This document shows positions 1-64,000 of a stretch of 64,000 nucleotides of DNA, piece by piece. Origin of the DNA: an uncultured Nitrospiraceae bacterium (GTDB lineage Bacteria; Nitrospirota; Thermodesulfovibrionia; Thermodesulfovibrionales; Dissulfurispiraceae). The translations under genes were made by a program, and so were the position numbers. Within the stretch, counting starts at the first letter, position 1, and the number at the start of each line of letters is the position of its first letter. The stretch is taken from the NCBI GenBank assembly GCA_963727805.1, contig CAVSHF010000003.1:32001-96000 (forward strand), read 5' to 3'. A model generated the notes under the pieces. The model made no database searches. It saw nothing but the letters and a program-made list of their open reading frames with translations, and had not been told where the DNA came from.

Positions 1-618
1 TTCGGCTCTGAAATCCTCACAAGCGTACTGAACGCCTCTGTCTGAATGAAATATACAGCCTGGATCTGGACCGCGACGACCTACCGCCTGCCTCAAAGCT
101 TCTATAACAAAGCCTGACTTTAGACGATCACTCATGGCCCATCCCACAACCTGACGGGAATAAAGATCCAATACCACCGCCAGATATAACCAGCCTTCCA
201 TTGTCCAAACATAAGTTATATCCGCGACCCATTTTGTATTGGGTCTCTCTGCCATAAAGTTTTGCTCTAGAAGATTCTCCGCAACCGGCAGATTATGCTT
301 GGAGTTCGTCGTCGCCTTGAATTTCTTCTTTGCTTTGCCGACTATCCCATTAGCTCTCATAATGCGCGCCACTCGGTTTTCTCCACATTTTGCCCCGTTG
401 TCACGCAGATCATCGGTTATCCGTGGACTCCCATAGGCCTTGCCACTGTTCTTATGCGATTCTCTTATTCCCAAAAGTATCTTCTCGTTTTCCTTCTGCC
501 TTTTGCTCTGAGGCTCTTTCTTCCACCTGTAATATCCGCTCCTTGATGCTCTTATTTCCCGGCACATCTTCTGCACCCCATGCGAGGAGCTATGCTGGTC
601 CATAAACCAGTATTTCAT
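1..618 (-). CDS. IS3 transposase OrfB (partial, not in ORF track)
   Basis: ATG overlaps the orfA stop (ATGA, 615-618). Translates MKYWFMDQHSSSHGVQKMCREIRASRSGYYRW..., a typical IS3 OrfB start, and continues toward the window edge. Confidence 0.85.
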   Translation of the reverse strand, partial: MKYWFMDQHSSSHGVQKMCREIRASRSGYYRWKKEPQSKRQKENEKILLGIRESHKNSGKAYGSPRITDDLRDNGAKCGENRVARIMRANGIVGKAKKKFKATTNSKHNLPVAENLLEQNFMAERPNTKWVADITYVWTMEGWLYLAVVLDLYSRQVVGWAMSDRLKSGFVIEALRQAVGRRGPDPGCIFHSDRGVQYACEDFRAE

Positions 619-917
619 TTGGGGTGTTTTGAGAAGATGGCCAACGCTTTTTTTAGGATTTCTTTATCCTCTTTCAGACTGGCGTTCTCTTTCTGCAGTC
701 TGCGTAGCTCTTCATCCTGGGTCTTCTGATGCCCCTTGCCAGGAAAACTGCCAGCTGGATCGTCCTTGAGCTGTCGTTTCCATGTGTGTAACAGATTCTC
801 ATGTATCCCAAGACTCCGGGCTACATCAGCTACTGTCCTGCCACCCTCTGTTACAAGCTTGACTGCTTCTTCCTTGAACTGCTTGTCGTACTTCCTTCTT
901 CCACCACGTTCCTGCAT
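615..917 (-). CDS. IS3 transposase OrfA (HTH)
   Basis: RRKYDKQFKEEAVKLV...VARSLGIHENLLHTWKRQ HTH_Tnp_1 pattern, then coiled-coil ...EILKKALAIF; GGAGG RBS. Confidence 0.92.
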   Translation of the reverse strand: MQERGGRRKYDKQFKEEAVKLVTEGGRTVADVARSLGIHENLLHTWKRQLKDDPAGSFPGKGHQKTQDEELRRLQKENASLKEDKEILKKALAIFSKHPK

Positions 918-1354
918 TTGACACCTCCAAGGTTATATTGTACCTAACCTTTCGGGGTGTCCGTCATTTCGGGGGAACTTCAATCCACACTCACCGATGC
1001 TACGGAGTAGCCTGCATTGGTGGTTCCCATTGGTAAAGGCTAATCGCTTTGCCGTAAAAAATTGAAAGTATCGCGTTAGCGTGTGCAACAAAACTTGCAT
1101 TGTCGAGAAGCGGACTTTACCTTAGTACACTGCCCATCAGGTCGAATTGCGGCAATTACATTTCAGCGTGTTGAGATAATTGCGAATTGTCGGTAACTGC
1201 CTCAAATAGCGCTTTGGAGTTTATGTTGAAACACACAACAGAATAAAATCTTTTTAAATCACTTCATAAAAGTAAAAAAATCACGATAAATAATAATGAT
1301 GATGCTTGCTTGAGATCATTGTGATTCAAAATACGAAAACAGGAGGGCTCAACA

Positions 1355-1417
1355 ATGGCTGCAACAAAGAAGCCGTCTAAGAAAGCCTCAAAGAAGCCTG
1401 TTAGCAAAAAGAAGTAG
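1355..1417 (+). CDS. 20-aa Lys-rich micropeptide MAATKKPSKKASKKPVSKKK
   Basis: AGGAGG at 1341-1346, ATG at 1355, TAG at 1415-1417, followed by a perfect hairpin. Below the ORF-track size cutoff. Confidence 0.65.
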   Translation: MAATKKPSKKASKKPVSKKK

Positions 1418-1440
1418 TTTTAAATGTGGCATCGGTTGTG

Positions 1441-1473
1441 AATGGGGTGGTGGAAACACCACCCCATTATTTT
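1441..1473 (+). terminator. Intrinsic terminator
   Basis: Perfect 12-bp stem AATGGGGTGGTG-GAAA-CACCACCCCATT followed by ATTTT. Confidence 0.75.
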
Positions 1474-2060
1474 GTCCAAAGATATAATACAATGCAATAT
1501 AAAAAACGCGATATACGTGTTGGTATTGATCACAAGAAGAATTGAAATATTATCCGGCGCTCCTGCCGGATGTCTTTTGACCATAGAACGGGATGAAATG
1601 CGCATTTACGTCAAACGACTGTCCGTCGCAACCTTTCTTCCTGAAACCAATCCTGTCAATTTTCCGCCGTGAGTGGAATATTCTTTTGGAAATTATTATC
1701 AATGAAAAGCCGTCTTCGTATTGCTTGCGTGCAGTTATCATCATTCTGGCAGATACATTTGATTGAATTTCTGGTCAATAATTTCACCAGAAACAAATCA
1801 AATCTGAGAAACCGCAGGGCGTTTGTAACAGCCACTACTTAACATTTTGGCGATAACTGTTATCACGTGCCCTTATAATTAACGTGGCCGCAACACAGTG
1901 AAGACAATCTTTTTCTAGCGGAGATATGCAAGCCCTGGAAGTCAAAAAAACCTGATCAATTTACTAACCACTTTAAGACAGGAATCCCATCGGAATAACC
2001 GCACATAAAGCTTTTTTGCAAAAAAAACTCGACGCGCCAGTACCACTCCTACTTGGTCAT

Positions 2061-5000
2061 TTAATTATCCAGCATGTCTCTGACTTCTCGTAACAGATCC
2101 TTAGGTGACACCGGTTTAAATATGAATTTCGCATTTTTCTCTGCAAGGACTTCTTTATCAATCCTATCGGCAGTATAACCGCTCACAAATATAACTTTTA
2201 TATCCAGCTTAATTCTCTTTATTTCATCATACACTTCCTTACCGCTCTTCTTAGGCATTATCATATCAAGAAGGACCAGTTGTATTACGTCCTTATTTTC
2301 GATAAACTTCTCTATCGCCTCATCCCCATCTTGAGCAAGAATGACTTTGTATCCATATTGACTAAGAATAGTTTCAGAAAGTTGTCGCAACTTCTCACTG
2401 TCCTCCGTCACCAGTATGGTCTCCGTCCCACCTGACGGCAATAATTCAACTGTTGTCTTAATCTCTTCTTCTTTTGATTCAGCCGCTGGAAGATATATTC
2501 GGAAGGTAGTGCCTTTGCCCACCTCGCTATAGACATCTATGTACCCATTGTGTTGCTTGACAATTCCGTATGCCATTGCAAGTCCAAGACCTGTACCCTT
2601 TCCAGTCTCTTTGGTTGTAAAGAAAGGTTCAAATATCTTTGCCACCGTCTCCTTGCTCATACCAACACCAGTATCCGAGACGGAAATGAGAGCAAACCTT
2701 CCCAGCCTGCCATACCCATGGGCCTGAATAAAAGAATCATCCATCTCCAAACATTCTGTGCTTAAAGTAAGTCTGCCTCCTTTCGGCATCGCATCCCTTG
2801 CATTAGTCGCAAGATTCATAAGCACCTGCTCTATCTGACCTGCGTCAACTATACATTTCACTTCGTTGCATGAAAGTACCGTGTTTATTGTAATATCTTC
2901 ACCGATGACTCTAGAAAGCATTTTCTCGGAAGTCTTTACAATGGCAGTTATTAAAACCAGCTTGGAATTCATGCTCTGTTTTTTGCTGAAGGCAAGAAGG
3001 CTGTGAGTCACTTCGGCCGCTCTATGGACTGAGTCGAGTATCTGATCCATGTCATCCCTGGACGGATCGTTACTATCAAGCCTGGATTGTACCAAATATG
3101 CATACCCCATTATCGCAGACAGAATGTTGTTAAAATCGTGAGCAATTCCTCCGGCAAGTTGACCAACCGCCTCCATTTTCTGAGCCTGCCTGAGTTGGGC
3201 TTCGAGATTCTTCTGTTCAGTTATATCGATTCCTATGCTGGCTGTTCCTGTAATCTTGCCTTCCAAATCATGCAGTATGGTGTTATTCCATAATATCAAG
3301 TGTTCTTTGCCGTCGCGCGTGACGATACTATTTTCATGATGTAAAACTACCTCATCTCCTTTGATTACCGCTGCGAATACTGTTTTCATCCTTTCTCTTT
3401 CCTCGTAAGGGATGCATAGATCAATCCAGTTCCGCCCAAGCAACGCTTCTTTTTCCCAGCCAGTCAGATTCAGAAGATAATCATTGCAGAAAGTCATGTT
3501 GCCGTCACGGTCAAGCAAAATTGCCACAAGCTGGACAGTTTCAAGTAAATCCCTGAATGTTTTTTCAGCAAGGCGCAGCGCTTCTTCCGCTCTCCTGCGC
3601 TCGGTGATATCCTCTACAGTCCCTACATGACCTAAGAAGGCACCATCCGGACTATTAATGGGGGTTCCCAATGCTCGCACCCAAAGAATCCTCCCTCGCG
3701 GGGTCAACACGCGGTGCTCAACTGAAAAGAAACGCCCTGTGTTTGTAGCGCTATTGATCACCTTTGTAACTTCTTGGAGGTCTTCCGGATGGATGAGTTT
3801 GATCCAGCCCTCTCCTGTGAGTTCGGCAGCAGCCATCTCGGTAATTTGCTCCATGCTTGGGTTGCTGTAAATAATATGCCCTGCGCCGTCAGTTCTTACA
3901 ATGCCGATGGGTGCAAAGTCACAGAGGGTTCGGAACAGTTCCTCACTGGCCTGCAGTGCCTTTTCCAGATTTTTGTGCTGGGTGACATCTCGCACTATTG
4001 CACAGTCATACTCGAGGCCGTTGTAGTTGAAGTATTTTGCTATTATCTCAATAGGAAATACATAGCCGTCCTTGGTTTTGTGAAGCGATTCGAATTGGAG
4101 GCTTTTTGACCGCTTTAGAGCTTCCCAGAAAGGTTGCCAAGCTTCTTTTGGGAATATCGGGTCAAAGTCGGCAACAGAGAGCGAGAGAAGTTCTTCGCGG
4201 GTATACCCCAGTTTTTCGCAGGCTACGTCATTGACATTCCATATACGACCATTCGGAGTCATCCAGAAAACCTCTTCCGCTAAGTTATCTATTGTGAAAC
4301 TCTTCAATTTCAGTTCTTCTTCCACTCGCTTACGATCCGTTATGTCCTGAATGACACCAAAAACGATACGCTGTGCAGGATCATATTCAGCCAGTGAGTG
4401 AATATCGATCGTCCTGCCATTGGTTAGTGTGCGGATCTTAAATTCCACGTCATAGGTTCTGCCCTGTTCAACCAGTTCCATCAATGCCTTATCGAGCATA
4501 GGGCGATACTCGGGGAGAACCATTTTCTGCACATCGGACAATTGCCACTCTTTGCCCTCAAGGCCATAGATAATTCTGGCTCCATCGGAGCCGAGGATAA
4601 CTTGTTCGTCTAGCAATAATTCCCAGTTGCCAAAATTAGCCACCTCCTCGGCCCTACGCAGACGTCGTTCGCTCTTCAACAGAACTTCCTCTGCACGTTT
4701 GCGGTCGGTGATGTTGCGGCAGAGTGTCAGAATCCGCAGAGCCCCCGAAACGCGAAGCACTGTGGCGTTGATCTCAACGTGAATAACTTGGCTTGAGGGA
4801 GTAACATAGTCAATCTCAAGGTTGCGGACGAAGCCCTTCTCGACACACTTTCGGACTTCCGCTGCGTTTCGCTCTAGATCGTGCGGGGCAGTCCATTCAA
4901 GCACGCTATGGTCAATGATATCTTCCACCTTTGGCCGACCGGTTAGCTGTGCGTATTCCTGATTAGCATCGATGACGCGGCCTTTATCGTCGAGGATCAC

Positions 5001-5489
5001 ATAACCAGTGCCCGTCGTTTCAATGAGCCGTCGATATTTGTCCTCGCTTTCCCGTAATTCCATCTCGGCGCGATCGCGTTCGGATATGTCTCGAACCAGA
5101 GATATGACGGCAGGTCGTCCATCAAAAGTAAATACGCGGCTATTGATCTCCACAGGAATGCGCCGTCCATCCTTGGCAATATGAATCTGTTTAAACAGAA
5201 CGTTCTTACCGAACTCAAGCTTTCGTGTGATGGAAGCCACATCAACTCCGGAATCGGGTGCGTCGATATCGGATGGTGTCATGAACAGTAGTTCTTCCCG
5301 TGAGTAGCCCAATAGATGACATGCCACCTCGTTAACTTCGATGAAAGTGCCTTTTATCTCATCAGTCTCGACCCAGTGCACTAGCAGAGCATCCGTTATG
5401 CTGTTGAACAGCGCGTAAAACCGATCTTCGCTCTTGCCTAGATTTTTAAACTGTCTGTCTCCTGCGTTCAAATTATCCATATATGCCAC
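2061..5489 (-). CDS. Soluble multi-PAS hybrid histidine kinase (about 6 PAS, HisKA, HATPase, receiver)
   Basis: Repeated PAS/PAC units ending in DITxRK-like motifs; H-box [13 protein letters not shown]-box [15 protein letters not shown]...GTGLGL; C-terminal receiver LLDMIMP...KP; no obvious TM helix. Confidence 0.95.
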
Positions 5490-5683
5490 CCTAAGTTTCT
5501 CTAATTAAAAAACTCTATTGGGAACAGCCGTTAAGCATTTCTTCTTCCATGACGAAACTATAGCATAAGTGGGACGTTTTGGAAAGAATATAACTGGTCA
5601 AATCAAGGGAGTTAATGACAAGGTTTTTTTTGTTGACTAATTTCGAATGAACTCATCGAAATTCCTCTACGGGCGGTCTTATC

Positions 5684-5911
5684 AATTGCTTGGCGAACAC
5701 CACATTTCTCAGAGATGCAAATCGCTGAGTGTAACAAGGAGACACTCGACAAAACGGCATGGTAGTTTCAAGCTGAAAGTCATCGATTTTACCAGTACCA
5801 GGAATGTGGGGATTACCCAATAAAACTTTTATATCGACTGAGTCGGTAGCCTCCTTATAACACGCCTTGATCTGCATCGCTGAGGAGTGATTTATCCGCC
5901 AAGTAACAATT
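5684..5911. repeat. ~220-bp element with long imperfect terminal inverted repeats (copy 1)
   Basis: Left CTTGGCGAACACCACATTTCTCAGAGATGCAAATC...GTGTAACAAGGAGAC matches the reverse complement of the right end CTTGGCGGATAAATCACTCCTCAGCGATGCAGATC...GTGTTATAAGGAGGC. Related to 47605-47820 and 17992-18050. Confidence 0.6.
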
Positions 5912-5988
5912 TGAAAGTCTGGCTGAGTATTGGGTTGCGATTAACCTAGAGGGGTCGGTTTATAAGATTAACCCACTTAAAAAATGCC

Positions 5989-6028
5989 CTGTGATTAACG
6001 GGCTTTTTATCACGCCCATTAATCACAG
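5989..6028 (-). terminator. Hairpin downstream of the MBL hydrolase gene
   Basis: CTGTGATTAACGGGC / GCCCATTAATCACAG (14 of 15 bp paired); T-run shortly after on the minus strand. Confidence 0.55.
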
Positions 6029-6066
6029 TCCAGATGGAAATAGCGATTATCCCTATACCCGGAAGC

Positions 6067-7110
6067 TTAAGCTTCAAAGGTATACCTGGTTCCAGCCGTA
6101 TTCAAAATGAATTCATTGGGCATCGCCTTGCTGAAAGCCACAATCGCCTCAAATCCGGTACAATGGGTCGGCACGATATAGTCCGGCTTCATCGCTTTGA
6201 TATCGGCTACCGTACTCTGGATAATCTCGGGTTTCGAATTGATCAGATGGAAACCACCCATGATCGCGTGGACCTTATCCGTACCGGCGCTCTTCTGCGC
6301 CTGCTTGACCGTATTGACGATCCCGGCATGCGCGCAGCCGGAAAGGACCACCAGACCTTTTCCTTTTACCTTGAAAAAGACCGCTTGCTCGCCCGGAAAT
6401 GTATCGTGTTCGATCTTTTCGCCGCGCTTTATCTGAAACTTCATCGCTGTCTTCTCATAGTCGGTAACCCTCACGATGTTCCCAGTAAAAAATGCACCGG
6501 GGACGATCTCAACCGGGGTATTCACTTCTATAACCTTGAGCCCGAGCGATTCGATGTCTTCTTTCTTCAGTTGTCCAACGTCAGTGGGCTCTGTTGCGCC
6601 GGGACGGAGCTCGTATCTCCGGGCAAAAGCCTCCTCACCCACATAGAACGGCGTTCCCGCGACGATCCGCGACTGGTTCTGCCTGATGATACTGACCGCG
6701 CTCAGATAGTGGTCCCAATGACCATGGCTCAGGCTAAAGGCATTTGCCTTCCCGACATCAATCCCGAGGAGGGCTATATTGTTTAACACTCCCACGGGGT
6801 CGAGCCCGAAATCGAACATACAGGCACTGATTTTCCCGTTCACTGTTGTTTCTGTGTAGTAAGAAAGGCCGTGTTCCGCGTGAATTGATTTCCCCGGCAT
6901 AGCGACGTACCGTTTCGTGATCTTGTTGTCCGGTCTATTTCTGTCATAGTAGTTGTCTGTAAGCACCCAAATCGTCAATTTATCTACTTCATTAATACCA
7001 GTTGTAGCCTCTGCTATCACGCTTTCCATCATTCTATCTCCTGCCGCGATAAGCGCACCCGTTGCTAATGAATACTTCAGGAACTCTCTACGGCTCACTC
7101 CATTATCCAT
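6067..7110 (-). CDS. Tat-exported MBL-fold metallo-hydrolase
   Basis: SRREFLK twin-arginine motif; AEHGLS, SHGHWDH, GCAHAG, GGFHL and PTHCTG motifs; GGAGG RBS. Confidence 0.9.
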   Translation of the reverse strand: MDNGVSRREFLKYSLATGALIAAGDRMMESVIAEATTGINEVDKLTIWVLTDNYYDRNRPDNKITKRYVAMPGKSIHAEHGLSYYTETTVNGKISACMFDFGLDPVGVLNNIALLGIDVGKANAFSLSHGHWDHYLSAVSIIRQNQSRIVAGTPFYVGEEAFARRYELRPGATEPTDVGQLKKEDIESLGLKVIEVNTPVEIVPGAFFTGNIVRVTDYEKTAMKFQIKRGEKIEHDTFPGEQAVFFKVKGKGLVVLSGCAHAGIVNTVKQAQKSAGTDKVHAIMGGFHLINSKPEIIQSTVADIKAMKPDYIVPTHCTGFEAIVAFSKAMPNEFILNTAGTRYTFEA

Positions 7111-7145
7111 AATCCACCTCCTATGTTTCTAACATCATCTTGCTC

Positions 7146-7256
7146 AAAACAACATGGCCGAACATACCAAAGCCTATCCTTCGGCAGCTCGGCCATCTCC
7201 TTTACAAGATCCGCCGCTTTCTGTCGTCCCTCTCACAAAGAGTTTAGTTTGTCTGG
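7146..7256 (-). ncRNA. GEMM-I cyclic dinucleotide riboswitch with overlapping terminator
   Basis: Minus strand reads GACAAACTAAAC-TCTTT-GTGA-GAGGG-ACGACAGAAAGC-GGCGG-ATCT...AGAT-GGCCGAGCTGCCGAA, matching the GEMM-I layout (GNRA tetraloop P2, GAAAGC junction, ...GCCGAA 3' end). ATGGCCGAG pairs with downstream TTCGGCCAT followed by GTTGTTTT. Lies directly 5' of the MBL gene. Confidence 0.75.
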
Positions 7257-7796
7257 CATAGTCTCAATATAATCAAACATTAGCAGAAAACAAGTCACTT
7301 GTCCATTAATGGTTGTTATTTATGAATGCGTGAGAAGGTCGCGAGTTGGCCCACCGAATATGTTGATTGTACAAACATGGCGTCCCCAGCGTTTCCTAAA
7401 AGACTTATTTTTCGGGAAATCTAGCCCCGCAAATATCAGACTTGCTTTGACAGTTTCTACACAAACAATCTTCACTAAATGCGACATTGGTACTACAATT
7501 ATAATGGCAACGTCCAGCGGAGAATTCTCACTAGATGAATCGCTCGGCAACCTGTCGACTCTTCTCTCACGGGCTATATTACTATACCATCCACTTGCTG
7601 TGTAACTATAAAATGGATAATCTTCTACCAGAAGGATAGGCTCCTTATGTGCCAACGTGACTGGGCACAGTAGGAAACGTCTGGGCTGTGACTGCTTTGC
7701 ATTTTGACACGAGTCATGGATCTGTTACGTTCAGGTACTCGGAGGAGACCATGAGCTGACAGACGGCATTTTTTACAGCAATTACACGGGGGTTAC

Positions 7797-7911
7797 ATGG
7801 ATCAGTCCGCAAGATCAAGAAAATCTGGAAGGGCAGGCCTACCATCGAGGAGGCGAGTGTCCATCTGAAACGGCCTTAGGCAACAACCATGTTCCTCTCT
7901 TCGACTCCTTC
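7797..7911 (+). pseudogene. Pirin-family N-terminal fragment
   Basis: With frameshifts reads RKIKKIWKGRPTIEEASVHLKR/LGNNHVPLFDSF, resembling the pirin start (PTIEGAGVHLKRAFG...PLFDPF); truncated. Confidence 0.6.
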
Positions 7912-7956
7912 GCTAACTGGGTCGCAACCAACACCAAACAATGGAGGTAAGTGACA

Positions 7957-8607
7957 ATGACTAAAATAAAAATGAAATCAACTAACCCAATGTTCCTATT
8001 TATAAGTACAGTGCTGATCACTATCGTGGTTGCGTGGACAAGCGGTGCTTTTGCTGAGATGAAATACGCGCCCGGAAAATATGAAATCGACCCCGTTCAC
8101 ACCCGCGTGTCGTTTATAGTTCCCCATTTTGTCATTTCCCTGGTCGAAGGTCGGTTCGACGATGTTAAGGGAGACTTTACTTTGAACGAACCGTTTTCCG
8201 CATCAAAAGCGAATGTCACGGTTCAAATCGAGTCGATCGACACTGGCGTAAAGCAACGGGACGATGATTTACGGTCAAAGAATTTCTTTGAGGTTTCAAA
8301 ATACCCGACCATGACGTTTGTTGCGAAGTCGTTCAGGGGCACGCCGGATTCTTGTAAGGTAGTGGGCGTCCTTACGATCAAGGATGTCACAAAAGAAGTA
8401 ACCTTTGATGGCAAGTACACTGGAGTGGTAAACGATCCCTGGGGAAACCAGCGCGCAGCGATTCAACTCACGGGTGTAATTAATCGAAGAGACTTCCATA
8501 TCAACTATAGCAAATCGATGGACATTGGCCCCGAGATCGGAGACGAAGTCACGATTCGTATTTTTGCCGATGGGATCATAAAGAAAAAAGGGATCGGAGT
8601 AAAATGA
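7957..8607 (+). CDS. YceI-family (polyisoprenoid-binding) periplasmic protein
   Basis: Signal peptide ...GAFA; YEIDPVHTRVSF, IDTGVKQRDDDLRSKNFF and INRRDF motifs; GGAGG RBS. Confidence 0.92.
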   Translation: MTKIKMKSTNPMFLFISTVLITIVVAWTSGAFAEMKYAPGKYEIDPVHTRVSFIVPHFVISLVEGRFDDVKGDFTLNEPFSASKANVTVQIESIDTGVKQRDDDLRSKNFFEVSKYPTMTFVAKSFRGTPDSCKVVGVLTIKDVTKEVTFDGKYTGVVNDPWGNQRAAIQLTGVINRRDFHINYSKSMDIGPEIGDEVTIRIFADGIIKKKGIGVK

Positions 8608-8654
8608 AGATTAAAAGAACCAGTAGTTAGAACTACCTGTATGGAGGTTAGGCT

Positions 8655-9872
8655 ATGTCAGAAAGCAGAAATGATGAAGCAGGCAATGGGCTGAAACTGA
8701 GTCGCCGTGATTTTATGAAAAATGCAGCTGTTAGTGCGGTTGGCACGGTGGCGTTGGCCGGACTCATGCAGAAAGAAGCATTTGCTACAGAGGCCGCTGC
8801 AACTGCACCTGCAGCTCCAGCGGCACCGGCTGGTAAGCCGGCAGCCCTGACGCTTAATGACGTTCTTAAGGCCGCCCGTGAAAAACTCTATCCATTCTGC
8901 CGCGTCTGTCCTGAGTGTGATGGTGTCGCTTGTGTCGGTGAAATACCGGGCATGGGCGGTATAGGGTCAGGTAAATCGTTCAAGAACAACTACACTTCAC
9001 TGTCCAAGATTGAATTGAACATGCGTACCTTTCATGATGTAAACAAAGTAGACACCTCCGTCACCCTGTTTGGAGAAAAACTTGCTCTTCCAGTCATGTC
9101 TGCTGCTACGGGTGGTACGACATACAATATGGGGTTGAAAGGCAAGATGACCGATGCTGAGTATATTGATGGGCTGTTGGGCGGATGCAGACTTGCCGGT
9201 ACGATCGGATGGGCTGCTGACGGCATTGGTGATCCGCTCGACATTTTTGAAGTGCGCCTCAAGGCGGTTCAGAAATACGAGGGCAAGGCTATCGTTACGA
9301 TCAAACCGAAGACGCAGGAAGAAATCATCAAACGGATACGCCTTATTGAACAGGCCGGAGCAATTGCATTTGCAATAGATATTGATTCCGCCGGGCGCGC
9401 GGCGCGTGCTGTGCCGGGGCAAACTGTTGAGCCTAAAACGCTGAAACAGCTTCGTGAAATTGCAAGCGCCACAAAGCTACCGTTTATTATAAAGGGCGTT
9501 ATGACTGTTGATGAAGCAGCGATGGCGCTCGATGCCGGAGCCTCGGGTATTGTTGTTTCGAATCATGGCGGGCGTGTTCTTGACCACACCCCTGGCACTT
9601 CAGACGTACTGCCAAAGATCGCCGATAAAGTCAAAGGTAAAACCGTGATTCTTGCCGATGGTGCTGTTAGATACGGAACTGATGTTCTGAAGATGCTTGC
9701 GCTCGGAGCTGATGCAGTTCTTGTTGGGAGGCCATTGCTTCGCGGGGCCGTCGGCGGCGGCAAGGAAGGTGTGGCTCTGATGATCAACAAGATGAAGTCA
9801 GAACTTGTCGACTCGATGGTGCTTACCGGAACGGCAAGTGCACGCAAGGTGAGCAAAAGTATTATTGCTTAG
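8655..9872 (+). CDS. FMN-dependent alpha-hydroxy-acid oxidoreductase with Tat signal and Cys cluster
   Basis: SRRDFMK Tat motif; Ala/Pro linker; CRVCPECDGVAC; IIKG, VSNHGGR, DGAVR and GRP FMN-barrel motifs. Confidence 0.9.
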   Translation: MSESRNDEAGNGLKLSRRDFMKNAAVSAVGTVALAGLMQKEAFATEAAATAPAAPAAPAGKPAALTLNDVLKAAREKLYPFCRVCPECDGVACVGEIPGMGGIGSGKSFKNNYTSLSKIELNMRTFHDVNKVDTSVTLFGEKLALPVMSAATGGTTYNMGLKGKMTDAEYIDGLLGGCRLAGTIGWAADGIGDPLDIFEVRLKAVQKYEGKAIVTIKPKTQEEIIKRIRLIEQAGAIAFAIDIDSAGRAARAVPGQTVEPKTLKQLREIASATKLPFIIKGVMTVDEAAMALDAGASGIVVSNHGGRVLDHTPGTSDVLPKIADKVKGKTVILADGAVRYGTDVLKMLALGADAVLVGRPLLRGAVGGGKEGVALMINKMKSELVDSMVLTGTASARKVSKSIIA

Positions 9873-9942
9873 CGTGTCATGCAATGCATTGTGGCAATGA
9901 GATGCCGCTGCCTATTACTGCTGGATACCATGGGGTGAAGGT

Positions 9943-10248
9943 ATGAAGATAACAGTTTTTATTATAATGGCGTTTCTGGTAGTTCTGGCATTCAGCAGCA
10001 CGGCGCCGGCTACCGGAGACGGTAAGGCTCTGATCTATGGCGGCGCCGGACAGGGGAAGGTTATCTTTGATGGCTACGTTCACGCGTCAAAGGGCATGGT
10101 CTGCAAGGACTGCCATATGACCATCTTCCAGACGCAGAAGAAAGCGTTGATAACCATGGATGACCATAGTGCTGATAAGGCGTGCTTTGTCTGCCACAAC
10201 GGCAAAAAAGCCTTTAACGACTGTGAACAATGCCACAGAAAATTCTAG
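9943..10248 (+). CDS. Triheme cytochrome c7 (PpcA-like)
   Basis: Signal peptide; GKVIFDGYVH; three CxxCH motifs (CKDCH, CFVCH, CEQCH). Confidence 0.88.
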   Translation: MKITVFIIMAFLVVLAFSSTAPATGDGKALIYGGAGQGKVIFDGYVHASKGMVCKDCHMTIFQTQKKALITMDDHSADKACFVCHNGKKAFNDCEQCHRKF

Positions 10249-10268
10249 AAATGAATGTGAGGATGCGC

Positions 10269-11021
10269 ATGAGAAATAAAATAACATTTCTTCTGGTGGC
10301 TGTGCTCTTAATGGCATGGACATCTGCTGTCTGTGCTGAAACGGTTACTCTACATGGGGCTGCAAGCACGGTTGATAGCCTTATAATGCCAAACAAGGCG
10401 GCAGTTGAAAAGAAGACTGGCTATACCCTCATCGTGGAAAAAAGCAATGCCGGAAAGGGGCTTATCGACCTCGCAGACGGAAAGTGCGATGCTTCGCTTG
10501 CTTCTGCATCGCTGGATGCCATGGTCAAGGCTGCCAAGTCTGCTGGACGTGACATTGATGCATCGAGGCTTGTGCTGAGTGTGGCGGCAAGTGATGAAGT
10601 GGTGTTTATAGTGCATCTGTCTAATCCGGTGACCAAGTTGACCTGGGATCAGCTTCGTGACATTCACACCGGAAAGATCACGAACTGGAATGAGGTTGGA
10701 GGTAAGGATGCCCCGATTATTATATTTACTGACGCTGCCGCAAGCGCGACGCGTGGTCTGATCAAACAAGTGGTTATGGGCAATCAGGAGTATAGTGCTA
10801 AGGCTAATGCCTTGGATTTTGTCGAAAAGGTCAATGACATGGTTGCTACAAATGTAAACGCGATCGGCGGTCTTGGCAAGGGATTTGTGAAGCCGGATCA
10901 GGTCAAGGTTGTCGAATCCAAGAAGATTGAACGCCCGCTCGGTTTTATTACCATTGGAGAACCTTCCGGAGCAGTGAGGCAGGTTATCGAAGCATTCCGG
11001 GCAGAAGTGAACAAAAAGTAG
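10269..11021 (+). CDS. Periplasmic binding protein (PstS/PBP2-like fold)
   Basis: Signal peptide; LHGAAST, NAGKGLIDL and IVHLSNPVTKLTWDQLRDIHTGKITNWNEVGG, typical of PBP_like_2. Confidence 0.85.
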   Translation: MRNKITFLLVAVLLMAWTSAVCAETVTLHGAASTVDSLIMPNKAAVEKKTGYTLIVEKSNAGKGLIDLADGKCDASLASASLDAMVKAAKSAGRDIDASRLVLSVAASDEVVFIVHLSNPVTKLTWDQLRDIHTGKITNWNEVGGKDAPIIIFTDAAASATRGLIKQVVMGNQEYSAKANALDFVEKVNDMVATNVNAIGGLGKGFVKPDQVKVVESKKIERPLGFITIGEPSGAVRQVIEAFRAEVNKK

Positions 11022-11041
11022 TCATTATTAACATGTGTTGC

Positions 11042-11075
11042 AAAAGGCTGTGCGAACATTCGCAAGGCCTTTTTT
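11042..11075 (+). terminator. Intrinsic terminator ending the yceI operon
   Basis: AAAAGGCTGTGCGAA-CA-TTCGCAAGGCCTTTTTT hairpin with U-tract. Confidence 0.6.
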
Positions 11076-11105
11076 ACGTACAATCTACATAAGTCGCAGC
11101 AAATC

Positions 11106-11489
11106 GTGGACCGAGCGCGATGTGCCTATTCGAATTTTGGTAGCCGAATTGACTGTCAAGGATGGGGCTGGGAAGTCACGACTCTTGGAGGTGGGGATTT
11201 GTACGCGGGCATCGCGAATGGCGTCCAGACCTCCGACCATAATCGTCTTTACACTGACACGTTTGATGGTACTTCTAGCGCGTCTCCCATTGTTGCCGGC
11301 CTGCTCACTTGCACCCAGGGTACCCTAATCGGGGCTAAGCGCGCTGTTTTGACGCTGGGTGATGCACGTCAGCTCTTGCGTAGTACAGGGTCTCAACAGC
11401 AATCTGCTCCAGACAGGCCCACGACCCAGAACATCGGTTCAAGACCCAACCTAAAGACTATATTACAGTCAATAATGGGATTTAAATAG
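11106..11489 (+). pseudogene. C-terminal fragment of an S8 subtilase
   Basis: YSNFGSRIDCQGWG and DGTSSASPIVAG (catalytic Ser motif) are present; the Asp/His half is missing, truncated at the upstream terminator. Confidence 0.8.
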
Positions 11490-11606
11490 ATCATTTAGGG
11501 AATTCAGCATCGTGACCTGCAAAAATGGGCAACTGGTCGGGAAGTGAATATAATGAAATATAATGCACTAGCTATAAGAATTTGACAAAAGAAAGGAGTT
11601 GTTGTC

Positions 11607-13142
11607 ATGGCAAATTCAGTAACCATATCGGCAGTGCCAGCTAGTTTTCAAAAAATCGAGCACATCGTGGTCCTGATGCTTGAAAACCGTTCCTTCGACC
11701 ATCTTTTAGGCTTTATGAATGCGAACAATCCGGACATCGTCGGCCTTAGGGGAAACGAGACCAATTATCCAGATCCGAACAATTCCGTATCACCTCAAAC
11801 GGTCTGTAAGGCCACCTCTTTCATGATGCCTTTTGATCCCGGCCATGAATTTATGGATGTGCAACTTCAACTCTATGGCCCTAAGAACCCGCCGCCTTCT
11901 TCTTCGTCATCTACCCCGAATTCTCCAACCGAACCAGCGCAAATGAACGGCTTTCTTTGCAGTGCCATCTACAACGCTCAGCAACAAAAAGTCGACGCAA
12001 AAGACGCATCGCGAATAATGGAATGCTTCCAGCCGGGGCAGGTAACGGTACTTTCCGCACTCATCCAGGAATTCACCCTGTTTAATTTCTGGCATTCTTC
12101 TCTGCCGGGGCCGACTTGGCCCAACCGTTTTTTCGCGCATGCAGCAACCTCCGGCGGTCTAACCGATAGCCCTGATGATGAAAGGATTATCGAAGGATTT
12201 TCATTCCCGAATGGCACAATCTACGACAGGCTGACAGACGCAAAGAAAGCATGGCGCATCTATCATGGCGACCTGCCGCAGACTGCCGGCATCGATAGCC
12301 TGCGATTGGAATTTTTAAATCCATTCACAAAGAATTTTCGCAAGATGGATGACTTCACAGCCGATGTAAAATCGGGAGACCTGCCGGAATACACCTTCAT
12401 CGAGCCAAAGTACAATACGGGCAACAATTACGTTAACGGAAATTCCATGCACCCGGTGAATGACATCAGGAATGGAGAAAGTCTTATTAAACAGGTATAT
12501 GAAACCCTTCGGAATTCGGCATTGTGGGATAAGCTCATGCTCATCATCACCTTCGACGAACACGGCGGCTTCTATGATCACGTATCGCCGCCTGCTGCGG
12601 TACCGACCGGCGATGATACTCGCTACGCCAATCCGGAACACCCATTCGCTTTTGATCACCTCGGGGTGCGTGTACCGGCGGTTGTGGTTTCGGCCTACAC
12701 CCAGAAGGGGGCAGTGATCGGCACAGATGCAACTAACGTCGCCACCCGCTTTGACCACACTTCTATCTTGGCCACGGTTAGTAAGCTTTTTGGCCTACGT
12801 CACCTGACCAAGCGAGACGTAAAAGCCAATACCCTCGATATTGCGCTGAACTTGGAAACGCCCCGCTTAACATCCGCCGATGCTCTTACAACCTTACCAG
12901 ACACAGCATCTGATTCTGTGGTAGAACATGCTGTTACTGCACCGGTCCAACTTCCTCTGTCCGGATTCCAGCAAAATCAGTTGGCATTAGCGCATGTCTG
13001 CGACATGCAGATTTCCGACAAAACACAGCACCCGGCACTAACATCACGGTTTCAAATCATCACTTCGCAGAAAGATGCCGCAGATTACATTCAGGAAGTG
13101 GAAGACAAGATTTATTTAAGACGGTCTCAGATAACAAAATGA
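11607..13142 (+). CDS. Phosphoesterase / non-specific phospholipase C family
   Basis: VVLMLENRSFDH, PGPTWPNRFF, ITFDEHGGFYDHV, GVRVP and FDHTSI motifs; AAGGAG RBS; no obvious signal peptide. Confidence 0.92.
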   Translation: MANSVTISAVPASFQKIEHIVVLMLENRSFDHLLGFMNANNPDIVGLRGNETNYPDPNNSVSPQTVCKATSFMMPFDPGHEFMDVQLQLYGPKNPPPSSSSSTPNSPTEPAQMNGFLCSAIYNAQQQKVDAKDASRIMECFQPGQVTVLSALIQEFTLFNFWHSSLPGPTWPNRFFAHAATSGGLTDSPDDERIIEGFSFPNGTIYDRLTDAKKAWRIYHGDLPQTAGIDSLRLEFLNPFTKNFRKMDDFTADVKSGDLPEYTFIEPKYNTGNNYVNGNSMHPVNDIRNGESLIKQVYETLRNSALWDKLMLIITFDEHGGFYDHVSPPAAVPTGDDTRYANPEHPFAFDHLGVRVPAVVVSAYTQKGAVIGTDATNVATRFDHTSILATVSKLFGLRHLTKRDVKANTLDIALNLETPRLTSADALTTLPDTASDSVVEHAVTAPVQLPLSGFQQNQLALAHVCDMQISDKTQHPALTSRFQIITSQKDAADYIQEVEDKIYLRRSQITK

Positions 13143-13719
13143 TGTTACTGATGAGGTTGAATTCCCACATATTTATGGAGAAGTTTGTTAATTTGTGATG
13201 GTGGGCAACTAACCGTTAATGGAGATGACGCGTGTTGGGGTACATAAACATAGACTATCTCGAAGATTATAGTGCAGCTATTTGGGCGCTTGCATTTCAA
13301 AAAGCTGCATAAGGAAAAGTACAAGGAAGACGGGGTTAACAGTTAACTCAATGTTTGTCTTGCTATTTATAATTGAGAACGAACATTCATACATTGACAG
13401 GCTGTAAGTAGCTTGGTAAGCTTTGAGCAATGGGAGGGAATCGACCGCCTGAAGTCTCACGGTTGCGGCCGATTGCCCTTTTTTTGTGAAAATTGTTTTA
13501 AGTATTAAGCTTTAGGAATTTGCCGGACGGAGACTATTCGACAAGAGAGTCTCGGTGCACGGCAAGGCTGAAGGTCGTGCAATAGTTGTAATAGAAGATT
13601 GCCTGATATATGGATTCGAGCTGTTAACATCGGAGATGGAATGGTTATTGTTTCATTTAGTAACCTGATAGGTTGTTGAAAAAACAGTTCATTGCATCAA
13701 CTTATAGGAGAGTGGGAAA

Positions 13720-14181
13720 ATGGACAATTACCAGACCTTCGTGATTGTAGCCGGCGCACTCGCTAAACTCGTTGTAGTCGCCATGCTGCTTGAACGCGGA
13801 CTGGCGGTCATTTTTGAGTACGAATGGTTCGTGCGTCTGACAACAAAAAAGGACGGTACGAGTCGATTCCCTGGACTAAAAGGAATCCTGGCACCCATAG
13901 CGGCCTATATCATATGCAATGAATATGATTTCGACGTTTTATTCGTTGTGTTAAATGGAACGTATCCTAAAACTGTTGACCCTCTGGGCGTCGCATTAAC
14001 TAGTCTAATCGTAGCAGGTGGCAGCGCTGGCGCCATAATGATATTTCAAGGATACTTGAATCTAAGTAAGCAAGGTAGAGATGCCGCCGTTGAAGCAAAG
14101 AAGACTGCCGCAGAAGCTGATAAAGTTAATGCAGAAGCTGATAAAGCTGAAGCAGAGGCTAGAAAGAGAGCTGTGGTCTAG
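13720..14181 (+). CDS. Hypothetical membrane protein with Ala/Glu/Lys coiled tail
   Basis: About three hydrophobic segments; AEADKVNAEADKAEAEA repeat; AGGAG RBS. Confidence 0.7.
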   Translation: MDNYQTFVIVAGALAKLVVVAMLLERGLAVIFEYEWFVRLTTKKDGTSRFPGLKGILAPIAAYIICNEYDFDVLFVVLNGTYPKTVDPLGVALTSLIVAGGSAGAIMIFQGYLNLSKQGRDAAVEAKKTAAEADKVNAEADKAEAEARKRAVV

Positions 14182-14599
14182 GGAGGATAGCAGGCAGGCA
14201 AGAACTGGATTTATGAACATCGGCCCGACTAGTCTTCACGAATCACTTGAGGCCAGGTTCATGGACAAGACTGACAAAGAAATCAAAAATTATAACAAAG
14301 GCTTCTCAATAGGGCAGGCTGCTCAGGCCCAAGACAATACTCTAGATATGCATGTGGTTTGTATAAACCAGTGCAATCGAGAAGGTTCGAAAAAGGATCG
14401 ATAAGCAATTAGCGCTGAGGTGCTAGCGTGCATTTGAGAATCGAGAACTAATATCTGGAGATTTCAGGCGAAACACTAGACATGACTGGTGCAGAGGCTT
14501 TTTGTCATCCACGCGTAGCGGAGAACTACGGCCTCCGAGAGGGCTGCAACTTTTACCGACCTCTATCTCGGCCGAGGTCAAGTATGAGGAGGATACCCC

Positions 14600-16192
14600 A
14601 TGCCAACAAATCCTAACCGTTCGACTGTCCGTGGCAGCGATCGTGTCCCCTTTCGCGGGGCGCACGCCGTCGGTCCAGTTCCTGAAGACGAGCGCTTTGA
14701 AGTGACTGTTCGAGTGCGCCGCAAAGCACCTCTCCAGAGCTTGGTGGCAGGCAGCTTCCCAGCAGACCAATTGCCTGGAGAGCGTCGCTACTTGACCCGC
14801 GACCAATACGCTACTACACATGGCGCCGATCCAGCCGACCTTGCGAAAGTCGAGGCATTTGCTCGAGCACAGGGCCTTGTAGTGGTCGAAACCAGTATAG
14901 CTAGGCGTAGCGTTTTCCTGTCGGGCATGGCTACTCAATTCGCCGCAGCATTCGGAACAACGATCGAACACTACGAACATGATGGTGGCACATACCGCGG
15001 CCGGACTGGTCCGTTAACGATTCCTGCCGATTTGGCGGATATCGTCGAGGGCGTGTTCGGAATCGATGACCGTCCAGTAGCTAGGCCGCACTTCCAGCGA
15101 TATAAGCCAGCACCAAGTATCGGTTTGCAAGCTCATGTTGCTGGCAACTCGTTCACTCCGCCAGAACTAGCAAAGCTCTACAGTTTCCCGACCGGCCTGG
15201 ATGGCACGGGGCAGTGTATTGCGATCATCGAACTCGACGGTGGCTATCGCTTGGACGACATTAATGCCTATTTTAAAGAGCTCGGCATACCCGTGCCCAA
15301 TGTCGTGACGGTCCGGGTCGATGGTGGGCAGAATCAGCCTTCAACATCTGACAGCGCTGACACTGAAGTCATGCTCGATATAGAAGTAGCGGCCGCGATT
15401 GCACCGAAGGCGCTAATTGCCGTTTACTTCGCGCCTAACACCGATAAAGGGTTCTTGGATGCCATTACCATGGCGATGCACGACACGGACAATAAGCCAT
15501 CGGTAGTCTCCATAAGTTGGGGGAGCGCAGAACAGAATTGGAGCGCGCAGGCGATGACTTCTTTCGACCAAACATTTCAGTCGGCGGCTGCTCTGGGAGT
15601 AACGGTCTGTTGTGCGTCCGGTGACAACGGCTCCGGTGATGGCGAGGCTGATGGCAAGGCGCATGTGGACTTTCCAGCGTCGAGCCCCTACGCATTGGGT
15701 TGCGGAGGCACGAAGCTTACCATAGCGGGGAACGCGATATCTAATGAGCAGGTCTGGAATGAGGGGACCAGCAGCGCCACAGGAGGCGGTGTCAGTGACT
15801 TCTTCCCTATGCCAGCTTACCAGAGTACCGCAGGCATCCCGCCGTCGGCAAACGACTCAAAGCACACGGGCCGAGGTGTTCCCGATGTCTCTGCAGACGC
15901 AGACCCAGCAACTGGCTATGACGTGCGTGTTGACGGGCAAGAGTTTGTTATTGGCGGTACCAGCGCGGTAGCTCCCTTGTGGGCTGGCTTGATCTCACTG
16001 GCTAATCAAAAGTTGGGACATCCGGTCGGATTTCTCAACCCGTTGATCTATGGATCTCTCGTTGGTGCGGGTTCCTTCCAAGACGTTATAATGGGCAACA
16101 ACGGAGCATATTCCGCCAAACAGGGTTGGGACGCATGCACGGGCTGGGGGACGCCTAACGGGTCGAATCTTCTTCATGCGCTTGGAGGGTAA
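14600..16192 (+). CDS. S53 sedolisin/kumamolisin peptidase with pro-domain
   Basis: Pro-kumamolisin domain; catalytic EVMLD (Glu/Asp), SGDNG oxyanion Asp, GGTSAVAP Ser; GWDACTGWGTP Ca site; GAGGAGG RBS. Confidence 0.95.
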   Translation: MPTNPNRSTVRGSDRVPFRGAHAVGPVPEDERFEVTVRVRRKAPLQSLVAGSFPADQLPGERRYLTRDQYATTHGADPADLAKVEAFARAQGLVVVETSIARRSVFLSGMATQFAAAFGTTIEHYEHDGGTYRGRTGPLTIPADLADIVEGVFGIDDRPVARPHFQRYKPAPSIGLQAHVAGNSFTPPELAKLYSFPTGLDGTGQCIAIIELDGGYRLDDINAYFKELGIPVPNVVTVRVDGGQNQPSTSDSADTEVMLDIEVAAAIAPKALIAVYFAPNTDKGFLDAITMAMHDTDNKPSVVSISWGSAEQNWSAQAMTSFDQTFQSAAALGVTVCCASGDNGSGDGEADGKAHVDFPASSPYALGCGGTKLTIAGNAISNEQVWNEGTSSATGGGVSDFFPMPAYQSTAGIPPSANDSKHTGRGVPDVSADADPATGYDVRVDGQEFVIGGTSAVAPLWAGLISLANQKLGHPVGFLNPLIYGSLVGAGSFQDVIMGNNGAYSAKQGWDACTGWGTPNGSNLLHALGG

Positions 16193-16351
16193 GGGAAGGA
16201 ATCGCCTAACCAGTCGATACACATGAGCGCACGACCACGATTTTTCAGTGTTCAACGCCTCACAAGTCGCAGCGGCTCGTGAGGTGTCAGTGGGCCTATT
16301 GGGCGGTGTAAGGGTGCACATTGATAAAAGATTATATGAAAGGAGCAGGTC

Positions 16352-16891
16352 ATGAATAACTTTGTAAAATCGGTTTGCGTTCTTTTGGTATCTGTGCTGT
16401 CGGGGTGTGCTCACTTAGACTTTGGAGATGATAAAGGGCTAGCATATTACGATGCAAAACCATACCTGTTCGTGTCAACTACAACTGAATGTGTAACCAC
16501 CGCAACGATTATTGCCATGCCTGAAAGCAAGAGGGAAGTAAAATTTAAGTCCGGATATGGCTCAGCAGATTTATCAGTCAATCTAAGCAATGGGATGATT
16601 ACATCGGTAAATCAAAAAACCGATACGCAAATTCCAGCGACAATTACTTCGATTGCTGGGTTAGGCACCGCTGCCGCAGGAGTTCTTAAGTCAATGGCCG
16701 CCGCCCCTGCCGCACCCGAAAAACCAGTTTGTAAACCAACAGCTACTCTTTATCCTGTGGACAATGGTGTTCCAAATATTAATGCTCCGATATCTTTTTC
16801 AGTTACGGTAGAGCCAGCGAAAAGTGGTAGTAGTAAGGACACTCACTCGGATAAGGGGCGAAGCCGAACGAGTTCCTCCAATCTCGATTAA
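16352..16891 (+). CDS. Hypothetical lipoprotein
   Basis: Lipobox LSGC; AAGGAG RBS. Confidence 0.75.
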   Translation: MNNFVKSVCVLLVSVLSGCAHLDFGDDKGLAYYDAKPYLFVSTTTECVTTATIIAMPESKREVKFKSGYGSADLSVNLSNGMITSVNQKTDTQIPATITSIAGLGTAAAGVLKSMAAAPAAPEKPVCKPTATLYPVDNGVPNINAPISFSVTVEPAKSGSSKDTHSDKGRSRTSSSNLD

Positions 16892-17282
16892 CTTTTCATT
16901 TATAACTGACTCAATGCATGGGACAACTAGCGTGCTGAAAAAAAGAAAAAGGCTACTCCCGTACGGGCGGAATTCTCGTGTCAGACATTGTTTGTTTATT
17001 TTTGGTGTTGTTATTTCCTTTATCTTTTTTTTGATTCTCAATCTCGTTAAGTTTCTGAGCTTTCTCAAGTGGCAGTTCGACTTCTTTGTAATGCAGGATT
17101 CATCTCTCATATGCTTTATTATATTCCTCATAGTCAGCGCGGATTGTAGCACCTGCAAATAACCCGTAGAATGCGGAAAGCATCAGAACAATTATACAAT
17201 ATGGTCTCCAGTAGCTCGCTAGGTGACGCCTGTCACAGAATCGCCGACAGTTTCAGAATATAGTTAAATAAGGGAGGCGGGT

Positions 17283-17591
17283 ATGGCTAAAAATTCCAGA
17301 GCAATGAGTCTGTGTTGCGTTGCGAAATCGGGATTAGGAGTGGCCGTAGCCCCACTTTTTGAACTTGTATTGATTGCTACGCTGGCAGCTTCAATGGTCA
17401 GCGGTAACCAGACTCTCATCAGCGTCTTTGCTTTATGGTCCGTACTATTCACACTGCCATGCTGCGCCGCTTTCAGAGTTCTCGCAGGCGACGCAAAAGA
17501 TTACAGGCAAAACAGGATAGGTGTGCCCAAAGATAGTCTCGCGCCGGTCTTGTCACACCACAGACCACTACTGCAGGGGGAATGTGTTTGA
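17283..17591 (+). CDS. Small hypothetical membrane protein
   Basis: GGGAGG RBS; two hydrophobic segments. Confidence 0.45.
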   Translation: MAKNSRAMSLCCVAKSGLGVAVAPLFELVLIATLAASMVSGNQTLISVFALWSVLFTLPCCAAFRVLAGDAKDYRQNRIGVPKDSLAPVLSHHRPLLQGECV

Positions 17592-17991
17592 TAACAAGGT
17601 ATAGTTGGGTTCATGAGAGGCAGAAAACATGGCAGGAGAGACGAGAAGCTGGAATCGACCGTCACTTGAAACAGACAACATGAAAATAGATGCATTATGA
17701 AAGCTAACAGTCATCGTCACGATAATACCTCACATACCTGGGACTTTCAGGACATCTGCTCGCAACAGCTCCAATATGTTGCGAGCAGGGTCCTTCCTTT
17801 ACTTGGCTATTTTTGCTTAGAACCAGGCAAGCAATGATTCCAAAGAGAGAGATAGCGAAAGAGCGTTCGAACCGGTGCTGTGACGAACGCAAGCCCTGAT
17901 CAAAGGATCGTCATGAACAGTTTATAGGCTTTCGCTTGTTACAAGCATTATACCCATTATAAGCTGACCCCTTGAAACCGGTTGTAACAAT

Positions 17992-18050
17992 TAATTTCAG
18001 AAATCATTACATTCCTGTTACTGGCGGCACCGATAGTTTTCAGGTGACAT
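17992..18050 (+). repeat. Partial copy of the 5684/47605 repeat core
   Basis: CAGAAATCATTACATTCCTGTTACTGGCGGCACCGATAGTTTTCAG vs CGGAAATCATCACATTTCTGGCACTGGCGGCACTGATTGTTTTCAG at ~47693. Confidence 0.6.
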
Positions 18051-18986
18051 CGAGAATCGGCTCTTGAGCTGTTCCTATAATTGAGAGTGGACACTACATT
18101 GTAAGAATGCTTTGGTTTAACCTGTAATGCTCAGCGGGCGTCTCTCATTTCGTCTCCAAAAAAATTATTTGATTTGGCGTTGCAGGAGAGGGCATATATA
18201 TATCAGGCTAATTTGCTTGAAGATTTACTCCGGCAACGTTTCTTAACGGAAACGCTCAGTTGGTCAACCTCAGCAACACCCCGATCCTCTCAGCGACAGT
18301 GTTTGTTTCCGATAAAATGTGTTAAAAATTGATTATGTGTTTTATTGCGCACTCTTCAGGGGTTATATGACTTAAGAAACGGTAAGTACGGCCACTTACT
18401 GACGTTGGCTATGCGGGTATTGTATCATTTGCCAATTATACCAAGCGCATTCGAGAATTTTTAAGGGCCGTATATTGCTCCCTGAAATCGAGATCTGGGC
18501 AATCGTCAGATCTTGTGCAATTATGCTGCCAAACTTGAATTCGGTCGCTCCGGAAAGATCACTTTATGCGCTAAAGTCCGCATACGCAATGTGATATGCC
18601 ACTCTGCGGATTTGATCCGACAGCAATGTATTTCTCATTCAGTATGTCTGAATTAATTTGTCTATAGTCTTTCCACCTTCGATTGAACGTAGATCCTTGA
18701 CAACCACTTATCTAAGTGGTAGACTTTTACATTTCCTGAAGATACTATTATCTTCGTCAGGCGCTGACCGGGCATCTGGGAGGAGTCGAGAGGCGCGTGA
18801 CAACATTAACTTCTTTGATGGAGGTTTCTGTTGCACGAACGCGTTACTTTACTTCCACTCCCGACTCTTTTATCCTGCATTTCTATTCGTATTTCTTCTG
18901 GGTTATCGCGAAGGAGATTTACCCCTATATTGAACTGAAGTATGGAGGAGTTTGTATATTTTATTGAATTAAAGGAGAAGATCACA

Positions 18987-21314
18987 ATGAAGCCACATCT
19001 TTTAATGTTTTACCTCCTACGGATTGCTTTTACCCTGGTGCTTTTGAGTCCTATTGGTGTGTGTTCTGTGCGTCATGCCAATGCCGATGGCAGTTTTATT
19101 TCCGCGCCGAACCGCGTAGACATGGTTCACGACCCGATTCGCAACATCCTCTATATCACTTCGGGAGGCCAGGTCTTACAGTACGACCTCAAGGCCCAGC
19201 AATTTCTCACCCCGTTTCAGTTGGGTGGGAATTTGAAGGGTATTGACCTTTCGCCCGACGCTAACACTCTGGCTGTAGCGGATGAAGGACAAATTGGCAT
19301 ATTTCTAATCACCCTTAACACCGGCGACAAACAAAGGGTTTCCTTCACTCCAGGGCAATTTGGTGAAGAAGGCACTTTTTCAGTCGCCTACGGCAACGAT
19401 GGTAATATCTTGATTACAAGCTCGTTCAACGGTTCGGGATGGGTACCGCTGCGACAGTACAATCCCAGTACCGGGGCCGTAACGATTATCTCCTCGCTCA
19501 TGGATATTACGCAGGACACAATGTTGAGCGCAAGTGCCGATGGCAGTATAATCGGCTTTGCAGAAAGTAACATCTCCGATGGAAGGTGGGGACGTTATAG
19601 GGTTAGTGATGGGGATTATGTTGAACGTACAGGCTATGCAGATGGTACCAGCGCATTCAACTATGAGATTGCTACGAACCGCAACGGGACGCAGTTTGCG
19701 ATCCCGACATATTACGGAACATATATTTACGATTCTAATTACAACAAAATATCCACGATTGGTACATATGCAGGAACGCAACCCATTGGGTGTGTTTATC
19801 ATCCAAACAAAGACATCCTCTATTGCGCAATGTCTGGAACAAATGAGTTGCTTGCCTACGAGACCTCTTGGTTTGCTCAAGTTGGGTCATATAATGTGGA
19901 ATACACATTCCAGAATCCTGGCAACTTTGCCTATCAGCAAGGACGTCTAAAAATATCGCGTGACGGCTCGTTGCTCTTTGTTACTGTGGGAGGAGGAGTC
20001 CAGTATGTAGCCAATAATCCCATCTCTTATCAGCTAACTGCAAACACTACAGGCACCGGAAGCGGCATTCTCACAAGCACCACATCGTTGCTCCAGTGCT
20101 CGGGTAATACTTGCAGTGGTATGCTGGATGCACTGACAAGCGCAACTATTACCGCCACCCCTGATGCCAATTCTTTCTTTGCCGGCTGGACTGGCTGCCA
20201 GAATGCCACGAACAACCCTTGCTTGATTACGATGACTGCCGCCTCTACGGTTACCGCTACTATTAATGCCTGCAACATCACTATCACTCCTCCCTCAAAC
20301 ACTAGCTTTGAGTACCCCGGTGGCGGGGCTAACATAATGATCACAGCTGCAGATAGTTCGTGTGCATGGACTGCGACAAGCAGCAATCCCTCCTGGTTAT
20401 CCTTAACATCGGCAAGCAATGGAAGTGGCAATGGGTCTGTGACGTTTACCGTATTAAATAATCCAAGGAGTATTAAGCGTACAGGGACTATTACCATTGC
20501 TGGGCAACAGGTCACCATCGTACAGGCTGCTTCAAAACAGTCCAAAATTGGGGTTTTTAGAAACGGTGCATGGTACATGGATTATCTGGCTACAACTTCG
20601 TGGAGCGGTTGCGATTCGGACGGTTGCTATAACTTCGGGATGGCCTCCGACATACCTGTAATTGGTAATTGGGATGGCACGGGCCCTTTACGCATGGGCG
20701 TTTTTAGGCAGGGTAAATGGTATCTCGATATAAAAGGCAATGGGATATGGGATCCCTCGGTTGACACCTCTGCCACATTCGGAATGGTTGGCGATATTCC
20801 TGTCGTTGGAGACTGGAACGGCAGTGGAAATACCAAAATCGGGGTATTTAGAAATGGAATGTGGTATCTTGATTACAATGGCAGCAATGCGTGGGAAAGT
20901 TGCGGTGCGCCAGCTAATACCGCCAAAGACGCTTGCATATCTTTTGGTATGGTTGGCGATATTCCTGTTGTTGGGGACTGGAATGGCAGTGGCGTGGCTA
21001 AGATCGGAGTATTCAGAAACGGGATGTGGTACCTTGACTACCCCGGTACGGGCACATGGGTTGGCTGTGGAGCGCCCGCTGACGTAACTAAAGATGCCTG
21101 TATACCGTTTGGCATGGCGGGTGATATCCCCGTCGTCGGAGACTGGAATGGTGACGGAAGGATAAAGATAGGAGTATTTAGGGATGGGACATGGTATCTG
21201 GACTATAATGGCAACAACACGTGGGATGGATGTGGAGCACCGGGTGACTTAACCAAAGATGCCTGCTTTACGTATGGATTCCCTACAGATATTCCTATCG
21301 CTGGACAGTGGTAA
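18987..21314 (+). CDS. Secreted surface protein: YncE-like beta-propeller, Cys-rich InlB-B-like repeat, BACON, C-terminal GDWNG repeats
   Basis: AAAGGAG RBS and signal peptide; propeller-like repeats (GIDLSPDANTLAVAD); ATPDANSFFAGWTGC; SWLSLTS...GNGSVTFTV...RTGTITIAGQ (BACON); repeated KIGVFRNGxWYLD...GDIPVVGDWNG. Confidence 0.85.
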   Translation: MKPHLLMFYLLRIAFTLVLLSPIGVCSVRHANADGSFISAPNRVDMVHDPIRNILYITSGGQVLQYDLKAQQFLTPFQLGGNLKGIDLSPDANTLAVADEGQIGIFLITLNTGDKQRVSFTPGQFGEEGTFSVAYGNDGNILITSSFNGSGWVPLRQYNPSTGAVTIISSLMDITQDTMLSASADGSIIGFAESNISDGRWGRYRVSDGDYVERTGYADGTSAFNYEIATNRNGTQFAIPTYYGTYIYDSNYNKISTIGTYAGTQPIGCVYHPNKDILYCAMSGTNELLAYETSWFAQVGSYNVEYTFQNPGNFAYQQGRLKISRDGSLLFVTVGGGVQYVANNPISYQLTANTTGTGSGILTSTTSLLQCSGNTCSGMLDALTSATITATPDANSFFAGWTGCQNATNNPCLITMTAASTVTATINACNITITPPSNTSFEYPGGGANIMITAADSSCAWTATSSNPSWLSLTSASNGSGNGSVTFTVLNNPRSIKRTGTITIAGQQVTIVQAASKQSKIGVFRNGAWYMDYLATTSWSGCDSDGCYNFGMASDIPVIGNWDGTGPLRMGVFRQGKWYLDIKGNGIWDPSVDTSATFGMVGDIPVVGDWNGSGNTKIGVFRNGMWYLDYNGSNAWESCGAPANTAKDACISFGMVGDIPVVGDWNGSGVAKIGVFRNGMWYLDYPGTGTWVGCGAPADVTKDACIPFGMAGDIPVVGDWNGDGRIKIGVFRDGTWYLDYNGNNTWDGCGAPGDLTKDACFTYGFPTDIPIAGQW

Positions 21315-21547
21315 GTACTAATTTGTTCGACTTCTAAAAGAAATGGGCTCTGTGAGCTAATCAATACTTGGGATAGCCTAACTACCTTTCCCGCGAACAG
21401 CTTTCAGGTGCCGCTTTTTTTTTGCATCGCGGCATTATAAAAAGGCCACTAAAACAGAGTAATTCATCTTACAGAATTGTTGAACAACAGATCGATAGAG
21501 CTGTAAACTGAGATCTTATTTTGACTCAACACAGAAAGGGGAATTTA

Positions 21548-24500
21548 ATGTCGCTTAGAAATGTTTATCCAAGGACTGAAAGAGCCCTTTTTTATTTAAG
21601 TCTAATATTGTTTATATTTTCGGTAGCCCCTGCATATGCAATTCTAGGAAGTATTACCGGAAAAGTTACGAATGCAGAAGGTTTAGGATTAGGGGGTGTT
21701 TATGTTTCTGAATATGAGAGTGGAAATTTTCAAGGAACTGTTATCACCGGTCTAGATGGTAGCTACACCTTAAATTCATTGCCTACTGGTAGCTACGCTA
21801 TTTGCTTTACGGCGAGTAATTCTGGCTATTCAGAACAATGTTTTAACAAAAAAAATACTCAGGGTAGTGCTGACCTTGTCTCTGTTATTGCTCCAAACAC
21901 TACAGCGGGAAATGATGCTGTTTTAACACCAGGTGGCAACATTTCTGGTACCGTCGTTAATTCAGCGGGTGCAGGACTTGCCGCCCTTGTGAGCGTATTC
22001 GACACTAATGACAATTGGGTCACTGCAGTCTTTGCAGGTCAGGACGGCAACTATACTATATCTAATTTGCTAACTGGGAATTACAAGGTACAGTTCTCTG
22101 TGTCTACTGTAACAGGATATTTAAGTCAGTGGTATAACAATAAACAAAATAAAGCCGATGCTGATTTTGTGTCAGTGACGCCATCCAACACTACAACGAT
22201 AAATGTTGTTTTTGATTACAGAGGAGTTATCTCCGGAACTGTGACCAATGCGTACGGCATCGGTTTAGCTAACGTTTATGTTACAGCATATCAGGGTAAT
22301 ACAGATTTATTTTCTTCTCAATCATATACATTACAAGACGGCAGTTACTCATTAACTGGATTGATAACTGGCACCTATACTATCGAGCTATATGAAGCAG
22401 GATATATAACACAATGGTATAGCAACAAGAGCGATCAGAATAGTGCCGATATGGTTGCCGTCACAGCCCCAAATACAACATTAGTCAATGCGGTTCTGGT
22501 TCACCTTGGAAGTATTTCTGGGAGAATCACAAATGCTGCTGGAACTGGTATAGCAAATGTAACTGTAGTTGCCAATCTCGGTGGTTCTAATACCAGTTTT
22601 ACTACAATAACTGCGCAGGACGGCAGCTATACTTTAAATAACCTGTTAAATGGCCATTATAGGATTCAATTCAGCCCGCAGAGTGAATCTGGCTATGTAT
22701 CGCAGTGGTACAACAATAAAAGCGACCCAAATGGAGCAGATCAGATATCTGTTACTGCACCTGATACGATAACCGGAATAGACGCTGTATTGATGCCGGG
22801 CGCAATCATCTCAGGCCAAGTGACAAATGCAGGTGGAACTGGGATATCGAATGTCTGGGTATATTTGTGGGACAGCAGCGGTAATTCTACTGGGTTAGGT
22901 GTCGGGACTGGCCAAGACGGTAGTTACACAATAACAGGAGTACCTACCGGTAATTATAAAATCCAATTTGTCCCGCAATATGGTTCTGGCTATTTGAATC
23001 AATGGTACAACAGAAAAGGAGATTTTAATAGTGCGGACTTGGTTTCAATAATGGCCCCTAATACGACAACAGTAGACGCAGTGCTTTCTGCTGGCGGTAC
23101 TATATCAGGCATTGTTTCCAATGCTGCAGGGAATGGAATTCCCTATGTTTTTATAGACGCATATGACAGTAACGGTAATTATTATGGAGGATACGGTACT
23201 GATTCTGCAGGCAGATACGCCATACCTCATTTACCTACCGGAAGTTACAAGGTTTATTTTAACCCATTGGCTCCCACAACAGGATATTCAAGTCAATGGT
23301 ATAACAATAAGGCAGATCAACTCAGCGCCGATGTTATTAGTGTTACGGACCCTAATACTACTACTCTAAACATTATTCTGAGACCTTATCGATGGGATCT
23401 GGGGTCCTTTGATGGATCGCAGTATTCAGCTGCTTATGGAACATCAGCAGACGGCGCTGTCGTTGTCGGCGGGTTTGGATTTCAGCCCAACGCCGACTAC
23501 TTTTATTCATTTCGATGGACTCAGTCTGAGGGGATGGTTAACCTAGATCATTATCAGCATCAGTGGTATTCTGTGGCTGATGGCGTATCGGCAGACGGGA
23601 CCGTTATTGTAGGCATACTCACACGCGTCAATGGTTATCTTACGCGTGCCTTTCGATGGACTCAGGCTGAGGGGATGGTTGACATAGGTACAGCGCCGGG
23701 CGGGGCCAATGCGGCAGCTTATGGAGTTTCTGCAGACGGAACTGTCATAGTCGGCACGGCGGACAATGCTGCTGGCAATTGGCGTGCATTCCGATGGACT
23801 CAGGCAGGTGGCGTGACCGATCTTGGAGCATTGCCGGGCGGAGCCAATGGGATAGGTTTGGGAGTCTCTGCAGACGGAACTGTCATAGTCGGCGTGGCGG
23901 ACGATAGTGCTGGCAATTTGCGTGCGTTCAGATGGACTCAGGCTGGTGGCATGGCCGATCTTGGAACATTGCCGGGCGGGGCAAATGCTGCAGCTTACGG
24001 TGTTTCTGCAGACGGATCTGTCATAGTCGGCGCGGCCGACGATAGTGCTGGCAACACGCGTGCATTCCGATGGACTCAGACCTATGGCATGGTTGACATA
24101 GGAACGATAGCAGGTGGAGGCAATGCAGCAGCTTATGGAGTTTCTGCAGACGGAACCGTCATAGTGGGCTCGACCGAAGATAGTGCCGGCAATGCAGTGG
24201 CCTTTTATTGGACTAATGCAATAGGTATGAAAACTATCGGTCAGTGGCTAGCTGACATTGGAATGGCAACTTCGACAGGAGAGTTTTCTGACGCCTACGC
24301 AATTTCTGCTGATGGCAAAACAATTGTTGGACAACTATCTAATGGACAGGCATTTCGTGTATCCATAAATAGTCTTAGCGCATACCATGCTACCGTTGCG
24401 CCAACAGGGGGCGGTAAAAGCGTGAATCTTTCCGCTGCCAATGAATCTTGGACAGCAGTGAGCAATGTTCCATGGATAACCGTTACCTCTGGTAGCAGCG

Positions 24501-25453
24501 GCACCGGTAACGGAACAGTACAGTATTCAGTCGCTTCCAATGCAGGTGGAGTGCGGACCGGCACGATAACGATAGCGGGTCAGACATTGACAGTGATGCA
24601 GGGGACAACCTTAACACATGCACAGATAGGGGTATTTCGCTCAGGGGCTTGGTATGTGGACCGCGATGAAACGTTTGGATGGAGCGGATGTGGTCCGGAC
24701 GGATGTTACGCATATGGCATGGCGGGAGACCATGCTGTGACGGGAGACTGGGATGGAGTTGGCATCGTACGGCTGGGTGCTTTCAGAAATGGGATGTGGT
24801 ATTTGGACTATAACGGAGACGGGCAGTGGAGTGGCTGCGGAACGACAGCAGATACGGATCGCTGTTACACTTACGGGATGCTAGGTGACATTCCTGTGGT
24901 AGGTGACTGGAATGGTAATGGTGTATCCAAGATAGGAGTGTTCAGAAACGGGATGTGGTATCTTGACTACTCTGGGACATACGCTGCGACTGGCACATGG
25001 GCTGGCTGTGGTGCGCCAACGGATCCGACGAAAGCTGCCTGCATAGCTTTTGGAACGGCAGGCGACATCCCGGTAGCAGGCAACTGGAACGGCAGTGCCG
25101 ATGGTGAATCCAAGATAGGAGTGTTCAGAAACGGGATGTGGTATCTTGACTACTCTGGGACGTACGCTTTGACTGGCACATGGGCTGGCTGTGGTGCGCC
25201 AGCGGATCCGACGAAAGCTGCCTGCATAGCTTTTGGAACGGTCGGTGACATCCCGGTAGTTGGTGACTGGAACGGCAGTGCCGATGGTGAATCCAAGATA
25301 GGAGTGTTCAGAAACGGGACGTGGTATCTAGACTATCCCGGGACGTACTCTGCAACGAGCACGTGGCTTGGGTGTGGAGCGCCTGCGGATGGAAGCAAGG
25401 ATGCGTGTGTGCCCTTTGGGATGAGTGGCGACCTGCCAGTAGTTTTGCGATAA
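21548..25453 (+). CDS. Secreted surface protein: about 6 carboxypeptidase-regulatory-like Ig repeats, HAF repeats, BACON, GDWNG repeats
   Basis: Signal peptide; repeated ISGxVTNAxGxG...QDGSY...QWYNNK units; AYGVSADGTVIVG...AFRWTQ HAF repeats; BACON; same C-terminal repeat domain as the upstream gene. Confidence 0.88.
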   Translation: MSLRNVYPRTERALFYLSLILFIFSVAPAYAILGSITGKVTNAEGLGLGGVYVSEYESGNFQGTVITGLDGSYTLNSLPTGSYAICFTASNSGYSEQCFNKKNTQGSADLVSVIAPNTTAGNDAVLTPGGNISGTVVNSAGAGLAALVSVFDTNDNWVTAVFAGQDGNYTISNLLTGNYKVQFSVSTVTGYLSQWYNNKQNKADADFVSVTPSNTTTINVVFDYRGVISGTVTNAYGIGLANVYVTAYQGNTDLFSSQSYTLQDGSYSLTGLITGTYTIELYEAGYITQWYSNKSDQNSADMVAVTAPNTTLVNAVLVHLGSISGRITNAAGTGIANVTVVANLGGSNTSFTTITAQDGSYTLNNLLNGHYRIQFSPQSESGYVSQWYNNKSDPNGADQISVTAPDTITGIDAVLMPGAIISGQVTNAGGTGISNVWVYLWDSSGNSTGLGVGTGQDGSYTITGVPTGNYKIQFVPQYGSGYLNQWYNRKGDFNSADLVSIMAPNTTTVDAVLSAGGTISGIVSNAAGNGIPYVFIDAYDSNGNYYGGYGTDSAGRYAIPHLPTGSYKVYFNPLAPTTGYSSQWYNNKADQLSADVISVTDPNTTTLNIILRPYRWDLGSFDGSQYSAAYGTSADGAVVVGGFGFQPNADYFYSFRWTQSEGMVNLDHYQHQWYSVADGVSADGTVIVGILTRVNGYLTRAFRWTQAEGMVDIGTAPGGANAAAYGVSADGTVIVGTADNAAGNWRAFRWTQAGGVTDLGALPGGANGIGLGVSADGTVIVGVADDSAGNLRAFRWTQAGGMADLGTLPGGANAAAYGVSADGSVIVGAADDSAGNTRAFRWTQTYGMVDIGTIAGGGNAAAYGVSADGTVIVGSTEDSAGNAVAFYWTNAIGMKTIGQWLADIGMATSTGEFSDAYAISADGKTIVGQLSNGQAFRVSINSLSAYHATVAPTGGGKSVNLSAANESWTAVSNVPWITVTSGSSGTGNGTVQYSVASNAGGVRTGTITIAGQTLTVMQGTTLTHAQIGVFRSGAWYVDRDETFGWSGCGPDGCYAYGMAGDHAVTGDWDGVGIVRLGAFRNGMWYLDYNGDGQWSGCGTTADTDRCYTYGMLGDIPVVGDWNGNGVSKIGVFRNGMWYLDYSGTYAATGTWAGCGAPTDPTKAACIAFGTAGDIPVAGNWNGSADGESKIGVFRNGMWYLDYSGTYALTGTWAGCGAPADPTKAACIAFGTVGDIPVVGDWNGSADGESKIGVFRNGTWYLDYPGTYSATSTWLGCGAPADGSKDACVPFGMSGDLPVVLR
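23654..24205 (+). repeat. 138-bp intragenic tandem repeats (HAF, 46 aa)
   Basis: (C/A)GATGGACTCAG recurs at 23654, 23792, 23930 and 24068. Confidence 0.85.
24926..25345 (+). repeat. 183-bp near-identical intragenic tandem repeat (61 aa)
   Basis: TCCAAGATAGGAGTGTTCAGAAACGGGA recurs at 24926, 25109 and 25292. Confidence 0.9.
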
Positions 25454-25933
25454 AGATGATACGATTGTAAGGTCAGTTAAGAAGACTCTTCTTTAGATTA
25501 GCCGTTTGTGGTACTGTACCTTGGGAGTCATAATATGAAAATATCGACTCCATAGCGGATTAATAAGGTGTATTCAAAAATACTTAATGAATGATATGGT
25601 GTAATTGCGGCTTTAAGTCCGTATTCCGGAAATATTATGAACGCAACCGGTCAAGACTTTAAACAGCTATATTATTGCAGATTCCGCTTCTCCAAATGAT
25701 GTCTTGTATGCGAACCGAACGACCGGAGTGAGTCGTCTGTAGTGAAATCTTTTGTGGTATAGAGAATCAGCCACTGAAGCTTTCCGGTCGTAACAACGCC
25801 CTCTGACTGATTGGCTGTACTCGCGACTTCTGTGAGCAGGTAAGCGTGTTTCGATATTTCCGTATGCATGATTAGTAGGCGAAATGAACGATAGTAGATA
25901 ATCGCCCGTTGTGGAGACTTCTTGGAGTTATGA

Positions 25934-26109
25934 GCGGACCTCTGATAATTACCGCTTATATCCTTCGGTGTATTCTGGATACCGTCTAGCGATAATTTCT
26001 GTGAGTTCTTGTTTCAACATCTTTCTTCTTTTAAAGACGAGAAACGCCTTGTTTTACTTCTTTCCCCTCTGATAAGCGTTTTACGATCAGAGCCCCTGAT
26101 TCTAGGAAA
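25934..26109. repeat. 176-bp dispersed direct repeat, copy A
   Basis: About 12 mismatches by eye versus 34978-35153. Confidence 0.9.
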
Positions 26110-26358
26110 CGGTTGAGGTCCTTGTGAGTGTCAACACTCTTGTCAACACATATGGAAGAAATAGGCACCTTTTGCCGAAAATAAGGGTAAATAAGAGACA
26201 TGACAGAAGGTCTTAAATACAATAATACTTAGACCAATCGATTTCCTTAATATAAATTTCTAGTCATTGTTTGAGCGTATACGCTACCTTATCTTTGTCC
26301 ACTGCCCGTCTTTTAGTATTTAACAGTTACGTCCTTAACGGGGGGACAATTATATTCA

Positions 26359-26832
26359 TCATGACGCAGTGCAGGGCGGGACTTTTATTTTCAGACGTTT
26401 TTGCAGTTCCGGGGTGAGCATAGTTTCGGTCACATAAGCCATCTGTGCGAAACCATCCCTCTTTTTTATCAAGAGCCATTCCTTGATCTTCCCTGACATT
26501 TTTGCGAGCACGAAACTGCCTTTCAGTTTTTTACCCTTTAGGACAAATTCAAGCCTGCTCTCAGCAATGCTTCCGCCGGCTGGTTCGTAGTCCCCACTGT
26601 CCCAGATTACCACTGTGCCAGAACCGTATTGTCCTGCCGGAATAATCCCTTCATAGGTACCGTATTCCAACGTATGGTCCTCAACCATGATTGCCAGACG
26701 TTTATCTTTGGGATTCATCGAGGGTCCTTTCGGAATGGCCCATGATTTCAGCACTCCGTCGATCTCCAGCCTGAAATCAAAATGGAGGTGGGTTGCATGA
26801 TGTTCTTGGACTACAAACATAGGCATATGCAT
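26359..26832 (-). CDS. Stand-alone LigD 3'-phosphoesterase (PE) domain protein
   Basis: FVVQEHHATHLHFDFRLEIDGVLKSWAIPKGP, EDH and YGSGTVVIWDSGDY motifs. Confidence 0.93.
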   Translation of the reverse strand: MHMPMFVVQEHHATHLHFDFRLEIDGVLKSWAIPKGPSMNPKDKRLAIMVEDHTLEYGTYEGIIPAGQYGSGTVVIWDSGDYEPAGGSIAESRLEFVLKGKKLKGSFVLAKMSGKIKEWLLIKKRDGFAQMAYVTETMLTPELQKRLKIKVPPCTAS

Positions 26833-26959
26833 AATTCTAATTATAACGATAACGCACGAAGTTAAATGTATACTTGCTAATGGGGATTAAACAATCTGTT
26901 CTATCCTATCGCAATTAATATGCGTTAAAGGCGGAGCAAAACACGGGTAGTTACGATTG

Positions 26960-27143
26960 GTATCGAGCCCGAGTTGACGTCATAGGAACGTCATAAATTT
27001 AGCGGAAAGCATAGGAATTTATGAGAATCCATAGGAAAACTCAAAACACTAAAAAAGGACTTTAAAACAGTCTGTTATATAAAAAAGCCAGGTATTTCAC
27101 GCCTGCTTAAAAACCCTACTACGTCCTCTCAACGCCACGACAC
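26960..27143 (+). other. Integration-site (att) scar copy 1, most degraded
   Basis: GAGTTGACGTCATAGGAACGTCATA...CATAGGAA...CTACGTCCTCTCAA homologous to 48737 and 54977. Confidence 0.75.
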
Positions 27144-27332
27144 TCAGACAAATTGCAATTGTGCCCCTTAATGTTAAAAAATATGTGTTCAGAATAGTGG
27201 GGGGCAAGACGGTAATACTTGATTTTCTGAACATTTAATCGATAACAAATTAAGATACATTATTGCATATGGCAAGAGAGATCAGAGGAAGCTTATTGTA
27301 AATAAACAGGACTTCTGTAATGGGAATAAGGC

Positions 27333-27584
27333 ATGGAATCTAGTAATATTAGAGTGTATGAAGAAGATGCGGACAGATGTTCAATCAAGGAGAGGATTGG
27401 CAAGTGCGTCATACTGCTTCCCCAGGCAAATTTCTGTTTGGATTGTCACTGCCTGCATATTGGTACTCACTGCCCCAACTGTTGCTCTACAAGGGTTGTA
27501 AGGCTAGTTGAGTTATTGCTTGACGTCGGAGACATTTCTGCTGAGTCGCTCAAAAGTTTAATCGATGAGAAAATTAAAGTCTAG
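27333..27584 (+). CDS. Small hypothetical protein with CxxC...CxxC (Zn-ribbon-like)
   Basis: CLDC...HCPNCC. Confidence 0.45.
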   Translation: MESSNIRVYEEDADRCSIKERIGKCVILLPQANFCLDCHCLHIGTHCPNCCSTRVVRLVELLLDVGDISAESLKSLIDEKIKV

Positions 27585-27749
27585 TGCCCATATATACAAT
27601 AGTGGCTATGAAGCATAGAAAGCTGGCATTCACGATTGTGGCGAGCAAGATGCCTGCAACGCCATAACACTTAGATGCTTCATAATCACGGTTGTTCGGT
27701 AGAACCGTAAACAATATGCCCTGGAAGTCTTGTCTAATTCTTGCCAACG

Positions 27750-28004
27750 TTATTTAGCGGAATTGGGGGCCTGCCATTGCAGAAGGGAGCGATGAATGTT
27801 GCCGACAAGTGAGGCATTGCGCACGTTCTCCTTTCTGCGGAGAGCACAACTGAGAGTGGGAAAGAGCTTGCCCACGATCTCCCCTGCCTTATCTCTGTCG
27901 TATGACCTGAAGATTTTCGTAGTTACGATAAAGGTAAAGCGGCTTATCCCTCCTACCCAGAGGGCAAGTATGCTTATATAGACTGAATGAATGAAAGCTG
28001 TCAT
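27750..28004 (-). pseudogene. DUF4149-like membrane protein fragment
   Basis: ALWVGG...IFRSYDRDKAGEIVGKLFP, then similarity is lost. Confidence 0.6.
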
Positions 28005-28036
28005 AATATTATCGCCTCTATTCAATTCTAACGAAG

Positions 28037-28609
28037 ATGATACGCAAAGAAAGAATGAATAAAACCGGCTTACTTCTAATAGATATTCAGCGTGATTTCT
28101 TACAGCCTTCTGGACGGATGTTTGTTGGCAAAAAACAAGCTGACAACGTTATTAAATGTGCTTTGCGCCTGATATCTTTTGCTAAGAGCAATAATGTGCA
28201 GCCTATTTTGATAGTGAATCGGTTTCCAGCCAATGATCGATTCGGAAATTTCTTCCGTCGTCATGCGGCTATTGCCGGAAGTGTGGGTGCTGAAATAGAC
28301 CCAAGGATCGTATCACAGGGCTTCCCTTGTTTTACCAAAGAAACGTCTGATGCATTTTCGAATGCGGAACTTAATGATTTCTTGAGAGGACAGGGAATTA
28401 CTCACCTTATTATTGTCGGTGTCTATGCGGAGGGGTGTGTGCTATCGACAGCAAAGGGCGCCATGAAACGTGGATATGAGGTAACTATTGCCTCAAATGG
28501 TGTTGAATCTAATAAAGAATGGAAGAAGCGATTGGCATTTTGGGATATTCAATGGAGAGGGGCGCATGTTGTTAGCAGTTCGGATATCCAAAGAGACTCC
28601 ACCTCCTAA
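28037..28609 (+). CDS. Cysteine hydrolase (isochorismatase family)
   Basis: LLLIDIQRDF, FTKETSDAFS and GVYAEGCV catalytic D-K-C. Confidence 0.9.
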   Translation: MIRKERMNKTGLLLIDIQRDFLQPSGRMFVGKKQADNVIKCALRLISFAKSNNVQPILIVNRFPANDRFGNFFRRHAAIAGSVGAEIDPRIVSQGFPCFTKETSDAFSNAELNDFLRGQGITHLIIVGVYAEGCVLSTAKGAMKRGYEVTIASNGVESNKEWKKRLAFWDIQWRGAHVVSSSDIQRDSTS

Positions 28610-28779
28610 TCATTAGGGCTGCCGATACTTGGAATTTAGTGATTCCCTGAAGAAATCATCACAAATGTATAGTGCAATTATATTGACTTGGTGGCTACAA
28701 AAGAGGGATATTATACCAAGTCAGTTCGTTACGCTGGCATTGCTCGTCACCATTCAAGCTTACGCGGAGAAAGTTTAAC

Positions 28780-29004
28780 ATGAAAGATCCAAAGTTAAAT
28801 AGAGATTGGCATCACAACCACCAGATGCCTGCTAACGCCACGATGGAACAAAGGCTGGAATGGCACCTTGAACATGTCAAGTGCTGCGGGTGTCGGCCCA
28901 TTCCTGTGAAGGTTGCTGAAGAAATAAAAAAAGGGGAATTGCCACGCATAACGCGCTCAAGAATTTTGCAGCAAGCGGCGGCCGCACACATTAGCTGGGT
29001 GTGA
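28780..29004 (+). CDS. Small His/Cys-rich hypothetical protein (3' end possibly frameshifted)
   Basis: WHHNHQMP...WHLEHVKCCGCRPIP; GGAG RBS; A7G4 run before an aberrant tail. Confidence 0.6.
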   Translation: MKDPKLNRDWHHNHQMPANATMEQRLEWHLEHVKCCGCRPIPVKVAEEIKKGELPRITRSRILQQAAAAHISWV

Positions 29005-29368
29005 GGTTTATTCTACAGTGCATGTATCGAAATAAGCCTCGACTGTCATTACAATGGACTCCTTACAGGTGCGGATTTCTGTGAGGATCTGCTGCAGCGG
29101 CTAACTCCTGAGAGTCAACACTTTGGCCATATTACCAAAAATGTTGGTTGAAATTAATCGATAAACTCAGATTCTTGGGTTTTACTTAAAGTCATCGCCG
29201 CAGAGAAATGGCTCACTATACAAGATTTCAATGATAATCCTCAGTGGGTGTTAGAAGCTCACTTGTCACACTCTGTCCATGAGCCATATTTATCTTTGTA
29301 CATCGAACACCGGGAAGGCTGGATGCCTGGCGCACGCTAAGGTGATAAAAAGTGACATTGTTTTTACA

Positions 29369-30037
29369 TCACCGACTTCTGGAGTTCTTCAAGTTATATG
29401 TGCTAAGAAGAGCCTTTGAGACTCTCGAATCACCAACGAATGCTCGAACCATATCCAATAAAGCTCCATTGACTGAATTTATTATTGCATCCTTGAATTT
29501 GTATTGAGAAATTTCGAAGGCATCACTGATGCTAGTCCGTCCGACATAAATAGTCAGAGGAACGTCTGAAAGTTCAGGATGACTCGTAACTGCTATCTTC
29601 GCTTCCACGGTTCCTGTGTCTGTAAAATAATTCATAGACCGATTAGTAATTTCAAAGTTAATCCAGTATGCGGTCACTGCGCCTTCAATAACTATATCAG
29701 GCCTACCAATATCGGTTCTTATGACCTCATAACCGTCTTCTTCTAGTTGATCAACGATGGCCTGCTCTACTAATTCCGTCACTTCTCTGTCTGTTTTAAT
29801 AATCAGTCCACTTCCTGATCCAATAATATTCTTATTCTCTCTCTCATCCTGAAACTGCTTGATTAGAACTGTCATTTTGCTGAATGCGCGTAATGGACTG
29901 TCCTTTGACGGCGCAGGCAGAGGGACCGGATCCACCTTTATGGTCTGGGTACATCCATTAACCATAAATATGGAGCAAAGCAGTATTAAGATCGTAACCC
30001 TTTGGAACATCATCATTGTTAACACCATCCTTCGCAC
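29369..30037 (-). CDS. Lipoprotein (YajG-like)
   Basis: Lipobox VNGC; FQDER...IIG pattern. Confidence 0.65.
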   Translation of the reverse strand: MRRMVLTMMMFQRVTILILLCSIFMVNGCTQTIKVDPVPLPAPSKDSPLRAFSKMTVLIKQFQDERENKNIIGSGSGLIIKTDREVTELVEQAIVDQLEEDGYEVIRTDIGRPDIVIEGAVTAYWINFEITNRSMNYFTDTGTVEAKIAVTSHPELSDVPLTIYVGRTSISDAFEISQYKFKDAIINSVNGALLDMVRAFVGDSRVSKALLSTYNLKNSRSR

Positions 30038-30263
30038 CCGAGATACACATGCCGCCCTGCGTCAGAAAAACAAAAGCGGAATGACTCGCCGGACGTTTGC
30101 CAACCTCGAGGCTGTCTACTCTATTGATACCAACATACCATGTAAAATGGCCAATTTCAATAACGCATAATTATTCTAGTGAAATCTTAATCAGCACATG
30201 ACCCGCCGAAAAGCAGGGGCATGGGACATCGGATATCTCAAGTGCTATTTCCTTTTTACAGCA

Positions 30264-30517
30264 TTACATATCCTCTGTCAAGACTAAGCCAATATTAGAG
30301 AAAAACTGACCAGAATCTTTGAAACATTCTTTCCGAACTCCACAGTCAATCCATTTTGCAACTATTGTTGACTTCTTGGTGCTATCTAGAAAAGAAGCAT
30401 GAGTATTTCCGCTTAAAAACAAGCGTAACTGATGTCGAAGTTCACATAGCAACTCCTCAGCGAGTACCTGACTCGAATTGAATTTTATGGGTATTTCGGG
30501 GCATTGTGGACAGTGTG
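30264..30517 (-). pseudogene. Small hypothetical gene interrupted by IS21 (5' piece at ~33226-33256)
   Basis: Frame HCPQCPEIPIKF... begins at the IS boundary; ATG GGT AAA ATC CCG CCT TTT ACA CAC lies across the IS. Rejoining the two pieces needs a 2-nt correction in a TG run. Confidence 0.45.
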
Positions 30518-30762
30518 TGCGAATTTCGGACCATGCCGAACACTCATTTCGGAGCAAAGCGAACACCTGTTTCGGTCTGAACGCGAACACTGATATCGGA
30601 GTCATGGCGAACACTTTTGGGTAATCCCGATATAGGTGTTCGCCATGAGACCGAAATAGAAGTGTTCAGACTACCTGACGAAATAAACATAGCCGAAGCT
30701 GGATAAATTCCACACAAATACGCCATTGTCCTTCTTCTACGAACTTTGACGAAGGAGAAGCG

Positions 30763-32301
30763 ATGGCTAATAGGGGTATATCCATGCGGATGGTTAGAGA
30801 AATCTTAAGACTGTATTATGGGCTGCATCTTGGCAAACGACAAATAAGCCGGTCCTGCAAAGTGTCGCCGAGCACAGTAGTAGATTATGTCCAGAAGGCC
30901 CAGGATAAGGGCATTTCATGGCCACTTCCTGAGGACCTTGATGACGCAAAGCTTGAAGCTATGCTCAGTGAACGCAGTAGTCGGAAGACAGCCCTTCGTC
31001 CGCTGCCCCCAATGGAGGAGATTCATCGCGAGCTTCGCAAAAAGGGCGTCACCCTTCAACTGTTGTGGCTCGAATATAAAGAACGGCATCCTGAGGGGTA
31101 TCAGTTTACGCAGTTCTGCGAGCATTATCACCGCTGGGAGAAAAACCTTGAGATAAGTTTACGGCAGGAGCATCGCGCCGGCGAGAAGATGTTCATCGAC
31201 TTTGCCGGCAAAGGGATACCCATCGTCGACTCTTTCACAGGCGAGAGCACCGAAGCTCAGATCTTTGTGGCAGTCCTTGGAGCAAGCAACTATACCTATG
31301 TCGAAGCGCTCCCATCGCAGAGTCTCCCCTTCTGGATCAAGGCTCACATCAATGCTTTTGAATACTTTCACGGTGTGAGCCAAATCCTTGTCCCGGACAA
31401 TATCCGAGCAGCCGTATCGAAGTCCTGCCGATACGAACCCGACCTCAACCCCGTATATCTGAGTCTGGCGCAGCACTACGGTACCGCCATTATCCCTGCA
31501 CGTCCGTATAAACCAAAAGATAAGGCAAAGGTGGAAGCCGGAGTATTGCTGGTCACCCGATGGATCATTGCGGCATTGAGGAATCACACATTCTTCAGTA
31601 TCGAGGAGCTTAATGCCAGCATCAGGGAACTTCTGGAACGCTTGAATACCCGGAAGTTCAGGAAACTAAACAGTACCCGCAGAGAACTCTTTGAGACCCT
31701 TGAGAGGCCGTATCTTAAGCCTTTGCCCGTTGAGCGGTATCGATACATCGACTTCAAGCGGCCAACGGTTAACATCGATTACCACGTCGACGTAGCGGAT
31801 CATTACTACAGCGTTCCTTACCAGCTTCGTGGCAAAAAGTTAGAAGCCTTCCTCACTGTCGATACGGTGGAGATCTTCCACAATAACAATCGCATTGTGA
31901 CTCATCAACGCAGCTTCAAAGCAAGAGGATATACGACCATTGCTGAGCACATGCCGAAAGCGCATCAGAAGCATCTTGAGTGGACTCCATCGAGGATCAT
32001 CCACTGGGCGGAGCAGACCGGCGCTGCCACAGCAAAGCTTGTCGAGACCATCCTGACGACGCGACCGCATCCGGAGCAGGGATTCAAATCCTGCATAGGC
32101 CTGTTGAGACTCGGCAAGAAGTACTCGCCGGAGAGACTGGAAGCAGCCTCTATGCGGGCGGTCCATATCAAGGCTTATTCATACAAGAGCGTCAAGTCGA
32201 TGCTTGAAACCGGATTCGACCGTACTCCGATCACCGAACAAAAGGAGGTGACCCCGCCCTTATATCATGACAATATCCGCGGTAAAGAGTACTTCAGTTG
32301 A
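30763..32301 (+). CDS. istA: IS21 transposase
   Basis: N-terminal HTH; MFIDFAG, VPDN and KDKAKVEAGV DDE motifs; YYSVPY. Confidence 0.96.
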   Translation: MANRGISMRMVREILRLYYGLHLGKRQISRSCKVSPSTVVDYVQKAQDKGISWPLPEDLDDAKLEAMLSERSSRKTALRPLPPMEEIHRELRKKGVTLQLLWLEYKERHPEGYQFTQFCEHYHRWEKNLEISLRQEHRAGEKMFIDFAGKGIPIVDSFTGESTEAQIFVAVLGASNYTYVEALPSQSLPFWIKAHINAFEYFHGVSQILVPDNIRAAVSKSCRYEPDLNPVYLSLAQHYGTAIIPARPYKPKDKAKVEAGVLLVTRWIIAALRNHTFFSIEELNASIRELLERLNTRKFRKLNSTRRELFETLERPYLKPLPVERYRYIDFKRPTVNIDYHVDVADHYYSVPYQLRGKKLEAFLTVDTVEIFHNNNRIVTHQRSFKARGYTTIAEHMPKAHQKHLEWTPSRIIHWAEQTGAATAKLVETILTTRPHPEQGFKSCIGLLRLGKKYSPERLEAASMRAVHIKAYSYKSVKSMLETGFDRTPITEQKEVTPPLYHDNIRGKEYFS

Positions 32302-32394
32302 AAATCGGCTCTATGGGACAGCCAATAATCGACTAAGAGGCATCGACCAAGGGGTAAGTATACCCCACAAACATACTATAAGGAGGAGACAGCG

Positions 32395-33144
32395 TTGAAT
32401 CACACTATCGAAAAACTCTCACAGATGAAGCTCTACACAATGGCAACGGCAGTGAAGGAGCAGCTTGAAAATCCTTCCCTTAGCAAACTGAGCTTTGAGG
32501 ACAGATTCTCCATGATCATAGACCGGGAGTGGACTTCCAGGGAAGACAGAAAACTCACCAGAAGACTCAAGTCGGCACGCCTGAGGACCAATGCCACTAT
32601 CGAAGATATCGACTATCAGCACCCCAGGGGATTGGACAAGTCGGTCGTCAGATCCCTGGCTTCTTGTCAGTGGATCTCTTCTCACCATAACGTGATCATC
32701 ACCGGGCCGACCGGCATCGGCAAGACTTACCTTGCTGAGGCATTTGCAAACAAAGCCTGCCGAGAAGGATTCACTGCTGTACAATACCGGTCAACAAGAC
32801 TCTTTGAGGAACTGAGGATCGCAAAAGCTGACGGCAGTTTCTTCAAGGTCCTCGGAAGACTTGCAAAGACGGACCTCCTCGTCATTGACGACTGGGCCGT
32901 GGACCCACTGACCGAAGATGAGCGCGGCCACTTCCTGGAAGTCATGGAAGACAGATACGGACTGAAGGCGACAATCATTACCAGCCAGTATCCCGTCGCC
33001 AAATGGCATGATCGCATCGGAGAGCCTACAAAAGCCGACGCCATACTCGACAGGATCGTCCATAACTCACACAAGATAGCTTTGAAGGGAGAATCGATGA
33101 GAAAAACTAAGACAAACTTGACGAAAGGCGAACGCTCTTCGTAA
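32395..33144 (+). CDS. istB: IS21 helper AAA+ ATPase
   Basis: Walker A GPTGIGKT, Walker B LLVIDD, DAILDRIVHN...GESMRK. Confidence 0.96.
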   Translation: MNHTIEKLSQMKLYTMATAVKEQLENPSLSKLSFEDRFSMIIDREWTSREDRKLTRRLKSARLRTNATIEDIDYQHPRGLDKSVVRSLASCQWISSHHNVIITGPTGIGKTYLAEAFANKACREGFTAVQYRSTRLFEELRIAKADGSFFKVLGRLAKTDLLVIDDWAVDPLTEDERGHFLEVMEDRYGLKATIITSQYPVAKWHDRIGEPTKADAILDRIVHNSHKIALKGESMRKTKTNLTKGERSS

Positions 33145-33453
33145 GATGTTTTGGTACGGCTTCGCTATGTTTCACAAGTGTTCGCCATCCTCCGGTACGA
33201 CTGTTCGCCATCACCGGAATTCGCACAGTGTGTGTAAAAGGCGGGATTTTACCCATCAGTCATTGTCTAGAAGGGTGACGCGGTAAGGCTTTTTGTGGTT
33301 GCAATTTAGTAATATATTTATCGCATTTTCTTGTAACAGAACTATGATCATGATTGGCAAATCTAATCTTACTGACTGTAGAAATATGAATTTTTCATGA
33401 ACTCGGGGCAAGTGAATGTAAGGTAACGTACAGATATGGATATAGTTGAGAGA

Positions 33454-34812
33454 TTATACTGAATGGCGGTGCCTCAAACCATTGCCTTTCGTCGCATAAA
33501 GCTTTTTATGCCTATCACTTTTCCTTGTTTTATGAAGGGCATATTGTTTTATCTTATTTATTGTATTTCTTACTGCCTTTAAATGGGAGGCATCCACCAC
33601 CGCATTTTTAGGAGGAAGCATCACAGCATTGCCGGACATCATGCTTAAACCAGGATTCATTGCCTTAATTATCTCCTCAGATACTCCGGTATATCTGGAA
33701 ATCTTTTTTATTGTATCGTTCTTCTGCAAAGCATACTGTCTTACAATTTCGCCAGGCTTCACATTAGAGTTAGAGAACTTCTCTATGAAATCATTAACAG
33801 TACCCTTAGGAATACGCAAAAGATACTCGCTCGTATTTAAAGGTGTGCACCACTGCTTTAATTCCGGGTTCAAGTCCCTTATTTCGTGTACTGTGGAGCC
33901 TGCGGCTTTTGCTATTGCATCAAGAGTCGCTGGGCTTGTGATAACAACCTCATCATAATCTATAGGATACTCATATTTTAAATCCGTAAATCCATATGCT
34001 TCCGGATTGGCAACGATGCGCAGTGTAGCCAGATATCCGGGCACATATTTTTTTGTTTCGTCTGGCAAGTTGACTGACTGGGAAACATCTAGATAACCCT
34101 TCAAGTTATCCCTGGACACCAAGCGCTGTATTCTATTTTCACCGACATTATAGGCTGCCATCGCTAGGTCCCATGAGCCAAACTGGTTATAAAGATCATT
34201 CAAATAATCTGATGCAGCCTGCGTTGCCCTCACAGGATCCTTTCTCTCATCACGCCAGAAATCGATATGAAGACCGTAGCGTTTGGCTGTCTCTTCAATA
34301 AATTGCCATTGTCCCACGGCTTTTGCCTTTGAACAAGCATTCGGATTAAATCCACTTTCCACTAGGGGCAGATAAGCCACATCCTCAGGCACGCCCTTAT
34401 TACGCAATATCTGTTTTATTAATCCAACATACCGTGTAGACCGCTCAAGATAGGTTTGATACCTCTCTCGTATCCGACCAGTATAAATTGCTATTATCCT
34501 ATCTACAGGACTAACAATCGATTCTAAATTGGACTTGCCAGCCGGTGTTTTCTGTGCTATCAGTTCCTGGATATCTTCTGTCGTCTTAAATTGAGGGACT
34601 GAAGGATTACTTATTGTTGCACTGCTATCCAGTTTTACAAGATAGCTATCCATTGCAGGTGTCAATTCCGGACATTCATTAACGTAAGCTAACGGATAAG
34701 TTGAAAATACAGGATTTGGCAGTGAGACTGAGGCTGCCGATAGAAACTGCTCATCTGCAGAGCATATTCCGACGAAGAGTAATATAAAAACCAAATAGAG
34801 ATGCCTTTTCAT
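33454..34812 (-). CDS. Lytic murein transglycosylase (MltD-like, SLT plus LysM)
   Basis: LPLVESGFNP, AVGQWQFI, AAYNVGE and ETKKYVP motifs; LysM-like C-terminal repeats (LNPELK, MNPGL). Confidence 0.9.
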   Translation of the reverse strand: MKRHLYLVFILLFVGICSADEQFLSAASVSLPNPVFSTYPLAYVNECPELTPAMDSYLVKLDSSATISNPSVPQFKTTEDIQELIAQKTPAGKSNLESIVSPVDRIIAIYTGRIRERYQTYLERSTRYVGLIKQILRNKGVPEDVAYLPLVESGFNPNACSKAKAVGQWQFIEETAKRYGLHIDFWRDERKDPVRATQAASDYLNDLYNQFGSWDLAMAAYNVGENRIQRLVSRDNLKGYLDVSQSVNLPDETKKYVPGYLATLRIVANPEAYGFTDLKYEYPIDYDEVVITSPATLDAIAKAAGSTVHEIRDLNPELKQWCTPLNTSEYLLRIPKGTVNDFIEKFSNSNVKPGEIVRQYALQKNDTIKKISRYTGVSEEIIKAMNPGLSMMSGNAVMLPPKNAVVDASHLKAVRNTINKIKQYALHKTRKSDRHKKLYATKGNGLRHRHSV

Positions 34813-34977
34813 GCCGTATAATTCAGTCCTTATCAGCTAACAACGAACGCTCAATGTATATATTACCTATTATACTAGTTTACTTTTGTGATCTTGTGTG
34901 ATAATGAACACATAATTACTGCCTTGACCACACTAAAAATAGCACTGCCTGATCCCTCTTGACTAATGCCTAGTAGT

Positions 34978-35153
34978 GCGGACCCCTGATAATTAGCGCT
35001 TATATCCTTCGGTGTGTTCTGGATACCATGTAGCGATAATTTCTGTGAGTTATTGTTTCAACATCTTTCTTCTTTTAAAGACGAGAAACGCCTCGGTTTG
35101 CTTCTTTCCCGTCTGATAAGCGTCTTACGATTAGAGCCCCTGATTCTAGGAAA
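34978..35153. repeat. 176-bp dispersed direct repeat, copy B (abuts IS3)
   Basis: Matches 25934-26109. Confidence 0.9.
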
Positions 35154-35225
35154 AAGAGGTGGACCCCAGAAATCGGACAGTCGTATAAGGTGTAAAATAT
35201 ACGATTGACTGGAGGTCGCACGGAG

Positions 35226-35513
35226 ATGAGCAAAACAAAGAGGAACCGATATTCAGGGGAGTTCAAAGCAAAGGTAGCGCGTGAAGCAATGAGGGAGGGA
35301 TCGACGATTGTAGAGATCGCATCACGGTACAATATTCACCCCAATCAGGTTAGCGAGTGGAAGAAGCAGGCTATTGAAGGGCTTGCAGATGTATTTACAG
35401 GGAAGCACGGTCGTAACGAAAACGCTCACGAGGCTCAAATCACGGAACTGCATGCCAAGATTGGGCAGTTGACAGTGGAGCGGGATTTTTTAGCGAAAGC
35501 CTTCAATCGATGA
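35226..35513 (+). CDS. IS3 OrfA
   Basis: RYSGEFKAKVA...IHPNQVSEWKKQ...KIGQLTVERDFL. Confidence 0.92.
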   Translation: MSKTKRNRYSGEFKAKVAREAMREGSTIVEIASRYNIHPNQVSEWKKQAIEGLADVFTGKHGRNENAHEAQITELHAKIGQLTVERDFLAKAFNR

Positions 35514-36376
35514 GCCGCGATCGAAGGAAAGAGATAATTGAACCGGAACACCCGAGGCTCAGCATTACGAGACAGTGCAACCTACTTCAAATCAGCCGCT
35601 CGTCGTGGTATTACGAAGCAATGGGAGAATCGGCACAGAATCTGGAGTTGATGCGCCTAATTGACGAGCAATTTCTGAAGACCCCGGAATATGGAGCCCG
35701 TCAGATGGCCCGTTATTTACGGCGGCAGGGATATTGGGTAAACAGGAAGCGGGTAAGTCGATTGATGCAGAAGATGGGGCTAATGGCGATGTATCAGAAA
35801 CCCAACACGAGCAAACCGCATCCTGAGCACAAGGTCTATCCCTATCTGCTTAGAGGCTTGAACATTACGGAGCCAAACCAGGTGTGGTGCGCCGATATCA
35901 GCTTCATCCCGATGCGACGGGGATTTCTATATTTGGTGGCGATTATGGACTGGGCGAGCCGAAAGGTTTTAAGCTGGCGGCTCAGCAACACTATGGAGGC
36001 TGCTTTCTGTGTGACAGCCCTCAAAGAGGCCTTGGCCAGATACGGCAAACCAGGGATCTTCAATACCGATCAAGGCAGCCAGTTCACCAGTATTGAGTTC
36101 ACACAGACGCTCCTGGATTCCGGTGTAAAGATATCAATGGACGGAAAAGGCCGCTGGGTGGATAACGTGATGGTTGAACGGCTATGGCGATCACTGAAGT
36201 ATGATTGCGTTTATAGATACGCATTTGAGACCGGCAATGAAGCAAGAAATGGCATCGGCGAGTGGATCAAGCAGTATAACGAGGAGCGTCCTCATTCTTC
36301 TCTGGACGACAGGACGCCTCATGAAGCATACTGGAATCTGCCAAAGGCAGGTTGCCCGGGAAAACTGGCGGCATGA
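35510..36376 (+). CDS. IS3 OrfB DDE transposase
   Basis: WCADISF, NTDQGSQFTS and DNVMVERLWRSLKY motifs. Confidence 0.94.
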   Translation: MSRDRRKEIIEPEHPRLSITRQCNLLQISRSSWYYEAMGESAQNLELMRLIDEQFLKTPEYGARQMARYLRRQGYWVNRKRVSRLMQKMGLMAMYQKPNTSKPHPEHKVYPYLLRGLNITEPNQVWCADISFIPMRRGFLYLVAIMDWASRKVLSWRLSNTMEAAFCVTALKEALARYGKPGIFNTDQGSQFTSIEFTQTLLDSGVKISMDGKGRWVDNVMVERLWRSLKYDCVYRYAFETGNEARNGIGEWIKQYNEERPHSSLDDRTPHEAYWNLPKAGCPGKLAA

Positions 36377-36614
36377 TGACCGGTGGCTTCCACCTTAAAT
36401 CAGCCCCAAAGCTGTCCAACCAATGGGGGCCACCTCTAAATTTGCTATTTGAAAAAACCCAATAAAAGTAAGGCAGAGCTCGGCACACTGCACAAAAAGT
36501 GTACAGCAGAATATTAAATCCTTGTAAATACTTACCTCGCCCCGTATTATGGAAAATAGACAACACATTGAAACATTTCCGTGTAAGTAAAATTATAGAA
36601 CCGAAGGGGGACGT

Positions 36615-37076
36615 ATGAAAGCAATATTACTCTTGGGAGCATGTTTTTTGTTGCTGAGTTTTGCACCAGTGAATGCAGGAGCACAAAAGGAGATTAAAAG
36701 GGGCGATAACTGGGTGCTTTATAGTGTAACAGAGAATTATTCGTTTTATTACGACAAAACGAATATTCAACAGCAATCCAATAAACATATAAGGGTATGG
36801 ATAAGAGAGGAGACGGAGGACGCTGCTACAGAGGTTAAAGGAAAAAGAGATGAGGGATTGCCAACAAAAGGACATGAAATATTTTCTTATAGTCTTGTTT
36901 TATCTGAGATTGATTGCAGCAATAAACAAATAGGAGACGTATTAGTTACTGATTATGATAACAAAGATAACGTCTTAAAATCATTCGATTTTAAAGATGT
37001 AGAAATGAGACCTGTTAAGCCAGACACCATAGCGGAATCACTATATAAGGCAGTCTGTAAAGCAGAGAAAATATAA
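36615..37076 (+). CDS. Secreted surface-adhesin-E-like protein
   Basis: Signal peptide; FYYDK...IRVW...EIDC...VKPDTIAESLYKAVC. Confidence 0.7.
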   Translation: MKAILLLGACFLLLSFAPVNAGAQKEIKRGDNWVLYSVTENYSFYYDKTNIQQQSNKHIRVWIREETEDAATEVKGKRDEGLPTKGHEIFSYSLVLSEIDCSNKQIGDVLVTDYDNKDNVLKSFDFKDVEMRPVKPDTIAESLYKAVCKAEKI

Positions 37077-37096
37077 TGTAACCAGAAAAGGGATAG

Positions 37097-37228
37097 TACA
37101 TCAAACGATTATTGATAGCTTCAATATTTCTTCTGCTATTTATCCCTGCCATCTGTCTTGCAGATGCGGAAAAGATTTTCAGGGAAAACAACAAGGCAAT
37201 TGTTTTTATCGTAGTTTATGATTTCTAA
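37097..37228 (+). pseudogene. N-terminal remnant of a secreted protein (trypsin-like protease start pattern)
   Basis: YIKRLLIASIFLLLFIPAICLA-DAEKIFRENNKAIVFIVVYD then stop; no start codon. Confidence 0.4.
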
Positions 37229-37385
37229 TTTGAAATCTAATGGAAGAGGGGATAAATAGTATGTTCGGCCCGGAAAAGGCAGATATCGTGTGGCTAATGG
37301 CATCTATTAAGCTTTATTTGGATAATGAGGTTCTCAATAGTTACCGTCCCGCCGCTGATGTTGAAACTGATATCAGGTGACTAGT

Positions 37386-38477
37386 CTACGATCCCTGCTC
37401 TTTTTCAGACAGCAGTGCAAGATCATGCTGAGCCTGAGTGTGTCCCTGTTTTGCCGCAAGACCGTACCAAACTGCTGCCTCTTTTTCATCCTGTGCTACT
37501 CCAAGACCATTGGCATATAGCAACCCAAGGTTATAGGCGGCCTGAGTCACTCCCTGCACACCAGCGAGACGGTACCATTTAGCGGCCTCTTTATAGTCCC
37601 GCTCAACTCCCTGCCCTTTCTCATACAACAGGCCGAGGTTGTACTGCGCCTGGGGATGCCCTTGATTCGCTGCGAGCCTATACCACTTCAGAGCCTCGCT
37701 ATAACTATGCCACACACCAATCCCCTTGTTATACATGACCCCGATGTTATATTGGGCTTCGGCTATCCCCTGTTCCGCCGCCATGCGATACCACTTGGCG
37801 GCCATTTTGTAGTTTTGTCTCACTCCCTCACCACTATAATACATAGACCCCACGTTGTACTGAGCATGGGCTATTCCTTCTTCAGCCGCAAGCGTATACC
37901 AACGAAACGCAATTTTGTAATCCTGTTCTACGCCTGTGCCGTTATAATACATCGAACCTAAAATATGCTGGGCTCGTCCTTCTCTCTGCTCTGCTGCCAG
38001 GCAGAGCCAATTAATAGCCTCGGTATAGTCCTGTGGAGTTCCCTGTCCTTTGGCATACATGACACCTAAGTTGTATTGAGCGTAAGGGTTGTTCTGCTCC
38101 GCGGACAGGCGATATAGCTTGAGAGCTTCGTCATAATCTGGCCGTACTCCTTGGCCCTTGCAATAAAGCGAACCAAGACTATTCTGTGCGTCAGGGTTAT
38201 TTTGGTCAGCTGACTTACGATACCACCTTGCGGCTTCCTTGTAGTTCTGCTCCACCCCTTTGCCTGTCGCATACATAACACCAAGGCTATATTGAGCAGA
38301 AGCATTCCCCTGTTCGGCCTCTCTCAGAAATACATCATAAGGCGTCTTGGCATCGTCTGTTTGGGAGTTAATACTACCTGAAGGTTGAAGGAAACTAAGA
38401 GTAGACTGTGTGGAACAGCCGAACAGCAAGAAGATTGCCGCAAGGATGGGGACAATAAGCTTTGTTTGTGTTTTCAT
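37386..38477 (-). CDS. Sel1-repeat lipoprotein
   Basis: Lipobox LFGC; about 8-9 36-aa AQYNLGxMYxxGxGVxQDYxxAxxWYxxAAxQG repeats. Confidence 0.95.
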   Translation of the reverse strand: MKTQTKLIVPILAAIFLLFGCSTQSTLSFLQPSGSINSQTDDAKTPYDVFLREAEQGNASAQYSLGVMYATGKGVEQNYKEAARWYRKSADQNNPDAQNSLGSLYCKGQGVRPDYDEALKLYRLSAEQNNPYAQYNLGVMYAKGQGTPQDYTEAINWLCLAAEQREGRAQHILGSMYYNGTGVEQDYKIAFRWYTLAAEEGIAHAQYNVGSMYYSGEGVRQNYKMAAKWYRMAAEQGIAEAQYNIGVMYNKGIGVWHSYSEALKWYRLAANQGHPQAQYNLGLLYEKGQGVERDYKEAAKWYRLAGVQGVTQAAYNLGLLYANGLGVAQDEKEAAVWYGLAAKQGHTQAQHDLALLSEKEQGS

Positions 38478-38503
38478 TGCAGACTCCTTTCTCCTTCAGA
38501 GGT

Positions 38504-38593
38504 TGCAATCGTTATGCCAACAAAATATCCTTAAATATCAGTACATGCGCCTATACTATCCAAGATAAATTTTCCTGTCTGACAGAAAAATTT
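38504..38593 (-). promoter_or_regulatory. Sigma54 promoter and upstream palindrome for the Sel1 gene
   Basis: Minus strand TTGGCATAACGATTGCA (GG-N10-GC) at 38520-38504; palindrome AAATTTTCCTGTC-T-GACAGAAAAATTT at 38567-38593. Confidence 0.7.
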
Positions 38594-39103
38594 TCCCGTA
38601 TAATTATTTCCTTTTTTCTGACATGTTAAATAAGAGCATTTCCTTTGCTGTTCTTCTATTATTTCGTCATAGAAAGACCATCTTCTATGATTCGGGGTTT
38701 TAAGAGGTTCTTTTGGGGGCCCGCTATTGTATAAAAATATTATCTAATTGGATTACATAAGAAAATGAGAGGGTAAAACGTAGTTCGTACGGATTAATAC
38801 TTGATAGAATCTAAATAGGCACTATGCTAGTTAACTTCTCTTTTTCACGGAATCATCCCAAGAGCTAAGATGACAGGTGTTAGGATAAGCGAAGCTGGTC
38901 GAGAAGAAATCAAAACTGCTGAAAGTCATTCGTGTCGCCAGCAGTTAAAATTTGGATATTTCCGAAAGTAATCGCTAGATTTGTCTGATACGATGTTATC
39001 TGTAGTATCTACGGTATACACTCCCGCCTGAGTATAATGTGCTCAATATTTGCCAAAAGCGATAAGTTCTTGATATGTCTTTCTATGCTTTATTTCCATT
39101 TCA

Positions 39104-39601
39104 TCACACGCCCTTAAGGGCTTGCAATATTTCCTTCAAGTGGTCAATATGAAAACTCAGGTGGTAGTCTGCAATAGCCTCAATCCACATCGCCAGAGTC
39201 GGATATTCGCCCATTGGAGAATCTTTCAGCAGGGGGATATGGGCCTTTCGGGCGAGTTGCTCATCTGTCAATGACAATGTTCGGTCAGCCATTATCTTGT
39301 ATTGCTGCTCAAAAACAGCAAGGAGTTCCGCCAGGGTCAGTCGTGAGCGTCTGTCTGTGAAGAAAGAATTTTCGGGCTCAATGTCAATGCGAGGGGTATT
39401 ATGGTCCAGATAGGCTTGAACTGTCACGATAAAGCCTTCTCCCTCTTTCCCGCAGAGGTGAGATATGATCTCCTTAGGCGACCATCTGCCTTCGGGCGCT
39501 CTGGAAGCTGTTTTTTCATCGATCCCCTGGCATATGGTTTTGAGTACTCCCACCTTTTCATTGATCAATTTCGCCAATCTGATGCTTTCAGTTGAAGCCA
39601 T
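39104..39601 (-). CDS. DinB-family protein
   Basis: PEGRWSPKEIISHL...YHLSFHIDHL; AAGGAGG RBS. Confidence 0.85.
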   Translation of the reverse strand: MASTESIRLAKLINEKVGVLKTICQGIDEKTASRAPEGRWSPKEIISHLCGKEGEGFIVTVQAYLDHNTPRIDIEPENSFFTDRRSRLTLAELLAVFEQQYKIMADRTLSLTDEQLARKAHIPLLKDSPMGEYPTLAMWIEAIADYHLSFHIDHLKEILQALKGV

Positions 39602-39878
39602 TTTATCCCTCCTTGTGCGTTTACAAAACCTGATACTATCACATCTCAGTCTAAGTATATCGAAGTTATTCTTACAAGCGAAATGAGGATGTGCATACGA
39701 ATAAACGAGTGGGAAGCAATAAATTCTCGAATCCGTTCGTTACGATCGGTACTCCTCTGATATTCAAAAGTGAAAAAATGTGTTTGTTCTGAGTAGCATT
39801 CCTTAGTGGTCGGTTCGCGAAACGTCTGGTAGCTAGGGTGTAACCTGGTAAAAGAAGAAAAGACCTGCAATGGCCTCA

Positions 39879-41420
39879 TTAAGGGTGGACACCGCTGTGA
39901 CATTCATAGCATCCCATAGATTGCCATTCCTTTCCGATGTCAATGGGATGCCTAAATTCCTGGCCGGTCTCCATATTCAAGGTTTCTGTCGGACCACTTT
40001 TCCCTTGTTCAAGAATTATATGACATGTATGACAATCGCTGGGAATAATCAGCCCTTCATCGCTTTTATGTTTGCCGTCATGACATCTCATGCACCCTTT
40101 GAAAATAAAATGGCCGATGTTGTTCGGGTAATCTGACCATCTTGCTTTCATCGCTGGGAAAATGTTCTTCTGAAATGCTTTTTGTGTTGCCTTAACCGCA
40201 TTATTGATGTCAGTGCTTCTTTCCGAATAAAACTGAGGATAATTCTTTTGGTAGAAACCGTTCATGGCTGTAGCGATGCCGTTAACAGCATCAGCATCGG
40301 AGGCATAAGTATTTGTCATCGCCGTTACTGCCGCCAGTTTCACTTCCGGAATGGTTGCTGCTATTCCACCAGAAGATATTTCGAGGTCTATTTCGTAGTC
40401 GGGAGAATGTATATCGTGGCTCGGGCGATTATGGCAATCCATACAATCCATAACCCGTGGCAGCTCCGATGCTATTTTGTTGTTTGGCTGAGGACCGGAG
40501 GAATCGTGAAAAACCGTTACCTTACCAGTCAGTTTATCGCTTACCCTTATCCAAGGGATATCCTGTCTTCGTTCATCCGTTGCTATATATTCCACCTTTA
40601 TTTCAGGATTGATATGCCAGTGGATTCCTGATTTCCTGGTTGCCAGCGGGCTACCGCTACCGACTTTGAGGAGCATGTTTATCGGCCATTTGCTGTTATT
40701 CCTATCGTATAGATAATGATCGAACCGGCGTTGCATGCCTCCGTAAAAAATGTTTGGCCAGTGGCACTGTTCACATGTTTCCCTGGCAGGCCTTAAATTG
40801 CTAACCGGTGTAGGTAAAGGGCGAGGATATATTTTGGCTAGTACCGCATAGACCTGATAAAGACCAGACAGTTTTGATTTGGCATACCAGCCCACGCCCG
40901 GTCCGATATGACATGCAACGCATTCCACCCGTGCGTGCGGAGATTGCTGATACGCTGTATACTCCGGCTTCATTACTACATGGCAAAGGCTTCCGCAAAA
41001 GGCCACTGATCCAGTAAATTGATAGGCCTGGTAAATTCCGACCGAACTCAAGAGCATGAAGAGCGATGTGCCCAGAATAAAAATTATGGTAGCTCTCATA
41101 TAGTGTTTGTCGTTAAGATCTATTTGGGGCCACTTGAATGGCAGTTCCCCTCCCTTCCGCAGCTGTCGCCACCTTAGATACATGCCTAACGGGATTAGCA
41201 AAAGACCCAGCACAAGAAAGGAAGGCAGGAGCATGTAAAGGAGAATCCCTATATAGGGGCTCTTTATTCCGACGATGAAATTTATTCCGAGCAGGAACAG
41301 TATAATGAGGGACGTAACACCCGACAAGACAAATCCGACAACGCTTGTCCAGTTATGCAACAAAGACGGCAATTTCCTTTTGTCCATAATCGATTGATGA
41401 TATTTCGTATGACGAGTCAA
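39879..41420 (-). CDS. NapC/NirT-family 7-heme inner-membrane cytochrome, ImcH-like (ATG start may be 41387)
   Basis: Three N-terminal TM helices; CGSLCH plus six CxxCH (CVACH, CEQCH, CMDCH, CMRCH, CHTCH, CYECH); about 500 aa. Confidence 0.85.
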   Translation of the reverse strand: MTRHTKYHQSIMDKRKLPSLLHNWTSVVGFVLSGVTSLIILFLLGINFIVGIKSPYIGILLYMLLPSFLVLGLLLIPLGMYLRWRQLRKGGELPFKWPQIDLNDKHYMRATIIFILGTSLFMLLSSVGIYQAYQFTGSVAFCGSLCHVVMKPEYTAYQQSPHARVECVACHIGPGVGWYAKSKLSGLYQVYAVLAKIYPRPLPTPVSNLRPARETCEQCHWPNIFYGGMQRRFDHYLYDRNNSKWPINMLLKVGSGSPLATRKSGIHWHINPEIKVEYIATDERRQDIPWIRVSDKLTGKVTVFHDSSGPQPNNKIASELPRVMDCMDCHNRPSHDIHSPDYEIDLEISSGGIAATIPEVKLAAVTAMTNTYASDADAVNGIATAMNGFYQKNYPQFYSERSTDINNAVKATQKAFQKNIFPAMKARWSDYPNNIGHFIFKGCMRCHDGKHKSDEGLIIPSDCHTCHIILEQGKSGPTETLNMETGQEFRHPIDIGKEWQSMGCYECHSGVHP

Positions 41421-41502
41421 AAAGACAAGGCTTCAGCACTATTATTCGCTGTCTTTTGAGTAAACATAACATCAAACCTGCAAGATGTCAATTTTGGATG
41501 GC

Positions 41503-42816
41503 TCGACGAATTGACTCACATAAAATGTTACCGGAGGTAAAAACAAGAAGTATCGTTGACTCATAATGCATGTTACCGAGAAAAAGCATGCATGGATAGG
41601 GAGGTACTATGAGTCCACGATCCAAAAAAGAATATCTCGAAGCCATATATGTTCGATACAAAAGAGCTTCTCGTAAGGAGAAAGCCAGTATTCTCGATGA
41701 ATTCTGCGCCGCGTGCGGCTATCACCGAAAACATGCTATACGGTTGCTTCGCACATTCAGACGATATCAGAAACCGAAGCACAAGAGGAAAGGTAAGCCT
41801 CCTGTTTACCAAAAAGAATCTATCCTGAAGCCTCTGAAGCGCATTTGGCATGCTGCAAACCTCCCTTGCTCCAAAAGACTCAAAGCGATACTTGCTCTTT
41901 GGCTGCCAAGTTATGAAAAGCGGTATGGCACTCTCTCAGAGGAGGAGAGCAAGGCACTATCTAGCATTTCCCCTTCCACGATTGACCGGCTTTTTAAGCC
42001 GATTCGGGCACGCTATAATGGGCGTGGCAGATCTACTACAAAACCAGGAACTCTTCTGCGTAAACATATCCCCATCAAAACCAATCAGTGGGACGAGTCG
42101 TGCCCTGGGTTTATGGAGGCTGATACCGTTGCTCACTGCGGCAACTCTATGGCCGGCATGTTTGCATTCACCATCGACTGCGTTGATATCGCCACCGGAT
42201 GGACTGAGCAAAGAGCCGTATGGGGCAAAGGAGAAACAGATGTCCTCAAACAAATAAAAGATATTGAAAAGACTCTTCCATTTGACCTCAAAGGCTTTGA
42301 CTCTGACAATGGCTCTGAGTTCTTGAACCATCACCTACTTAGACACTTCACGGAGAGAAAACAGCCAATCCAGTTTACTCGCAGCAGAGCCTATCACAAA
42401 GACGACAACTCTCACATTGAGCAGAAAAACTGGACACATGTCAGACAGTGGCTCGGCTATGAGCGTCTCGATAATCCCGATGTTGTCCCTTTGCTGAATG
42501 CCTTATATTCCACAGAATGGAGACTCTTCCACAACTTCTTTTGTCCTTCAGTGAAACTGCTCGCTAAAGAACGCATTGCCTCCAAAACCATAAAACGTTA
42601 TGATATCCCTAAAACGCCTTATCAGAGGGTGATTGAATCTCCCCACGCGGAAGAGTCGGTGAAGCAAAAGTTAAAAACTCAGATGGCAACTCTTGATCCC
42701 TTTGCCCTCAGACAGGCAATAGAAGAGAAGCTAAAAGTGATATTCAAAATCTCTTCAATTTCGATGAGTCGATCTTCTTCGCTTCGGTAACATTTTTCAA
42801 TGAGTCAACTGGTCGA
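41503..42816 (+). mobile_element. Unclassified rve/DDE insertion sequence
   Basis: Motif TTGACTCA-N6/7-ATGTTACCG twice at left (41511, 41556) and inverted at right (42785-42808); single transposase gene. Confidence 0.8.
41609..42790 (+). CDS. DDE integrase-core transposase
   Basis: PGFMEADTVAHCG, DSDNGSEF and RSRAYHKDDNSHIEQKN motifs. Confidence 0.9.
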   Translation: MSPRSKKEYLEAIYVRYKRASRKEKASILDEFCAACGYHRKHAIRLLRTFRRYQKPKHKRKGKPPVYQKESILKPLKRIWHAANLPCSKRLKAILALWLPSYEKRYGTLSEEESKALSSISPSTIDRLFKPIRARYNGRGRSTTKPGTLLRKHIPIKTNQWDESCPGFMEADTVAHCGNSMAGMFAFTIDCVDIATGWTEQRAVWGKGETDVLKQIKDIEKTLPFDLKGFDSDNGSEFLNHHLLRHFTERKQPIQFTRSRAYHKDDNSHIEQKNWTHVRQWLGYERLDNPDVVPLLNALYSTEWRLFHNFFCPSVKLLAKERIASKTIKRYDIPKTPYQRVIESPHAEESVKQKLKTQMATLDPFALRQAIEEKLKVIFKISSISMSRSSSLR

Positions 42817-43163
42817 AGGTAACCCCAGAGGGTTTACCCATGAGTATTTCCTCCCTTGAAACAAAGCGTATTTACGGTGTACGACGGCCTCTCGATTATT
42901 CTTAGTTATTAAGAATCTGATTTCGATAGTTACGTTCGGTAATGAACATTCTTGGCGAGAAGGCGGAGGCATGGGGCATCAGGTGATGTCATCTATGCAT
43001 CAGATGCTCACAGAAGGTGAGATTAAACCCTAACGCACGTCCCCATTTTATCACGAGTTCGCAGCGACTCCATGTTCCGAGTCGTGCAGGCACTATTCAT
43101 CAGATTGGGCAGGTACATATACTTATAGTGTTAAAGCCGGCGATAAGCGCAGGTGCAGCCGGG

Positions 43164-44231
43164 TCAAACAACCCTTACATCTACCGAGTGTAATCCACGG
43201 GAACCATCCGGATAACTGCGCGTGATGACACTGAAGATGGATCCGGACTCCTGCGTCTTTCCGGCCTTGTCGATCCCCCGTACCTTAAGTGTATACTTGC
43301 CCCTTTTAGCTGGCTTCCAGTCATAGCTCCACACCGCCCACGACCACTTCGAAAGCGGCTCCTTCATCGCAGCGTCATGCCAACTCGAACCGTCATCGAG
43401 GGATACCTGCACCCTGCTTATGCCATGGCGTCCCGCAAAAGCGATGCCGCCGATAACATAACTGCCGAGCGGTATCTGCTTTCCGCCCATGGGCATCAGT
43501 ATCTCAGACATGGTCGGAATCACGGAACTGTCGGACCATCCCTCTTTTTCCCAATAGCCCCTGTAGTCGAAATTGACAAGTTCTATCTTCGACAGCCACT
43601 TCACATTTTTCATCCCGAAAATCCCAGGCACAATCGCCCTTACTGGATAACCGTGCTGTCTCGGCAGCAGTGTCCCGTTCATCTTGAATGCAAGAAAGAC
43701 GTCCTCGGAAAACGACAGTGCGTAAGGGATGCTGTCGCTGTATCCGTCATCGGCATAGAAAACTATCTTAACGATACCCTGTTTCGGCGACGCCCTTTCG
43801 ATGATCTTTTTCAGCGTCACTCCCTCCCACAAGGCGGTGCCTATAGCATCTCCGCCTACAGAATTGCCGATGCATTCCAGGGTAACGAATTCGGTCACGT
43901 CCTTCACAGCTTCCAATTCCCCGAAATTCAGGGAATATGGCTTTTCGACCATTCCCTCTATCCTCAGCCTGAAGGTGCTTGCGTCGATTTCCGGCACCTT
44001 GCTGGAGTATGTAGTGATATAGAACTCCTCATTCGGCGTGATTTCCTTCGCCGTAAATCCCATGAAGTTGACTGTGCCCTTTGTCAGCATTGCATGTTTC
44101 TGCTCTTCAGTCAGGGCGTCAGCATAATGAAAGACTCCGTCAAAAACAGAGACGCCGAACCCAAGCCCGATTGTCCCCAGACCGACTCTCCTGACAAAAT
44201 CCCTTCTGCTCATATCATCTTTCATGATCAA
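43164..44231 (-). CDS. Tat-exported sulfite-oxidase-family molybdopterin oxidoreductase
   Basis: SRRDFVRR; LECIGN Mo-ligand Cys; HGYPVR...GMKNVKWL; C-terminal dimerisation Ig domain (VQVSLDDGSSW). Confidence 0.92.
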   Translation of the reverse strand: MIMKDDMSRRDFVRRVGLGTIGLGFGVSVFDGVFHYADALTEEQKHAMLTKGTVNFMGFTAKEITPNEEFYITTYSSKVPEIDASTFRLRIEGMVEKPYSLNFGELEAVKDVTEFVTLECIGNSVGGDAIGTALWEGVTLKKIIERASPKQGIVKIVFYADDGYSDSIPYALSFSEDVFLAFKMNGTLLPRQHGYPVRAIVPGIFGMKNVKWLSKIELVNFDYRGYWEKEGWSDSSVIPTMSEILMPMGGKQIPLGSYVIGGIAFAGRHGISRVQVSLDDGSSWHDAAMKEPLSKWSWAVWSYDWKPAKRGKYTLKVRGIDKAGKTQESGSIFSVITRSYPDGSRGLHSVDVRVV

Positions 44232-44467
44232 CCTCGAGATAAATTATTCTTTAATGAAAGATTATCAACATAAACAGGGCTGTCAATATTTTGCTGGTCA
44301 AGAATGTTGACCGACGCACGAGTTTGACCCTCTTTTCGTACTTATCCGCAGCAGGCTCATCTCAAATATAGTCAAGCATCGTTTACGGTTTATTTGGTTT
44401 GTATAGTTTGACAACGACTTGGGTAAAAGTGATAAAGTCACTTATAGTTTTTTTGGGGGATTTTGCG

Positions 44468-45652
44468 ATGGTAGTGCTGTTGCGGCTGTTCGCACTGATA
44501 TGTTTGTATTGCTTGATATTAGTCTCTATCGCTCATGCTCAGATTGCTGCAACTTTGAGCACGAAACATGATACCTATACAGGTATATGTCCTGCCGAGA
44601 TCAAATTCAAAGGAACTATAACCTCAGAAAAGCCAGGAAAGATTCAATATAGGTTTATCAGAAGTAACGGCACATTGCTGCCTGTTGAGACCCTGGAATT
44701 CAGCACGCCGGGAGCTAAAGAAGTCGATGGATCATGGATAGCAGGAGATACAGAGACCTCCTCTTACGAAGGATGGCAGGCGATAAGAATTGTATATCCT
44801 GAAGAAGTGGAATCAAATAAGGCTCGCTTCAAAATGATTTGCGATCAAAACATGCCCGATCTGACAGTAAACATCCGCCACAGTCCCAGGACAGCAAGAC
44901 CCGGCCACGAACTCGGCTCCTCCATCAAGATTAAAGTTGCTAATCACGGGAAGCTTGACTTAAAGGATGTTGCGGTGGATATCGTTCTTAAGAAAGATAA
45001 TTCCTGCCCGGATTCCATGCCCAGCACAGAAGACTCAACTCATTTTTCGGATGGGGTACTGCTCAAAGGAGGACGTGAGCATGTGTCGTTAAAAGCGGGA
45101 CAAAAGCAAGAGATCAAACTGAACGGAACCAACACTATACCTGCTGACACTCCGCCGGGGGACTATTACTTGTGCGCGGTGGTCAACGCGGGTCACCAGA
45201 TAAAAGAGAGTAACAAAACGATCAATTGTGCATGCAGTCCAATTAAAATCACCACGGCCGTAGACAAACCAGATCTCATTATTGATCGCATAAGCTTCAA
45301 GATCGGAGAGAAATGCGCGCCCAACTATCCTATTTATATATTTGAGGTGACAGTGAAGAATATCGGCACTGCTCCATCTCCGTCATTGCCGAATGCAACA
45401 CTCGTGCAGGTAATAGACATCGGCAGCAGATGGGGAAACGGGGCCACCTTAAACTCCTTACCGCCCGGGGGAACGCAGACAGTCTTTATTCCCGTGTATT
45501 ATTTCACTGAAGACCCGGCCCATATGACTAAGGTGGTCCCGCATCCTTTCAGGGCGGTTGTTGACCCCTTTAATCTCATAGAAGAGTCCAATAAGAAAAA
45601 CAATACCTCTGATATAATCTACCTCGATCCCGGACTAATATGCCATGAATGA
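44468..45652 (+). CDS. Secreted CARDB-domain protein
   Basis: Signal peptide; PDLTV / PDLII...VKNIG...VVDPFNLIEESNKKNN CARDB signatures. Confidence 0.8.
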   Translation: MVVLLRLFALICLYCLILVSIAHAQIAATLSTKHDTYTGICPAEIKFKGTITSEKPGKIQYRFIRSNGTLLPVETLEFSTPGAKEVDGSWIAGDTETSSYEGWQAIRIVYPEEVESNKARFKMICDQNMPDLTVNIRHSPRTARPGHELGSSIKIKVANHGKLDLKDVAVDIVLKKDNSCPDSMPSTEDSTHFSDGVLLKGGREHVSLKAGQKQEIKLNGTNTIPADTPPGDYYLCAVVNAGHQIKESNKTINCACSPIKITTAVDKPDLIIDRISFKIGEKCAPNYPIYIFEVTVKNIGTAPSPSLPNATLVQVIDIGSRWGNGATLNSLPPGGTQTVFIPVYYFTEDPAHMTKVVPHPFRAVVDPFNLIEESNKKNNTSDIIYLDPGLICHE

Positions 45653-45900
45653 TGGAGCCTCAGATAGCGGCAATCGAGATATCTCGGTAAATAGTCATGA
45701 GTGTTCCGGTATGCAAAGTGACATCATTTGGAGTATGAGGTTTAAATATTACCGTGGCTTGCAGATGCTCTATAATCATGGCATTCGAGCTTGCAACTAT
45801 ATAGTTGAGCTTTCTCCTACCACTGTCCGAGATCGCGACCTAAATAATTCACGACCATCTTGATGGTGTCGATAGCTCTTGTTTATTTTCAGTCTGCTGT

Positions 45901-46680
45901 ATGAAAGAAAAGAAAAAAATAAAGGGCATTACCAACAGATTGAGGCCGGGGGGTACGGACGCCGAAGATAAAAAACAGAATGTTTGGCTGAAGCTATTCA
46001 TTCTTGCGCTGATTTTGATCGGGCTTTCATGGGGAATATACGTGACTGGCATCTGGGACTTCTTTATGAGCCGGGAGCGAATAATAGCATTTCTTGATTC
46101 GCTCGGTTCGTTTGCATTTTTAGGCTTTATTGTTTTGCAGGCATCACAGGTCGTTGTGGCTCCTATCCCCGGCGATGTAACCGGTTTGATTGGTGGCTAT
46201 CTCTATGGCCCAGTGATAGGGACAGCCCTCTCAACGGTTGGCTTGACTCTTGGCTCCTATATTGCCTTTGCACTATCGCGTCGCTTCGGACAGCCCTTTA
46301 TAGACAGGTTTGTACCGAAAGTCGCAATGAATCGGTTCGCATACCTGCTCCACCATAAGGGAGCATTCCTTGTTTTTATCCTGTTCCTAATTCCCGGAAC
46401 GCCTAAGGATTATCTGTGCTATATCCTTGGTCTCGGGCACCTTACAACCATGGAATTTTTGATTATTGGCGGAACCGGAAGATTGTTCGGAACAATTCTT
46501 CTCAGCTTTGGCGGTACTTATTTGAGAGAAGAACATTACCTGAACTTCTTCATCCTTACGGCGGTTGCAATAGTAGTCGTGCTTATTGCGATGCTCTTCA
46601 AGCAACGCATTGAACGTATTCTGAGGGTATTGCATATCATGGACTACAAGAAGCGAAGAACTAAACGATCCTCTAAATGA
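45901..46680 (+). CDS. TVP38/TMEM64 (DedA/VTT) membrane protein
   Basis: QVVVAPIPG...GYLYG...LSRRFG...FLIPGTPKD. Confidence 0.9.
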   Translation: MKEKKKIKGITNRLRPGGTDAEDKKQNVWLKLFILALILIGLSWGIYVTGIWDFFMSRERIIAFLDSLGSFAFLGFIVLQASQVVVAPIPGDVTGLIGGYLYGPVIGTALSTVGLTLGSYIAFALSRRFGQPFIDRFVPKVAMNRFAYLLHHKGAFLVFILFLIPGTPKDYLCYILGLGHLTTMEFLIIGGTGRLFGTILLSFGGTYLREEHYLNFFILTAVAIVVVLIAMLFKQRIERILRVLHIMDYKKRRTKRSSK

Positions 46681-46792
46681 GGAGATGTGAGAACGCGCTT
46701 GTATTTCTGTCTACTGGTCTTTTAATGGCATACCGTCTCAGGTGCTATGATGTTGCCATACGAAAGGTCTCAGAAAAGACCGGATTGGAGGA

Positions 46793-47407
46793 ATGATGAA
46801 AAGATATGCAATTCTGGTTATTCTACTGCTTGCCTCTATGATTCTTGGTGGTTGCATCGGTACCGTAGCTGTTATGATGGAAAAAAAGCAGGTGGCCGAA
46901 TTGCCTGTGGTCAATTATAAATTACGGGCGAACTATATAGCCTATGCGCCGACTGGGGTTTATATATCCGATTTTAGATTGCGTGAGCTCTGGTTTGGTT
47001 CAAAAATCAAGGTCGAAGATCTGATGCTTTCTGATTTCATTAAAGAGAAAATGGCAGGACGGTCCGGTGTCGTTAAGGATAAGGGATCCGCAGTACAGAC
47101 AGTTACTATCACTAGTACTGAGAGTGATGCGCAATTTACTACCTTCTTGATGGGACCGTGGGCAAAGATGATACTTAATGCCGATATAATAGGTAGAGAT
47201 GGGAAAATACGCAGGGTCGAGGTCACTAGACGTTGTCGCATGGTGGCCGATAAGATACAGGTTTTTACCCAGGAACAGACGACCCAAGTGATAAGAAACA
47301 CAGCTGACGCCCTTGTCATAGCTTTAATAGATAGTAAGGATAACGTTGCCGTAGGGAAGGATATGGAATGTCTTGCTGATGGCAGGACGAGGGTGATTGA
47401 CAGGTAA
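46793..47407 (+). CDS. Hypothetical lipoprotein
   Basis: Lipobox LGGC; GGAGG RBS. Confidence 0.7.
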   Translation: MMKRYAILVILLLASMILGGCIGTVAVMMEKKQVAELPVVNYKLRANYIAYAPTGVYISDFRLRELWFGSKIKVEDLMLSDFIKEKMAGRSGVVKDKGSAVQTVTITSTESDAQFTTFLMGPWAKMILNADIIGRDGKIRRVEVTRRCRMVADKIQVFTQEQTTQVIRNTADALVIALIDSKDNVAVGKDMECLADGRTRVIDR

Positions 47408-47604
47408 GATTCATCCAGAATAAGAAAGTATTACTGGGAGCAATGGAATGACCCTCATAAATTCCCAAATCTTTTTGCCCCAAGCGAGTAGACCAGGGCC
47501 AGCCTTCGCGATAGCAGCACTTACCTCCAACCAGTATTCTCGGAAGTATCAGGGTTCTTGATAGCATCAAGATTGGGGCGGGAGAATCTCTCTGGCTGTT
47601 TATT

Positions 47605-47820
47605 CCTTGGGAAGAACACCTCATTTCTCAGCGAGTGAGATTAGGGTGTGTTATAAGGAGACAATCAACGACGCGTCAATGATAGATTTATTCGGAAATC
47701 ATCACATTTCTGGCACTGGCGGCACTGATTGTTTTCAGTGGGCACTAACAAACCTGGCGATGTCCGCCGGTCTTGGTTACCGGAAGAAATATTGAGAAAA
47801 CGTCCCGATCTGTTCGGTCA
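47605..47820. repeat. Copy 2 of the ~220-bp inverted-repeat element
   Basis: GAACACCTCATTTCTCAGCGAG...GTGTTATAAGGAGAC...CACATTTCTGGCACTGG...TTTCAG, colinear with the reverse complement of 5684-5911. Confidence 0.6.
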
Positions 47821-48044
47821 TTATTATTATAAACAGCGTTGGAGCGGGTTCTCGATGGAGCACCATTCAAACAATCCTCCCTCCAGAGGCACTTCATCTG
47901 ACCACATGCACGCACATAGGGAGTTGCGAAACACTCGGAATTGCCTTCAGCATTTTTGGATATATCTGATAAGTTGCCGTTCATCAGTTTTACCTCTTTC
48001 AACCCCTGCTTGCTTGCAATTTTCCTGACGTCTTGAATATTCAA
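47745..48044 (-). CDS. Small SAP-like/4-Cys protein (EGNxxCF...CGQxxCLWREDC family), locally frameshifted
   Basis: AAGGAGG RBS, TTG start; IQDVRKIA...AEGNSECFATPYVRACGQMKCLWREDC. Confidence 0.65.
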   Translation of the reverse strand: MNIQDVRKIASKQGLKEVKLMNGNLSDISKNAEGNSECFATPYVRACGQMKCLWREDCLNGAPSRTRSNAVYNNNDRTDRDVFSIFLPVTKTGGHRQVC

Positions 48045-48198
48045 GTTTGACCTCCTTTGCACGGATTGGTCAGCTCATGGCCTAAATGTAATATACATCA
48101 ATTAGCATATATCATTGAGTCAGGCGATACTACTATAATGTGCCATGCAATGTGTTAGAATTACGTAAAGATAGCCTCACCTGTGGAGGGGGGCAATA

Positions 48199-48462
48199 AT
48201 GACCATACTGAGATTTCCACCGACTCAAAATTGCGATGCTATATGCAAACTTATTATTTTTGTCGCATATGTCGGAGAAGGATTTATAGCATGCTCCATC
48301 TCACTTGAGGCATTGCGGGATCACTTTGAGGGCGATATCCACAAACCGCTTGAAACTTTCATTTGTAATCGTCCCGCAATCGAGCACATTGCCGAACGCC
48401 TCATTGCTCGGCGACGTTTTGAAGCTGACGGCTCGGTGCTGATTAGCACTGCAGACTGTTAA
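48199..48462 (+). CDS. DUF1488-family protein
   Basis: CSISLEALRDHF...FICNRPAIEHIAERLI; GGAGG RBS. Confidence 0.75.
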   Translation: MTILRFPPTQNCDAICKLIIFVAYVGEGFIACSISLEALRDHFEGDIHKPLETFICNRPAIEHIAERLIARRRFEADGSVLISTADC

Positions 48463-48736
48463 TTTCTGGCGAGAATGCTGAGGCGGTGGTTATCAGGTGG
48501 AACTTTGGGGCGACAGATCTTCACAGAAATTATCGCTGGTTGGTATCCTGAATACACTGAAGTATTCTACCCGAAATATAGTCCAACTGGTATTGATTAT
48601 GTCCCGTTCAAGACATGTTAGAGAAATTATAAGGACGCGAAGTACTCCCTTAAAAAAACTCTTGCGATCCTCTCCGGCCGTTTCTTTCACCAAAAAGTAC
48701 GTAAAAACCAATGACCGAGAATAATGCTCATTACCT

Positions 48737-48922
48737 GTTGATGTCAAAGAAACGTCATAAAAACGTCATAAAGTTAGCGGAAAACATAGGAATTTATGGG
48801 AATCCATAGGAAAACTCAAAACACATAAATGTGTATTAAAAACAGTCTGATATGCAAAATATATAGGCATTTCAAACCTGCTTAAAAACCCTAGCTACGT
48901 CCTCTCAAGGTTAAGACACGGG
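48737..48922 (+). other. Integration-site (att) scar copy 2
   Basis: AACGTCATAAAAACGTCATA...CATAGGAA...CTACGTCCTCTCAAGGTTAAGACACGGG. Confidence 0.8.
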
Positions 48923-48935
48923 GGATTATAGGGAC

Positions 48936-49913
48936 TCAAAATTTATGACACGCCGTGCAGAATTCAAATCCGCCATTTCGCTCCTGGAATAATAAGTTAG
49001 GAAAATCTGCGGCATGAGGGTTATGACATGAAGCGCATGACAATTCCTTCCCGGGATGTAAGGGATCCGGTTTGCCACGGACAGGATGGCCACCGCCTGA
49101 GACCCCCGAAACAACATGGACTCCTGTAGCTTTCTCTTCATGGCAAGCAAGACAGAGATCCGTGGTCTGTTTGCGCAGGAAGAAATCATTATCAGAAGCG
49201 TGCGGGTTGTGGCACACGCTGCACATTCCCATCGAAAAAGGACCATGTAAGAATTTTTTGTCCCTCCATGTCACCGCCGCATCGCTGTGACAAGAGTAAC
49301 AAAGGCTTTGCTCTGGGTTGGATACGCTGTACTTGTGACCTTTTATAGTGCTTCTATGACATATAGTGCATTCCCATACTGATGCCGGACCATGGACAAA
49401 TTTGAAATCCAAAAGATTCTTGTGACACCCGATGCACGGGGACGGACTTCTATCCTGTTCTTTATTTGCTCTTTTTTGCCCGAAATCATGGCAGAATGTG
49501 CATTTACTTTCCCGCTCGCGAGTGTGAAATTTGTAAGGGCGAAATGCGTCGGGAGCGCTACTATTGTTTCCTGATAGCGGTGAATGATAGAAAAGCGTAA
49601 TCTTCTGTGCTTCAGCTGGCTCATCCTTTCTGAAGCCCTTTATGGTGATGGTGTTCAATCCTTCCTTCAATTTAATCACCTTGCAAACGTTTCTGTTGAT
49701 CTTCTCAATAGAAGGCAAGTCGCTGTTGTTAACGCTGAGTCGTATTGCATCTACCGTACCATCCGTTACAATGACAATGCTTACAAGCTTACTTTCAATG
49801 ATCGACTGATCAGGCGGCAGCAAAATAGTCAACTGACTGACTTTCCCCTGGGCCCCAAATACAGGACTCAAAAGACAGAGCACAAATATGAATAGAATGG
49901 AAAAGGATCTCAT
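48936..49913 (-). CDS. Octaheme cytochrome c with N-terminal Ig-like region
   Basis: Signal peptide; eight CxxCH motifs; HGP...CxxCHNPH doubled motifs. Confidence 0.9.
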   Translation of the reverse strand: MRSFSILFIFVLCLLSPVFGAQGKVSQLTILLPPDQSIIESKLVSIVIVTDGTVDAIRLSVNNSDLPSIEKINRNVCKVIKLKEGLNTITIKGFRKDEPAEAQKITLFYHSPLSGNNSSAPDAFRPYKFHTRERESKCTFCHDFGQKRANKEQDRSPSPCIGCHKNLLDFKFVHGPASVWECTICHRSTIKGHKYSVSNPEQSLCYSCHSDAAVTWRDKKFLHGPFSMGMCSVCHNPHASDNDFFLRKQTTDLCLACHEEKATGVHVVSGVSGGGHPVRGKPDPLHPGKELSCASCHNPHAADFPNLLFQERNGGFEFCTACHKF

Positions 49914-51028
49914 TCTCTTATAATCAATTCAAGGGCTTTCTTGTATGCCAATGCTGCTTGTTGGAGCATTCCATTCTCTTCACAGACTCGCCCTTTGTAG
50001 ATATATACTTTAGGATCGAGAGGATTCAGTTGAATCGCATCATCAAAAACCTTAAAAGCTTCATCTGATTTGCCTTCTTTCGCATAGACCGAGCCCAAAT
50101 AGTAATAGCATGGAGGATATGTCCCCCTCTGACGCAACGCTTTCTCTATTAAGGCCTTCCCTTCGTCCAACCTACCGCCGTTGATCAATAATAGAGCAAG
50201 TTCACATAAAGCAATTTGGTTGCCTGGCTCAAGTGTAAGAGCTTGCTCAAACAATCCCCTTGCAAGAGACGTATCATTCTTCTGCTGGTAAAATTTACCA
50301 AGACCAAGGTACGGAGCCACAAATTTCGGATCGGATTCGATCGCCTTCTTGAACCACATCTCTGCAGTATCAGCCGAACTTCTTGACGTCATCGCATTCT
50401 TACCCATGTTGAAAGACCTCACCGCCTTCTTATCAGGCTTGTAGGCCGCGTTTCCCGCTACTATATCAACGGGCTTCTTCCCATCCAGAGTGGAAGATAT
50501 GAAGTCAACCATTTCTTCTGACCCCACAAGTGGAAACCCCGAAAGTTCGTATCTTATAACACGCTCTTTATCAAGCACCACCGTCGATGGGACAGCTATT
50601 ACTCCGTAATCATGAAATGTCATTAACCCGGAATCGATTAAAACAGGGTAACTTATCTTAAGGGTTGCGACTTTCAATCGTATCTCGCTTATTGCCTGTT
50701 CCGATGATTTTTGACCGTCTACATTAATAGCAATTACGGCGAGACCCGCAGATCTATATTTTTGATAAAGTTTTTCCAGCATTAAGAGAGCTTTTTCTGA
50801 ATTCGAACTCCACGTAGACCAGAAGACTATTACTGTAAGTTTTTGTGCAATGAGTCCGGAGAGAGCCTTTGGCTCTCCGGATATGCTCTTCAACGAAAAT
50901 GAGGGAGCCTCCATCCCAACCTGAAGGCCCTGGAGTGTAGCCCCTGACGGTATAATGAAAAACAACTGTCCAATGACAAAAATAGTGGCAGACAAAACTA
51001 CGGTTCGAAGGAATTTCATCATTATCAC
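49910..51028 (-). CDS. Redoxin (TlpA-like) plus TPR protein lacking CxxC
   Basis: APSFSL...VFWSTWSSNS...YGVIAVPSTVVLD thioredoxin fold; C-terminal TPRs. Confidence 0.85.
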   Translation of the reverse strand: MIMMKFLRTVVLSATIFVIGQLFFIIPSGATLQGLQVGMEAPSFSLKSISGEPKALSGLIAQKLTVIVFWSTWSSNSEKALLMLEKLYQKYRSAGLAVIAINVDGQKSSEQAISEIRLKVATLKISYPVLIDSGLMTFHDYGVIAVPSTVVLDKERVIRYELSGFPLVGSEEMVDFISSTLDGKKPVDIVAGNAAYKPDKKAVRSFNMGKNAMTSRSSADTAEMWFKKAIESDPKFVAPYLGLGKFYQQKNDTSLARGLFEQALTLEPGNQIALCELALLLINGGRLDEGKALIEKALRQRGTYPPCYYYLGSVYAKEGKSDEAFKVFDDAIQLNPLDPKVYIYKGRVCEENGMLQQAALAYKKALELIIRE

Positions 51029-51537
51029 TTTCTGCCCTTCTCGTATTTATTAATACCCTCGCGGTACTCAGAGAGAGCTTTTTCCAAATTCCCCATTCTT
51101 TCATATATCAGGCCGAGTTCGTAATGAACTTTTACAGGGTCAGGATTCAGGATCAATGCATCCTTCAATATAATCTCAGCCCCCTTCAAGTCGCCCTTCT
51201 GCGCGAGGGCAATTCCCTTACCGGTTTTAGCCGAATATGAACGGGGCATGCGCTGTAATGCTTCTTTAAACTCCTTCATGGCTTCATCATTAGAGCCTAT
51301 CTTAAGAAGAAGGAATCCCAGCCGGACGCGACATTCAACCAAGGAGGGATCTGATTTGACTCGTTCCCGGAGTCCTTCGATAGCATTATCAAGGCTGTCT
51401 TCAGCACTAATCCTGATGGCTTCCTTCTCGCAGAGATCTCCTGCCGACCTGCCAGCAGTGATATCCTGCCCATGGGCAACCATAGCACTCATCAAAAGCA
51501 TGATCACAATGAGTGAGGATACGATAAAACTCATCAC
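51025..51537 (-). CDS. Secreted TPR protein
   Basis: Signal peptide; about three TPR repeats (VHYELGLIYERMG). Confidence 0.85.
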   Translation of the reverse strand: MMSFIVSSLIVIMLLMSAMVAHGQDITAGRSAGDLCEKEAIRISAEDSLDNAIEGLRERVKSDPSLVECRVRLGFLLLKIGSNDEAMKEFKEALQRMPRSYSAKTGKGIALAQKGDLKGAEIILKDALILNPDPVKVHYELGLIYERMGNLEKALSEYREGINKYEKGRK

Positions 51538-51567
51538 AGTTGTGCGTACCTTTCCTTTCTCAATTAA

Positions 51568-52968
51568 TCATTTCCGCAATGATTCAGAATTTAATCTGTT
51601 TGCAATCTCTTTGTCTCGATCGTACTTGAATAATTGATGACACCCCGGAGCACACTGGCCACCGGTCTTCGTCTTGATAAAGTTGATCGGAACAAACCAA
51701 GTGCCAAATGCTACGGAATCCCGAATATGTCTAGGGTTATTTGTCGCGTGAGCGTCATGACAAGCCCGGCAGGTTCTACCTTTTTGCTTATTGACATGGA
51801 CGAAGTGAAGGTTCTCATTCCCATTTCTGAACCCCGTCATTGTTGTTGTCTTTTCGTCACTGGCAAGAGACTTTTCATGGCACATAAAACACAACTTATA
51901 ATTATTAATATTGTACGGGGCATAAAATACCGGAGGGAAAGGCTCTCGCAATAGCCTAAAATATTTTGAGCCATGTGGGTTGTGGCAGCTCGAACAGTCG
52001 TTTTCCCTTATAGGGCCATGCTTATCAGAATTCTTGCTCAGGAGCGTCTTCATATCAGCCACTTTGTAAGATTCCTTGGTGTATTCTCGGTCATGGCAGG
52101 TCAGGCAAAGATTGCCTGGCTGCATCAGAAGCAGCTTCCCGTAATTGGAATAGTGCGGATTATGACAGGCAAGGCATTTCTTTCCCATTTCCACAGCGCC
52201 GTGCTTGACCGTAACATCTGCCAGCTCTTGCTTCTTTGCGTCGTGGCAATTCAGACAGAGATCTTTTTCTGGGTCAGCAGAAAACATATATTTGTATGCT
52301 CCGCTATGCGGATTATGACATGTTACACAGCCGGCGTCCACGGGGGGATGGACCAACTTGCTTTTCTTGTACTCATCCGCCATATCTGAATGACAGGAAA
52401 AACAGAGGTTATTTCCCTCAGCTACCAGAATTTTCTTAAATGCGCTCTGGTGAGGTTCATGGCAGGCCCTGCAGTCGCCAACCGACACGGGTCCATGAAC
52501 GAATTTGCCATTCGCTATTTTCTTATCATGACACTTGAAGCAGAGATTAGATCCCTCCTGTTTAAGCTGGAATTTATTGGGTGATTGATGTGGATCATGG
52601 CACTGCGTGCATTTGCCCTCACCTACGGGCCGATGCACCGAATTCTGCGTATTGAGCTTGGCGTGACAGTTATAACAGAGGTCAGCTATATCCTTAATCT
52701 GCTCAAACTTATGCTTAGAGACCGGTTTATGACAGAAAGCACAGTCACCAGTTGCAACGGGGCCGTGTACAAACTTGTCCTTCCCTAAACTGCTATGACA
52801 TTTGTCCGTTATGCACGAATCCTTATTTGCAGTCTCGGCACAAATGCCATGTCTGACTCCTCCGAAGGCAAGAGGAAAGAGCAACCAGGCACCAGTCAAC
52901 ACAGCTAATATGAAAAATCGAAATGTATTTCTCCTCATTTTATCTATCCTCCCAAGGGAAATAACCAT
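51568..52968 (-). CDS. High-heme cytochrome c (13 CxxCH plus CX4CH and CX3CH)
   Basis: Repeated HxPV...CxxCHxPH / LCxxCH doubled motifs. Confidence 0.92.
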   Translation of the reverse strand: MVISLGRIDKMRRNTFRFFILAVLTGAWLLFPLAFGGVRHGICAETANKDSCITDKCHSSLGKDKFVHGPVATGDCAFCHKPVSKHKFEQIKDIADLCYNCHAKLNTQNSVHRPVGEGKCTQCHDPHQSPNKFQLKQEGSNLCFKCHDKKIANGKFVHGPVSVGDCRACHEPHQSAFKKILVAEGNNLCFSCHSDMADEYKKSKLVHPPVDAGCVTCHNPHSGAYKYMFSADPEKDLCLNCHDAKKQELADVTVKHGAVEMGKKCLACHNPHYSNYGKLLLMQPGNLCLTCHDREYTKESYKVADMKTLLSKNSDKHGPIRENDCSSCHNPHGSKYFRLLREPFPPVFYAPYNINNYKLCFMCHEKSLASDEKTTTMTGFRNGNENLHFVHVNKQKGRTCRACHDAHATNNPRHIRDSVAFGTWFVPINFIKTKTGGQCAPGCHQLFKYDRDKEIANRLNSESLRK

Positions 52969-53457
52969 ATGAATTTTCTTACATCATAACCGATATCTCA
53001 CAGTCCACACAATGGGCAATAAATATCGGCTATCTGCTGAACCTATTGAAAAGTCTACATATAAGATATAATTATCCCTGACAGATTTATCTTGTCGCCA
53101 TTCTCAGTGGTAACGATCGGACAGCGGAGGATGTCATGTTGGTCAGTGTGGATGGATAATTCTGATAAGAGACGATCAATATATATCGGGGTTCAAACAA
53201 TGACCAAAGATTGGAAAGCAATATCAGAGGCCAAATTATTACTGATCGGGCATGATCCAAGGCTTCAAGAGTCTGACACAATATCCGAATATGCTCTATT
53301 TGTGATTATTCTTGCACGCCGAAGCCATTATGGCCTACCCCCTTTGAACCGGTAAAGATGTAAAGTAGCATATTGCACTTTCGCCCCACCTCGCGGAGGG
53401 GTTTGTTATGAACAATATTGAGGACAAAAAGTCTTCCCCTCTCGACATGCAAGTACT

Positions 53458-54798
53458 TCATTGAAGAGATATCTCTTTCTTTGCCGAAGAGACCTCAAAA
53501 AGTCCGGTTTTGGGAAGGCCGAATCGCTTCGACAATGAACTAGGATATGGGAGATAGTTCAAGTTAGCCTGCAGAAATAATTTGCCTTTGAAATCTGTGG
53601 GGATTCTGAAATAAAACGTTTCTTTTCGGATCTCTGCTGCATTCAACCGATTATCAAAGATTATTTTCACCGCATCGTAAAAAGACAGGGTCTGTTTTCC
53701 TGCTTTATCTACAAAGACTGCATGATAGATTCGGCTCCCTCTCGGTATATCTTCGCCTAAAATCTCCCGATCGAACGGTCCTCTCCCTGCGACATCGTAT
53801 GTATCGGCTCCCGTCGTAACTGCCGGGATAGAGATTTTTTTATTCCCGCTGAAAGCCACCAGTTCTAGCCACATTTGTCTGAGTTCTTTACTACCCGATG
53901 GCATCTTGTGTCCTGTCATTGAATTATCAACAAGAACGTGGATTATTATTTCATCACCGGGAGACAAAACCGGCTTTTCTGCCTCCATTATCAGTGAGAT
54001 CGTCAACGCATTAGAAATCTGGGTTCTGGAATGAGCCCCTGGGAAACGGTGTGTATAAAGGGTTGAACGGTATTTTGCGCCAACACCAGACGTGCCGGAA
54101 GGATTAGCTGCCCACCCTGACCCGTAAATGGGTTTCCCTTCTTGTAGGAAACCTTTGAGATTCATGTGGCAGTCCTGACATTGAATACCCTTAGCCGAAA
54201 AGTCGCTGTTCTTCCACTCTGTAAAGGTAGATTTTACTTCAAGACCATAATGGTTAACCGCATTATGGCAGATACCACAAAACTCACTTTTCGTCTGCAG
54301 TTCGGAATAGACATGGTGCCAATTATTTGCTTCCTTAAGGGGACCTAACTTGCGTTCGATATTAGGATCCGATATGAAATTTCCGTTTTCCGGCACCTTT
54401 CCATCATACCCCTTTATGGTATGACAAAAATCACAGGCAACTCCGGACAGATCAGTATCTACTTGGTCTTTCGAAGTGATGAGTGCTTTGCGTTTGATTG
54501 AATCCACAGGGGAATGACACGCTATGCAATGTTTTGCCTCATAAACAACCCCCGGGTCTTTTTCAGCCTGGGGAAGAATTTCATTAAAGTATTGGGCTTG
54601 AAAAAGGGGGTCTGAAAAGGCTTTCGCATGCTGAGATTCAGAATACTGATCGAAGATGGTGTCGTGACAGTTCTGGCATGTTAGGGCTGGCAGATAATCT
54701 TTAGACCTTCCAGGGGAGTCTCCCAGCGGTTGAGCAGCCGACGTTACAATACAACAGAAAGCGCAAAGCCAAATCGTCAGAATCATCAAGGTTCTCAT
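53458..54798 (-). CDS. Pentaheme cytochrome c (c554-like)
   Basis: Signal peptide; CQNCH, CIACH, CDFCH, CGICH, CQDCH; TGHKMPSG C-terminal domain. Confidence 0.88.
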   Translation of the reverse strand: MRTLMILTIWLCAFCCIVTSAAQPLGDSPGRSKDYLPALTCQNCHDTIFDQYSESQHAKAFSDPLFQAQYFNEILPQAEKDPGVVYEAKHCIACHSPVDSIKRKALITSKDQVDTDLSGVACDFCHTIKGYDGKVPENGNFISDPNIERKLGPLKEANNWHHVYSELQTKSEFCGICHNAVNHYGLEVKSTFTEWKNSDFSAKGIQCQDCHMNLKGFLQEGKPIYGSGWAANPSGTSGVGAKYRSTLYTHRFPGAHSRTQISNALTISLIMEAEKPVLSPGDEIIIHVLVDNSMTGHKMPSGSKELRQMWLELVAFSGNKKISIPAVTTGADTYDVAGRGPFDREILGEDIPRGSRIYHAVFVDKAGKQTLSFYDAVKIIFDNRLNAAEIRKETFYFRIPTDFKGKLFLQANLNYLPYPSSLSKRFGLPKTGLFEVSSAKKEISLQ

Positions 54799-54976
54799 TT
54801 TAGTGGCTCCTTACTGCATGATCTCCTCAAGCACGCCGGGTGATTGAAGTCGTCTTTATAAGAACAGCATAGCTATCATTGCCACCTCCGTCAAATCCAT
54901 TGATTCAATGATACAATAAGGGTATTACAATTTTAGCCTAATTTTTAATATCTCAACTGCGATCTCCGTCGAGAAG

Positions 54977-55186
54977 TATCGGGTCTGAGTTGACGTCATA
55001 AAAACGTCATACATTTAGCAGAAAACAACGGAATCTATAGGAATCCATAGGAAAACTCACAACACTAAAAAAGGTTATTAAACCAGTCTGTTATGTAAAA
55101 TATTTAGGTATTTCAAGCCTCATTAAAAAACCTATCTACGTCCGCTCAAGGCTAAGACACGAGTTCGACTCCTGTTGGGACTACCA
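54977..55186 (+). other. Integration-site (att) scar copy 3, ending in a tRNA-Glu 3' half
   Basis: Same arm repeats as copies 1 and 2, then CTCAAGGCTAAGACACGAGTTCGACTCCTGTTGGGACTACCA (T-arm, acceptor 3' strand, CCA). Confidence 0.85.
55144..55186 (+). pseudogene. Displaced 3' half of tRNA-Glu(CTC)
   Basis: Anticodon loop CTCTCAA in the sister copies; GTTCGACTC T-loop; ACCA end; no 5' half; followed by an AGGAGTT...AACTCCT hairpin. Confidence 0.75.
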
Positions 55187-55326
55187 CTAAAAATCAAGGA
55201 GTTAGCCAACAACTCCTGTTTTATTTTCACGTCAGGTATCCAAAATGTCGCACATCCAAATAAGCCACTGCTTTTCTCAAATTATCTACGGATAAATGTG
55301 CATAGCGTTTTGTTATCCGTAAGTCC

Positions 55327-55578
55327 TTATAAGAGAGCAGAAGTATTAATCGTGTGCAAATTTACAGCACCAGCTTGCCTCAGGTAGCTGACGTAGGTGT
55401 GGCATAGGTCATGCCAGTGGAAAATTTGGATACCAGCGACTGTCAACACCTTCTTGAACGCACGTTGTACATTTACTGTGTGGATGGGCTTGCCGTTGAG
55501 AAGGAATACATTACCAGACGGCACAGCAACATCCCTGAGTTTCAATAATGTGCTGTACGCCTTCTCAGTGGGAGGTAC
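55327..55578 (-). pseudogene. Tyrosine integrase remnant
   Basis: VPPTEKAYSTL...VFLLNGKPI...AFKKVLTVAGI..FHWHDLCHTYVSYLRQAG (degenerate HDLRH box); points toward the att scar. Confidence 0.8.
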
Positions 55579-55898
55579 AGAGTATCTGGTGTTTTATAAT
55601 TTCCATAGATTGTAAGACTCGCGGGCTTAAAAGACCCCTCCAATTCCTTGCTGCTAAAGGAGGGTTACATATGGTCCGTTGTTGTTAAAGTGATAATGTG
55701 CTATAGTTGCAGAAAGATGTAAATAGGAATTTTGTATATGAATTGTTAAGGATAGATGAACGACAAAGGGACAGAGTGATTATGTTTGATTACCACAGCA
55801 ATCGGTAATAGATACTCTGTCGAATTCAAATATCAGCTGTTTTTAGTAACAAATACTGGTCAAGAAATCCAGACTTTGTCCAAATTGAGGAGAGAGGC

Positions 55899-56375
55899 AT
55901 GAAAGGTCAGGACTGGCTTTTAAAGGCGATATTTTCAGAGGCTGTTAAACTTGATGACATTTCGTTTTTCAGAGAACTATTAAAGGAAGAGACATCCGAC
56001 AAAAAAATCCGGCTTCAGATGGTGAAAAGAATGATTGACAATTCAGAAGGAATGAAAAGGTACATTTATCAGGAAAAATCTATAACCCTTATGACGATGC
56101 TCGCAAGTGAGATTCACTGGCATCTCATATTTGCGGTGAACAGAAGACATGTCGGCGACAAGAAGGCACTTGTCGGATGGAATGGAAAATACAGCAGTAT
56201 ATTTAAAAAGAGCTTGGATAATTTAAAGAAAAGTCTGTTTGACCTTCGCGGAAAGTGGAAATACGGTGACCCGAATTCGGATGAAATCATTGAAGCTATG
56301 AATATGCTTGAAGATTCCGCAGAGGGAATATTGGAGGAAATAGAAGCCTATAAGACCCGAAAATCAGATGATTAA
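55899..56375 (+). CDS. Hypothetical protein
   Basis: 158-aa ORF with GAGGAG RBS; no recognised motif. Confidence 0.6.
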   Translation: MKGQDWLLKAIFSEAVKLDDISFFRELLKEETSDKKIRLQMVKRMIDNSEGMKRYIYQEKSITLMTMLASEIHWHLIFAVNRRHVGDKKALVGWNGKYSSIFKKSLDNLKKSLFDLRGKWKYGDPNSDEIIEAMNMLEDSAEGILEEIEAYKTRKSDD

Positions 56376-56653
56376 TCTGATGTTGTGGTTACCTCATGGC
56401 CTGGCAGACGATATCATTTAGCTCCACACCTTGCAAGTTTTTGAAAACAAACGTGACCTGTTGCCGTTAGGTTCTCACAGGCTATCGAAAAAGCTTATCC
56501 TGAATACACTGATGGGGACAAACGAAAAGTGTATCAGTGGTCGTTTCAACAATTCACCAAGAAATGCCATTACCATGGGACCTGTTAAAATCACCGTCTA
56601 TAATGCTCTCAACAATCCCTCCACGCGATAATCAAAGTTCTTCCGCTGTAACA

Positions 56654-57823
56654 CTAAAACGTCGGGGTAGGCATTGTGCCCCAGCCGGTTTCCTTCGGCA
56701 GATCCTTAAAAGTGAGGATAGTCAGATTATGGATATCCACGTCCACCATAAACTGAGGGACCCTTGTAGAGTTTATTGAGAAGAAATCGTATGGTTCATT
56801 GATTGTCCCATCTGAAACCCTCAGGAAAACCAGTCTTCTAACTACTCCGTGGTTCAAATCATGCGATGCATGATTAAGGACAGAATGGTGTCCCGACAAG
56901 TGACTGAAAGGGTGAAGTATCCAATCGATAAATCTGCTTATAGTAACGTGTCTATGGTAAAGTCGCCACTCATCTCCCGTATCTGCAATGAGTCCCTGCA
57001 TAATGTAATCCACGGGCATGAAATAGACAAGATACTTTTCATTATCTTTCATTTTCGTCTTCACCCCGGTCATCGAGAGGATATCATTCATTCTATGTTC
57101 CATCTTTTGCGTGTCATCCGAAAGGAGCGCAAGTGCAACTACGTTTGGACTTGTCCAGAGGGGAAGGTGCTCTAATGTATAGTACCTTAGAGCAAAGGCA
57201 CCTCCGATTGTAAATACGACAATCAGAACAAACAGTGCAATTTTCCCCATGACGCCTTCAGGAATTAAACGTCTTTCGATCTTCTTTGGCAGGAACATGC
57301 CTGTTCTTTCCATATACGATTCGTAAGTCTCCGGATGCCCTTTCAGCATTCTCCTTTCTTCGTCTTTAGAAAGGAAATAATAAATCACTATCATGATAAG
57401 CCAGAGAGGAATTACGAGGAATCTCGGCCATAGAACGGAAAGACCGATGCCCGCCATGGCCAGTCCGACGTATTGGGGGTGCCTCACAATGGAATAGAAA
57501 CCTTTTAAGGCGGTACCCTTCTTCAGGAATTTATGCGTATATACTTGCAATGCGCAAATGATAAACACAGTCGCACCCGACACAAAAAGAACTGAACCCA
57601 TTATTCGTATGAACTTCAGGAAATCATCTGGCGGTATGACCATATGCGGAAGGAAGAAAGCGCTCAGCCATTTAGTGGCGGGATACTTTGTGGTTTCAAG
57701 AAGAAATGGGTTGAACACTGAATAGAAAAATCCGGCGAACGGACTTATCATTATCAGGATTTCAAACCCGACAATAAAGTAAAGCACGATTGCGCTATTT
57801 AAAATTGCCTTAGTCTTGTTCAT
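56654..57823 (-). CDS. ICMT/PEMT-like membrane methyltransferase with C-terminal extension
   Basis: GFYSIVRHPQYVG...DEERRM...YESYMERTGMFLP. Confidence 0.85.
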   Translation of the reverse strand: MNKTKAILNSAIVLYFIVGFEILIMISPFAGFFYSVFNPFLLETTKYPATKWLSAFFLPHMVIPPDDFLKFIRIMGSVLFVSGATVFIICALQVYTHKFLKKGTALKGFYSIVRHPQYVGLAMAGIGLSVLWPRFLVIPLWLIMIVIYYFLSKDEERRMLKGHPETYESYMERTGMFLPKKIERRLIPEGVMGKIALFVLIVVFTIGGAFALRYYTLEHLPLWTSPNVVALALLSDDTQKMEHRMNDILSMTGVKTKMKDNEKYLVYFMPVDYIMQGLIADTGDEWRLYHRHVTISRFIDWILHPFSHLSGHHSVLNHASHDLNHGVVRRLVFLRVSDGTINEPYDFFSINSTRVPQFMVDVDIHNLTILTFKDLPKETGWGTMPTPTF

Positions 57824-57965
57824 TGCAGAACCCCCTTAAAGTGTCTACACGAAGCTTTTTATTGAAAAAACTCAACAAGCCTTCAGACGAGAAAAAAATA
57901 TGTTAATGTGATCACGTTTATTGCCAGATGGATTCCTGAATGGCTCCAACTACAATTACCGGCAG

Positions 57966-58313
57966 CTAAACAAAAAGATAGCAGGTCGGAGGCTTAAGAG
58001 GAGGGTCTGACAATACTTCCAGAATAGGATCGGAAACAAATGGAATGTCGGAGTGCAGCGATGCAGGGGTTTGTGGCACAGTTACTGGGTTGCTCACATG
58101 AAAAACAAAGGCCGGATGAACGTGAGACGACTCTTTGCCGCTATCCTCCCGGCTCGATGGGTATGAGTGTTTGTGCTCCTTCATCGGGCTGCTATGGGAG
58201 ACATGGTAAGAGATGAAGGCTGATTTAGCCGCCCATCCGTGTGGGCAGGTATTCTGAATGCCGATTGCAATTACCAGGGCTGCTATCAATGCGCGAATCG
58301 ACAGGGTTAACAC
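57966..58313 (-). CDS. Small His-rich exported protein (GTG start at 58313)
   Basis: AAGGAGG RBS before GTG; hydrophobic N-terminus, His-rich middle, C-terminal PPLKPP. Confidence 0.55.
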   Translation of the reverse strand: MLTLSIRALIAALVIAIGIQNTCPHGWAAKSAFISYHVSHSSPMKEHKHSYPSSREDSGKESSHVHPAFVFHVSNPVTVPQTPASLHSDIPFVSDPILEVLSDPPLKPPTCYLFV

Positions 58314-58576
58314 TTTAACCTCCTTTAACGCTGGATCAAAAAGCATTCCGAACTTCCAACTAAAACTGTAATATATTATAACAGCAATGGACAAGGCGTT
58401 ATCTGCAGCGGCCTTGGCCGACGGATGGCTTGACACCGAATGATGCCACCCCTGAAATCTGATTTCATCAACCACCCGCGACGGATAACGGCCATTTCCT
58501 TTATGAAAGCCAATATGGCCGGTATTGCCCAACCTGGAGCAAGCAGTGATAAGCGTTTTTACGGAAAGGTGATTCA

Positions 58577-59563
58577 TTATTTAATGAAATACTGCGATAT
58601 ATACCTTAATGCCAAAAAACATATGATGATGCCCAGGATTAGCTTAATATACTTTTGGGGGACGAACTTCTGGCACCTAGCACCAAGATATATACCTATA
58701 AAACCACCGACGCCAAATAGAAATCCAAGAGGCCAGTCAGGCATGGTAGAGACACCGCAGGAGATGGGTGCGAGTGCATAAAAAGCGACACCTGCGAAAG
58801 ATGTAATAAAAGTTCCCATGAGTGCAGCACCAGCAATCGTGTATACTGGCAGGTGAAATACAGCTACACAGAACGGCGCGATGATCGCCCCTCCGCCTAT
58901 GCCGTACGTGCCTCCGATAATGCCTACAATAAATGCGAGCACGAACATGCCGATCGTGCTGTAGGAGAAGCGTTCGCCCCAGAACTCATATTCAATCCTG
59001 GTAAATGAGACAGATATCGTCTTTACCAAAGCATCCTTTGGAAGTCCCGCCGCAACTTTTGACTTCTGCTGTTTCCTGATCTCCTCAGCTCGCTCCTTGA
59101 ATTTCTTCTCAAGGGCCTTATTTGCTGCGCCTTTTCCCTTGGCTTTGCCCGTGAATTCATACAGGAGTCTTGTTCCAATGTAAAGTAAGATGCAGCCGAC
59201 AAACAACTTGAAAGCTCTCGGATCAGGCAGACAGAGCACCCGGATGTAATAGCCAAGAAAAACACCAGGAAGCGTGCCGAGGATCACTACCCAAGTGAGG
59301 GGCCATGCCATCCGGCCTTCTTTGAGGAAGCGATAAATGCCGCTGGGGATAGCTACTATATTGAAAATAAAGTTGGTCCCACTTACCGAAGGACTCGTAA
59401 AATGCAGGAAACTCATCTGAAAGGGCAGCAGCAGAAAAGCACCAGATACTCCGCCCATCGAGGTAAAAAATGATACTATCAGGGCCACAATCGGAGGGAT
59501 AAGAACGTTGGTAGTTACTCCAGACACCGGGAACGTATAATTCAGAAACTCGAACATTGGCAT
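58577..59563 (-). CDS. TauE/SafE (TSUP) permease
   Basis: SMGGVSGAFLLLP and GGTYGIGGGAIIAP motifs; about 8 TM helices. Confidence 0.92.
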   Translation of the reverse strand: MPMFEFLNYTFPVSGVTTNVLIPPIVALIVSFFTSMGGVSGAFLLLPFQMSFLHFTSPSVSGTNFIFNIVAIPSGIYRFLKEGRMAWPLTWVVILGTLPGVFLGYYIRVLCLPDPRAFKLFVGCILLYIGTRLLYEFTGKAKGKGAANKALEKKFKERAEEIRKQQKSKVAAGLPKDALVKTISVSFTRIEYEFWGERFSYSTIGMFVLAFIVGIIGGTYGIGGGAIIAPFCVAVFHLPVYTIAGAALMGTFITSFAGVAFYALAPISCGVSTMPDWPLGFLFGVGGFIGIYLGARCQKFVPQKYIKLILGIIICFLALRYISQYFIK

Positions 59564-59654
59564 CCCCCTTTCAGCAGAATGGCATGAGGCACAGAAAAGA
59601 GTGCGTTTTCCGCTTGAGGAGTTTGCATCTTCGGCCTCCTATGTGAGCTTGGAA

Positions 59655-59720
59655 TTGACAGCACTGACACGATTTATATAATATTAGTGCTAGTATATCA
59701 GGACTCTTCATGGGTGTCAA
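59655..59720. promoter_or_regulatory. Overlapping opposed sigma70 promoters
   Basis: Plus strand TTGACA(59655)-16-TATAAT(59677); minus strand TTGACA(59720)-17-TATACT(59697). Confidence 0.75.
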
Positions 59721-59775
59721 GGCAGTTTTCCTGATGAGTCGATCAAGACAAAATGCGTTTCTCTGTGAGGGATAA

Positions 59776-60867
59776 TTGAAGACCAAAGGAAAATCAACCA
59801 AGATATTGTCGGCGGTGGAAAGGCCGCCCCGCAAACGCATTATTTCCACTATTGAAGCGGACCAATTTCTGGATACAGTCGGACTCAACAGGATGGAGCA
59901 ATCTTTTCGCGGATGGGTGAATGTATCACTTCGCGCAGACGTACGCCTCGCTCGCCGGCGCATTTTGCTCATCTTTCTGTTGATACGTTACACTGGAGCC
60001 AAGCTGAATGAGGTGTCACGCCTTGACCCGTTTCACGATATCGACCATGAGAGACAATCCATCTTCTTTCGTAACGCCACCAGCGTAGAGCAAAGCGCTA
60101 GGGAAGTCCAGATCTCCGAAGCCCTTTCCCGGGAGATTAGCTCCATGCTTGACGATCCTGATTTCGCGGCGTCGATACGTGAAACTTTCAGCATAGACCC
60201 CGCCTTTGTGCGACGAAAATTCTACGAGCGGGCACAGGCGTGCGGGCTCCCGAAACGGCTGGGAGGTCCGGAGATGATCCGGAAAGCCCGGGGCACTGAA
60301 CTGATGCAGGGCAACGTGCCCCTACCGGCTGTCCAGAAGATGTTGGGACATTCGACACCCAACCTTACGTCTTCCTATATATCGTTCTCCGAAGAGGAGA
60401 TTAGACAAGTAACGAGATATTTCATGGAAAAGGAATCATCCCGAAAGACAAGTGCACGAAACTTCTTTTTTGGAAAGATCCAGGTAATTAAACGCGGCGA
60501 TATACAGAGTCAGGTAGAGTTGGTCACAGTTGAGGGTTATCAGATCACCACAATAATCACCAATGACAGCATGGGGCGACTCGGTTTGAAAGTAGGGAAC
60601 CTGATAACGGCCGAAGTGAAAGCGCCATGGGTCATTTTGCAAAAAGGTGGTATAGAGCCTGAAAGTTCAGCAGACAATAGATTCAAGGGTATCGTAGAAA
60701 AGGTCAGCAACGGAGCGGTCAACACGGAGTACGTTGTGCGCATATCAGATCGAATTGAGCTATGCTCTGTTGTCAGCACAGAAAGCAGCGAGCTACTCGA
60801 TCTTAAGAAGGGCGATACTATTTGGGTCCTATTCAATTGTTATTCAGTGGTATTGCATGTTGATTGA
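59776..60867 (+). CDS. TunR-family regulator (degenerate XerC/D-like domain plus two TOBE domains)
   Basis: YTGAKLNE, EMIRK and LGHS...Y integrase-like boxes; KTSARNFFFG and SSADNRFKG TOBE repeats. Confidence 0.85.
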   Translation: MKTKGKSTKILSAVERPPRKRIISTIEADQFLDTVGLNRMEQSFRGWVNVSLRADVRLARRRILLIFLLIRYTGAKLNEVSRLDPFHDIDHERQSIFFRNATSVEQSAREVQISEALSREISSMLDDPDFAASIRETFSIDPAFVRRKFYERAQACGLPKRLGGPEMIRKARGTELMQGNVPLPAVQKMLGHSTPNLTSSYISFSEEEIRQVTRYFMEKESSRKTSARNFFFGKIQVIKRGDIQSQVELVTVEGYQITTIITNDSMGRLGLKVGNLITAEVKAPWVILQKGGIEPESSADNRFKGIVEKVSNGAVNTEYVVRISDRIELCSVVSTESSELLDLKKGDTIWVLFNCYSVVLHVD

Positions 60868-61219
60868 AGAACAGTTGCTTATGCCATAAGTTCGGTAGGC
60901 GGTACAGCTTATTGCGTTAGTGATGGGTCCCAAATAGAATTATTGCAGCGGAGAGACACGAACAGCTCCGCTCTCGAGCTGGTAGAAACGTTGAGCAATA
61001 AGCCGTATCCCTAAAAATGCTGATTATAAGTCGCACACGATGGCGGGCGCTAGCAATATGTCGGTTGCATGTTACGTCGTGTAGTCTTCTAGTAATAAGA
61101 CGTGATTCCTCGCTTCGGCAAGATTCGATCAGTTTACGCCAGCTCTACTCATAATTGAGAGGTGCACACGCCAAGATGAAGACGCTATGTTCCAAAATAT
61201 AATTCATACGGGCTAACTC

Positions 61220-61570
61220 TTAACACTTCCCGCAGACAGATCCCAGGTCCTTGCCGCGACGGAATTTCTCAAGCCTTTCTTTGTCCTTCTGAACTCCTTC
61301 CCCATTGGCCCTCTCTAGTACGGAAATCACCAGAAATCTTCTGAAGATATCTGATTCGTCGAGACGATAATGAATCCATTTACCGTGTTTTGTGTCCTTT
61401 ACCAAGCCCGCATCCTTCAGTGTTGCAAGATGGAAGGAGACCTTCGGCTGAACAATATCAAGAGCGGCAACGATTTCGCAAACGCAAAGTTCACCATGTT
61501 CGAGAAGTTTGAGTATCCTGAGTCTCGTCTCGTCGGTAAGGGCCTTAAAAACTTGTATCATATCCTGCAT
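61220..61570 (-). CDS. arsR: ArsR/SmtB repressor
   Basis: FKALTDETRLRIL, ELCVCE As(III)-sensing motif, SFHLATLKDAGLV; GGAGG RBS before ATG 61570. Confidence 0.92.
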   Translation of the reverse strand: MQDMIQVFKALTDETRLRILKLLEHGELCVCEIVAALDIVQPKVSFHLATLKDAGLVKDTKHGKWIHYRLDESDIFRRFLVISVLERANGEGVQKDKERLEKFRRGKDLGSVCGKC

Positions 61571-61699
61571 TCTCTTTGAAAACCTCCGCAATGATCGTAT
61601 AATCTTAGATATATTTAAATATATCATAATTATTCAGGCTTTACGAACAAGCGACAAATAATGTCAAGTAATCATTGGTTATAGCTGACGTCAGAGGTA

Positions 61700-61737
61700 T
61701 TGACAAGAATTTATCATATATATGAAAGTATATGTGA
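61700..61737 (+). promoter_or_regulatory. acr3 promoter -35 and putative ArsR operator
   Basis: TTGACA at 61700; imperfect palindrome TCATATATA-N6-TATATGTGA at 61714-61737. Confidence 0.55.
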
Positions 61738-61906
61738 CATCATTGAGACCTAACTGATTAAAAAAAGGTGAGGGGCTTCAAAAGGATTGTAATTGTATTA
61801 CTATTGAGATGTTGTTATGCTCCATTCTCATGGTCAAAAGTGGGAGGCAATGATATGGGCTACAATGAAGAAAGACGGGCAATGCTTTGGGAGATAAAGT
61901 AATTTA

Positions 61907-62986
61907 ATGAGCACAGTTACGAAGAAAATGTCCTTTCTTGACCGCTTTCTAACCCTATGGATATTTGCAGCGATGATCCTGGGTGTCGGCATCGGTTATT
62001 TCATCCCCGGTGTGGAGGGACTGATCAACAGCTTTCAGGTCGGCACAACCAATATTCCAATTGCGATCGGCCTGATTCTAATGATGTACCCTCCTCTTGC
62101 GAAGGTGAAATATGAGGAATTGGGGGAGGTATTCAAAAACAAAAAAGTCTTGGGACTTTCCCTTGTGCAGAACTGGATTATCGGTCCGATACTGATGTTT
62201 CTACTGGCGATAATCTTCCTTCAGGATTATCCGGAATATATGGTAGGCCTCATCATGATCGGCCTTGCCAGATGTATTGCCATGGTCATCGTCTGGAACG
62301 ACCTGGCATGCGGAGATCCTGAATACGCCGCCGGACTGGTCGCCTTCAATTCGATCTTTCAGGTGCTCTTCTTCTCGGTCTACGCATATATCTTCATCAC
62401 AGTCCTTCCGTCTTGGTTCGGACTCAAAGGTGCCGTTGTGCATGTGACGATAGGTCAGATAGCAGAAAGCGTCTTTATATACCTCGGCATACCTTTTCTG
62501 GCTGGTATGCTGACCCGGTTCACACTGCTCAGGATCAAGAGTCGACAGTGGTATGAAAGCAAATTCATTCCGAGAATAAGCCCATTTACGCTTATATTCC
62601 TCCTCTTCACAATTATCGTTATGTTTTCGCTAAAGGGAAATTATATTGTCAGACTTCCTATGGATGTGGTTCATATTGCAATACCGCTGCTGATTTATTT
62701 TGTCATCATGTTTCTTGTTTCGTTCTATCTGGGCAGAAAGATAGGGGCGGATTATGCGAAGACCGCGACGCTTTCATTTACCGCGGCTAGCAATAATTTT
62801 GAGCTCGCCATCGCAGTTGCTGTAGCAGTCTTCGGGATAAATTCCGGCGCAGCATTTGCAGCGGTCATAGGGCCTCTCGTCGAAGTACCAGCTCTGATAG
62901 GACTCGTGAATGTAGCCCTCTATTTTCAAAGGAAATATTTTTCGGACCAATTCTGTGGGGTGGCCGACGTTAAGCCTCATTCGTAA
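61907..62986 (+). CDS. acr3: ACR3 arsenite efflux permease
   Basis: [39 protein letters not shown] and GPLVEVP motifs. Confidence 0.97.
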
Positions 62987-63064
62987 CTTAAGACCAGAAC
63001 AAATGATGTGGTTTAAGATCCACATCGAGAAAAAACTGATAACAATACATCCGGGAGGCATGCA

Positions 63065-63541
63065 ATGGAGAAGAGACGTGTGTTGTTTGTATGCATTCAT
63101 AACAGTGCCCGCAGTCAGATGGCACAGGCATTTCTAAACATGTTAGCGGGCGATCGCTTTTTAGCTGAGAGCGCGGGCCTTGAGGCTGGCACATTGAATC
63201 CCCTTGCAATAGAGGCGATGGCCGAGGTCGGCATTGACATCTCAGGGAATACTACTCGGCGAGCGTTCGATTTACTAAAGAGTGGCCAGCGTTACAATTA
63301 TGTGATAACAGTTTGTGATGCAGCTAATTCTCAGAAATGCCCGATATTCCCCAATACCTTGCAATACCTTAACTGGAGTTTTCCTGATCCTGCTCAATTG
63401 CAAGGTACCCATGGGGAGAAAATGAATGAAGTTAGAAAGATTCGCGATGCCATCAAAGAGAAGCTGCAGGCATGGATATCAGCGCCAGAAGAAGATCGCG
63501 GTACCGGAGCAAATATTCCACCTTTTAAGGTCGGAATGTAA
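63065..63541 (+). CDS. arsC: Arsenate reductase (LMW-PTP fold)
   Basis: [14 protein letters not shown]-loop; VCD...KCP redox Cys pair; WSFPDP. Confidence 0.93.
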
Positions 63542-63565
63542 AGTAAGTTATTAATATATACATCT

Positions 63566-64000
63566 ATGGCAGAACTTAAACTTATATCTATCAATAAGAA
63601 GTCATTCAGTGACGCTCCATCTGCGGTTACTACGCCAGGTGCCATTTGAGACGCTAAGGTATGCTGCCCCGGCGGGGCGGATCGTAAAGAGCCATGGATA
63701 GCCGGATTTGTCGAGTCAGACAGCGGCAGCATCCCGCGAGTCTCGACTGACATAACCCGGACGGACAAATGGGAGCACTTGAAGTGTCGGACAAGCTCCT
63801 TCAGAAATAATTATACTGTCATTCCGGGATTGTATGCTGTTGGAAACCCCGACGCTGACTCAGACGTCATAGTTACCGCAAATTACAAATACAGTTTTGA
63901 TGTAGTCCGCGGCGTACTAAAAAGACTCAATCTGTGGATCCTCGTCCTTGATACAAAGGGTATCAATGTCTGGTGTGCTGCTGGTAAGGGGACATTCGGG
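63566..64000 (+). CDS. hgcA: Mercury methylation corrinoid protein HgcA (5' part; in-frame UGA at codon 28)
   Basis: Frame from ATG 63566: MAELKLISINKKSFSDAPSAVTTPGAI-UGA-DAKVCCPGG...PGLYAVGNP...VTANYKYSFD...WILVLDTKGINVWCAAGKGTFG (cap-helix signature); runs off the window. Confidence 0.9.
63650..63680 (+). promoter_or_regulatory. Putative bacterial SECIS element
   Basis: UGA at 63647-63649, 14-nt spacer, then stem CTGCCCC/GGGGCGG with a G-initiated GGC loop 21 nt after the UGA. Confidence 0.55.

Follow-up and report, generated by a model that had tools for sequence, protein, structure and literature searches.

HgcA makes methylmercury; SAM methylates its cobalamin, from which the methyl group has been proposed to reach mercury, and the terminal cysteines of HgcB have been implicated in the process (PMC11588087, available part). 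Forms of HgcA with selenocysteine (Sec, U) have already been published and carry an N-terminal CU motif, PCUGP, which is conserved in 20 of 20 proteins of 363-400 aa (available text of Haft and Gwadz, 10.1101/2022.07.06.499078). Recoding of UGA requires selenium and amounts to 30-40% in E. coli, as stated in the accessible part of PMC4513850. Within the accessible main texts and passages on HgcA and selenocysteine, only the CU motif is given and a U-x4-C-C arrangement was not found described. Likewise, HgcA was not mentioned in the main text of BSepDB (PMC13326102), as far as that text was available.

The window, i.e., the whole stretch of 64,000 nucleotides that was analysed, ends inside an hgcA gene with an in-frame UGA at codon 28, and this codon is predicted from the sequence to be read through as Sec, a reading held here with high confidence. 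Compared to the published forms, the likely novelty lies in the different position of Sec, the loss of an upstream cysteine cluster and a likely separate gain. The features of the gene and its surroundings are as follows.

63566..64000, plus strand: hgcA codons 1-145 (whole gene 389 codons, L006:5567-6736)
63566..63568, plus strand: likely hgcA start codon ATG (M-A-E-L-K), without Shine-Dalgarno sequence
63566..63676, plus strand: predicted disordered N-terminal arm, residues 1-37 (pLDDT below 50 for residues 1-29 and 31-37)
63647..63649, plus strand: TGA in frame as codon 28, likely read as selenocysteine and shared by relatives
63662..63667, plus strand: Cys33-Cys34, distal cysteine cluster of the family, 11 and 10 residues ahead of Trp44
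63664..63680, plus strand: SECIS-like hairpin of 7 bp with loop GGC (63671-63673), in the codons for C-C-P-G-G-A
63959..64000, plus strand: cap-helix region G-I-N-V-W-C-A-A-G-K-G-T-F-G, with Cys137 at 63974-63976
L006:6733-7029, outside the window: hgcB, the likely GTG start of which overlaps the hgcA stop

The 3' end of hgcA lies 735 bases beyond the end of the window. The original prediction of an HgcA whose membrane domain and hgcB partner should follow past 64000 was borne out by profile scores and by helices in the structural model. The protein reached 400.4 bits with the HgcA profile NF040863 (cut-off 275) and its neighbour 112.4 bits with the HgcB profile NF040864 (cut-off 99); the HgcAB-like fusion model NF043039 scored below its cut-off. 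In an AlphaFold2 model that was run with Cys substituted for Sec, the confident fold begins at residue 41 and long hydrophobic helices at 229-251, 259-286, 296-315, 323-343, and 353-385 form a predicted C-terminal membrane domain. The best Foldseek match was the HgcAB model entry 9a0b (E 1e-17), and a sequence search for a solved HgcA structure matched only corrinoid iron-sulfur proteins. Residues N134, W136, C137, G140, and K141 are invariant in 111 aligned proteins, and the cap helix N134-K141 fits N-(V/I)-W-C-A-(A/G)-G-K, which we take to be the HgcA motif. HgcB, encoded adjacent to hgcA, features two 4Fe-4S motifs and a terminal Cys-Cys; its gene is intact in all five loci examined, with ATG as start codon in three and GTG in two of them. 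No second hgcA was found in the genome. The protein is HgcA on every test run, as judged from sequence profiles and model, and its methylation activity is a prediction.

Relatives were surveyed in 166 distinct hgcA loci, kept from L007-L208 (without L035). Most of them (137) have an open arm lacking UGA, while ten encode C-U-P, one S-U-P, and seven a UGA at the new position; the remainder are cut by a contig end (10) or broken (1). The HgcA proteins of L007, L008 and L009 comprise 389, 389 and 384 aa, respectively. Among the 120 database proteins listed, all 15 with at least 77% identity are N-terminally short (289-368 aa), and the sisters P0016-P0022 (68-71% identity) are full length (380-393 aa) with the same M-x-E-L-K start. 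NCBI annotates 345 aa for a contig of the size of L036 as well as a form of 337 aa. The hgcA genes of this clade would fall into an annotation blind spot, being called about 44-100 residues short. No relatives were found among plasmids and viral contigs. The branch with C-U-P further includes L188, whose HgcA has S-U-P in place of C-U-P. Besides, two clade members are damaged. In L034:1326-2050 (G001), the gene is broken by a frameshift, by a TAG and by a deletion fusing the corrinoid part to the end of hgcB, and it retains UGA and hairpin at the same spacing. In L122:2922-3085, a 20-nt deletion, either an allele or an assembly artefact, takes out the UGA and shifts the frame, and an internal ATG reopens a frame of 368 aa with one arm Cys (P0004, cluster of 2).

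The reading frame was found as originally described. Between the arsC stop TAA (63539-63541) and the ATG at 63566 lie 24 nt, so that the ATG starts at the 25th base; a single TGA occurs in frame, within I-U-D-A-K-V-C-C-P, and no further in-frame ATG precedes the cap helix G132-G145. In-frame ATA at 63698 (codon 45) and TTG at 63779 (codon 72), which had not been listed before, are also present. A TGA occupies the same codon in L008 (= L036), L009 (= L037), L116, L119, L121, and L128, which together with the window make up the seven intact UGA loci (L119 and L121 being near-copies of each other), and in the broken copy L034. It is retained over these eight loci down to about 69% DNA identity, and they form a single clade (SH-aLRT 99, tested on six). 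The conservation of UGA and hairpin in hgcA relatives supports the original prediction. The claim of a context different from the published CU motif stood, as the eight loci have I, S, T or P ahead of U and neither PCUGP nor a CU dipeptide occurs; the single residues I, D, A, K and V of the proposed context turned out not to be conserved. The clade pattern is rather (P)-G-A/T-x-U-x4-(C/S/G)-C-P-G/V-G, with Gly directly after U in five of the seven intact loci.

It might be argued that the TGA is a nonsense mutation, a sequencing error or the mark of a decaying gene, and the two damaged clade members, L034 and L122, speak for this. Nevertheless, the same TGA stands in eight loci of considerable divergence, the pN/pS of the hgcA core is 0.17 and hgcB is intact wherever it was examined, so that conservation largely refutes this reading, the probability of which is close to negligible. 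A sequencing error is ruled out because the TGA recurs in related loci. A Logan contig (run X1), possibly from the source sample, covers 63463-64000 with 0 differences; contigs of run X6 over the TGA likewise showed no difference among the matches listed and were given no weight. Still, the invariance of the TGA is weak on its own, with 6 of 11 A/G two-fold columns invariant as well.

The hairpin downstream of the UGA had been described as a GC-rich stem of 7 bp with G first in its loop, and this could be reproduced: the stem begins 14 nt and the loop 21 nt downstream, and positions 63664-63670 pair with 63674-63680 in seven pairs including one U.G. With its 3-nt loop, 7-bp stem, C-GGC-G pattern, distance of 21 nt, and -11.4 kcal/mol, the hairpin fits the four criteria for bacterial SECIS elements (bSECIS) given in the available part of PMC13188914. 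The bSECIS test, which asks for a hairpin at a distance of 16-37 nt with an early G in its loop and at most -7.5 kcal/mol, was positive for the window and five of the six other intact loci, and L119 reached -5.2 kcal/mol as a perfect stem. In the same genome, hairpins of this shape and at least this stability follow 5 of the 549 TGA codons that terminate long ORFs and 6 of 3000 TGY/TGG control codons within genes. Over the eight loci, the core 5 bp are paired in 40 of 40 cells, compared to 42-68% in slid controls, with one two-sided change (C-G to U-A) and two one-sided changes (wobble), and RNAalifold independently recovered the same stem. The loop follows 21 nt after the UGA in the clade loci and reads GGC, GGA or GUC (G[G/U]N). 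Covariation was not distinguishable from shuffles, 136 of 500 of which scored as high over the eight loci (128-169 of 500 in another run), and the folding z-scores of three windows from or after the TGA (0.69, -0.43, and -0.18) were not significant against shuffles. Likewise, Rfam gave no match at the hairpin in L006.

In this genome, fdh, one selD, and a DsbA-like gene also have a C-G[G/U]N-N loop, which is located 17-19 nt downstream of their UGA. A strict hairpin model, which was defined after the data were seen, fits hgcA, 4 of the 10 other candidate Sec sites (missing 6) and 162 of 149,999 TGA triplets of the genome. Searching 401 genomes of the phylum for the DNA pattern of UGA plus hairpin returned three matches, as many as the reversed control, namely this genome, G010, and an out-of-frame chance match within an unrelated gene.

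The machinery for Sec insertion, which the original prediction had named as a check, is complete in this genome: selA, selB and two selD genes score over their cut-offs, and the tRNA-Sec was found by ARAGORN and Rfam (69.1 bits). Likewise, selA, selB and tRNA-Sec are present in the two other genomes with an intact gene. Within the family, 59 of 68 genomes have a selA over its cut-off, so that its presence is permissive and not diagnostic. A reading of the UGA as Trp or a different amino acid, owing to an altered code or leaky read-through, would fit the missing Cys counterpart at this position. However, TGA is an ordinary stop that terminates 549 of 1599 long ORFs in this genome, tRNA-Sec is the sole tRNA with a UCA anticodon among the 47 found, Trp occurs at the corresponding arm position (16 residues before the conserved Trp, W-16) in 0 of 99 arms, and a SECIS-type hairpin is conserved, which leaves this reading very little probability.

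Further candidates for Sec occur in the genome. Both selD genes (L004, L005) contain an in-frame TGA. Genes for DsbA-like and DsbC-like proteins with U-x-x-C and for an OsmC-like protein (L211, L213, L215; G000:C3, C5) likely encode further selenoproteins, Pfam domains spanning their in-frame TGA. At L212:118-411 (G000:C5:16714-17010, minus strand), read-through would yield a 98-aa protein with a signal-peptide-like start and V-K-U-F-D, followed 23 nt downstream by a strict SECIS-type hairpin; this protein has no Pfam match and is a candidate unannotated selenoprotein. A de novo scan of the genome for selenoproteins returned 32 candidates, with hgcA excluded by the coding-score filters. For the scan candidates L214 and L216, a Sec site is improbable, as no family extends across their UGA.

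The UGA could also be the real stop of a 27-residue leader or vestige, with HgcA starting at ATA (codon 45) or TTG (codon 72). This reading takes up the weakness already conceded in the original prediction, as the ATG indeed lacks a Shine-Dalgarno sequence, and the same is true in six of the seven intact loci. In-frame ATA or ATC at codon 45 and TTG or CTG at codon 72 are present in 7 of 7 intact loci, a Shine-Dalgarno-like 4-mer preceding the former in one of them and GGAG the latter in all. Moreover, the forms of 345 and 337 aa called by NCBI, the predicted disorder of residues 1-37 and the fact that a start at codon 45 would retain all secondary structure in the AlphaFold model are in line with a late start. 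So is the HgcA of strain ND132, which is numbered with its cap Cys at position 93, presumably lacks the arm, and methylated mercury in E. coli lysates (PMC11588087, available part). On the other hand, the GGAG ahead of codon 72 is a pair of Trp-Glu codons, and a start at 72 would cut a predicted helix and hairpin with pLDDT above 90. ATA and CTG are poor start codons. Upstream of codon 45, C-P-x-G-x-x-R-x-E-P-W is conserved as protein and homologous to the translated arms of relatives, and with respect to its loop and its distance from the UGA the RNA hairpin resembles those at Sec sites of this genome. A late start is thus improbable.

The upstream ATG matches the M-x-E-L-K start of full-length relatives without Sec. 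Its distance to the UGA is 27 codons in six of the seven intact loci and 22 in L009, where 15 nt are deleted in frame; this is the one indel before the UGA among the intact loci. A Shine-Dalgarno-like GAGG stands ahead of the same ATG in L121 and L034, the upstream genes of which are different. The stretch before the UGA has a pN/pS of 0.54-0.57 and is not significantly depleted in stops (shuffle P 0.41). From the UGA to the first TTG/CTG, pN/pS is 0.26 and 0.34, with 1.37 in the four codons immediately after U, and this stretch contains no stop in any of the 7 loci, compared to 1-5 stops in each of the other two frames (column-shuffle P 0.018). By these values, constraint at the protein level acts on either side of the UGA, apart from the four codons immediately after it, in favour of a reading as Sec.

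The arms of relatives carry two Cys clusters, 29-30 and 10-11 residues before the conserved Trp (99 distinct full-length arms). Cys occurs at W-29 in 47 of 96 and at W-30 in 40 of 84 arms, and in the distal cluster at W-11 in 67 and at W-10 in 28 of the 99. The latter corresponds to Cys33-Cys34 in the window; Cys34 is found in 7 of 7 and Cys33 in 6 of 7 intact loci, and position 33 is Ser or Gly in two loci. C-C-G-P is present in 21 of 99 arms and may represent the Cys form of the published PCUGP, according to our reading of the sequences. Five relatives have arms without any Cys. Sec is placed at W-16, where a Cys counterpart, looked for in the original prediction, is nearly absent: Cys aligns with codon 28 in only 2 of 99 arms without Sec and in none of the nearest sisters. 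The Sec/Cys pair on which selenoproteins are usually recognized is consequently lacking here. The nearest sisters can be aligned with this arm over its whole length and bear a CCG cluster about ten residues upstream of the UGA codon, and the clade lacks this upstream CCG(P) cluster. At the UGA codon itself they have TCA (L118), ACA (L117) or GCA (L123, L132), and a change from Ser TCA to TGA takes one nucleotide. The arm is of low complexity and rich in indels, so that poor alignment makes the homology of sites uncertain.

The subclade is nested among Nitrospirota HgcA whose arms have no UGA; two successive groups without Sec surround it (37 leaves, FastTree support 0.995, SH-aLRT 99). The database proteins P0011, P0032 and P0027 branch at its base. 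When the clade was joined to four Nitrospirota loci of the CU/SU type, an AU test rejected the union (p 6.7e-6; L208 was left out of this test). Provided that the UGA encodes Sec, a separate gain in this subclade is fairly likely, judged by these comparisons, and a non-Cys ancestor of the Sec codon takes up a little over half of that likelihood. With regard to the origin only, Sec might instead be the canonical PCUGP site that was shifted by indels and lost its neighbouring Cys, having been inherited or recombined. The frequent Gly after U, reminiscent of C-U-G-P, and the many indels of the arms are compatible with this, as is the distance from U to a conserved Gly, which by a count by eye is 27 residues to the Gly of T-P-A-G in GSU1440 (available part of the source) and 26 from U28 to G54 here. 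Yet the end-to-end alignment of the sisters, with Ser, Thr or Ala at the UGA codon, the enclosure of the clade by groups without Sec and a hairpin that, compared within Nitrospirota, has another sequence and another location than in the CU-type loci speak for a separate gain, and the shifted canonical site is a less probable, though serious, possibility.

Upstream of hgcA, the window contains genes connected to arsenic.

63065..63541, plus strand: arsC-like arsenate reductase gene (TIGR02691, 116.6 bits, under the cut-off of 174.3)
61907..62986, plus strand: acr3 arsenite efflux gene (TIGR00832, 467.3 bits, cut-off 282.8)
61220..61627, minus strand: divergent ArsR/SmtB-family regulator (NF033788, 99.6 bits, cut-off 55)

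The arsC-like orthologue in L036 matches LMWPc PF01451. Further genes around the ars-hgc block vary among relatives. In L036:721-4888 and L122:3-2896, arsC-hgcA follow a molybdopterin oxidoreductase, a 4Fe-4S subunit and a NarJ/TorD-type chaperone instead of acr3, possibly an arsenate-respiration context. Just past hgcB, L006:7053-7237 is a remnant of a 453-aa pyridine nucleotide-disulphide oxidoreductase with matching start and end; the oxidoreductase is intact behind hgcB in L036, which makes the remnant an internally deleted gene. A transposase (PF13701, L006:8343-9728) lies about 1.3 kb past hgcB, and positions 59776-60867 of the window (plus strand) encode a 363-aa protein with a tyrosine-recombinase-like region and two Mop/TOBE domains.

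The original prediction had considered an Hg- or As-binding tail. Its arsenic part is supported by the gene neighbourhood, since arsC directly precedes hgcA in six of the seven intact loci and acr3 is present in four of those. A Sec-Cys-Cys arm adapted to arsenic would take As(III) from ArsC and involve HgcAB in arsenic resistance. Three soft ligands suit As(III). In ND132, hgcAB are under an arsenic-responsive ArsR and the knockout is more sensitive to As(V) (10.1101/2022.10.17.512643, available part). Against this, L034, the most divergent UGA copy, lies behind a phosphofructokinase-like gene and outside any ars operon, L121 has neither arsC nor acr3 within 2.1 kb upstream, and Ser or Gly replaces Cys33 in two loci. 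As L034, which is basal in the clade with moderate support, shares its phosphofructokinase-like neighbour with the non-Sec sisters L117 and L123, Sec is likely older than the ars-operon context. An arsenic-specific role of the arm is therefore weakly supported and rather doubtful, and a mercury-binding arm is preferred.

According to the proposed mechanism, SelB would bind the hairpin, located 21 nt downstream, and decode the UGA as Sec, thereby placing Sec five residues before Cys-Cys on the predicted flexible N-terminal arm. The selenol and the thiols of the U-x4-C-C arm may then bind Hg(II), or a comparable soft metal(loid), and pass it on to the cobalamin/HgcB site. With regard to its origin, the upstream CCG(P) cluster would have disappeared from the subclade and Sec would have been acquired some ten residues downstream of it, the Sec codon probably arising from a small hydroxyl or methyl residue and the new SECIS being written into the C-C-P-G-G-A codons. 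Since the HgcA of ND132, believed to be armless, is active and 5 of 99 relatives have no arm Cys, the arm is likely accessory rather than essential. At low selenium, translation would stop after 27 residues and, owing to the overlap, less HgcB would probably be made; because the UGA stands early and hgcB overlaps the hgcA stop, the supply of both HgcA and HgcB would depend on selenium. The explanation as a whole, i.e., an hgcA-hgcB pair in which SelB and the hairpin turn UGA codon 28 into Sec on a predicted flexible, Hg-catching arm that was gained separately, is considered likely. A more far-reaching version is put forward tentatively, as less likely than not: Sec and SECIS arose de novo in the disordered arm from a non-Cys codon and replaced the lost Cys-Cys cluster, HgcA has recruited selenium repeatedly at different sites, and methylmercury formation is here selenium-gated at codon 28.

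The loss of the canonical Cys cluster together with Sec elsewhere suggests selection for a soft, high-affinity arm ligand and not for the CU motif. Arms with two Cys clusters, CU, U-x4-CC, and a deleted U offer a natural series for studying arm function. If the site had no Cys ancestor, it would be a rare exception to the Cys-to-Sec rule, and searches for Sec/Cys pairs would miss such sites. Moreover, a direct tie of selenium supply to HgcAB synthesis is predicted, which is true of canonical Sec-HgcA as well.

In comparison to well-studied HgcAB, the corrinoid domain with cap Cys and the membrane domain are shared with Pseudodesulfovibrio mercurii ND132 (PMC11588087), as are the 2x[4Fe-4S] HgcB with terminal CC and the link to ars genes (PMC11588087; 10.1101/2022.10.17.512643; available parts of both). 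Unlike in ND132, where the available text describes a co-transcribed ArsR-like gene, hgcAB here follow acr3-arsC with a divergent arsR. The CU-P/SU-P HgcA of Nitrospirota (e.g., L020, L024, L188, L208; 10 + 1 of the 166 loci) likewise have their UGA in the arm and, in most cases, a hairpin with early loop G 19-23 nt downstream. Still, their arm is shorter, with U 86-87 residues before the cap Asn compared to 106 here, their hairpin has another sequence, and they occupy a separate branch. With the Sec-HgcA of Haft and Gwadz, as described in the available text, the window protein shares a hidden N-terminal extension, a single in-frame UGA, a length of 389 aa within 363-400 aa, the presence of Sec machinery, and a truncated database annotation. 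It differs from them in that no Cys adjoins U, which is located five residues before C-C-P, in the missing upstream CCG(P) cluster, and in relatives that almost lack Cys at this position. Thus, the HgcA of the window would work like the published Sec-HgcA, yet its sequence, lacking the CU motif, places it outside the CU type.
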